Source of the DNA: Promethearchaeota archaeon
Lineage (GTDB): Archaea; Asgardarchaeota; Hermodarchaeia; Hermodarchaeales; Hermodarchaeaceae
Reading direction: 5' to 3'
Length of the DNA: 32,000 nt
Assembly (NCBI GenBank): GCA_048938295.1
Contig: JBHLMI010000005.1
Span: 60,001-92,000, forward strand
Positions 1 through 32,000 of the stretch are shown piece after piece. Within the stretch, counting starts at the first letter, position 1. Each line of letters starts with the position of its first letter. Below the pieces are notes generated by a model. The model made no database searches. It was not told the DNA's origin and worked only from the letters and a program-made list of their open reading frames with translations. Both the position numbers and the translations under genes were made by a program.

Positions 1-129
1 TAAGAGGCTCTGAACAGTGTCTTGTTTTAACGATAATGCAGTGGCTATCGCTTCAGGAGATAATGGGCGGGTTGTGGATTGCAGGTAGTTAAGGACTCGT
101 TGGGCTTTTTCAGATAATCTGTACTTCAT
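1..129 (-). CDS. 5' fragment of a gene running off the window edge; N-terminal winged-helix-like segment
   Basis: Not in the ORF track. My translation from ATG 129 is MKYRLSEKAQRVLNYLQSTTRPLSPEAIATALSLKQDTVQSLL, open to base 1. A GGAGG SD lies just upstream (minus strand GGATGGAGGATAA-ATG). The HTH-like pattern is compatible with a regulator or an archaeal PheRS-alpha N-terminus, which cannot be resolved from 43 aa. Confidence 0.6.
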   Translation of the reverse strand, partial: MKYRLSEKAQRVLNYLQSTTRPLSPEAIATALSLKQDTVQSLL

Positions 130-325
130 TTATCCTCCATCCAGTGATACGAATACTGAGCTTCAGGAGCTGATACAAAATAAAACTAAGGGAACAGTAA
201 GAACAATACTTGTTCAAGGTAATTGAAATTCCAAGGCATCAGCCCATCCTTGTTTTCAATGGAGCTTCATTACCTAATACAATATTTAAAGTGTCCGATT
301 AAATCCAGGTGGATTTGAGTCACAT

Positions 326-1606
326 TTAGGTAGGTAAGGCTTTCAAAATCTTTCCATAAGGGATTTCGTAGCGATTTCCCCGTGCTCGATAAAAGATCGT
401 GGGGTAAGGGGCTTTCGTGAATGCCTTTCGATGTTTGGTGTCCACCAATAATATCATCTGTTTCAATCCGTTTTGTTTCAGAAAGGTTAATTGAGCGTGC
501 TTCTTTTGGGTATATTCCTCTCGCCAGTATCCAATTATTTCGACAAGGACACGAATATTATTCTTGACGAGAGCGAAATCAGGGATAATCACACGCGAGC
601 CGAATGTAAAAGCTTCGGGTTCTCGTATGATATCCCAACCTCGGAATTTATTATTATGCCAACTCCAGTAGAACTGCTTCTCTACTTTGGAGTCCAGAAA
701 GGCTTCTGAAGGTCTGGTGGAAGGGGGTGGAAGAAGCGGGGGAAGAGATTCAGAGTCTAGCTTAACAACGTATTGACGGTTCCGCAGAATAACATCTAGG
801 GAGATGGTCTCGAAGTGGATATCGACATTCGAAGTATCGCGAAAGAGCCCACTGATTACCTGTGCGATATTCCATCCGAAGGAGGAGGCCCGCCCAAAGA
901 AGATACGGGGCCCAGCTATTGTGGCACGGAGACCAGCATTAGTTGATTCGAGGTCGACCAAAACGCCATATCGTTTCGTATGTTTGAACAAGACCCGAGC
1001 AGTTATACCAAGGCTTGTTCCACTGATAAGGAGTGTTACTAAATCACAATTATAAAACAGTGTTTCTAATATTTCGTAGTTATAACCCTTAATCGCAGTT
1101 TCTGCAGTAGGTGCTGAATTGCTGCGGTGAAGAAGCATCTCATCTTCACGATGGACCGTGAGTAATTTGTTGATGGTTTCAGAGTCTAACCGTAAGATCT
1201 GACCAGCTTTGCTGAGCACTTCGGTGCGTTTCGCACGTGGGTAAAATCCACCATATGCATCTTGGATGTGTTGCCAGAACCATAGACGGAAATCCTCAAG
1301 GGAATCAATGCCTTGTCGTCGTAGCTCAGTCAGTTGTGCATCTTCTAGTAAATCTTTGAGAACACGGGGAGAAAATGAATAATTTCGGCTAAATAAGGTA
1401 GCAAAGAGAGCTTTTACTATTCGATTGTCAGGCGCCCAAGTTAGGGGAGTATCCAGGTCGATTTCTCCCCTTGACTCACCGAGATGAGCTTCAAGATAAT
1501 CAATTAACCGTTGGGGGAGCGCTTGGTCTTTGGGATGATTCAGGAAATAGGGAATAAGGTTTATCCCTCGGATTTGGTATTTGAGGTATTGCAGTCGAAG
1601 CACCAT
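326..1606 (-). CDS. bax1: DUF790 / Bax1-family restriction-endonuclease-fold nuclease (XPB partner)
   Basis: C-terminal FLDSKVEKQF...WDIIREPE...IIPDF...VLVEIIGYWREEYTQKK is the PD-(D/E)xK-type DUF790 signature, and an XPB gene lies 2.4 kb upstream on the same strand. Confidence 0.85.
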   Translation of the reverse strand: MVLRLQYLKYQIRGINLIPYFLNHPKDQALPQRLIDYLEAHLGESRGEIDLDTPLTWAPDNRIVKALFATLFSRNYSFSPRVLKDLLEDAQLTELRRQGIDSLEDFRLWFWQHIQDAYGGFYPRAKRTEVLSKAGQILRLDSETINKLLTVHREDEMLLHRSNSAPTAETAIKGYNYEILETLFYNCDLVTLLISGTSLGITARVLFKHTKRYGVLVDLESTNAGLRATIAGPRIFFGRASSFGWNIAQVISGLFRDTSNVDIHFETISLDVILRNRQYVVKLDSESLPPLLPPPSTRPSEAFLDSKVEKQFYWSWHNNKFRGWDIIREPEAFTFGSRVIIPDFALVKNNIRVLVEIIGYWREEYTQKKHAQLTFLKQNGLKQMILLVDTKHRKAFTKAPYPTIFYRARGNRYEIPYGKILKALPT

Positions 1607-1629
1607 GAGTAAGTTCCCTATTGATAATG

Positions 1630-3564
1630 TTAGTAGATACCACCATCTAGAAGCGTACCTAACTCAAGGAGACGCAGACCTTGGCCCCCACGGACATAGA
1701 TACGGCTACTACCAGTTGGGTCAGAGTGAATTAATGCAAAGATTCGATACCGATCCTTAAGACTTGGAGGAGGATCAGTCACGCGGAATTGGCCTTTCCC
1801 AAGCTTGACTTGTTCACCTCCTTTGGCTTTTTCCTCTTGTAAGACTCCTTGAATGAGGAGCGCAATATTCCAGGTTAGTTTTCGACTCCGACAAATCAAG
1901 ATGCTTCCCTGTAATAGTACAGTGTCGACACGATCAATGACCGTCAACCAGTCCTGTAAATCTGGGTGTAGCTTGTCAGAGCTGAGACTTTTTTCTGTGA
2001 AGTATTCTGAAGGAGCTTCAGTGATTTCCACTAGCTCTTCTTTTAACGTCTCAACAGAAGTTGAGTCTCTATCGTGTTCCTGCAGCCAATTGAGAAGGTT
2101 TGTGGTAATCTGCTGAAATTCTTCGTTCCGCTGGCAGCCTTCCGCGTAATATATGAGAATCATTCGCTGAAGCACTGGGTCAAGTAGCTGATGCAAGTCA
2201 AAATATTGGATAATGTGGATAACCTGGATGAGCAACTTCCAAGCTTCATCAAAGCGCCGGAGCGCGAAGTAAATTGAGGACAGATCGAGGAGAAACCGAA
2301 TCACTTCTTCTGGATCTGTAATTGAAGGAAATTCCGTCGATGTGATTTCCCCTCGAATAACTAGGAGTGCGAGATACAATGCCTGAGCAGTAGCTTGTTC
2401 GTTAGCAAAACCCCATTCTTGAACTTTCCGTGAAAAGATGGTAAAATACATCGTGGCAGATTCAAAATCCTCTAACAACAAGTTGATTGTGATACGAAGA
2501 ATATGGGTCATCACCATTAAACGGCGATAGATGGATGTAGTGGGCCGGACGTTTAGGAGGGTGCGGTTGCATTCCTCAATAGCCTGTTTAGCTTTCTCCA
2601 AATCCACACGTTCACCGAGATACAGATAGCACAGTGCAGTCAGATAGTTGAGGAGAATCAAATCAGGTGTGATTTGCCGGATTAAGCGGCGGTGAGCCGT
2701 AGCTGAGAGCTCCCACGAAAGCAGAACCAAGTGGTTATACAATTCCTCGCGAGCTTCGTCTATTTCGATTACAACGTCGCGATAATTTTGCTCTTGGATT
2801 TTATTCACATAGTTGGCATAATTACGCCGAAGTTCCTGGAGGAAATTTAAAAGGCCCAAGGCTTCTTGGTCAGTCATTCCCACCAAGTCTTCTTCGTCGA
2901 TAATGGGTCCCCGAAGTGATCGAACCACGTGAAAGGCTTGGTTTTCAATGAGCTTGATGCGTGATGTAGGATCATACATACTTCGTCGCGTTATACTGTA
3001 TTTTATTTCGGTATGTAAAACGCGCTCACGAAGCTCTTCGAGAAATTCAGTATCCTTAGGATTGTCGTAACTACGTTCAAGGAGGTGTAACAGAAAAGCA
3101 CTCCCCATCAATCCTTCTATCTCCGGTTCAAGGTTCCGAAGTGACTGGAGTAACTGGAAATCAGAACTGATAAGTCGTTTTTCATTTATTCTTTTCAATA
3201 AGATAAGTAACGACAGGTCCGGTGCTTGTGGGACACGCTCAACAACCTCTTTGGCTTTATTGATGTAGGAGTCCAATTCCTTCTGAGTGATATCAATTAC
3301 TTCAACAACTTTCAAGACTTGTCGCCGGAGTGGTCCACGTAACTCTTTCATAACTTGAGGGGAAGAATAGAGCTTAAACGACACCCGTTCGGTAATCTCT
3401 TTGAAGCGATTCAGAGTCTGAGGATTCTGAGCGAATGCAAGGATGAAGAAGTTTGCATCGACCGCCACTCGTGACCATGGTTTCGACTTCTGTTCTTCAG
3501 CGGGTTTAGGTTTTCGTTTCCTTTTCTTACTTGTAGATATACGAGGCGACGTGTTTTTTGACAC
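1630..3564 (-). CDS. PIN-domain nuclease fused to a long TPR-like helical region and a C-terminal beta-rich domain
   Basis: PIN acidic residues are present in order: VAVDANF, QVMKEL, APDLSLL, LISSDFQL. There is a basic N-terminal tail (KKRKRKPK) and about 380 aa of helical-repeat-like sequence. GTG start with AGGAG SD; 23-nt gap to bax1. Confidence 0.8.
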   Translation of the reverse strand: MSKNTSPRISTSKKRKRKPKPAEEQKSKPWSRVAVDANFFILAFAQNPQTLNRFKEITERVSFKLYSSPQVMKELRGPLRRQVLKVVEVIDITQKELDSYINKAKEVVERVPQAPDLSLLILLKRINEKRLISSDFQLLQSLRNLEPEIEGLMGSAFLLHLLERSYDNPKDTEFLEELRERVLHTEIKYSITRRSMYDPTSRIKLIENQAFHVVRSLRGPIIDEEDLVGMTDQEALGLLNFLQELRRNYANYVNKIQEQNYRDVVIEIDEAREELYNHLVLLSWELSATAHRRLIRQITPDLILLNYLTALCYLYLGERVDLEKAKQAIEECNRTLLNVRPTTSIYRRLMVMTHILRITINLLLEDFESATMYFTIFSRKVQEWGFANEQATAQALYLALLVIRGEITSTEFPSITDPEEVIRFLLDLSSIYFALRRFDEAWKLLIQVIHIIQYFDLHQLLDPVLQRMILIYYAEGCQRNEEFQQITTNLLNWLQEHDRDSTSVETLKEELVEITEAPSEYFTEKSLSSDKLHPDLQDWLTVIDRVDTVLLQGSILICRSRKLTWNIALLIQGVLQEEKAKGGEQVKLGKGQFRVTDPPPSLKDRYRIFALIHSDPTGSSRIYVRGGQGLRLLELGTLLDGGIY

Positions 3565-3667
3565 GGTCAGAACTCCTTGAATTCTAATATATTATACCAT
3601 TTCTTACCTGAAAAGATAAATAGTCAGTTTTGTGTGTCTAGTTCACCAAATAAAAACGGTGTTATTC

Positions 3668-4012
3668 ATGGCACGTCCTTCCCTTTTCGGCGGTATTATG
3701 ATCGGTGCAGCAGCATGGCTCCAAGTGTTTGTGATTTTCTTTTTAACTCCTGTAACATGGCAGCTAGCTGTGATACCCGGCCTATTCTTCCTTTCCGGAT
3801 TGTTTTTAGCAGGATTAGCGGGTGAAGAAGCCCATTATGCTGAGTTAGCAATTGGTGGGATTCTAATCGCCGTCGCCATTGGATTTGTTGGCTGGTTTTA
3901 CCTGACCAGTGGTGGGCAACTTCTGGTTCCAGCCCTATTTTCACTAGGCGCGGGCATTCTCATCTTGGTGGGTCTTGTCTTCATCATGGGTGGACAAAGT
4001 AAAGGCTACTAG
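3668..4012 (+). CDS. Small membrane protein with about 4 hydrophobic segments, function unknown
   Basis: ATG 3668 (MARPSLFGG...) gives 114 aa with four Gly-rich hydrophobic stretches. It fills the gap between the PIN gene and the XPB stop. The ORF-track start at 3632 is probably too far upstream. Confidence 0.65.
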   Translation: MARPSLFGGIMIGAAAWLQVFVIFFLTPVTWQLAVIPGLFFLSGLFLAGLAGEEAHYAELAIGGILIAVAIGFVGWFYLTSGGQLLVPALFSLGAGILILVGLVFIMGGQSKGY

Positions 4013-4031
4013 AAAGACAACAGTTGCCAGT

Positions 4032-5714
4032 TTAATCAAGTTCCTGCTCTTCAAACTGTCTTCGCCGTGAGTGGCCATCTTCTAAAGTTGCCTCAGTGAC
4101 CAGTTCATACAGAATTGCCTGTTCTTTTTGCGGTCGTAAAAGCCGCCCCAAACGCTGAATGAACTCACGCTTGCTCCCTGTTCCAGAGATAATGATACCA
4201 ACAGATGCGTCAGGAACATCTATCCCTTCATCTAGGACTTGGCCTGTTACGATTTTTGTCAAAACACCTGATTTGAAAAGTGTGAGAATTCTGTCCCGTT
4301 CTGAAACTTTGGTCTTATGTGTAATTAGTGGGAGCCCAAATAGGTCCGACAGATGCTCGACGACTCTAGTATATCGAGAGAAAAGTATGATCTTTTCATC
4401 AATATGTTGCTGGAGTAGGGCTTCTACCTGATCGATTTTTTCCGAAGCTTCAAGCGCCACCCGTCGGGCCTTTTCTAAATTGGACAATGCTTCCCTCGCA
4501 TCTGGATCAAAGACGGTACGTTTCACAATAGTATCAAATTGCCAGCCAGGCTCAATATCATCAAGTTTCCGTGTATAGTTACGAAATGTACGCATGTGAG
4601 AGTCATAACGGGCTTTCTCTTCGGGTTTCAGCGCAATTTCGATTCGACGAATTTCATAGGGGGCCAAGAAGCCCCTTTTTTCAAGGAGTTTAGGAGCAAT
4701 TCGGTAAACAGTCGGTCCCACGAGACGATCGAGATCCTGATGTAGTTCATCAAATCGTTCTGGGGTGGCAGTTAAGCCTAATCTATGCGGTGCCAAAGAG
4801 AGTTCAGCCGATAATCGGTAGGTCGGGCTGGGAAGATGATGAACTTCATCGAATATTAGGAACCCAAAAGCAGTGACATTGTGACTAGCTAACAGTGAGG
4901 CAGAATCGTAGGTTGCAACCGTAATGGGTTGTAGCTTTTTCGTTCCACCACCTAACACTCCAACCTCAGGCACATGCAAAAGCACTTCGAGAGCTTCGCG
5001 CCATTGGCTCAACAGATCAAGGGTGGGAACGACGATTAGGGTGGTTTCAGCAAGCTGCCGGATTGCCTCCAAGGCAACAATAGTTTTGCCTCCCCCTGTT
5101 GGTAAAACTACAACACCACGCTTTTTAGCTCCCTGCCATCGATGCAGTGCATCTTCCTGATATTCTCGAAGAACCATATCTAGCTGAAGTTGATTTGCAT
5201 AGTCATTAGGTAACCTAAAATTTAAAGAGAAATGAGTGATGACGGGATACTGCTTTTTTTCTAAGAACTCCAAGATTGTGTAATAGTCCATTATGCGTGC
5301 ATGAAATTGCTTTTCCTTGGCATTATATGTGAGAATAGATTTGATTTCTTCCAACTCTAAAAAGCCAATGGGTTTCAGTATCAAATCGCTTTTCCGGATC
5401 CTGAGTTCCGCAAATTTTCCCACACCTTTCTCTTTCAATATGGCTTTCTGGAAGCTGGGAGAAAGCTCGTAATCAACCTCAAAAAAAAGCTGTCTGAGTG
5501 TGTTTAGTTCAAGCTTGGACGCTTTCTTAAATTCTAGTTTAAATTGCATAGGTTCTTGGTCATTATCAGGATTCAGCCGTTCCGCAATCTGGTTGAGTCG
5601 TTTAACGGTTTCTTTGTCGGCTTCTAAGACTGCAAAATAAGGTGAACTCTTTCGAATGATCCGTGGAATGACCGAAAACCTCCTATCAGACAGCCATCTG
5701 CGCCGTAGTTTCAT
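4032..5714 (-). CDS. xpb: XPB/Rad25-family SF2 DNA helicase/translocase
   Basis: LREYQEDA (Q motif), LPTGGGKT (Walker A), FDEVHH (DExH), LTATP (motif III), LDEGIDVPDA, QRLGRLLRP (motif VI); linked to bax1. Confidence 0.9.
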   Translation of the reverse strand: MKLRRRWLSDRRFSVIPRIIRKSSPYFAVLEADKETVKRLNQIAERLNPDNDQEPMQFKLEFKKASKLELNTLRQLFFEVDYELSPSFQKAILKEKGVGKFAELRIRKSDLILKPIGFLELEEIKSILTYNAKEKQFHARIMDYYTILEFLEKKQYPVITHFSLNFRLPNDYANQLQLDMVLREYQEDALHRWQGAKKRGVVVLPTGGGKTIVALEAIRQLAETTLIVVPTLDLLSQWREALEVLLHVPEVGVLGGGTKKLQPITVATYDSASLLASHNVTAFGFLIFDEVHHLPSPTYRLSAELSLAPHRLGLTATPERFDELHQDLDRLVGPTVYRIAPKLLEKRGFLAPYEIRRIEIALKPEEKARYDSHMRTFRNYTRKLDDIEPGWQFDTIVKRTVFDPDAREALSNLEKARRVALEASEKIDQVEALLQQHIDEKIILFSRYTRVVEHLSDLFGLPLITHKTKVSERDRILTLFKSGVLTKIVTGQVLDEGIDVPDASVGIIISGTGSKREFIQRLGRLLRPQKEQAILYELVTEATLEDGHSRRRQFEEQELD

Positions 5715-5832
5715 GCCTCTTTCTACCGAATAGGCTTAAAGTGAATCGGCAGATATCAATGATTAAAGAAGAAAAGCATTAAATGTCTTGGTTCCTAGCG
5801 AATCCTAGGCTTGATTTTGGGAGGCTGAACTT

Positions 5833-6660
5833 GTGTCGTTAGACAAAGAACTCCGGGAAATAGGGATTCGCACCAGCGAAGCAAAACAGCTGGAAGAGGA
5901 AGGAAAAATACAGGAGGCCGTAGAGCTTCTGATGCAGCTGTCCCAAGAACTTCGAGCTCTCGCTGATCGGGCTAATACCTCCTCCCTTCGTGGGGTTCTC
6001 ATGCAACGGAGCCTTGAATATGCTAATAACGCCACCCAGCTGAAACGGCAATACCTCGCTGAAGGAGCAGCAGAGACAGCAGCAGACCAGGAGGGTGTAG
6101 CAGAAGTACAAATCCTTCGGGGTCCGCATATTGCTGCACAACTTCTGAGAATGCTGCAATCGGCTCAATATCGAGTTCTCATCGCGACGCACGAGTTGCA
6201 TGCGATCGATTTAATTGATCCTGAAGCTCAAAAACCAGCAGTTAATCTGCTGACAATTTTACAAGAATTGCACGAAGCCGGAGTGAGAATCCGAATTCTG
6301 ACAACACCGCCAGCTCAAATTGAAGGAGTGGACCGGTGGAAACAAGCAGATGCGCTGCAAACCCTTGCTAATAGTGGAGTGGAATTCAAACTTTGTTCAC
6401 ACCTTCATTTCAATGGCATTCTGGTCGATGACGCAGGGGTGTGGCGGGGAACAGCATCCCTTACTGAAAGAGGGTTAGCCGGGTTGGATGATGTGGTAGA
6501 ATATTCAACTGCCCATTGGCTGAAGGCAGTCTACCTCGATTTATTCCGTGCTCGATGGGAGCAAAGTGATTATTCTTGTTCTCATTGCTATGAGAAGACC
6601 TGTCTATCGAAATTCAAAGCTGAAGACCCACGTCGAAGCTATGAGGAGACATCCTCATAA
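5833..6660 (+). CDS. MIT domain + degenerate phospholipase-D-fold domain protein (MITD1-like architecture)
   Basis: N-terminal three-helix MIT pattern (AKQLEEEGKIQEAVELL...LRGVLMQRSLEYANNATQLK). PLD-fold pattern LLRMLQSAQYRVLI...GVRIRILT...HLHFNGILVDD...GTASL...FRARW. GTG start with GGAGG SD. Confidence 0.8.
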   Translation: MSLDKELREIGIRTSEAKQLEEEGKIQEAVELLMQLSQELRALADRANTSSLRGVLMQRSLEYANNATQLKRQYLAEGAAETAADQEGVAEVQILRGPHIAAQLLRMLQSAQYRVLIATHELHAIDLIDPEAQKPAVNLLTILQELHEAGVRIRILTTPPAQIEGVDRWKQADALQTLANSGVEFKLCSHLHFNGILVDDAGVWRGTASLTERGLAGLDDVVEYSTAHWLKAVYLDLFRARWEQSDYSCSHCYEKTCLSKFKAEDPRRSYEETSS

Positions 6661-7331
6661 TCAGGAAAAGGAGACTCGAGAGTCGGTTCAGCAACATCAT
6701 AGGCGGACACAATCTTCAGATAACCGCGGCGTTGTGCATGCCGAACGATTTCTTCAACCTCTTGTATAGGAATGTCAAGAGCCTCAGCAATGTCAATATT
6801 CCGGTGTTTGCCATCGGATAGAATAATAACTAGTAACGAACTCATACCGAAGCGTCGAAGAAGATCTTGCCGGATTGCTGAATCTTTATGGAGCAAACGA
6901 GGAATAGCAGTGATCCGAACAGGAATAGGTTCTTTCTGTGGAGTAAACCCAACGAGTTTATCCACTTCCAATTCGAAGCGGCGAAGTAACTCTCGAGCAC
7001 GTGGACTGGTTCGGAGTAAGGTGCTGAGCAGGATGATCTCATCTTTGAAGATTTTGAAGAAGGCATCACGGAGCGATTCAAGCAACTTCTCTGTGGTTGC
7101 ATCCTTTTTGACACAAGCTAAAAAAACAGTTCCTGCGTCGACGATGTAACTGAATGAAAGGTCTTCAAAGGTAATATCTTGCAGTTGGCGCCCCATCATC
7201 TCACTTTGGAAATGGACAAGAGACGAGAAAAAGCTGCTAAATAGGGTAGGATCAAATTCGAGAGGGGAGTATGCCTTGTGGTAGAGGGGAATGCCGCTAG
7301 TATCAATTACCCATACAGCGTGAACTACCAT
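6639..7331 (-). CDS. Longin domain + C-terminal winged helix protein
   Basis: HAVWVIDTSGIPLYHKAY...DPTLFSSFFSSLVHF...LQDITFEDLSFSY is the typical Asgard longin pattern. C-terminal DGKHRNIDIAEALDIPIQEVEEIVRHAQRRGYLKI is a wHTH. It overlaps the 3' end of the MIT-PLD gene by 22 nt (convergent). Confidence 0.8.
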   Translation of the reverse strand: MVVHAVWVIDTSGIPLYHKAYSPLEFDPTLFSSFFSSLVHFQSEMMGRQLQDITFEDLSFSYIVDAGTVFLACVKKDATTEKLLESLRDAFFKIFKDEIILLSTLLRTSPRARELLRRFELEVDKLVGFTPQKEPIPVRITAIPRLLHKDSAIRQDLLRRFGMSSLLVIILSDGKHRNIDIAEALDIPIQEVEEIVRHAQRRGYLKIVSAYDVAEPTLESPFPDYEDVSS

Positions 7332-7433
7332 CTAAGGCACCTGGATATCCGAGCTGGTTACTAGAACGGATTCATCTCTTTAAGCTTGCCTCGACGTTCC
7401 GTTTCCCTGAATAAAGATTTTCCTTATGGCATT

Positions 7434-8744
7434 TCATGGTTGAATACGACTGGGCGTGCGCGGGAATAGACACGCTTCACGAATATGCTTCAATTTTAAC
7501 AACCACACCAAAAATCGCTCTAACCCCATCCCAAACCCAGAATGAGGTGGAAGCCCGAATTTCCGAAGCTCTAGATACCAATCATATGCCGAAGGATCAA
7601 GTTTCTCATCCTTAATCCGCTTAAGCAGCAAATCCAAATTATGGATCCGTTGACCTCCACTGGTCAACTCGCCAAAGCCTTCGGGCGCAATCAAATCACT
7701 GCTGAGCGTAATCTCTGGACGATCAGGATCTGGCATGTGATAGAACGATCGCGCTGATGTGGGATATCCCGTGATGAAGAAAGGATCCTTGAACTGCTTG
7801 GAAACAGCGCGTTCTGCCTCAGTGCCTAGATCTTCTCCCCAGGGAACCTTGAATCCTTGTTTTTCCGCTATGGTAATCGCTTCATCGTAGGAAACCCGCC
7901 TAAAAGGTAGTTTCGGCAGTCGCACTTTCACCTTCAGAACGTCTAATTGAGGTTGAAACTGCTCTACAATGTAAGACACTAAAGCGTGAACTAAGCGTTC
8001 TTCGACGCCCATAATATCCTCGTGAGTGCCAAAGAGAATCTCAGCCTCCAAATGCCAATATTCGGTTAAATGCCGGCGGGTGCGATGTTTTTCCGCGCGG
8101 AAACTCGGAGAAAGGAGATACACTTTCTCCAATGCACAAATCGCCGCCTCTTCGTACAATTGCGCACTCTGACTCAGATACGCGGTTGTACCAAAATACT
8201 TGAACGGAAATAGTGTTGCACCGCCTTCAACACTGGCACCCACCATCACTGGTGGAAAGATTTCGGTAAACCCTTCCCCATCAAAGAACTGATGCGCTGC
8301 ACGACTCATCCCCGCCTTAATCTGCATAATCGACGTTTGGCTGGGACTCCGCAAATACAGATGCCGCTTATCATACAGGAAAGCTTCACCCGCATCCTTT
8401 TCAAGCGGCCACTCCGAGTCAGCAAGATTTACCACTTTAAACCCTGTCACCTTTAACTCAATACCCGTCGGCGCGCGTTTATCCACCACAATCGTTCCCG
8501 TCACAATAATGGATGATTCCAACGTCACCGCCTGCATCGCCTCAAAGGCATCCGGTGCCTGTTCACGGTGCCCTGCAGCTTGGATGATACCGGTCGGATC
8601 ACGCACAATAATAAAGATAACGCCACCATGCTCACGTTTCCGATGCACCCACCCTGTCAGCGTCACAGATACACCCTCCTTGGAGGTATCCAACTCCGCC
8701 ACATAATGGGTTTTTCCGAACGTTTTCAGCACTTTATCAGTCAC
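7434..8744 (-). CDS. asnS: Asparagine--tRNA ligase (archaeal type, class IIb)
   Basis: OB anticodon domain (GWVHRKREHGGVIFIIVRD), EGGATLF, FRAEKHRTRRHLTEYWHLEAE (AsnRS-type motif 2), PPHSGFGMGLERF...FPRTPSR. GTG 8744, downstream of GGTGGGA, is preferred over TTG 8768. Confidence 0.88.
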   Translation of the reverse strand: MTDKVLKTFGKTHYVAELDTSKEGVSVTLTGWVHRKREHGGVIFIIVRDPTGIIQAAGHREQAPDAFEAMQAVTLESSIIVTGTIVVDKRAPTGIELKVTGFKVVNLADSEWPLEKDAGEAFLYDKRHLYLRSPSQTSIMQIKAGMSRAAHQFFDGEGFTEIFPPVMVGASVEGGATLFPFKYFGTTAYLSQSAQLYEEAAICALEKVYLLSPSFRAEKHRTRRHLTEYWHLEAEILFGTHEDIMGVEERLVHALVSYIVEQFQPQLDVLKVKVRLPKLPFRRVSYDEAITIAEKQGFKVPWGEDLGTEAERAVSKQFKDPFFITGYPTSARSFYHMPDPDRPEITLSSDLIAPEGFGELTSGGQRIHNLDLLLKRIKDEKLDPSAYDWYLELRKFGLPPHSGFGMGLERFLVWLLKLKHIREACLFPRTPSRIQP

Positions 8745-8795
8745 ACTAAGTCCCACCAAATACAGCAAACAACAACAGGAGAATAACGGTACCGG

Positions 8796-9341
8796 TTAAG
8801 AGGATTTTGTTACACGCCGACGAATATAACTCAGCATCTCCTTCGCAATGTACTCAAACGCGGGCGTCACATTCACATCATCCTTCGCGCTGGTCTCAAA
8901 ATACGCTTTAAACCCATTCGTCTTCGCAAATTGGATCACTTCCTTCTGATCCACCGCCCGATGCAAATCCGCCTTCATTCCAACCAACACAATCGGGATA
9001 TTATCTGTATTATCACGCACCAAGCTCAGCCACTCATCCAACTTCAAAAACGTACTAAACCGATTCAAATCAAAACACAACATCGCCCCACGCGCCCCAA
9101 AACAAAACTTCGGTAACAAAAAACGAAACCGCTTTTCCCCCCCAAAATCCCAGATCTGAGCCTTGATTGGTGTGGGTCCGTGGCCATCATTAATAACAAT
9201 TCGTTTGGCTGCGAAGGCTGTACCAACAGTTAAAATGGAATCATGATAGACACCTTCGACGTAGCGTCGTATCATGGTGGTTTTGCCGACGCCGCCTTCA
9301 CCGGCGACGACGAGTTTGAGCATGATGCCTTCGTCTTCCAC
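8796..9341 (-). CDS. Rab/Ras-superfamily small GTPase
   Basis: G1 GEGGVGKT, G2 TVG, G3 WDFGGE, G4 MKAD, G5 ETSAK. No C-terminal Cys. Start is GTG 9341 or ATG 9323. Confidence 0.9.
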   Translation of the reverse strand: MEDEGIMLKLVVAGEGGVGKTTMIRRYVEGVYHDSILTVGTAFAAKRIVINDGHGPTPIKAQIWDFGGEKRFRFLLPKFCFGARGAMLCFDLNRFSTFLKLDEWLSLVRDNTDNIPIVLVGMKADLHRAVDQKEVIQFAKTNGFKAYFETSAKDDVNVTPAFEYIAKEMLSYIRRRVTKSS

Positions 9342-9500
9342 GTTGCGCGCTTCCGCATGGTCCGTTTGTTCACGTGTCAGATAAGTGTGAGAATAAAAAA
9401 ACTGTTCGGTGATAAGCCATTTGGGTCGGATTTATCGAGGTTGATTCACAAGTTTTTTTGGTGTGTTTCTGCCTGTTTTGAGCTAGTTGGTGATGTGATA

Positions 9501-10034
9501 GTGTTGCATGTTGCCGTGGTGCCGACTCGGTGTACGGGGTGTCGGGTGTGTGAGCTGGTGTGCAGTGTCGCCCATGAGGGCGTGGTTCAACCGAGTAAGG
9601 CGCGGATTCAGGTCGTATCTTTTGATGAGACGGTGCAGGATGTTCCGATTGTGTGTCAGCAGTGTGCGGATGCGCCCTGCATGGAGGCGTGTCCCCAAGA
9701 TGCGATTTCACGGGATCCAGAAACTACGGCAGTGGTGGTGGACCGTGAGCTGTGTATTCAGTGTGGGGCTTGTGTTCGGGCCTGTGTGATTGGTGGCGAG
9801 GCGATTGATCCGGAGGACAAATTGGCGATTCGCTTGGATGATGAGGCGGAGATGCCGTTGAAGTGTGACCTGTGTGATGGGGATCCACAGTGTGTCCGGT
9901 ATTGTCCGACAAAGGCGTTGGTGTTGACGGATACGTCGGTTGAGGGTGAATTTGCTGTTGATGCGTTGATGGTGGCGCTGGAGTATTTTTTGAAGCAGGT
10001 CGAGCTGCCGTTGCCGAAACAGGAGGGTAACTAG
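9501..10034 (+). CDS. 4x[4Fe-4S] ferredoxin-like electron-transfer subunit of AOR
   Basis: CTGCRVCELVC, CQQCADAPCMEACP, CIQCGACVRAC, KCDLCDGDPQCVRYCP. GTG 9501 lies 6 nt after GGTGAT. The stop is 1 nt from the aor start. Confidence 0.85.
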   Translation: MLHVAVVPTRCTGCRVCELVCSVAHEGVVQPSKARIQVVSFDETVQDVPIVCQQCADAPCMEACPQDAISRDPETTAVVVDRELCIQCGACVRACVIGGEAIDPEDKLAIRLDDEAEMPLKCDLCDGDPQCVRYCPTKALVLTDTSVEGEFAVDALMVALEYFLKQVELPLPKQEGN

Positions 10035-10035
10035 C

Positions 10036-11937
10036 GTGTATCAAGGGTATAGTGGGAAGATACTTCGGGTGGATTTGACCGACCAGAATGTCAAAGTGGA
10101 GTCGACATCACCGGAGATTGCACGTCGTTTCATTGGTGGAACAGGATATGCAAGCTATCTATTGTACAATGAGCTGGCAAAGGGAATTGAGCCTCTAGGA
10201 CCAGAAAACAAGCTAATCTTTTGCACAGGACCAGTGACTGGAACACCCTGGCCAACGGCTGGACGGATGGCGGTTGTGAGTAAATCACCGTTGACCGGAA
10301 TTTGGGCCGAAAGCCACGTGGGTGGGCATCTTGGTCCTGAGATTAAATTCGCCGGATACGATTTCATTATTATTGAGGGGCAGGCACAGGAACCTACGGT
10401 CCTTTCAATTGTTGACGACAATACCGAGTTTCACTCGGGGTCATCGTATTGGGGCCAGAAAACGCTGAAAACCTCCAAAGAGATACGGCGTGATTTGAAG
10501 CAACCCCATGGTCATGTAGCGCTGATTGGACCTGCAGGCGAAAATGGGGTCCGGTTCGCTTCGATTATGATTGATGGAGCACGCGCCGCTGGTCGAACTG
10601 GGTTAGGCGCGATAATGGGGAACAAGAAGCTGAAAGGTATGCTAGTGCGGGGAACTGGTAATGTGGCGGTCGCCGATCCCCAACGATTCGAAGCCCTGTG
10701 GCGTGAAGGGCATGACCGGGTGCAAACCAATCCCCAGGCCTTGGAAATGCGGAAGTATGGCACAGCAATCCTTGTGGCCACAAAACAGAGTATTGGTGAA
10801 TTGCCGACCTACAACCACCGTGAGGGAGTGTTCGAGGGCTGGGATCGGATTTCAGCGGAAACCTTTCACGATCACCACTATCACACGACCCGTGCCTGTG
10901 GAACCTGCCGTCTTGCTTGTAAGAAAGCCTTCACGGTAAAAGAGGGGCCGTATAAGGGGCTCATCACCGAAGGACCTGAGTATGAGGGAATCATGGCTAT
11001 GGGCAGTAATGTGGGAATTGATGATATTCCCACTATTCTAGTTGCCCAGCATCTTTGTAATGAGTACGGAATGGATGTTATCAGTGCTGGAACTACTGCA
11101 GCATTTTTGATGGAACTTGCAGAACATGGGTTACTAACAAAAGAAGAGCTCGCCAAATTAGATATTCGCTGGGGAAACACAGGCGCGTTGATTGAGTTGA
11201 TGCATCAAATTGCCCATCGGAAAGGGTTGGGTGATTTGGCAGCTGAAGGGACTCATCGGATTGCGAAACAGAAGGGAGATGCTGCTGAACCTTATGACAT
11301 GACGGTCAAGGGTATGGAGATCTCTGGCCAAGATGGTCGCGCGCATCGATCCATGGCGTTGGGTCATGCTGTGGCAGCTCGTGGTGCTGATCATCTCCGT
11401 AATCTTGTTACAATGGACCAGCTAGCCTACAAGGATGTAGCTGCCGAACGATTCGGCGCTGATAAGCTTCCTGACATCTGCGATCCGTATGTTGAAACCT
11501 ATAAGGCGCTGGCAACGGTGGTGACTGAAAAGGTGTATACTATTCGTGATAGTTTGATTGTGTGTTGGTATACGTGTTCGTGGCCACCCATTTTCTGGGT
11601 CGAGGATTTCGCGCCTCTCCTCGCTTCGGTGACAGGCGAATCTGCCTTTGACAGTGTAGATGAGTTGATGCACATCGGTGCTCGGTTAGTTACAATGAAA
11701 CGGGCATTCAATGTTCGTGAAGGGATTCGGCGAAAAGATGACCGGCTACCTCGCCGATTCACCGATGAACCCTTCCCCAAAGGCCCCAGTAAAGGCCAGA
11801 CGGTGAATCTTGAGCCTATGCTTGAAGAGTACTATCATCTCTATGAATGGGACCTCACAACCGGAATCCCAACGGAAGCAACTCTGCGGAAGCTAGGGCT
11901 TGAAGAGCTCGTTAAAGACCTTCATGCTAAGAGTTAG
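10036..11937 (+). CDS. aor: Tungsten-dependent aldehyde:ferredoxin oxidoreductase (AOR family)
   Basis: GYSGKILRVDLT, KSPLTG, GRTGLGAIMGNKKLK, CGTCRLAC, EGPEYE, YGMDVIS, RGADH, C-terminal EYYHLYEWD..GIPT. Confidence 0.9.
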   Translation: MYQGYSGKILRVDLTDQNVKVESTSPEIARRFIGGTGYASYLLYNELAKGIEPLGPENKLIFCTGPVTGTPWPTAGRMAVVSKSPLTGIWAESHVGGHLGPEIKFAGYDFIIIEGQAQEPTVLSIVDDNTEFHSGSSYWGQKTLKTSKEIRRDLKQPHGHVALIGPAGENGVRFASIMIDGARAAGRTGLGAIMGNKKLKGMLVRGTGNVAVADPQRFEALWREGHDRVQTNPQALEMRKYGTAILVATKQSIGELPTYNHREGVFEGWDRISAETFHDHHYHTTRACGTCRLACKKAFTVKEGPYKGLITEGPEYEGIMAMGSNVGIDDIPTILVAQHLCNEYGMDVISAGTTAAFLMELAEHGLLTKEELAKLDIRWGNTGALIELMHQIAHRKGLGDLAAEGTHRIAKQKGDAAEPYDMTVKGMEISGQDGRAHRSMALGHAVAARGADHLRNLVTMDQLAYKDVAAERFGADKLPDICDPYVETYKALATVVTEKVYTIRDSLIVCWYTCSWPPIFWVEDFAPLLASVTGESAFDSVDELMHIGARLVTMKRAFNVREGIRRKDDRLPRRFTDEPFPKGPSKGQTVNLEPMLEEYYHLYEWDLTTGIPTEATLRKLGLEELVKDLHAKS

Positions 11938-13138
11938 ATATTAAGCGTGCTTTAAGTTCCGACATGAAAAGCTTGTATATTAAACCAAGAGGGTTCCGTT
12001 TCATGCGATAGTAATCGGTTTTTCCTTGGGCTATATCGAATAGCAGGGCACCTGGCCATCGCATTAATCGAGCCAGCCGAAATCCACCATACAGATGAGA
12101 ATGGACGAGTCTCGCGATGGTCCAGCTGAAACGGAGTTCTTCGCCAAACCGTTGTGTAATTCTCGTTTGATAATCGGAAGTGACTTCAGAAAGCGGACGA
12201 TTGTGTTTAATGATTTCAATCGCTGCACGCGCACAGATCAGTCCACCTTCAAGAGCGTAGCAGATTCCCTGCCCACTGAAGGTGTCAATGAAGCCAGCCG
12301 CATCACCAGCTAAAAGAACCCGATTAGAAGACAGAGGAATCGGATTTCTGAATGCAGGTAATTGATGCCCGTGAATATTATGCAATCTGAAAGGAGGTAT
12401 CTCATATTGTTCGCAAAACATATGAACTAGCCTTTGGAGCATGTTTGGAAGATTGCCGAGATCCCTAGCTATTCCGCCGACGCCGAACGATAGACTGCGT
12501 TTTCGTGGAAACATCCAGAAATATCCGTAGGGGATATTGAGAGGCCACAATAGGATGATAGAAGGGTCGAGACCTTGATTCCAAAGGATTTCATTAATAG
12601 GTGTGTCAACTTCGATGGCGATTCCAACTTCCCTTGCGGGCATAGGTTTTCGGAGACCGATTCTACGGCCAACGATTGATGTAGCCCCATCCGCCCCAAT
12701 GACAAGGCGTCCTACAAACTGACCTTTCTTTGTCAGGCACCGTACATAGTCCTGAGACTGTTCGAGATCATTCAAAGTGCATTCCTGTTCAAATTGAGCG
12801 CCCGCGAGAACCGCCTGGTTCGCTAAGTAATCATCAAATTTACTACGCTTGACAGTATAGGCGATGAGGTGCTTCGAACGATACTCGAAGGGCTGTAGCT
12901 CAGGTCCCATGAATTGCAGCCCATGGATTTTCTGTTCAATGACAGTTTTGGGAATCTTAATACCTACCAGTTGGAGAGCCTTGAGTGAGCGGACAGAAAC
13001 GGCTCCACCACATGGTTTGTCCCGTGGAAACCGGGCTTTATCGATTAACAGGGTTTGGAGACCTGCCTTCGCGCAGTTATAAGCCACCATTGATCCCGCA
13101 GGTCCTGCACCAACAATTATTACATCATAATGCTTCAC
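11927..13138 (-). CDS. Geranylgeranyl reductase family FAD-dependent oxidoreductase
   Basis: VIIVGAGPAGS, FPRDKPCGG, PYGYFWMFP (PxxYxWxFP), LAGDAAGF. Confidence 0.85.
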   Translation of the reverse strand: MKHYDVIIVGAGPAGSMVAYNCAKAGLQTLLIDKARFPRDKPCGGAVSVRSLKALQLVGIKIPKTVIEQKIHGLQFMGPELQPFEYRSKHLIAYTVKRSKFDDYLANQAVLAGAQFEQECTLNDLEQSQDYVRCLTKKGQFVGRLVIGADGATSIVGRRIGLRKPMPAREVGIAIEVDTPINEILWNQGLDPSIILLWPLNIPYGYFWMFPRKRSLSFGVGGIARDLGNLPNMLQRLVHMFCEQYEIPPFRLHNIHGHQLPAFRNPIPLSSNRVLLAGDAAGFIDTFSGQGICYALEGGLICARAAIEIIKHNRPLSEVTSDYQTRITQRFGEELRFSWTIARLVHSHLYGGFRLARLMRWPGALLFDIAQGKTDYYRMKRNPLGLIYKLFMSELKARLISNS

Positions 13139-13234
13139 GAAGAGTTCCCCGATGATTGAGTCTACCTGAGATAATCGAAGTTCAACTGCATTTTCATCAT
13201 ATAGATTACCAGAAACTAAGGTTAAACCTTCCCA

Positions 13235-15253
13235 CTATTTCTTCACTGGTGGAAGGACATTAGCATAGCCATTCATGACTTCGAGACCATTTTGGTTGGT
13301 CACTGTAAAACTGAGACGGAGGAGGTTCTTTTCCGGAACTTTTTCTGTAACCTCGACTGTAGCCGTGATTTCATCACCAGGAAAGACTGGTGCCGTGAAA
13401 TTCACTTTCATGTTAAAGGCAAGGGTGCCCAAGCCCGGTAATTGCATACCAATTACTCGAGCAACCAAAGCGCCTCCAACTGGACCATGCGCAATACGAC
13501 GCCCGAACATCGTCGTGGCTGCATACTCATCATCCATGTGCAATGGATTATAATCACCAGACATTTTCGCGTACCATTCGATGTGCTCGTCAGTGACCTT
13601 CATCGATCCTTGAGCTTTTTCTCCAATCTTGATTTCATCCAAACTTTTCCCTAATACGAACTCTTTCTCAGCCTTTTTTGTTGGTGGGATCACAGTTTGC
13701 ACCCCTTCGAGTATTTGAGGAGTGAACCGAAACATTCGGGCAAATTTCAGCAGCAAGTCCATATCCTCAGTATCGATGCTAACCTGTTTCACCATCAAAG
13801 CCTGCATAGCATCAAGTTGCCCAAGGAGAATCTTCCGCCATGTCGTTGAATCAGTCTTCACCACCATAGTGGGTTTCGAAATTTCTTTTTTCTCTATTCG
13901 ACACTCTTGGTTATCGATGGACAGTAACCACGGAGCCTCATCTCCGAAAACGAATTGAATCTTCGCAGAGACCCCCTGAGCCCGATCAGCACGAAAGCCG
14001 TTGGGGATAGCGGCCATGAGAGTATCGAAATCAATCGATTCAAGTTTTGAGATGACAGATTTTGACACGTCTCCACGCTTATGTTCGATATAGATTTCGC
14101 GTTGAATGAGAAACCGCATGATTTCCGAGGTGCCCCCTCCAATAGTACCCAATCGGGCATCACGATAATATTGCTCAAGTGGATAGTAATCTTTGACGTA
14201 TCCCGCACCCCCACAGATTTGGATTGCTAAATCACAGACTTTAACTGCAGCCTCAGTTGCATGTAACTTTGCCATTGTAGCTTCCTTGGTGCAGGGAAGT
14301 CCTTTATCCACCATTCTGCCTGCAGAGATCGTCAAGAGTCGTGCAGCCCGCATCTGCAAAGCCATATCTGCAATCTTAAATGAAACGCCTTCAAAACGTG
14401 AAATCGGTTGATCAAATTGAATGCGTTGTTGAGAATACTCAACGGCGATTTCGAAGGGCTTTCGCATGCAGCCAAGGGCCTCTGCAGCGATACCGATGCG
14501 CTCTGAATCTAATTCGTCCATGAGAATGAGAAACCCTTGATTACGTTTTCCCAAGAGGTTTTCTTTGGGAATTTTTATGTTGTCAAATTTAATTTGCGAA
14601 ACATATACACCACCCCGACCCATGAGGGTGAAGTCCCGTTCAACGGAGAATCCTTTCCAAGCGGTTTCGATAATGAAGGCAGACATCCCACTTTTATTAT
14701 CTACAGTTGGATCTGTGACAGCAAAAACGACAATTTGATCAGCTATACTGCCGTTAGAGATGTAGCGTTTTTCCCCATTTAGAATCCAACATTGATCTTT
14801 CTCACTCCACTTGGCATTGGTTTCCATACCTGCCGTATCACTACCTACCGCAGGTTCAGTAATAGCCAAAGCCCCGATTTTTTCCCCTTTCGCTATAGGA
14901 ACAAGGTACTTCCGTTTCTGCGCCTCAGAACCAAATCGAAGAATTGGAATAGCACTGAGAGTGCAACTGGCACCGAACATCATCGTAGCCGATGGGGAAA
15001 CAACAGAGAGCTCTTCACCTGCAATCAATTGGTACATGAACGGTTTATCGGACCCACCATATTCCTCAGGAATAAGTAGACCAGCTAATCCAGCCCCGGC
15101 GAGAAGTTTGAAGAACTTTCTGAAATCGCATTTTCTTTCCTCAATTTGCTCACGGATTGGTAGTATCTTCTTTTCGATGAAATCCCGGGTTTGTTGACGA
15201 AACGCCAATTCATCAGGGGTGTAGAGCAATTCATCATCATTGATAACAATCAT
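13235..15253 (-). CDS. Acyl-CoA dehydrogenase + SCP2 lipid-carrier + MaoC/PhaJ (R)-enoyl-CoA hydratase fusion
   Basis: ACAD (aa ~1-390): GALAITEPAVGSD, WILNGEKRYISNG, ERIGIAA, RIQFDQPI, YYRDAR.GTIGGGTSEI. SCP2 (~408-510): AKIQFVF...PTMVVKTD..TWRKILLGQLDAMQALM. MaoC (~535-672): SGDYNPLHMD, IAHG, FTAPVFPGD. Confidence 0.9.
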   Translation of the reverse strand: MIVINDDELLYTPDELAFRQQTRDFIEKKILPIREQIEERKCDFRKFFKLLAGAGLAGLLIPEEYGGSDKPFMYQLIAGEELSVVSPSATMMFGASCTLSAIPILRFGSEAQKRKYLVPIAKGEKIGALAITEPAVGSDTAGMETNAKWSEKDQCWILNGEKRYISNGSIADQIVVFAVTDPTVDNKSGMSAFIIETAWKGFSVERDFTLMGRGGVYVSQIKFDNIKIPKENLLGKRNQGFLILMDELDSERIGIAAEALGCMRKPFEIAVEYSQQRIQFDQPISRFEGVSFKIADMALQMRAARLLTISAGRMVDKGLPCTKEATMAKLHATEAAVKVCDLAIQICGGAGYVKDYYPLEQYYRDARLGTIGGGTSEIMRFLIQREIYIEHKRGDVSKSVISKLESIDFDTLMAAIPNGFRADRAQGVSAKIQFVFGDEAPWLLSIDNQECRIEKKEISKPTMVVKTDSTTWRKILLGQLDAMQALMVKQVSIDTEDMDLLLKFARMFRFTPQILEGVQTVIPPTKKAEKEFVLGKSLDEIKIGEKAQGSMKVTDEHIEWYAKMSGDYNPLHMDDEYAATTMFGRRIAHGPVGGALVARVIGMQLPGLGTLAFNMKVNFTAPVFPGDEITATVEVTEKVPEKNLLRLSFTVTNQNGLEVMNGYANVLPPVKK

Positions 15254-15414
15254 TGAAAGGTCTCCTTTTTTTGTATCCAGCCAGATAGTATAGAGAGTTT
15301 TAGGATTAATCTTGTTCGACTATTCGTGGTTGGTGTGAATGGAATAAGAATAAGTATTACAACCAGTTGTTTTGATACCTGAATCAGCACGTAAATATTC
15401 GTAGGCGTTGAAGG

Positions 15415-17073
15415 TTGCGTTTCTTTGGGCATCTCATCAAAGGTGAAATTACTAAACCAAATGAAGGACAGATCCGTAGCTTTCCGAATATGAATAAGGC
15501 GATTGGAGATCCACGTATTCTTTTTGCTATGGCTTTAGCAGGTCAAGGGTCAGTTAGTCGTTTTGCCGCCCGCTATTTCAGTGGACAATTACCAGAAAAG
15601 ACACCAGAAATCCGATTGCTCAAAGACTACATTCGGGTCCATGGCTATCCCAAGGCTACAACCGATGAAATCAACGAAATCCAATTTGCCGAATATGCCG
15701 TTGGAGGCGTGAAGGAAGCCACAATTGCTTGTCAGGAAGCGGCACAAATTCGCCAATTAATGCATCGCGAATTGAATGAAAGGGGTAAAGGATTGACTCT
15801 TGAAGAGCGGATGAAGAGTATCCTCACCTTACACAGCCTCATGTGGAACCACTATGACGCATTTAAAACCATAGCTGTTGCCGAAGGCACACCAGTCAAA
15901 CTTTTTGATTGGCAGACTACCAAGGCCTTCGAAACGCTTTGCCAAGAAAAAGCAGATTTTATTACGGACCGGCTGGGACCAAAGGAGATCCCCTGCTCTG
16001 TGGAGGGGGAAAGAACAATCCTCACGCGTTATCCCTTTGGTGCTGTGGGCATTTTTCCCCCCTATAACGCTGCTTTGGGCTTAGGATTTACAGCAATTCT
16101 GAGCTCCTATTATGCTGGAAACGCTAATGTAACCCGCACTCCAACGCGAATGCCACTCACGAACATGGAACTCACCTATGTCCTTCGCGATGCCATGGAG
16201 ACATTAGACTTTCCAACGAGCGCCTTTCAAGCAGTAATTGGACCCGCTCGTCCTATTGCCCACTACATGGTTAACACAGCTCCGTTGAATGCGATGGTAT
16301 ATTATGGTGATTCTCTGGTCGGTCTTGGATTAATGGCTCAGGCAATTCAACGGGGAATGCACTTTGTACCAGAGCTTGCGGGTAGTGGCGCTAGTCTCGT
16401 CTGGAAGGATGTCGACATTGAAAAAACCGCAGCTTTTGTATCCCGTGCACGGTTCTTTGGGTCCGGGCAGATTTGCCTAGCAGCGAAGCGGTTGTTCCTG
16501 CATGAGGCTATCTATGATGAATTCGTTGATGCATTGGTACAAGAAAGCGAGAAGCTGAAAGTAGGTTATCCTGCAGCTTCAGATACCGATTTGCCCATCG
16601 TGGGAAGCCGGGCCTTGTATCAACTCATCGATATGACACAAGAGGCGGTAAAGAAGGGAGCAAAACTCGAATGCGGTGGATATCGTATTGATGTCCATGG
16701 CGACCGAGATGCTGCTGGCTTGTTTTACAAACCCACCGTGCTCCGAGACGTACCGTTAGACTGCCAGATGTGGTATCAAGAAACCTTTGGGCCAGTCTTA
16801 CCTGTCATGAAGATTCGGAGTTTTGACCAAGCCATTACCCAAGCCAACAACACCCCTTATGGGATTCGTACATCGGTCTATAGTGAAGAACCGGAAATTT
16901 GGCAACGATTCTTTGATGAAATTGAAGCCCCAGGAGTTACAATTAACACAGACCATCTTCATTTCGATACCTTCTTCCCTCATCTCGGTGGACTCAAAAC
17001 GAGCGGCGTTTTTGGTGGTAAGTACTTCTATGAAGCGTTAACTTATCTAAAGTACCGACACTTTCCAGCGTGA
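15415..17073 (+). CDS. Aldehyde dehydrogenase family protein with an atypical N-terminal insert
   Basis: ELAG (general base Glu), GSGQICLAAKR (catalytic Cys), FYKPTVL, ETFGPVLP, AITQANNTPYG. Confidence 0.85.
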   Translation: MRFFGHLIKGEITKPNEGQIRSFPNMNKAIGDPRILFAMALAGQGSVSRFAARYFSGQLPEKTPEIRLLKDYIRVHGYPKATTDEINEIQFAEYAVGGVKEATIACQEAAQIRQLMHRELNERGKGLTLEERMKSILTLHSLMWNHYDAFKTIAVAEGTPVKLFDWQTTKAFETLCQEKADFITDRLGPKEIPCSVEGERTILTRYPFGAVGIFPPYNAALGLGFTAILSSYYAGNANVTRTPTRMPLTNMELTYVLRDAMETLDFPTSAFQAVIGPARPIAHYMVNTAPLNAMVYYGDSLVGLGLMAQAIQRGMHFVPELAGSGASLVWKDVDIEKTAAFVSRARFFGSGQICLAAKRLFLHEAIYDEFVDALVQESEKLKVGYPAASDTDLPIVGSRALYQLIDMTQEAVKKGAKLECGGYRIDVHGDRDAAGLFYKPTVLRDVPLDCQMWYQETFGPVLPVMKIRSFDQAITQANNTPYGIRTSVYSEEPEIWQRFFDEIEAPGVTINTDHLHFDTFFPHLGGLKTSGVFGGKYFYEALTYLKYRHFPA

Positions 17074-17153
17074 CCTCTTACGCCGTTTTATGTGAAAGCC
17101 TTTTAACCTACAACGTTCTGCAAAGGCACAGAGCTAGCAGGTGCTGGAAAAGC

Positions 17154-18317
17154 ATGTACGACGAAGAACTTACAAATTTAATGATTCCGGGACCAGTCCC
17201 TATTCATCCGCGCGTCTACCGAGCTATGTCACGGGTAATTTTCGGTCATCGAACTCCTGAATATCAAAACCTGTACAAAGAAACCGTATCGCTTCTTCAG
17301 CGACTATTGCAAACTGAACAGGACGTTTTGGTCTTCACTGGATCAGGTACAGCTGCAATGGAAGCTGCAATCGCAAATACCTTGGAACCCGGTGAAAAAG
17401 TCCTAAACCTAGTAAACGGGAAGTTCAGCGAACGCTGGTCCGAGTTGACCACCGCCTTTGGTGGAACGCCTGTCATTCAAGAGTATACTTATGGGCAAGC
17501 AGTTGATCCTGAAAGGGTGCGCGAAGCTCTGGCCTCCGATGCCTCTATTCGTATCGTTACGATGTGTCATAATGAGACATCTACAGGTGTATTGAATCCT
17601 GCAAAAGAGGTAGGACAAATCGTTCGTGATTATGACCGCCTCTTCCTCGTCGACGGAATTACGTCGGTAGGTGGAGATTATGTCTTTCCCGATAAATGGA
17701 ATTTTGATATGTTGGTCACCGGAAGCCAGAAATGCCTTGGAGTTCCCCCTGGGCTAGGCGTCGTCTGGGTTGGCTCACGCGCATGGCAAAAAATCGGAGG
17801 ACGAAAACAGCCAAGCCCCACCTTTTACCTGAATTTGTTGATGGCTAAAAAACGCTATGATGGGTTCGGTGACTCACCGTTCACGTCAGCAATTAGCCTC
17901 ATGTACGGCCTTAACGAATCGCTCAAGATTATGTTTGAAGAAGGCTATGAGAATCGTGTCGAGCGACATCATCGACTGGGACGAATCACCCGCGCTGGTT
18001 ATTTGGGCAGCGGATTAGATTTACTAGCGGACCCAGCCCACTATTCGAATACAGTCACAGCAGTGAAGTATCCCTCTGGAATCACTGACAAGGAATTCCG
18101 TGGTCAGCTTCAAAATCTAGGGATATTAATAGCGGGTGGACAGGGTCCCGTGAAAGGTAAGATTTGGCGAACCAACCATATGAATATCTGCACGGAACGC
18201 GATGTACTATCCACCTTGGCTATAATTGAGGTCGTGTTAAAGCGCTTGGGATACGAATTCCCCCTTGGATCCGGAGTCCTTGCTGCTCAAGAACAGTTAT
18301 TGAAAGAAAAAATCTAG
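17154..18317 (+). CDS. Class V PLP aminotransferase (alanine-glyoxylate / serine-pyruvate type)
   Basis: LMIPGPVP, TGSGTAAMEAA, HNETSTGV, VDGITS, TGSQKCLG (PLP Lys). ATG 17154 is preferred over GTG 17070. Confidence 0.9.
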   Translation: MYDEELTNLMIPGPVPIHPRVYRAMSRVIFGHRTPEYQNLYKETVSLLQRLLQTEQDVLVFTGSGTAAMEAAIANTLEPGEKVLNLVNGKFSERWSELTTAFGGTPVIQEYTYGQAVDPERVREALASDASIRIVTMCHNETSTGVLNPAKEVGQIVRDYDRLFLVDGITSVGGDYVFPDKWNFDMLVTGSQKCLGVPPGLGVVWVGSRAWQKIGGRKQPSPTFYLNLLMAKKRYDGFGDSPFTSAISLMYGLNESLKIMFEEGYENRVERHHRLGRITRAGYLGSGLDLLADPAHYSNTVTAVKYPSGITDKEFRGQLQNLGILIAGGQGPVKGKIWRTNHMNICTERDVLSTLAIIEVVLKRLGYEFPLGSGVLAAQEQLLKEKI

Positions 18318-18380
18318 AACTCGGCATATCATAACACGTCATCCTTATAGCCGGTGAGGAGAATCAATTAACGTCGTAGA

Positions 18381-18393
18381 AAATCAGTGATTT
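18381..18393. promoter_or_regulatory. Candidate operator: perfect palindrome AAATCA-G-TGATTT
   Basis: Read directly from the sequence. It lies about 32 nt downstream of a TTATA box (18345-18349) and about 45 nt upstream of the giant TrmB-like ATG. Confidence 0.3.
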
Positions 18394-18437
18394 GACGTCC
18401 TACGTGAGAGACCGAATCAGAATTGAAGTGAACCAAA

Positions 18438-21400
18438 ATGACCCCAAATGATGAGAAACCTCCAGCTGCTTTAAAAAAGGAAGAAAGTGCTGATCAAAGT
18501 GCAGCCTCCATTGAGATTTCGTCTGAGTTATTAACAGCGTTGCAGATGCCGTTTAAGCTCACGGAGTCTCAAAGTCGTGCTTATACCGTCTTGTTGGTAT
18601 TGGGTCAGTTGACTGCAGATGAGATCAGCAACTATTCGGGTATCCCGATGACCAAGATAAAAAGCACCATTAAAACCCTTGAAGAAAAGCAGCTAATCAA
18701 GCCCCTACCCGGTGTTGTCACACGCTACCGAGCATTTGCACCCTACAAGGAGCTTGCTGATGAAGTTCAATCGTTCACTAAAGACACTGAAAAATCTTGG
18801 AAAGAATTGCAAAAACTCCAGACACAAACGTTGAGCGAAATCCATGATGAGCTACAAACAATGACAAGGCAGACTCGCAGCGCCTTAGAGAACCTGAACG
18901 AACGGCAGGGAATTGCGTTAAACGAAGCGGCAATGGCTACTAACATTGTTTTAAGCAATGTTGCTGAAAACCTGCAGAAATCCTTGGATAACCTTACAAC
19001 GGAGAATGTGAATGATATCTCTGAACATACTACATCAATCCAACAGGCGCTCAGCACCCTCATTGATAAGGGAAGCACCCAACTAGATGCCGATCAACAA
19101 CTCGCCTTAGATGATGCATCAAAGGCAATGAGTGCCCACCAAGAAGAAACGAACCAATGGATTAGCTCCACATTGGAACAACTCTTAGATCAAACCTCTG
19201 GAAGTACCCAGCAAATTACAACCTGGTTAGATGACGCAAAGGCCCTTTTCGACCGTAACATTGATTTTAGCATGAAAAGCGTTGCGTCTGAAGTCACTTC
19301 ACAGAAAGTAGAAACCACGGATATCATCGAGGATACTGCGAATACCGTTACAGATGAAATTACAACCCACACTCAAGAGACACAAGGAGTATTAGCTGCT
19401 TTACAAAAGGAAACCAAACAGATTTTGACGAAACACCATCAGGAGCTCTCATCTCAAATACAAGATATGTGGGCACAGCAGACACAGGCTTTGGACAATG
19501 CAATTATGGACCTCGAAAAAACCGTTCAAAAGGAAAATCAGCAACTAATTCAGGAGAGGGATACAGCTGCTGCAACAATGAATACAAAAATAAAATCAGG
19601 GTGTGAAGACTCAATAAAAAGTATTGAAACGCTGTTTCAAGATTTAGAGAAAACTCAACAGCACGCTAGTTCCGAGTTACGACAACTCCACAAAGAAGCT
19701 GAAACGACCATTGCACAATGGCCTCCCTCATCACTGAATTTTTCACAATTCTCTAAAATCAAAACTACAACATCGAAATTAATCGAGCAAGTAAAAACTG
19801 AACAAAATCAGCTGCTGGACAGCACAAGCCAAGATTTAGCCACTGAAATGCAAGATACCTACGTAGCAAGGCTTCTCGAAGTCCAGAACCTATTACAGGC
19901 ACTCATTGAAGAAGGTAAGTCACAGAAAACCAAGCTTACGGAAAATTTCAAATCAATTGCTGATCAAGTTGGACGACGACTCAAGCGCCGATTGGCTATA
20001 ATACAGAAAACAGCCCAGACATTTCTATCGAATTTTCAGTCCAATGTGGATTCATTAGAAGCCCAATATCAGGCCCTTGGCAAACAAATGCAAAAACTTC
20101 TCAAAAACGAGGCGAACGCCACTCTTAAAGCCCTCGAAGAAACTGAAGTCCAAATCAAGGAGCGCACTGACACCCGATTACTCCAGGCACAAGACACCAT
20201 AAATCAGTCAGCGCAAGAGAACCTGGCAAAAGCCACGAAAGAACAAGAGGGCAGTCTAAAACAAGTGAAAACCTTCCAAGCAGCAATGAAAAACACAATT
20301 AAGGAAACAACTAAAGAATTACAGCAAGAATTTACCAAGCTTGAAGGTATCGTTAGGCAATATTCTGATGGAATTGAAAGTACAGCTGATAAGTTCCGTG
20401 CCGAACAAATTCTAAAAATCGAAACGGCAATTGAAAAATACCAACCTGCATTCACAAGGCTACAATCGACTCGTGATAATGCGATCACTCTCGCCATGAA
20501 TTCATTGGCAGCTCAGCTTACCAAACGACACCAAAACACTTTGAATGACTTCAACACCCTCATGTTAGAAAACATCCCAGTCTATGGCCTCTCAGCACTG
20601 GATTCCTACCAAACTACTTTTCAAAAAAATGCAACCGCTCTAGAAACTGAAGCCTTATCAGCAACAGAGTCTGCAATCCTGAAGCAACTCACTGCATCAG
20701 AACTCGAAACCATTGATACAGGGATTACAAAGGCTTTTAGCAAACAAATAGACGATGTTTCGGCGAGTCTCCAAGACTTCCTCGCAGGTCAACAAACACT
20801 GCAGGATTCACAATCGGAAACTGCATTAAATCTAGCACAAGATGAGTTGATCGAAGTATTCGAGCAGCAAATCTCCAAACACAACGAGATGCTCGCGAAA
20901 TCGTTCATAAGTAAACTAAAACCTGTTTTAAGCAAATGCAAAACCAAGATTTCAAAACAGATAAGCCGTGAAGAACAAATCAGCAAGATAATCCAGACAA
21001 CACACAAAAAGATCAAGACATCGCTCGCACCAATTGTAGCTAGACGTTCAAAGGCTATTCGTGATAAACTCGATGAAGAGCTCGAATCAACCTTTCAAAC
21101 TCTTATCTCTCAACTAGAAAAACAGACCAACCAAGAAGCTAAAGTTACAGAGATTATCGACTCAACAGCGACCAATCTAGAAAAGTTATCAGAAACCCAA
21201 TTCAAGAAAGAGCCCAAGGAAAACCTAAACGAACAAGTATCGAATCTCCTGGCAATTTTCACTGAATACCAATCAGCCATAGAACGTCAACACATGACTA
21301 ATACAAAAAATATCACCACTAAATTTCAAGATTTGTTTAAAGAAATGATAGAGACAAGTTATGTAGGGAGCTTGAAATCACAGATAAATAGCCTGCTCCA

Positions 21401-23816
21401 AAAAACTTGCATAGAAGTGTTAAGGCTCTATCGAACAAAAATTGCGGCAGAACAGACAACCGTGATAGAAAAAGCAGAGGCAGCCTATCAAACTGCATTA
21501 GATAAGCAACTCCGCACTCAAATGCAACCCAGAATCCATGAGTATTCAACCTCTGAAAGTCCAACAATCAACACTGTAATTGATGAAACAAAAACCGTTC
21601 TTGCCGAGACAACCAAAAATGCTGACGCAAACAGTCGAACTCTCATTGAAAAGTACTGGTTACCTCTGACAAAAATCATTGAGGAATATTCCTCTGTCGT
21701 AGTGGGTAACCTCACAGCTCTAAACACGGCTACCGGCTCTGCAGTCGACCAGACCACCATGAACGTCAACACGACCCTGACGAATTTCGAAGATGACTCA
21801 AACAAGCTATTGTCAGCTACGGTTCAAACCTTTGATCGAGAAAAAAGTGCAATCAACGAGCAAATCACACAAAGTTTCACCGAATTGCAGGAGGACTGCA
21901 TCGCGCAGCTTCAAGAAGCTCAAACCCTCCTTGAAACATTGAATACTGATATAGTGGCACGAAAGGCTACAACGACAGAAAAAATCGAAAGCATGGCTGG
22001 AGAAATTGATGCCACGACGACCTCACACTATGCAACCACCCGAAAAATCACCAATGCCTTTGTAGAGAACGTCCAAACTGAGTTAGCAACCCAGGAAGAA
22101 CGAGTTGAGAACCTCAAGAAAAATATCCAAGATCTAATCCACAAACAAGGAGTGGTCCTAAACGAGGGAGTGGATCGAATCCTAACACAACTGGTTGAGT
22201 TCTCGGAAACGCAAATACCAAAAATGCAAGGCATCATCGAAGAGAGCGGGCAAAATTACGTAAATCGCATCGAAGAGCAAAGAGCTAACACAGACCACCA
22301 CTTTGAAGAATTTGCACTCACTCTCTCGAAAGAACTAGACAAGTATACTTCAACATTACAACAAGAGCTAGAACAACTACAAACCATTACCTCGAAATTA
22401 GTTGAGCAAATCGGAAAAGCCACTGACACTATTGATACAGAAATTACCAAAGAAACTGATACCAGCAAAGTGAACCTACTCAACACGATTAACGCTCAAC
22501 AGCAGGTGTTGAATCAGGATATTAGCTCAACGTTTCAATCACTAGCCAAGAAAACACAACAAATTCAGGTCCAACTGCTAGATAAACTGAATCGTGTACG
22601 AGATGAAGGAAGAGAAGCACTTGACCAAGACCAGACCGAAATCACTACTGCCTTAGATACCACTCTTAACACGACAGTGAACAAAAAAGAACAAGCCATT
22701 CAAGCACAACTCGAAACACAGAAGGCAAAAAATCAAGCCCTGATCACTCAACTAGGCGAAACTCTGTCAGCCATTAGAGATAGCGTAACTACAACCTCAG
22801 ATAGTCTCCAAGAATCAGTAACATCTGCGTTGATGAACGTTCAAGCCGAACTCATAAAAATTCACTCGAATTCAAGGACACTAATAGAAGAAACGGATCA
22901 AACCCTTAGAACTGAGATAGGAGAGGAAGCTGAAAAGACTCTGCAAAGCCAAACCAAATCGATAGGTTTAACCGATTCTCGATTAAAGCGAGCAATACAG
23001 GATAGTATCCGCCGAACGAAGGAAAGCCTACAAAGTTTGAAAGGCACAGCATCAACTGATCTTCAGCAAAAGAACAAATCCTTTGTTGCATCCATCACTC
23101 AGACACTAGAGAACGTTAAAGATGGGCTAATGACTCAAACTCAGCAAACAGGTAGGCGTATTAGTCGTACCCTGAGCAAAGAACGCCAAACTCTGAAATT
23201 AGAATATCAGACTCTGGAAAAAGAAATTACTACACGAGCTAAGACCGCCGAGACAACAGCCGTAAATTCGCTGCAGCTCTTCTCGACACAAACTGAGCCA
23301 ACTCTAGACCGCTTGCGAACACAGGCAAGTCAAACGGAAGAAATTCTCATCGGTCTATGGGATACACTTACAAAACTAGAACCCGCTGAGGCTGAACGAA
23401 CTTGGCGTATTGTTACGTGCGAAGGGATTCAAAACCATTTGTTGGATATGTTGCGAAGAATTGACGAAACAATCACCTTGGTATATCCCTCGTTTGATGA
23501 GGTGCCGGTAACTGAGCTGAGTAAGATTCAACCACAAAGCCGTGTACATATAATTACCACGTTGGATAGAGAAAAACAGCTGGCTAGTGCTCAGAAGCTC
23601 TTACAACAAGGGAATATTCGAATCTGGGATAACCCGAACATGGAGTTCTACGGTGGATCCAGGGATGGAGAAGAAGTTCTCATCGCACCCACTTATGGAA
23701 ATCAAGGGGAAATCGTTGCTGTCGTCAGCGACCAAGCAAGTTACATTGCATTATTCAATCAAACGCTAGGACCACGGTGGGTTTCCGCATCGGAGGAAAT
23801 TCGTCTTCGAAGTTGA
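18438..23816 (+). CDS. Giant TrmB-like protein: N-terminal wHTH, about 1,550 aa helical/coiled-coil region, C-terminal TrmB effector-type (PLD-fold) domain
   Basis: FKLTESQSRAYTVLLVLGQLTADEISNYSGIPMTKIKSTIKTLEEKQLI...RYRAFAP is the TrmB wHTH. The centre is rich in Q/E/T/K/L and almost lacks Trp and Cys. C-terminal IQNHLLDMLRRIDETITL...RVHIITT...RDGEEVLIAP matches the TrmB C-domain pattern. Confidence 0.85.
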   Translation: MTPNDEKPPAALKKEESADQSAASIEISSELLTALQMPFKLTESQSRAYTVLLVLGQLTADEISNYSGIPMTKIKSTIKTLEEKQLIKPLPGVVTRYRAFAPYKELADEVQSFTKDTEKSWKELQKLQTQTLSEIHDELQTMTRQTRSALENLNERQGIALNEAAMATNIVLSNVAENLQKSLDNLTTENVNDISEHTTSIQQALSTLIDKGSTQLDADQQLALDDASKAMSAHQEETNQWISSTLEQLLDQTSGSTQQITTWLDDAKALFDRNIDFSMKSVASEVTSQKVETTDIIEDTANTVTDEITTHTQETQGVLAALQKETKQILTKHHQELSSQIQDMWAQQTQALDNAIMDLEKTVQKENQQLIQERDTAAATMNTKIKSGCEDSIKSIETLFQDLEKTQQHASSELRQLHKEAETTIAQWPPSSLNFSQFSKIKTTTSKLIEQVKTEQNQLLDSTSQDLATEMQDTYVARLLEVQNLLQALIEEGKSQKTKLTENFKSIADQVGRRLKRRLAIIQKTAQTFLSNFQSNVDSLEAQYQALGKQMQKLLKNEANATLKALEETEVQIKERTDTRLLQAQDTINQSAQENLAKATKEQEGSLKQVKTFQAAMKNTIKETTKELQQEFTKLEGIVRQYSDGIESTADKFRAEQILKIETAIEKYQPAFTRLQSTRDNAITLAMNSLAAQLTKRHQNTLNDFNTLMLENIPVYGLSALDSYQTTFQKNATALETEALSATESAILKQLTASELETIDTGITKAFSKQIDDVSASLQDFLAGQQTLQDSQSETALNLAQDELIEVFEQQISKHNEMLAKSFISKLKPVLSKCKTKISKQISREEQISKIIQTTHKKIKTSLAPIVARRSKAIRDKLDEELESTFQTLISQLEKQTNQEAKVTEIIDSTATNLEKLSETQFKKEPKENLNEQVSNLLAIFTEYQSAIERQHMTNTKNITTKFQDLFKEMIETSYVGSLKSQINSLLQKTCIEVLRLYRTKIAAEQTTVIEKAEAAYQTALDKQLRTQMQPRIHEYSTSESPTINTVIDETKTVLAETTKNADANSRTLIEKYWLPLTKIIEEYSSVVVGNLTALNTATGSAVDQTTMNVNTTLTNFEDDSNKLLSATVQTFDREKSAINEQITQSFTELQEDCIAQLQEAQTLLETLNTDIVARKATTTEKIESMAGEIDATTTSHYATTRKITNAFVENVQTELATQEERVENLKKNIQDLIHKQGVVLNEGVDRILTQLVEFSETQIPKMQGIIEESGQNYVNRIEEQRANTDHHFEEFALTLSKELDKYTSTLQQELEQLQTITSKLVEQIGKATDTIDTEITKETDTSKVNLLNTINAQQQVLNQDISSTFQSLAKKTQQIQVQLLDKLNRVRDEGREALDQDQTEITTALDTTLNTTVNKKEQAIQAQLETQKAKNQALITQLGETLSAIRDSVTTTSDSLQESVTSALMNVQAELIKIHSNSRTLIEETDQTLRTEIGEEAEKTLQSQTKSIGLTDSRLKRAIQDSIRRTKESLQSLKGTASTDLQQKNKSFVASITQTLENVKDGLMTQTQQTGRRISRTLSKERQTLKLEYQTLEKEITTRAKTAETTAVNSLQLFSTQTEPTLDRLRTQASQTEEILIGLWDTLTKLEPAEAERTWRIVTCEGIQNHLLDMLRRIDETITLVYPSFDEVPVTELSKIQPQSRVHIITTLDREKQLASAQKLLQQGNIRIWDNPNMEFYGGSRDGEEVLIAPTYGNQGEIVAVVSDQASYIALFNQTLGPRWVSASEEIRLRS

Positions 23817-23840
23817 GAACCTAGATTGTATAAAACAACG

Positions 23841-25583
23841 CTATTCGGTGCGACCAACCCGGTTGGTCGCAGCCTTCCGGTGGAACTGAGAATTGTAGAG
23901 TTCTTGTACCCGGTGGATGGTGTCAGCTTCATTCGGATCTTTATCGTACCGTAGCCGTTTAATTCGTGCGAAGCGAAGCGCCATGCCGGACTTGTACGTA
24001 GGACTTTTTTGAATCTCATCATATTCAACTTCAACCACAATCCGTGGATGTACTTTGACAACTCCACCACGTTGTTCAATCTTAAGATCCAAGAGACGTT
24101 GGGTAATCTCCACAAATTCTGCATCTGTTAGTCCCTTGAAGGTTTTCCCAAGCATGTGAAACTCTCCAGTTTCAGGATCCTGCGCGGCAAGGTGATAATC
24201 ACTTAGCCATTTATGCCGTCGCCCAGTCCCCCATTCAGCTGCAATAATCACCAGGTCAAGGGTCTCCATACTTTGTTTAACCTTTAACCAAGCCTTTCCT
24301 CGTATACCTGGCTGATACCTACTGTCCAGACGTTTCGCAACTAGACCCTCATGGCCAGCCTCGATGGCTTTCTCAAAAAAGGATTGGGCTTTATTGGAAT
24401 CGGAGGTCACGAGTTGTTCTACCAATGGAATTGCCCCACTAACTTTCTCAAGGAGCTCCCGTCGGGATTGATACGGTGAATCGATGAGGACATTCCCTTC
24501 TTCCATTAACAGGTCAAACAAGTACAAGGTTACAGGGATCTCAGCAATCATTTCTTCAACTTTCCTAACTCGCCGGAACCGTCGCATTAGATGTTGAAAG
24601 GGATGTGGACGTCCATCTGGCCCCTCTGCAAGCACCTCTCCTTCAAGGATACAACTTTGCAAACTAACCTGATTGCCAACCAAATCTACTAGATCAGGAA
24701 GACTTGTCGTAACATCGGTCAATCGGCGACTGTAAATACGTATCTGTGTTTGGTGATTTTCTCGTTGTAGGTGAATCTGAACACGGGCGCCATCCAGCTT
24801 CATTTCAAAAGCTGATGTTCCATCATGGATTTTTAGGGCATCTTCGACATCTTCGGCTTGGGCAGCTAACATAGGAAGCAATGGAACGAACGCACAAAGC
24901 TTCACATTTTTCAATCCTTCAGAACCCTGATGGAAAGCTGTCCTTGCTACTTGACCAATATTTCCGGTAAGCATATTCGCGCGGCGAACCAGGTCCAGAG
25001 GTATATTCAGCTTTCGTGCAATGGCACTTTCTAGCATTCCAGCACTGAAACCTATCCGTTGATCCCCCACAAGCAGTTTTGTGATATACTTAGCTTCTAG
25101 CGGTTTAGCCCGCGTAAATAAGGCTCGGAGTAATGCGGTTTTTCGTTTTCGGGACCCTGAACCTTGTGCATCTGCGATTTCGGTAAAAGTAGAATGGACA
25201 TCTTGTATTGTCAAAGGCGTTGTAAACAATGTCGATTGTCGAATAGTTCCTGAGCGAAGATACAACTGGTATACAACTTCGCCAATATCCCCTGATTGTG
25301 CAAAGAGTTCATTTAACAATTGACGCGGGGGATGCAGAAGCTCCTGGAGAATCTGATTGAGTGCTTTCCAATCAAGAGCCAACGTCCGTTGGCTAGTCCG
25401 TGGAAAAGGACGACCAATAAGGAGTAAGGTCCCAATTTCAGTTTCCTCAACCGATAAATTCGCTAGGAACGTCCCAGCCATATCCATTTTCTCTAAACGA
25501 CTCGAGGTTCCCATAATAGCCTCAGAAACTTCTGCCAAGACCTGAAATGGAGTTGCTGGATTAGCAGCCGCCTTAGACATCAA
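23841..25583 (-). CDS. lig: ATP-dependent DNA ligase (archaeal LigI type)
   Basis: Motif I EMKLDGARVQIH, III ILEGEV, IIIa YLFDLL, IV EGLVAK, V WLKVK, VI LRFARIKRLRYDK. Confidence 0.95.
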   Translation of the reverse strand: MMSKAAANPATPFQVLAEVSEAIMGTSSRLEKMDMAGTFLANLSVEETEIGTLLLIGRPFPRTSQRTLALDWKALNQILQELLHPPRQLLNELFAQSGDIGEVVYQLYLRSGTIRQSTLFTTPLTIQDVHSTFTEIADAQGSGSRKRKTALLRALFTRAKPLEAKYITKLLVGDQRIGFSAGMLESAIARKLNIPLDLVRRANMLTGNIGQVARTAFHQGSEGLKNVKLCAFVPLLPMLAAQAEDVEDALKIHDGTSAFEMKLDGARVQIHLQRENHQTQIRIYSRRLTDVTTSLPDLVDLVGNQVSLQSCILEGEVLAEGPDGRPHPFQHLMRRFRRVRKVEEMIAEIPVTLYLFDLLMEEGNVLIDSPYQSRRELLEKVSGAIPLVEQLVTSDSNKAQSFFEKAIEAGHEGLVAKRLDSRYQPGIRGKAWLKVKQSMETLDLVIIAAEWGTGRRHKWLSDYHLAAQDPETGEFHMLGKTFKGLTDAEFVEITQRLLDLKIEQRGGVVKVHPRIVVEVEYDEIQKSPTYKSGMALRFARIKRLRYDKDPNEADTIHRVQELYNSQFHRKAATNRVGRTE

Positions 25584-25622
25584 GAGCCCCTTCTTTTCCT
25601 CAAAATCCTCCCCTCCTACAAC

Positions 25623-25630
25623 CTTAAAAA
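25623..25630. promoter_or_regulatory. Candidate TATA element in the divergent lig/ssb intergenic region
   Basis: CTTAAAAA on + and TTTTTAAG on -; about 40 nt from the lig start and about 50 nt from the ssb start. Confidence 0.3.
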
Positions 25631-25681
25631 GTGTGCTTCATTACATCCATGATAACTTCCAATTACGCAGGTTCTGAAAAA

Positions 25682-26020
25682 ATGAAAGTCCATGAATTAA
25701 CTTCTGCATCCCGAAGTGTCAACATCCGATTGCGTATCCTTTCCTTGGAGCCCGTTCGAGATGTGGAGACACGCTATGGTAAAGCCCGAGTGGCCACCGC
25801 ACAAGCGGGTGACGAAACCGGTACGATCAAGCTCTCATTGTGGAACGATGATATTGACATGATCGATGAAGGGGCCATTGTTGAAGTTGAAAACGGGTTC
25901 ATCAAAACGTTTCGCGGGGAAATGGAACTATCCGCAGGACGGTATGGAACCATCGCCCTAGTTGATGATCCAAAGTTTCCTTCACGGGAAGAAATTATGA
26001 GCAAACATCCTGGCGAATAG
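25682..26020 (+). CDS. ssb: Single-OB-fold single-stranded DNA-binding protein (crenarchaeal SSB / RPA-like)
   Basis: VNIRLRILSL...VATAQAGDETGTIKLSLWND...VEVENGFIKTFRGEMELSAGRYG. ATG 25682 is preferred. Confidence 0.88.
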   Translation: MKVHELTSASRSVNIRLRILSLEPVRDVETRYGKARVATAQAGDETGTIKLSLWNDDIDMIDEGAIVEVENGFIKTFRGEMELSAGRYGTIALVDDPKFPSREEIMSKHPGE

Positions 26021-26061
26021 TCCAACGCTTCAGGTCCAATAGTGTGTGAGGGAAGCTGTAA

Positions 26062-26898
26062 TTGATTATTGATCAATTCTTTGCTTGGTTACATGCTGTC
26101 GATGTATGGGTTGAAGGGCTCATGTGGCTCCTAATCTCATGGGTCCATACCTTAGGCCCTCTTGGCGTGTTTATCGGCGTAATGATTGAGACCTTTATCG
26201 CACCGATTCCTTCACCCCTTGTTCCAATGGCAGCAGGAGCCATCCTAACCATTGGGTTAGATCCGGTGCAGGCGCTTCTTGTCATCCTATTTAGCGTTAT
26301 GTTTGTTGGGGCCCTTGCAGCCACTATTGGATCGTTTTTTGCCTATGGCATCGCTTACTTTGGCGGTTATCCTATCATCGAACGATATGGCAAATATTTT
26401 GGTTCTTCAATCGAAGAAATTGAATATACACGACTGAGCTTGGAGAAGTCTTCACGAGATGAAATCTTCCTATTCACGGCCCGTGTAGTGCCAATTGTTC
26501 CCCTCTCAGTTGTTTCACTACTTTATGGAGCCATCCGATGGAATCCAAAACGCTATACACTCCTCACGTTCTTGGGTTGCTTACCACGGTATTTTGTTCT
26601 GGGTCTTTCGGGGTGGCTTTTAGGATTTGTCTTGCTAAGTATCATCGATTTCTTTGAAACGATTATTCTGGCATTTGTCCTCATCTTCTTTGTCGGCTTT
26701 GTGCTTTACCGAATAGTCATCCGCCGGCGCTCACAACAGATGCAGGCGTCAATGAAAAAGGAGGCACCAAAGACTGACGATTCAGCTAGCCTTCAGAGTG
26801 AGGATTACCAACAACTGCCGGTCGTAGCTCGAAGAAAAACATCACTTTACAGCCCTGGTTTTGGAGATCCGCTTGGAGAGCTGCCGCACGACCCTTAG
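26062..26898 (+). CDS. DedA / VTT-domain membrane protein
   Basis: GPLGVFIGVMIETFIAPIPS, GSFFAYGIAYFGG, FTARVVPIVP (FxxRxxP); several hydrophobic helices. Confidence 0.85.
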   Translation: MIIDQFFAWLHAVDVWVEGLMWLLISWVHTLGPLGVFIGVMIETFIAPIPSPLVPMAAGAILTIGLDPVQALLVILFSVMFVGALAATIGSFFAYGIAYFGGYPIIERYGKYFGSSIEEIEYTRLSLEKSSRDEIFLFTARVVPIVPLSVVSLLYGAIRWNPKRYTLLTFLGCLPRYFVLGLSGWLLGFVLLSIIDFFETIILAFVLIFFVGFVLYRIVIRRRSQQMQASMKKEAPKTDDSASLQSEDYQQLPVVARRKTSLYSPGFGDPLGELPHDP

Positions 26899-27070
26899 CG
26901 TCGTGAATGGAGTCATACAACGGTGAAACACAGATTGGTGTGGTCTCCCCTTCAGGAGTGATACATTTGAAATCCTCGGGAACCTTTGCGGGGGCAGGTA
27001 ACCGTGCGGAGACCCGGAACTTCCCATCGAGGATACTGAGCCAGATTTCAGGATACTTACACTCTGTCAT
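26786..27070 (-). CDS. Possible small hypothetical protein (94 aa)
   Basis: ATG 27070 (MTECKYPEIW...) fills the otherwise empty 255-nt dedA-rnhB gap, but overlaps the dedA 3' end by 113 nt. Confidence 0.35.
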   Translation of the reverse strand: MTECKYPEIWLSILDGKFRVSARLPAPAKVPEDFKCITPEGETTPICVSPLYDSIHDAKGRAAALQADLQNQGCKVMFFFELRPAVVGNPHSEG

Positions 27071-27153
27071 AGATGCCACACGCAAGTAAAGTAAGTAAGA
27101 ACTAATAAGCCTGAGTAATTGTTAATGGTTTCGGAGTAAAGAGAATAGCAGAT

Positions 27154-27822
27154 TTGGTGTTGGGATTGCCGCAACATATTGCAGGTGTCGACGATGCAGG
27201 TCGAGGCCCTGTTATTGGACCCTTAGTGATTGCCGGAGTAGAAATAACAACATCTCAGGAAGATGCACTTATTGAATGTGGAGTTCGGGATTCAAAGACA
27301 TTAAGTGCTCGTCGTCGTGAACTGCTAGCTCATCGAGTTCACAACCTCGCCAACAGAGTCGAGGTTCTCGAAATTAGTGCAAAACGAATTGATGCTGAAC
27401 GAAAAAAGAACCGCAGCTTGAACATCTTAGAGGCAGAATGGATGGCACAAGTATTGAACCGACTCAGGTGGGATGTTGCATATGTTGATGCTTCGGATGT
27501 GAACGCGGAACGTTATGGTCGGATCATTTCTTCGCAGTTAACCACGCCAAGAAAGATTGTCAGTGAACATAAAGCAGATTCAACATATCCAGTCGTTGCT
27601 GCCGCCTCAATCATCGCTAAAGTTCACCGCGATCAGCGGATTCGCGAATTCCACAAACAGTATGGTGACTTTGGGAGTGGCTATCCTAATGATCCTAAAA
27701 CGAGATACTTTCTAATCAATTGGATTCGAAACAATAGCGAGTTTCCTCATATCGTACGAAAATCGTGGAAAACGGCACAGGAAATTCATGCCGCAAATCG
27801 ACAGGAAACTCTTACTGATTGA
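27154..27822 (+). CDS. rnhB: Ribonuclease HII
   Basis: GVDDAGRGPVIGPLV, GVRDSK.L, YVDASD, HKADSTYPVVAAASIIAKV.RD, GSGYPND. Confidence 0.95.
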   Translation: MVLGLPQHIAGVDDAGRGPVIGPLVIAGVEITTSQEDALIECGVRDSKTLSARRRELLAHRVHNLANRVEVLEISAKRIDAERKKNRSLNILEAEWMAQVLNRLRWDVAYVDASDVNAERYGRIISSQLTTPRKIVSEHKADSTYPVVAAASIIAKVHRDQRIREFHKQYGDFGSGYPNDPKTRYFLINWIRNNSEFPHIVRKSWKTAQEIHAANRQETLTD

Positions 27823-27841
27823 AAAGCAGTGAAATAGGGAA

Positions 27842-29425
27842 TTAAGTAGCTTCCGTTTCTTCTTTCTTTTTCTTTTTCGCTTTCTTCTCTTCCTTCTTCC
27901 GTTTCTCTGCTTCCTTCCGCTGCTTCTCTTCCTCTTCCAAGCGCTTTTCCTCAGCCTTCCGCGTCTCTTCCTCTTCCTTCTTCTTCTGTTTCTCTGCTTC
28001 CTTCCGCTGCTTCTCTTCCTCTTTTAGACGCCTCTCCTCTTCCTTGCGTTTTTGCTCTTCTTCCTTCTTCTGTCGCTTCTCCTCTTCCTTCCGCTGCTTC
28101 TCTTCCTCTTCCAAGCGCTTTTCCTCAGCCTTCCGCGCCTTCTCCTCTTCCTTCTGGATGCGCTTCGCTTCTTTTTCATCAACTTCAAGTAACTCAGTGG
28201 TTTCTGGAGGTTCTGTCTCGGCAAGTTCAGGAGGTGGAGTCATTTCTGCTTCCATCTCGGGAAGTTCTTCTTCACCCTCTTCCTTCTTCCGTTTCTTGCG
28301 TTCCTTCATCTTCTCCCGCATACGCATATACGTCTCGCTGAGCAGCTCCAGATGCCGTTTCGCGATATCTGGATGAATGTCCTTGGCTTCTAAGCGTTCC
28401 TGAATGCGGAGCACCAAAAACTCAGGGAAAAAGGACTCAAAGTGCACATCAGCGGTTAACACAATCACTGGATCATCGTTGGCGGACACCTCAACAGTAT
28501 TCTCGCCCATCTTCGTAATCACTTGTATTTGCTCTAACCGACGCAACACGTTATCTAGCGATGCTTCCTTCTCAACGACACCAACCAGCTCGGATTTATG
28601 CGCGATTTTCCGTCGCAGGGTCTTGGTTACATCATAGATGTCAGGATCAAGCAGCAGCTGGCCAATCATAATCGTATCTTCTTCGGTCCACTGATACGCC
28701 TCGAAAAAGCGCTTCACTTGTTCCTCATATTCAGCATACTGTTGTTTGTTCAAACCACCACTCTTGGCCAATTTTAGCGATTGTTCAGGGGGAAACCGTG
28801 CCCCGAGTAAGTCATTGACCATAAAGACACAGTTATCAGATACCGCATTAATCCAATCCTCTTCCACTAGCCCACTACGCAATAAGGGCAACGTTACCAG
28901 ACCCAAGTCTGGATAGTGCTTCCCGGTCTGCAGCTCAAGCCACTCCCGTAGCTCTTCGGCCGAAATCCCACCCCGAGATAATTTGTGCATGAGCAACCGG
29001 GTTTCCTGATCTACGAAGACTTTGGCAAGCCGCTGCTCCACCGACAGCTCCACCATCCGCTTCAGCTTCTCAAATACTTCACCCAGATACTCCACAAACT
29101 CGGGCTCACCAATATTCTCTACAATCTCACTCGATGCAAGCGTCAACCCCTCCTCATATGCACGCGGCTCCTCATCCAGCTCCATAAACAACATGATACA
29201 GAACTGATCACGGCCACGAAGAATCCCAGTGTAAAAACTACTCACCGCCAGATTCGTTCCTTCAAGCGTCATCGTCAGAAACCCCGCCTCGGGTTTACCC
29301 ATCGCATGCGCAGTGAAGACCCGCAACATATCATCTTCAGAAACTTCAAGATTACGAGGATACACCCCGACGATACGAAGCCCGACCTTGTCGTCCCACC
29401 GACATATGCTTAGACCTTTTGGCAT
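27842..29425 (-). CDS. uDENN/longin-type N-terminal domain + wHTH-like domains + charged single-alpha-helix tail (527 aa)
   Basis: ATG 29425 with GGGAG SD. GLSICRWDDKVGLRIVGVYP resembles the first hairpin of uDENN/NPR2-type longins. ISAEELREWL...PLLRSGLV and SLDNVLRRLEQIQVI are wHTH-like. E/K/R-rich tail. Confidence 0.78.
   Translation of the reverse strand: MPKGLSICRWDDKVGLRIVGVYPRNLEVSEDDMLRVFTAHAMGKPEAGFLTMTLEGTNLAVSSFYTGILRGRDQFCIMLFMELDEEPRAYEEGLTLASSEIVENIGEPEFVEYLGEVFEKLKRMVELSVEQRLAKVFVDQETRLLMHKLSRGGISAEELREWLELQTGKHYPDLGLVTLPLLRSGLVEEDWINAVSDNCVFMVNDLLGARFPPEQSLKLAKSGGLNKQQYAEYEEQVKRFFEAYQWTEEDTIMIGQLLLDPDIYDVTKTLRRKIAHKSELVGVVEKEASLDNVLRRLEQIQVITKMGENTVEVSANDDPVIVLTADVHFESFFPEFLVLRIQERLEAKDIHPDIAKRHLELLSETYMRMREKMKERKKRKKEEGEEELPEMEAEMTPPPELAETEPPETTELLEVDEKEAKRIQKEEEKARKAEEKRLEEEEKQRKEEEKRQKKEEEQKRKEEERRLKEEEKQRKEAEKQKKKEEEETRKAEEKRLEEEEKQRKEAEKRKKEEKKAKKKKKEETEAT
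27875..28135 (-). repeat. Intragenic tandem repeat, 3 x 87 bp (29 aa)
   Basis: An exact 53-bp duplicate at 27911-27963 and 28085-28137 (offset 174), and an exact 36-bp duplicate at 27901-27936 and 27988-28023 (offset 87). Confidence 0.9.
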
Positions 29426-29469
29426 ACTTTTAAACTCCCGTTTATTCAAATAAGTTCTGTAGCTATGGG

Positions 29470-29476
29470 TTTTAAA
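29470..29476 (-). promoter_or_regulatory. Candidate TATA box (TTTAAAA) for the 527-aa gene
   Basis: 45 nt upstream of ATG 29425, inside the 185-nt gap. Confidence 0.35.
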
Positions 29477-29610
29477 GTGACCCGTTAACACTCGGTTTTG
29501 ACTATCTGGATTCCCGTATTTAACTTGTTTGTCGGTTCCGGTATTCCGAGGTTTCCGGTTGTTGCTTTCTGCAATTTTTCGCAAGAAAAATGAGGATTAT
29601 TGAGATCTGG

Positions 29611-30480
29611 CTAGTCTGTGGTCGCTTCTGCCACTGCACCGAGGATGATTTTATAGAGGATTTCGCGGTATCGGGGATCGATGGCGACGAGTCCGTAAGC
29701 TTGCACGCCGAGGATGCGTTGGACGAGTTTGGGTGCGAGGGCGCCGGGGAGGTCTTGTTTGTTGGCGATGGCCCAGACGATGGAGGAGGGGGAGTTTTTG
29801 CGGACAACTTCGAGGATGTCGCGGGTTTCGAGGACGTTTTTGAGGGTGGAGTCAGTGACGAGTAAGACGGCGTCGGCGTTGCGGAGGTAGTAGTTCCAGA
29901 GGGAGCGGAAGCGATCTTGGCCAGCGAAGTCCCAGACGGCGAGTTCGTAGGGACCGAAGCGGACGCCTTGGAGAGTTTCGATGTCGACGGCGATGGTGGG
30001 ATAGTAGTCGCCGGGAATGCTTTCGGCGGTGAGGAGTTTGAGCATGGTTGATTTGCCGACCCCGCCTTGGCCGAGGAGGCAGATTTTGAGCATGGTGACG
30101 ATGACGTTATCAAGTTCGGCGCCAAAGCCTTTGAAGGCTTCGCCGAGGGGGACGGGGGTTTGGATGTAGGCGTCGATTTCGTGGCCGAATTTGGTAAGGA
30201 GGAGTTCCTGGGTTTTTTTAAGTGTGCCTTTGATTTTTTCGTCTTCGTCGTTCATGTCGACGGCGAAAACGAGGAGGAGGTGAGTGCCGGCTTCTTTGTA
30301 GATGAATTTAATGTTTTTGACGTGAATGGGCAGATCGACTTGGCTACCGAGTTCGGATTCGAAGTGTTTGTAGGTGGCAAGAAATTCTTGTCGTTCTTCA
30401 GAGGAGATTTCCACTGACCAGTATTGGCGGTGGAAAGCAAGGCGGCCATCTCGGGTCATGATGAAGACGTTGTGAATCAT
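29611..30480 (-). CDS. Longin domain + Arf-like small GTPase fusion (289 aa)
   Basis: ATG 30480 with AGGAG SD. Longin MIHNVFIMTRDGRLAFHRQYW...IKFIYKEAGTHLLLVFAVD. G1 GQGGVGKS, G2 YYPTI, G3 WDFAGQDRFRSLWNYY, G4 ANKQDLPGA (the last two are Arf-like). Confidence 0.9.
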   Translation of the reverse strand: MIHNVFIMTRDGRLAFHRQYWSVEISSEERQEFLATYKHFESELGSQVDLPIHVKNIKFIYKEAGTHLLLVFAVDMNDEDEKIKGTLKKTQELLLTKFGHEIDAYIQTPVPLGEAFKGFGAELDNVIVTMLKICLLGQGGVGKSTMLKLLTAESIPGDYYPTIAVDIETLQGVRFGPYELAVWDFAGQDRFRSLWNYYLRNADAVLLVTDSTLKNVLETRDILEVVRKNSPSSIVWAIANKQDLPGALAPKLVQRILGVQAYGLVAIDPRYREILYKIILGAVAEATTD

Positions 30481-30502
30481 GGAATAGTGTTTCTCCTTTT
30501 GG

Positions 30503-31522
30503 TTATTCGGCGCGGGTAATGGCTTTTTCTTGAGGTGTAGCGCGTCGCTGTCGTTGTTTGTAATGGGGGAGCTTTTTTTCATCCGAACTCAGGAGGTTAC
30601 GGAGCTCCCGATAATTGCGACGCAGTGAGGTACGTGAACAACCCACGAGTTCGATTATATCGTTTTCGGGTATTGAATCCCCGGTTTGTTTTGCGCTATA
30701 GTAAGCAATGGAAGCAGCAATGATTGGGCGTGGATGCCCTTGGAAGAGACCTTCTTGTCCGACATATTCAACGATGTTGTGAGCGTATTCCTCAGTTTCC
30801 GGTTCTATCTCCAAAATTGCGAACAGGCGATCGAGTATAGCATGGACTGGCTCAGCCCAGGCGCCAGATTTGGTGTCTTTAAACTTTTGTCGTTCTTGAT
30901 CGTAGTCTTCAAGGATGCGTTGGATTCCGGCACGGACCAACTGGCGAGCGTTGGCAAGTTGGTTTTGGCGTTGGCGTCGAATATAACGGGGGCATTGGGG
31001 GTATCCGGGCATGTCATAGATGGTTAAATAGCATTGTTTCTTAACCACACGGCAAAAAGACGTCATTTTATCAGTTTTTATGGGTCGCTCATAGACGTAG
31101 GGGCATAGTGATTGGTCACGTGACCCACCCCTACGTTCAATTTTTCTGTAGCTATCCGAAAGAATCTGCCGATACCGCCGTTTTCTGTTTGTAGGGTTCC
31201 CGCTTGTTTTTGTTATTCGCTGCAGTGTCTTGAGGAGAATCTCCTCATAAGGGGAGCCCTCTTCTTCAGCTGTAAGCAGTACGAAGAGACAGATATCGTC
31301 TTCAGCACCATCTCGCATGAAACGCGTGCATACAACTGCTGCACGTTCCTTAACGTCTTTGGTAGGAAAAATTTGAAATGTGGTTCCTAGGTCCTGAGGG
31401 GCACTGCCATAATACATCATCGACATGTCGGTGACCTCAAATTCCAATGAACCAGGATACTTGGATAGTATCTTTAGTCCTTCTTTGGTATCCCATTGAC
31501 TAACGACGAGGCCCCGAGGGAT
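30503..31522 (-). CDS. uDENN/longin-type domain + Cys4 finger + single TFIIB-type cyclin repeat (339 aa; probable ATC start)
   Basis: The frame is open 25 codons upstream of the track's TTG 31447, giving IPRGLVVSQWDTKEGLKILSKYP, which is homologous to the start of the 29425 gene. Cys spacing is C-x16-C-x6-C-x12-C. LDRLFAILEI...AHNIV...GLFQG..RPIIAASIAY...ENDIIELVGCSRTSLRRNYREL matches a TFB cyclin repeat. Confidence 0.8.
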   Translation of the reverse strand: MPRGLVVSQWDTKEGLKILSKYPGSLEFEVTDMSMMYYGSAPQDLGTTFQIFPTKDVKERAAVVCTRFMRDGAEDDICLFVLLTAEEEGSPYEEILLKTLQRITKTSGNPTNRKRRYRQILSDSYRKIERRGGSRDQSLCPYVYERPIKTDKMTSFCRVVKKQCYLTIYDMPGYPQCPRYIRRQRQNQLANARQLVRAGIQRILEDYDQERQKFKDTKSGAWAEPVHAILDRLFAILEIEPETEEYAHNIVEYVGQEGLFQGHPRPIIAASIAYYSAKQTGDSIPENDIIELVGCSRTSLRRNYRELRNLLSSDEKKLPHYKQRQRRATPQEKAITRAE

Positions 31523-31672
31523 GATGAGTCACCTTCCATGCAGACAGAGCTATAGTTTACGAAGTTGTTACTTGGCTTAAGTCAAAGTTTGGAAACGCCA
31601 CAGAAAAAGGTTTTTGCACATCGGAAGGTACCCTCAATTCATTCCGAGATACTGAAACCACCATAAAACACG

Positions 31673-32000
31673 CTAATGGGTTCTAAGCCTCCAAAGTAGA
31701 AGTACAATAACGACAGAAATACCCAGAATCGTAAATCCCAACATGAAAGGAAATAGCTGGTCCCATCTCGATGTAGGAAGACTAACTGAATTACCAATTA
31801 TTGCCGGGTAGATGAACTCATCGAAATATGCATAGTATTCTTCTGAGCTATAGGGGGCGGCACCAAAGGCAAGAACAAGATCCTCTTGGGGAAGTACAAA
31901 AACACGCATACCGCCTGCGCCTCTCATTGAATAACCGGAGATGGGAAGATCAATCCACCACTGATAGCCATACCCTTCCCCATACGTAAAGACAAAGTGA
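31673..32000 (-). CDS. 3' fragment of a serine hydrolase (beta-lactamase-related family) with a C-terminal TM anchor
   Basis: The frame is open to the window edge: ...GYGYQWWIDLPISGYSMRGAGGMRVFVLPQEDLVL..., then a hydrophobic tail FPFMLGFTILGISVVIVLLLW followed by RLRTH. Confidence 0.7.
   Translation of the reverse strand, partial: HFVFTYGEGYGYQWWIDLPISGYSMRGAGGMRVFVLPQEDLVLAFGAAPYSSEEYYAYFDEFIYPAIIGNSVSLPTSRWDQLFPFMLGFTILGISVVIVLLLWRLRTH

Follow-up and report, generated by a model that had tools for sequence, protein, structure and literature searches.

TrmBL2 (TK0471 / PF0496; PDB 5bpd, 5box, 5bpi, 5bqt) is a euryarchaeal chromatin protein of the Thermococcales, a compact protein of ~260 amino acids (aa) whose tetramer coats DNA in a stiff filament. 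An architectural, bridging role on DNA is also known for Sso10a of Sulfolobus, in which a winged helix is joined to an antiparallel coiled coil, all within ~95 aa and with a rod of ~5 nm. To our knowledge, almost nothing is known of how Asgard archaea organise the nucleoid beyond histones. TrmBL2 is built of a winged helix, an amphipathic helix and a PLD-like domain and lacks the sugar subdomain (PMC4877046), and it coats DNA and is mainly a chromatin protein (PMC4877046, PMC11840125). In both TrmB and TrmBL2, dimerisation is mediated by the helix that follows the winged helix, and their heads use paired winged helices (PMC4877046).

Here we describe a gene for a giant relative of these proteins, found in a 32,000-nt stretch (the window) of contig JBHLMI010000005.1 from a Promethearchaeota archaeon. 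The giant protein shares with TrmBL2 the order of its domains, the absence of the sugar subdomain and a D-x-EEV motif, and among PDB entries both of its ends match TrmBL2 best. In contrast, TrmBL2 is ~264 aa long with a linker helix of ~35 residues, whereas the giant protein has 1792 aa, with ~1,510 residues inserted; the C-terminal domains are just 16-19% identical, and TrmBL2 is euryarchaeal whereas all named members of the giant family come from Asgard archaea. The sugar sensors TrmB and TrmBL1 (2f5t, 3qph; PF01978 and PF11495) share the winged helix and the first effector subdomain, but they have a second, sugar-binding subdomain that the giant protein lacks, and the giant protein is ~5 times longer. 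Our literature search found no paper describing a giant TrmBL2-like rod family.

Results

An intact gene with a conserved upstream region

The features of the locus are collected in Table 1. The preliminary description had cautioned that the ORF could be a mis-joined chimera. A mis-join is excluded, since full-length orthologs, more than 20 of them, occur in separate assemblies and the gene is tiled by metagenome contigs with no joints, indels or loose ends. All four DNA runs used here are from a single study, in which the source sample may be included, and the tiling is therefore not independent support. The length variation among orthologs, which had been proposed as a check, proved to be very small: 21 orthologs span 1788-1795 aa at identities down to 30%, and their alignment has only 1797 columns, with indels nearly absent.

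Upstream, a TATA-like block is conserved across 11 orthologous regions, including that of the 30%-identity ortholog L011, and the box CCTTATAG is probably the gene's own promoter. The inverted repeat that follows it is a candidate operator or leader hairpin. We conclude that the gene is real and self-standing, with a conserved putative promoter of its own and a C-terminal domain present in nearly all sampled Asgard genomes.

Table 1. Features of the giant gene and its product (coordinates are those of the window).
Feature	Residues	Position	Strand	Basis or remark
TATA-like box CCTTATAG		18343..18350	+	~90 nt 5' of ATG; flanks conserved
Short inverted repeat (…CGTAG … CTACG…)		18371..18405	+	presumed 5' leader; conserved in upstream alignment
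Shine-Dalgarno-like GTGA motif		18425..18431	+	7-13 nt 5' of ATG; GTGA invariant in upstream alignment
Whole ORF	1-1792	18438..23816	+	1792 aa + stop; ATG start, no internal stops
TrmB winged helix-turn-helix	36-102	18543..18743	+	PF01978 48.1 bits, cut-off 25.6
Arm A	108-427	18759..19718	+	one nearly unbroken hendecad register, a/d/e/h core
Invariant Trp-Pro-Pro break	428-430	19719..19727	+	invariant columns, phase jump
Arm B (duplication copy 1)	449-711	19782..20570	+	445-580 covaries at S=1739
Central irregular region	668-1076	20439..21665	+	Pro-punctuated, phase breaks; ~55-residue (five-hendecad) repeats
Basic patch, predicted tip	821-880	20898..21077	+	net +9.3, ortholog average
Arm C, return strand	1077-1640	21666..23357	+	hendecad register stable for ~450 residues
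Duplication copy 2	1129-1390	21822-22607	+	inside Arm C; hhalign to 449-711
TrmBL2/TrmB-type PLD-like domain	1641-1792	23358..23813	+	AlphaFold2 pLDDT 94.3, Foldseek

TrmBL2-like domains at both ends

The TrmB winged helix that had been read from the sequence at residues ~38-105 was borne out by Pfam, and the PF01978 match was recovered again in a genome search. Against PDB sequences, residues 31-133 matched TrmBL2 best (5bpd, E=3e-7), with TrmB (3qph) at 1e-6.

The other end required a wider set of relatives. When the C-terminal 193 aa of the single protein were searched against Pfam and PDB sequences there was no true match, and peroxiredoxin matches to this segment (Pfam, PDB and a shallow profile) were at chance level and were rejected. 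A profile of 100 sequences retrieved FAM83B (a PLD-like fold), TrmBL2 and TrmB from the PDB with marginal E-values (0.03-0.5 for TrmBL2 and TrmB). An AlphaFold2 model of the domain built with 23 close orthologs reached a pLDDT of just 55.5 and was replaced by a run on the 100-sequence alignment (Table 1). Foldseek placed TrmBL2 first for this model (E 7e-9), followed by TrmB 2f5t and 3qph and then the PLD superfamily, and the model superposes on the first effector subdomain of TrmB 2f5t (E 5e-7, rmsd 3.0 Å). Family members match PF11495 from position 3 to ~122-138 of its 233 positions, and one of them, P0102, does so above the cut-off (29.6 bits). The modelled fold thus strongly supports a TrmBL2/TrmB PLD-like fold for the last ~150 residues, and the expectation that both terminal domains belong to TrmB profiles held, at the C-terminus by way of the relatives' PF11495 matches and the fold model.

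The giant protein ends ~150 residues into the effector domain, its fold model has no extra subdomain, and the sugar-binding subdomain (PF11495 positions ~140-233) is absent from it and from its relatives' matches. Among 100 diverse members, E1746 is present in all 100, R1674, P1684, R1742 and D1743 in 88-99%, and N1726 in 81%. The catalytic HKD motif of PLD enzymes (HxK(x)4D) is absent from the giant protein, and its H1704 is unconserved in the wider family. The preliminary description of a TrmB-type regulator is therefore right as to the family, both end domains and the giant helical insert, but the nearest relative is TrmBL2 and not the sugar-sensing TrmB.

A hendecad rod between the end domains

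Aligned with TrmBL2, the insert falls between positions ~107 and ~116 of that protein, and the start of Arm A corresponds to the TrmBL2 dimerisation helix. Between residues ~108 and 1640, proline accounts for 0.8% of the sequence and is missing from stretches of 359, 326 and 239 residues, and the hydrophobic period is 3.65-3.67 over ~1,500 residues; it is from these two properties that we infer helicity. A phase map shows that the hendecad register holds for 300-450 residues at a stretch, with an a/d/e/h core that forms a narrow hydrophobic stripe of ~2-2.5 strongly hydrophobic positions per 11. The sequence pattern thus strongly supports a hendecad (11/3) coiled coil of ~1,540 residues rather than a heptad one, and a period of 3.64-3.70 recurs in 66 of 69 family representatives. 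The rod carries a net charge of -56, and family rods are generally acidic (median -32).

The insert had been described as uninterrupted helix with scattered proline breaks. Its centre is Pro-punctuated. This central region shows self-similarity at offsets of 55, 220 and 275 and a repeated QTxREKQI…LP motif, and is gone from 1408-aa relatives and mostly gone from 1522-aa relatives. A turn is predicted near residue 873, where the hendecad phase is fairly continuous (residues 849-893). The basic patch at this predicted tip was considered as a family-wide feature and rejected: across 73 members the most basic window occurs at evenly scattered positions, and the patch is specific to the orthogroup. 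The two duplication copies, 449-711 and 1129-1390, align by hhalign over 262 columns with one 1-residue gap (probability 99.5, E 3e-23); Arm A and its partner arm, compared in the same way as homologs, reach a probability of 85 only.

Since no 19-residue window reaches a Kyte-Doolittle value of 1.6, the protein has no TM segment. Walker B is likewise absent and no Pfam ATPase matches, as had been anticipated, but one Walker-A-pattern match (ALIEEGKS at residue 488) is present, unconserved in orthologs.

Antiparallel pairing of the two arms

Conservation of the N-terminal arm mirrors that of the C-terminal arm best at residue sums (S = i+j) of 1745-1748, with r of 0.64-0.76, a correlation reached by a fraction of 0.0004 of phase-randomised controls, and the peak persists at 1746-1750 after the 100 head-proximal residues are dropped. 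APC-corrected mutual information summed over anti-diagonals peaks at S=1738-1747 (z ~4.4, with ~900 values of S tested), independently of column entropy and with the i,i+3/i+4 positive control visible. Sub-ranges agree: 110-270 and 270-425 covary at S=1746, so that Arm A as a whole covaries with residues 1321-1636, and 445-580 covary at S=1739, a shift of the pairing register by 7 across the Trp-Pro-Pro break. Residues 580-700 and the centre gave no anti-diagonal covariation signal, and no parallel offset matched the anti-diagonal signal in either conservation or covariation.

Shorter relatives point the same way, having lost ~270-410 residues from the centre. In pairwise alignments, the part missing from a 1408-aa relative is 668-1076 (sum 1744), both arms being colinear, and this relative has a single sharp break with a Gly/Pro turn-like motif near its middle, ~20 residues before the mirror centre. 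Relatives of 1522 aa lack ~270 residues within 703-1061, again with both arms colinear. One relative, P0038 (1122 aa), additionally lacks residues 1139-1489, a loss from the return arm only that a simple hairpin does not explain. A complex prediction for residues 30-430 with 1320-1792 scored 0.14 against a mark of 0.32, a value that speaks neither for nor against the pairing.

Three independent lines, namely mirrored conservation, anti-diagonal covariation and the loss of only the centre in relatives, strongly support antiparallel pairing, in which residue i would face ~1746-i, shifting to 1739-i past Trp-Pro-Pro, and the outgoing arm (108 to ~700) would lie in fixed register against the return arm (~1046 to 1640). 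Keeping two arms in register would also account for orthologs that almost never gain or lose residues. Most likely, the arms fold back within one chain to form a hairpin rod. The preliminary description had left open an insert of ~230 nm extended or ~115 nm as a hairpin; the same three lines of evidence favour the folded-back option over the extended one.

As a side observation, two pairs of prolines (670/1076 and 714/1031) agree with the mirror axis, with P = 0.09 in an overall test. A periodic repeat array is inherently mirror-symmetric, which makes mirror-paired prolines weak.

Distribution and gene neighbourhood

Of the 201 Asgard genomes sampled, 196 yielded the C-terminal domain of the family, with 1-7 copies per genome, and family lengths are lineage-specific, from 323 to 1907 aa. 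Close relatives keep the giant gene together with genes for acyl-CoA dehydrogenase, aldehyde dehydrogenase and an aminotransferase, and with those for DNA ligase, an SSB-like OB protein, DedA and RNase HII. Gene neighbourhood was nevertheless discarded as a functional clue: no gene of this set adjoins the family gene in 20 loci of other Asgard lineages, among which no other neighbour recurs.

Discussion

We propose that the giant protein is a TrmBL2-type architectural DNA-binding protein whose hairpin rod spaces or bridges elements of the nucleoid, a reading to which we give an even chance. The winged helix and the PLD-like domain each supply one half of a TrmBL2-like head, and the TrmBL2 linker helix of ~35 residues has been replaced by the ~1,540-residue hendecad coiled coil. 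Folded as an intramolecular hairpin, similar to an SMC/Rad50 arm without the ATPase, the chain would bring both end domains to the base of a straight rod, which would measure ~85 nm up to where the central repeats begin and ~115 nm if these prolong it. Like TrmBL2, the head may bind DNA in dimers or larger oligomers, with the strongly acidic rod presumably pointing outwards from it. Basic and built of repeats in this orthogroup, the tip could then touch a second partner, for instance a further stretch of DNA, the tip of a neighbouring rod or a membrane. The protein would thus not sense sugar but set nucleoid elements apart, or bridge them, over a distance that differs between lineages. A tether, a spacer and a tension sensor, all raised in the preliminary description, are candidate roles.

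The arms of SMC, Rad50 and MukB offer an analogy, in that a long antiparallel coiled coil may likewise unite the N- and C-terminal parts as a DNA-binding head, with an apical region of its own and arms of conserved length. SMC/Rad50/MukB, however, have an ABC ATPase, whereas the giant protein has no conserved Walker A or Walker B, no hinge domain and no zinc hook (no CxxC); their arms are mainly heptad and its rod hendecad, with no relationship in sequence. Sso10a likewise combines a winged helix with an antiparallel coiled-coil rod, but it has no PLD-like domain and lies outside the TrmB family, unlike the giant protein.

The comparison with Sso10a bears on the main rival explanation, an extended antiparallel homodimer of ~230 nm that would act as a double-headed DNA-DNA bridge of fixed length, each end being formed by the winged helix of one chain and the C-terminal domain of the other. 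Mirrored conservation and anti-diagonal covariation fit such a dimer as well as a hairpin, Sso10a-type winged-helix proteins provide a precedent, and the fairly continuous hendecad phase across 849-893 would suit a chain that runs straight on. However, relatives can do without the centre, which is irregular and punctuated by prolines, a sharp turn-like break occurs once near the middle of the 1408-aa relative, and a single head per end would lack the paired winged helices of TrmB proteins unless higher oligomers form; we therefore consider the homodimer unlikely. Antiparallel signals weigh against a parallel two-stranded tether, in which ~230 nm would separate the DNA-binding domains at one end from the PLD-like domains at the other. 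Although this would be the simplest extension of the TrmB/TrmBL2 dimerisation helix, no parallel offset equals the anti-diagonal signal, and central deletions with colinear arms of equal length would go unexplained, so that we hold it to be very improbable.

Two further explanations concern function. The protein could be an ordinary sequence-specific transcription regulator, possibly autoregulating, with the rod as an oligomerisation or sensing module only. Its TrmB-family membership is in keeping with this, as is the conserved inverted repeat just 3' of its own TATA box, archaeal repressors usually acting just downstream of that box. Yet the effector-sugar-binding domain is missing, the nearest relative is mainly a chromatin protein, and a rod of 1,540 residues with almost no tolerance of indels, phylum-wide and in 1-7 copies per genome, would be a large investment; we think this explanation unlikely, slightly more so than the homodimer. 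The suggestion of an apolipoprotein-, perilipin- or LEA-like amphipathic lipid binder coupling membrane or lipid state to DNA was not supported. The 11/3 a/d/e/h periodicity is indeed shared with apolipoprotein A-I, alpha-synuclein and perilipins, as with tetrabrachion and the A/V-ATPase peripheral stalk, and PF01442 (apolipoprotein A1/A4/E) matches weakly in the giant protein and its relatives, but at 24.7 bits against a cut-off of 90. Unlike the 11-mer amphipathic proteins, the rod has no broad hydrophobic face of the lipid-binding type and no prolines punctuating 11/22-mers, its stripe is narrow, and fixed-register covariation of the arms with absent indels argues for defined helix-helix packing. 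Its unbroken registers (300-450 residues) are far longer than in these proteins, in addition to the predicted antiparallel pairing, and adjoining lipid-metabolism genes are retained in close relatives only. A lipid-binding role thus has very little probability.

If the architectural reading is true, a rigid rod spanning a sizeable fraction of the cell diameter, its length frozen within lineages, would be a new element of chromatin or cell architecture. A bolder extension, that ATPase-less SMC/Rad50-like rods with a TrmBL2-type DNA head and strict, lineage-specific lengths of ~20 to 130 nm set distances such as DNA-DNA or DNA-envelope spacing in cells throughout the Asgard phylum, and so form a passive chromatin scaffold or ruler in the closest prokaryotic relatives of eukaryotes, seems to us rather improbable. 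Whatever its function, the rod would be a clean natural case of an antiparallel coiled coil constraining evolution, with ~1,500 residues at 30% identity and no indels. Current annotations call family members only 'hypothetical', 'HTH domain-containing' or 'sugar-specific regulator TrmB'; this third name misleads, since there is no sugar-binding subdomain.

Results

The giant gene is real: one open reading frame with an ATG start and 1792 intact codons, as the preliminary description had it. Our word-indexed search of ~5.8 billion proteins retrieved 30 relatives of its product; most genome labels in the orthogroup read Candidatus Hermodarchaeota and the rest Promethearchaeota, Odinarchaeota or just 'archaeon'. 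The proposed check on ortholog length variation revealed a frozen length, complete orthologs being 1788-1795 aa at identities as low as 30%. An alignment of 21 full-length orthologs occupies 1797 columns, and between residues 105 and 1640 four columns are gapped in total, each in 1-3 sequences. Since orthologs from many separate assemblies (JGI, ENA, NCBI, Logan) align nearly gap-free, and contigs from four sediment-metagenome runs of one study tile the gene with no joints, indels or loose ends, the mis-joined chimera considered earlier is excluded. A TATA-like box, a GTGA ribosome-binding motif and an inverted repeat between the TATA box and the start codon, all kept even in the 30%-identity ortholog (locus L011), show that the gene has a promoter of its own; the repeat could be an autoregulation operator or a leader hairpin.

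Features of the giant gene, its surroundings and its family
Feature	Position	Strand	Remark
Giant gene	18438-23816	+	1792 codons
TATA-like box and flanks	18343-18350	+	upstream of giant gene
Short inverted repeat (…CGTAG, ~20 nt, CTACG…)	18371-18405	+	presumed leader
Acyl-CoA dehydrogenase-SCP2 sterol-carrier-MaoC-like hydratase fusion	13235-15253	-	672 aa; dehydrogenase complete (N, middle, C domains)
ATP-dependent DNA ligase	23841-25583	-	
SSB-like OB-fold protein	25631-26020	+	adjoins ligase
635-aa paralog (L013)	G000:C5:~47400-49338		outside window; C-domain 48883-49338, E 1e-26
Paralog winged helix	C5:47539-47703		weak TrmB
Arf/Ras-type small GTPase, orthologous loci	L009:19194-20063; L011:19924-20793		289 aa
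C-domain matches with in-frame stop (examples)	G146:C2:167936-168427; G170:C30:3088-3579		

Both termini bear out the TrmB assignment made earlier. Pfam TrmB (PF01978) scores 48.1 bits on residues 36-102, its cut-off being 25.6, and residues 31-133 match TrmBL2 (5bpd, E=3e-7) and TrmB (3qph, 1e-6) in the PDB. The C-terminal ~160 residues had no match in Pfam or in a single-sequence PDB search. A profile of this C-domain, run against 1.84 billion representative proteins, found it in 317, nearly always at the extreme C-terminus; several of these match PF11495 (Regulator_TrmB, 233 profile positions) from position 3 to ~122-138, and one exceeds the cut-off. The top 11 PDB matches of a 100-sequence profile include FAM83B (PLD-like fold), three TrmBL2 and two TrmB entries. 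An AlphaFold2 model from the 100-sequence alignment (pLDDT 94.3) drew TrmBL2 chains as its first eight Foldseek matches (E 7e-9 to 4e-7), followed by TrmB 2f5t, NucT, FAM83 and TrmB 3qph, and then by Nuc, Zucchini, F13 and PLD3. The C-domain contains no HKD motif; R1674, P1684, N1726, R1742, D1743 and E1746 are kept across the family. TrmB's second, sugar-binding subdomain is missing from the giant protein, as it is from TrmBL2 (PMC4877046). The giant protein thus carries one half of a TrmBL2-like protein at each end; when both alignments are projected on TrmBL2, the insertion point falls between residues ~107 and ~116 of TrmBL2, where the dimerisation helix ends.

The rod between them (residues ~108-1640) has a single strong period in alignment-averaged hydrophobicity, 3.65-3.67 residues (11/3), with power at 3.5 lower by 5-100x in most windows and a near-constant phase across residues 112-425 and ~1180-1640. 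Folded modulo 11, the residues yield a classical a/d/e/h core (two positions strongly and two partly hydrophobic) flanked by Thr, Gln, Ser, Glu and Lys. This periodicity indicates a hendecad coiled coil, made of neither heptads nor apolipoprotein repeats, and a best period of 3.64-3.70 recurs in 66 of 69 full-length family representatives. The apolipoprotein-like character suggested earlier does not hold: the Pfam match scores 24.7 bits against a cut-off of 90 and reflects merely a common 11-residue rhythm, and proline accounts for 0.8% of rod residues and is absent from stretches of 359, 326 and 239 residues. We likewise found no segment hydrophobic enough to span a membrane and no conserved P-loop, as the preliminary description had stated. 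Net charge is -56 for this rod and a median of -32 for the generally acidic family rods; two conserved basic patches lie at residues 494-553 and 821-880 (the predicted tip), a basic tip not being a general trait of the family.

Three kinds of evidence concur in an antiparallel register and indicate that the outgoing (N-side) and returning (C-side) arms of the rod pair with each other. Smoothed conservation of residues 110-700 correlates best with the reversed C-terminal arm, among 440 offsets, at i+j=1745-1748 (r 0.64-0.76), matching the sum expected from the domain boundaries (105+1640=1745); 0.04% of phase-randomised surrogates reach this maximum, and the peak stays at 1746-1750 without the 100 head-nearest residues. 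In APC-corrected mutual information summed along anti-diagonals, the top 10 of ~900 smoothed values all fall within sums of 1738-1747 (z 3.9-4.4). This signal is independent of column entropy, and the positive control, intra-helix pairs at i,i+3 and i,i+4, was detected. Non-overlapping sub-ranges have their own maxima (110-270, 1746; 270-425, 1746; 445-580, 1739), the 7-residue shift spanning an invariant Trp-Pro-Pro at 428-430; residues 580-700 and the rod centre gave no covariation signal. Finally, a 1408-aa relative without residues 668-1076 (sum 1744) and 1522-aa relatives without ~270 residues within 703-1061 keep arms colinear with the giant protein; the former has a single sharp register break, at a near-middle motif containing Gly/Pro. 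Taking 0.15 nm per residue, we estimate ~84 nm for the paired arms up to residue 668 and ~115 nm up to the mirror centre (~873).

Besides the central region, a shorter relative, P0038 (1122 aa, ENA metagenome protein), is missing ~351 further residues (1139-1489), and these from the return arm only. A simple hairpin does not explain this asymmetric loss; P0038 may be an assembly artefact or have a different fold.

The rod also carries an internal duplication: by profile-profile comparison residues 449-711 align with 1129-1390 (262 columns, 20% identity, a single 1-residue gap; probability 99.5, E 3e-23). Because residues 445-580 pair with ~1159-1294, each copy would pack largely on its own homolog, resembling a fused antiparallel homodimer. 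The centre (~660-1045) is an array of repeats of ~55 residues, or five hendecads; it resembles itself at offsets of 55, 220 and 275 and has a QTxREKQI…LP motif at 841-863 and 896-918. Shorter relatives lack this array, which is therefore a lineage-specific tip extension.

The family is widespread in the sampled Asgard genomes: the C-domain occurs in 196 of 201 genomes of the phylum, with 1-7 matches each. Winged helix and C-domain are both present in ~100 retrieved proteins of 323-1907 aa. Same-genus frames run to 1794-1811 aa, other lineages have characteristic lengths (~760, 838, 1030, 1090-1150, 1310, 1545, 1916 aa), and one long open frame reaches 2092 aa; the giant gene's own genome encodes a second member, of 635 aa, on another contig. 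All named members are from Asgard archaea (Hermod-, Hod-, Thor-, Odin-, Lokiarchaeota or Promethearchaeota), annotated as hypothetical, HTH-domain or 'sugar-specific regulator TrmB', and we found no description of the family in the literature. Many C-domain matches in one Asgard family (f9), and matches in a few genomes besides, contain exactly one in-frame TAA/TAG; either the profile overruns a natural stop or these lineages read the codon through.

Discussion

The giant protein is a member of the TrmB/TrmBL2 family with an SMC-like, ATPase-less rod that is probably a hairpin. The present analysis adds tests of covariation and mirrored conservation, a long duplication inside the rod, repeats of ~55 residues and the outcome of the synteny comparison; the original observation is confirmed, its interpretation supported in part. 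By analogy with TrmBL2, which at high occupancy binds largely irrespective of sequence and forms stiff filaments able to stall SMC (PMC4877046, PMC11840125), the head would bind DNA via paired winged helices, the acidic rod, repelled by DNA, would project outward, and its tip would meet a second partner, making the protein a nucleoid spacer or bridge whose length is defined. We are fairly confident of the structural part of this explanation and regard the functional part as tentative; for the whole, a TrmBL2-type head on a hairpin rod acting as such a spacer or bridge, we put the chances at about even.

Of the two lengths proposed earlier, the folded-back ~115 nm is favoured, and the extended ~230 nm survives as an antiparallel dimer bridging two DNA segments that far apart. 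The register fits one chain and a pair of chains alike, yet we favour the one-chain hairpin on two grounds: the centre, besides being dispensable, is irregular and broken up by prolines, and folding back lets one chain rebuild a TrmBL2-like head. The extended dimer is unlikely. Slightly less probable still is an ordinary or autoregulating transcription factor, for which the conserved inverted repeat offers a possible operator. A lipid-binding amphipathic protein, with the apolipoprotein match so far below its cut-off, seems very improbable, and so does a parallel tether, given that no parallel offset came near the antiparallel conservation maximum.

Gene context gives no functional clue, and the giant gene stands alone. 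Its neighbours in the window, namely the acyl-CoA dehydrogenase fusion, an aldehyde dehydrogenase, a class-V aminotransferase, the convergent DNA ligase, the SSB-like protein and a DedA/VTT protein, are all retained in close relatives, with RNase HII immediately downstream; at 20 loci of other Asgard lineages none of them adjoins family members and no other neighbour recurs. The L011 ortholog of the fusion lacks the MaoC part (532 aa). Ligase, SSB-like protein and, at orthologous loci, the nearby RNase HII form a small lagging-strand maturation cluster confined to the Hermodarchaeota-like clade. A few genes downstream at the orthologous loci L009 and L011, the syntenic block also holds an Arf/Ras-type small GTPase and a conserved 534-aa protein without a Pfam match.

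Follow-up and report, generated by a model that had tools for sequence, protein, structure and literature searches.

Asgard archaea possess many small GTPases and longin/roadblock proteins, the partners and outputs of which can almost never be predicted from the genome. In MK-D1, the GTPase genes are generally located outside operons with such regulators (PMC10933270). NPRL2-like longins of Asgard archaea were previously found to be fused to signal-transduction domains, including those of two-component systems (Liu et al., bioRxiv 10.1101/2020.10.19.343400). For C9orf72, residues W33, D34 and G38 are essential for Arf GAP activity, and in GAP longins a GP motif precedes strand 2 (PMC12290439). 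On the transcription side, TFB's second cyclin fold recognises the BRE, while its zinc ribbon recruits RNAP (reviewed in PMC7289017). TFB3 of Sulfolobales, a truncated TFB paralogue, is reported to act as an activator (PMC6101594). The locus analyzed here lies in a window of 32,000 nucleotides (contig JBHLMI010000005.1, positions 60,001 to 92,000) and differs from the general arrangement in MK-D1 in that one Arf-like GTPase is encoded in a conserved operon with two NPRL2/C9orf72-like longins, one of which carries a TFB-derived domain. All features described below are on the minus strand, and their coordinates are those of the window.

The first gene of this operon, gene A (30503..31522), was identified by its open frame and its homologues and encodes 339 amino acids plus a stop codon within a stop-to-stop frame of 30503-31528. 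Its product, for which 42 homologue clusters were found, consists of four parts: a longin domain, a Cys4 module, an arginine-rich helix and a single cyclin repeat. The original prediction of a longin, a Cys4 finger and a lone TFB C-terminal repeat between 30503 and 31522 was borne out in every element that it listed, and this architecture is far beyond chance. The gene A family was present in 18/18 other genomes sampled from a single GTDB family, most records of which are labelled Hermodarchaeota, and no full-length copy was found in 381 other Asgard genomes. The distant matches in other Asgard families proved on inspection to be ordinary TFBs or longin proteins similar to that of gene C, and their reading as fusions was rejected. 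Gene A is a conserved, Hermodarchaeota-specific protein, and no description of a longin-TFB repeat fusion was found in the literature searched.

Gene A begins with a non-canonical ATC codon (31520..31522), which directly precedes the Pro codon of IPRGL and confirms 31522 as the predicted end coordinate. The start codon was ATC or ATT in 15/15 loci compared. Conservation at the protein level, with synonymous changes, starts exactly at this codon, while the two preceding codons vary freely. Neither ATG, GTG nor TTG was found around the start in 14/15 loci, and the one remaining relative had an ATG two codons upstream. A Shine-Dalgarno-like sequence, GGAAGGTGA (31529..31537), is positioned 6 nt before the ATC, and its AAGGTG core was invariant in the 15 loci. 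The TGA of GGAAGGTGA ends the upstream frame in the present genome; in some relatives the last base of the site is T, so that the upstream frame stays open there. A frameshift from the ATG at 31538 was rejected in favor of the ATC start, given that this ATG was not conserved in the relatives and that the gene A sequence had no indels in the contigs of four runs. Because the conserved ATC/ATT start follows a strong Shine-Dalgarno-like site, gene callers truncate gene A. The AUC/AUU start may also keep the level of the gene A protein low.

Further upstream, a block with the sequence CAAAAACCTTTTTCTG (31601..31616; ~80 nt before the start) was near-identical in 14/15 loci although its flanks had diverged, and this BRE/TATA-like block is a candidate promoter of gene A. 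A second block, TTCAGTATCTCGGAATGAA (31638..31656), lies upstream of the promoter-like block and is a candidate regulator site; its core, GTATCTCGGAA, was conserved in the loci of the same family and recognisable in loci L015 and L017. In the gene A leader, Rfam returned only a chance-level snoRNA match (E 0.16), and it returned none for TTCAGTATCTCGGAATGAA. Scanning the locus for sigma-70 promoters and terminators gave background levels with models that are not relevant for an archaeon. None of the three conserved upstream blocks of gene A had another copy genome-wide at 0-1 mismatch. Thus, neither a regulon nor a repeated operator was found, which counts against gene A being a transcription regulator.

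The longin domain comprises residues 2-131 of the gene A product P0001 (31133..31522) and was modelled by AF2 with pLDDT 75-89. In VIA comparisons, it matched the Lokiarchaeal longin 8yqg_B (Z 13.5), NPRL2 8fw5_B (Z 13.0 over 134 residues), Npr2 8adl_S (Z 11.3) and FLCN 6nzd_H (Z 10.4), and Foldseek matched GATOR1, SEA, FLCN-FNIP and DENND1A. The top row of an ESM Atlas shape search was NPRL2, with SMCR8 and C9orf72 also among the matches listed. On its modelled fold, the domain is of the NPRL2/FLCN/C9orf72 type. The basic stretch NRKRRYRQ, which the original prediction had noted as a helix upstream of the repeat, is present and sits in the last helix of the modelled longin domain.

The longin domain has 52% mean pairwise identity and carries a motif, W11-D12-x3-G16-L17, between strands 1 and 2. 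The W11-D12-x3-G16 part of this motif was invariant in gene A of the 15 loci, the same motif is found in gene C, and its spacing in both genes equals that of W33-D34...G38 in C9orf72. The GP motif is absent from A and C, in which the invariant Gly is followed by Leu (G-L) in 15/15 loci. R68 of gene A is nearly invariant, an Arg or Lys at position 71 is common in the loop between strands 4 and 5, and R70 of gene C is invariant; an arginine finger could not be placed relative to NPRL2 R78 or SMCR8 R147 in either protein. Neither a DENN domain nor the NPRL2-specific C-terminal domain is present in gene A, the longin domain of which is followed instead by the Cys4 module, the helix and the TFB repeat.

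The Cys4 module (30992..31105) has the exact spacing predicted, C141-x16-C158-x6-C165-x12-C178, and contains two Cys-Pro pairs. All four cysteines were invariant in 30 homologues with 48-88% identity, and the mean pairwise identity of the module was 69%. Its predicted shape is a beta-hairpin plus a short helix. No Pfam family was matched: the profile 'Rab15_effector' reached 15.8 bits, short of its cut-off of 27, in 1/30 members and was judged spurious. A profile search with the module against 1.84 billion representatives returned members of its own family, one truncated fragment of the family and no outside relatives; an unrelated repeat-HTH protein was also matched, to the arginine-rich helix rather than to the module. 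An Atlas feature search with the module gave nothing usable, and the fold search with the module alone, for which the model was of low confidence (pLDDT 66), reached a best Z of 3.8 with matches to long helices only. We considered whether the module could be a degenerate TFB zinc ribbon, given by eye a similar CP start and C1-C3 spacing, and obtained no support for this, as HHalign aligned nothing to the ribbon. The Cys4 module is an orphan, with neither a homologue nor a matching fold found beyond the gene A family. Its four cysteines may hold a metal, either as structural Zn or as an Fe-S cluster, the latter with a potential for redox sensing. The space of the TFB B-reader and B-linker is occupied in the AF2 model by one long arginine-rich helix (residues 179-214; 30884..30991; pLDDT 72-87) with a net charge of +5, 14/36 invariant positions, nearly invariant arginines and 73% mean pairwise identity.

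The single cyclin-fold repeat (residues 224-314; 30584..30856) is homologous to TFB repeat 2. AF2 predicted five helices over these residues with pLDDT 84-91, and VIA matched the model to 5iy6_M (Z 13.6, 2.2 A over 101 residues) and to Pyrococcus woesei TFB 1ais_B (Z 13.3, rmsd 1.4 A over 90 residues). A cyclin fold, on which the original prediction had staked itself, was thus found in the C-terminal domain, with Z 13.3-13.6 to TFB/TFIIB. Pfam TFIIB (PF00382) matched gene A itself below its cut-off (E 0.016; 15.6 bits versus 23.6 bits) and matched 23/30 family members at E<=0.1, with a best E of 4.7e-6. The positions of the NCBIfam TFIIB model that the repeat matched were 225-306 of 312. When residues 130-340 were compared by HHalign with the seven TFBs of the genome, repeat 2 was aligned at a probability of 93% (E 2.7e-7), and both TFB repeats fell on one and the same region of gene A. 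The HMM of repeat 2 outscored that of repeat 1 in 30/30 family members. Genome-wide hmmsearch matched the genome's own TFBs only in their second repeat (17-21 bits; first repeat 1-6 bits), and TFBs of other Asgard families were likewise matched in repeat 2 (25-29 bits). Judged from these alignments, the cyclin repeat of gene A descends from TFB repeat 2, the BRE reader. One half of the premise of the original prediction, namely a BRE contact by the C-terminal repeat of TFB, agrees with the literature (PMC7289017).

As predicted, an N-terminal zinc ribbon, a B-reader and a second cyclin repeat were not detected by AF2 or by HHalign against the TFBs of the genome. For the ribbon, gene A has no CxxC pair, no HHalign alignment and no Pfam zinc-ribbon match; for the B-reader and B-linker, HHalign aligned nothing. 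The most conserved stretch of the whole protein is the HTH of the repeat, ENDIIELVGCSRTSLRRNYREL (residues 287-308; 30602..30667), with 93% mean pairwise identity and 14/22 invariant positions. This HTH is colinear with the TFB HTH ...VTEVTVRNRYKEL, and R302, which is aligned with the Arg of the TFB recognition helix, is invariant. Selection is strongest on this putative nucleic-acid-binding half, and the almost invariant HTH would fit a DNA-reading role without recruitment of RNAP. The repeat is followed by a basic C-terminal tail (30506..30583; charge +4; pLDDT ~40), which is poorly conserved; in many members a recurrent R-A-E forms its end.

Gene B (29611..30480) starts 22 nt after gene A and encodes 289 amino acids with an AP-sigma-like N-terminal longin and an Arf-like small GTPase; its start was set by comparison of 15 homologues. 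Its Pfam matches were Roc, Arf, Ras and Clat_adaptor_s, and its closest PDB relatives were Arf1 and Arf2 (E ~1e-19). Gene C (27842..29425), ~185 nt after gene B, encodes a 527-aa protein with a WD-x3-GL longin, a conserved helical region beyond it and then a Glu/Lys-rich tail of variable length. The longins of A and C are paralogues, as BLASTP aligned them with E 5e-11. Gene B adjoined gene A in 15/15 loci, the two being either 22 nt apart or overlapping by 4 nt, and the order A-B-C was kept in all 15, including lineages at 50-55% identity. The wider gene order, with RNase HII, VTT, SSB-like and ligase genes, was also conserved in these loci, so that part of the A-B-C synteny reflects relatedness rather than selection. 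Gene C homologues were found without gene A in other Asgard families, in one case without a GTPase neighbour. A complex prediction run on A, as partner, together with B and the C longin scored 0.01, which speaks neither for nor against binding.

The fusion and its operon suggest that a GTPase switch may be wired directly to transcription. We tentatively propose that gene A acts as a regulator linked to a GTPase and that its HTH, derived from TFB, may bind DNA without recruiting RNAP, a reading that is possible rather than probable. The longin of A would dock on the co-encoded GTPase B, and A and C would probably form a longin pair like NPRL2-NPRL3 or C9orf72-SMCR8. The nucleotide state of B would thereby be coupled to the C-terminal half of A, which would bind DNA through the TFB-type HTH with assistance from the arginine-rich helix. 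Gene A would then regulate transcription under the control of the switch, in the simplest case by repressing or competing at BRE-like promoter sequences, as it cannot bring in RNAP. The conserved operon, with its longin-Arf-like GTPase and its paralogous longin, lends weight to the 'signal-controlled' part of the original prediction. A fuller version, which we regard as unlikely in its entirety, would wire an Arf/Rag-like GTPase switch to the basal promoter code: A-C would read or set the state of B, A on BRE-like DNA would compete with the seven TFB paralogues of this genome, and an Fe-S or Zn site would provide a second input.

Several observations argue against these proposals. The whole cyclin domain is acidic in the present sequence (net -6), a lone TFB repeat is not known to have more than little affinity for DNA that is not bent by TBP, and cyclin folds very often serve to bind proteins, a role that the original prediction had also offered for the repeat. 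Against the link to the GTPase stand the gene C homologue that lacks a GTPase neighbour, the G-L in place of the GP motif and the arginine finger that could not be placed. The acidity of the cyclin domain and the frequent protein binding by cyclin folds also speak for the leading alternative, in which gene A is purely a GTPase-regulator subunit. The A-C longin heterodimer would serve as a GAP, GEF or scaffold for B, and the Cys4-helix-cyclin half would be structural or protein-binding, replacing the DENN or NPRL2 C-terminal domain without binding DNA. Structurally, the N-terminal domain best matches catalytic longins, namely those of GATOR1/SEA, of FLCN and of the C9orf72-SMCR8 family, W-D-x3-G is found in both A and C, and the operon includes an Arf-like GTPase. 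Cyclins, Rb and ORC6 are among the VIA fold matches of the cyclin domain, consistent with protein binding. A scaffold, however, needs neither a repeat that is specifically TFB repeat 2 nor an HTH that is the most conserved part of the protein, and the adjoining helix with its nearly invariant arginines would be superfluous for it. We consider this alternative somewhat unlikely, though a serious one.

Gene A could also be a stand-alone metal- or redox-sensing regulator, in which the Fe-S or Zn state of the Cys4 module would control binding of DNA or RNA by the HTH and arginine-rich helix, the longin would only dimerise and the GTPase neighbour would be unrelated. The invariance of the four cysteines, two of them in Cys-Pro pairs, the position of this orphan module between the longin and a half that resembles nucleic-acid-binding proteins, and a Lokiarchaeal longin crystallised as a dimer according to the title of entry 8yqg are consistent with such a sensor. 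Tight coupling of A to B in 15/15 loci across ~50% sequence divergence argues against an unrelated neighbour and makes this explanation improbable. Least probable, and quite doubtful, is an anti-initiation factor working through contacts with proteins, its lone repeat binding and sequestering TBP, a TFB paralogue or RNAP. The domain is derived from TFB and there are seven TFB paralogues to discriminate among, but gene A lacks the RNAP-contacting ribbon, reader and linker as well as the first repeat, by which the TBP stirrup is mainly held in TBP-TFB-DNA crystal structures. The TBP contact that the original prediction ascribed to TFB's C-terminal repeat thus holds only in part, and TBP sequestration is the weaker half of that proposal.

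If the fuller version of this reading is real, gene A would match, with a single archaeal protein, the eukaryotic logic that connects a longin GAP to a transcription factor, as from FLCN/Rag to TFEB. The locus is a clonable system for asking whether GAP-type longins of Asgard archaea really regulate GTPases and whether such a switch can act on transcription without intermediates, from which the nutrient-signalling logic of eukaryotes might have arisen. Gene A is also an example of a single TFB repeat put to use outside a general factor, and it combines this with an orphan Cys4 module and a conserved AUY start at which automatic annotation truncates the protein.

Compared with the known systems, gene A shares with the longin fusions of Liu et al. 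an NPRL2-like longin and differs in its output: the words 'TFIIB' and 'cyclin' are absent from the text of that study, and none of the papers searched described an output made of a TFB repeat. With NPRL2 of GATOR1, FLCN and C9orf72-SMCR8, gene A has in common the N-terminal longin fold and the W-D-x3-G spacing of C9orf72, together with a paralogous longin and an Arf-like GTPase encoded beside it; the heterodimer and GAP activity are putative. It differs from them in its C-terminal half of Cys4 module plus TFB repeat and in the replacement of the Pro of the GP motif by Leu. To archaeal TFB/TFIIB, gene A is related through its C-terminal 90 residues, which are homologous to repeat 2, with the signatures G-x-x-G-x-P...AA-x-I-Y and T-x-R-x-x-Y-x-E-L being colinear in gene A. 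Unlike TFB, gene A is fused to a longin and has no zinc ribbon, B-reader, B-linker or first repeat, and thus cannot be a general initiation factor. Its recognition helix reads CSRTSLRRN, in contrast to VTEVTVRNR in TFB, so that any DNA specificity it has probably differs from that of TFB. The proposed role of gene A resembles that of TFB3 in that a part of TFB is retained in a regulator rather than in a basal factor. While TFB3 retains the N-terminal RNAP-binding part without the DNA-binding core, gene A is its mirror image, in which the DNA-reading repeat alone is retained.

The window (G000:C38:60001-92000) belongs to a 2.5-Mb Asgard MAG. Gene A lies on its minus strand, in an open frame that runs from a TGA at 31529-31531 to the stop codon at 30503-30505. 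Because ATG, GTG and TTG are absent farther upstream, ORF callers begin the gene at TTG 31447 (314 aa). We compared the start region among 15 loci, i.e., the window, eleven genomes of its GTDB family and another three, more distant loci retrieved by identity look-up. Across these loci, the protein sequence of the first beta-strand (I-P-R-G-L-V-x-S-x-W-D-x-K-x-G-L) was maintained through synonymous codon changes, and the two codons preceding it varied freely. The codon preceding its Pro was ATC or ATT in all 15 loci, with a conserved Shine-Dalgarno-like site, GRAAGGTG(A/T), 6 nt ahead (ATC/ATT start with GGAAGGTGA in the window, 31520-31537, minus strand). Contigs from four sequencing runs spanned 31488-31700 with no indels. 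Thus, gene A occupies 30503-31522 with a conserved AUY start, which are exactly the coordinates of the original prediction. In one relative, an ATG lies two codons before the ATC/ATT position, and one database homologue begins MVISIPRGL. The out-of-frame ATG 31538 was rejected as a start, as it was not conserved among the relatives. Given that the conserved start is ATC/ATT, the first longin strands are lost from public automatic calls of the homologues, which start at various internal Met codons and are 284-333 aa long. Residues are numbered on P0001, the translation of the entire frame (340 aa).

The AF2 model of gene A, built on 30 homologues (mean pLDDT 77), consists of a longin domain (residues 1-131; beta-beta-alpha-beta-beta-beta-alpha-alpha), a disordered Gly/Arg linker, a Cys4 module in which a beta-hairpin and a short helix bear the cysteines (residues 141-178), a single 36-residue Arg-rich helix (residues 179-214), a five-helix cyclin repeat (residues 224-314) and a disordered basic tail C-terminal to residue 314. 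The longin-type N-terminal domain, proposed originally from the sequence, was borne out by VIA-align, with Z-scores of 13.5 to the Lokiarchaeal Roadblock-Longin protein (8yqg_B), 13.0 to NPRL2 in GATOR1 (8fw5_B), 11.3 to yeast Npr2, 10.4 to FLCN and 10.2 to Lst4. GATOR1, SEA, FLCN-FNIP2 and DENND1A ranked at the top in Foldseek, and NPRL2 ranked first in an ESM Atlas shape search, where SMCR8 and C9orf72 were also present. The C-terminal domain matched human TFIIB (Z 13.6, 2.2 A over 101 residues) and Pyrococcus woesei TFB (Z 13.3, 1.4 A over 90 residues); cyclins, Rb and ORC6 were lower-ranked matches.

The cyclin repeat of gene A derives from the second repeat of TFB. The TFB repeat-2 HMM outscored the repeat-1 HMM in all 30 family members (8-31 bits vs. 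-3 to 14 bits), and HHalign aligned gene A with repeat 2 (93%, E 2.7e-7) and repeat 1 (83%, E 8.6e-6) and with no other TFB region. The predicted lone C-terminal repeat without ribbon, reader or another repeat was therefore correct. The genome encodes six canonical TFBs, a divergent one and a stand-alone second-repeat ORF. Among its 12,309 open frames, all of which were searched with the family profile, only four TFBs of that set were matched, always with higher scores for the second (17-21 bits) than for the first repeat (1-6 bits). The TFBs of other Asgard families were likewise matched in repeat 2, and their HTH DIANLVGVTEVTLRSRYKEL is, by visible sequence likeness, the template of the gene A HTH DIIELVGCSRTSLRRNYREL. 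Pfam TFIIB scored 15.6 bits on gene A itself, below the 23.6-bit cut-off, and matched 23 of the 30 family members (best E 4.7e-6); the NCBIfam TFIIB model was matched at positions 225-306 of 312, and sequence matches in PDB were to TFB and TFIIB only.

The stand-alone ORF (~100-130 aa; G000:C38:98599-98991, minus strand, 6.6 kb past the window end) comprises just one second repeat of TFB (Pfam TFIIB, 49.6 bits), with neither longin nor Cys4, and is the second lone-repeat protein of this genome besides gene A. The canonical TFB paralogues are on contigs of the set C33, C39, C53, C61, C65 and C7, with two adjacent on C33 and the divergent TFB on C7, which is a large number of alternative BRE readers for a small 2.5-Mb genome.

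The Cys4 motif C141-x16-C158-x6-C165-x12-C178 is exactly as first predicted, and its four Cys, two of which are in Cys-Pro pairs, are invariant in the family. In a search of 1.84 billion representative proteins, a profile of residues 130-220 recovered only members of this same family, Pfam and Atlas searches with the module gave no usable match, and the module folded alone yielded a low-confidence model with no known-fold match. A degenerate TFB ribbon, suggested by likeness to the eye, gained no support from HHalign. The module is an orphan that probably binds a metal, which could be Zn or Fe-S. Mean pairwise identity is 52% in the longin domain, 69% in the Cys4 module, 73% in the Arg-rich helix, 66% in the cyclin repeat, 93% in the HTH (residues 287-308) and 26% in the tail. 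R302, which corresponds in the alignment to the Arg of the TFB recognition helix, is invariant, as are T299, R303 and N304. Judged from the alignment, the strongest constraint falls exactly on the segment that reads BRE in TFB, where the second cyclin fold recognizes BRE and the zinc ribbon recruits RNAP (PMC7289017).

Three conserved non-coding blocks, TTCAGTATCTCGGAATGAA, CAAAAACCTTTTTCTG and TTGACTTAAGCCAAG, precede gene A in the 15-locus comparison (31571-31656, minus strand). Each occurs once in the genome, and an Rfam search with them returned no match. They may represent a promoter and operator or a structured leader; CAAAAACCTTTTTCTG, A-rich then T-rich and ~80 nt before the start, is a plausible candidate BRE/TATA.

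The distribution of gene A is narrow: all 18 other genomes of the GTDB family (two genera) carry it at full length, and 381 genomes from 32 further Asgard families yielded no full-length copy. Most records are titled "Hermodarchaeota," among them Ca. Hermodarchaeum yapensis, and some same-family MAGs carry the submitter labels Thor-, Odin- or Promethearchaeota; a few members are annotated at NCBI as "cyclin family protein." Our literature search found no description of a longin-TFB repeat fusion. Asgard NPRL2-like longins fused to two-component domains have been reported (Liu et al., bioRxiv 10.1101/2020.10.19.343400), in a text that mentions neither TFIIB nor cyclin.

Gene A belongs to a conserved operon. 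Gene B (29611-30480) begins 22 nt downstream. In its product, an AP-sigma-like longin domain is joined to a small GTPase (Pfam Roc, Arf, Ras), and the closest solved relatives are Arf1 and Arf2. The longest gene B ORF, from ATG 30582 with an 80-nt overlap with gene A (region 30481-30582, minus strand), was rejected, as homologues place the start at ATG 30480 (MIHNVF...). Gene C (27842-29425), ~185 nt beyond gene B, encodes an N-terminal longin paralogous to that of gene A (BLASTP E 5e-11), followed by a helical region with high conservation and by a Glu/Lys-rich tail. The length of this tail (27842-28250, minus strand) differs strongly among relatives, from none in one genus to ~150 aa, and the tail looks like a repeat expansion of an EEKxRKxEE unit. 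All 15 loci retain the A-B-C order, among them those of lineages with 50-55% identity, in which genes A and B share 4 nt. Synteny alone is weaker evidence than is apparent, because the downstream order of RNase HII, a small ORF, a VTT-domain protein, an OB-fold SSB-like protein and an ATP-dependent DNA ligase (23841-27822) is also kept in all module-carrying lineages, including the comparison loci L015, L017 and L018. A 385-aa gene C homologue from another Asgard family (locus L067, 4814-5971; contig G314:C21) shares the W-D-x3-G longin and the helical region and lacks the Glu/Lys tail; neither a neighbouring GTPase gene nor gene A accompanies it. The C family thus predates the A fusion and has a wider range.

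Our favoured, tentative inference is that gene A may encode a GTPase-coupled regulator. Its longin domain would dock it onto the B/C system, the TFB-derived HTH would bind DNA together with the Arg-rich helix, and the DNA-bound protein would be unable to recruit RNAP. The main rival, only somewhat less probable, is that gene A is a mere subunit of a longin GAP/GEF complex, with the cyclin repeat as a protein-binding module. The first repeat of TFB holds the TBP stirrup, and sequestration of TBP is less likely because gene A lacks that repeat. In alignments, conserved basic residues fall in the strand 4-5 loop of the A and C proteins; they are not equated with known arginine fingers. Between strands 1 and 2, both genes A and C encode W-D-x3-G-L with the same spacing as W33-D34...G38-P39 of C9orf72, residues on which C9orf72-SMCR8 reportedly depends for its Arf-GAP activity (PMC12290439). 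The Pro of the "GP motif" is Leu in genes A and C.
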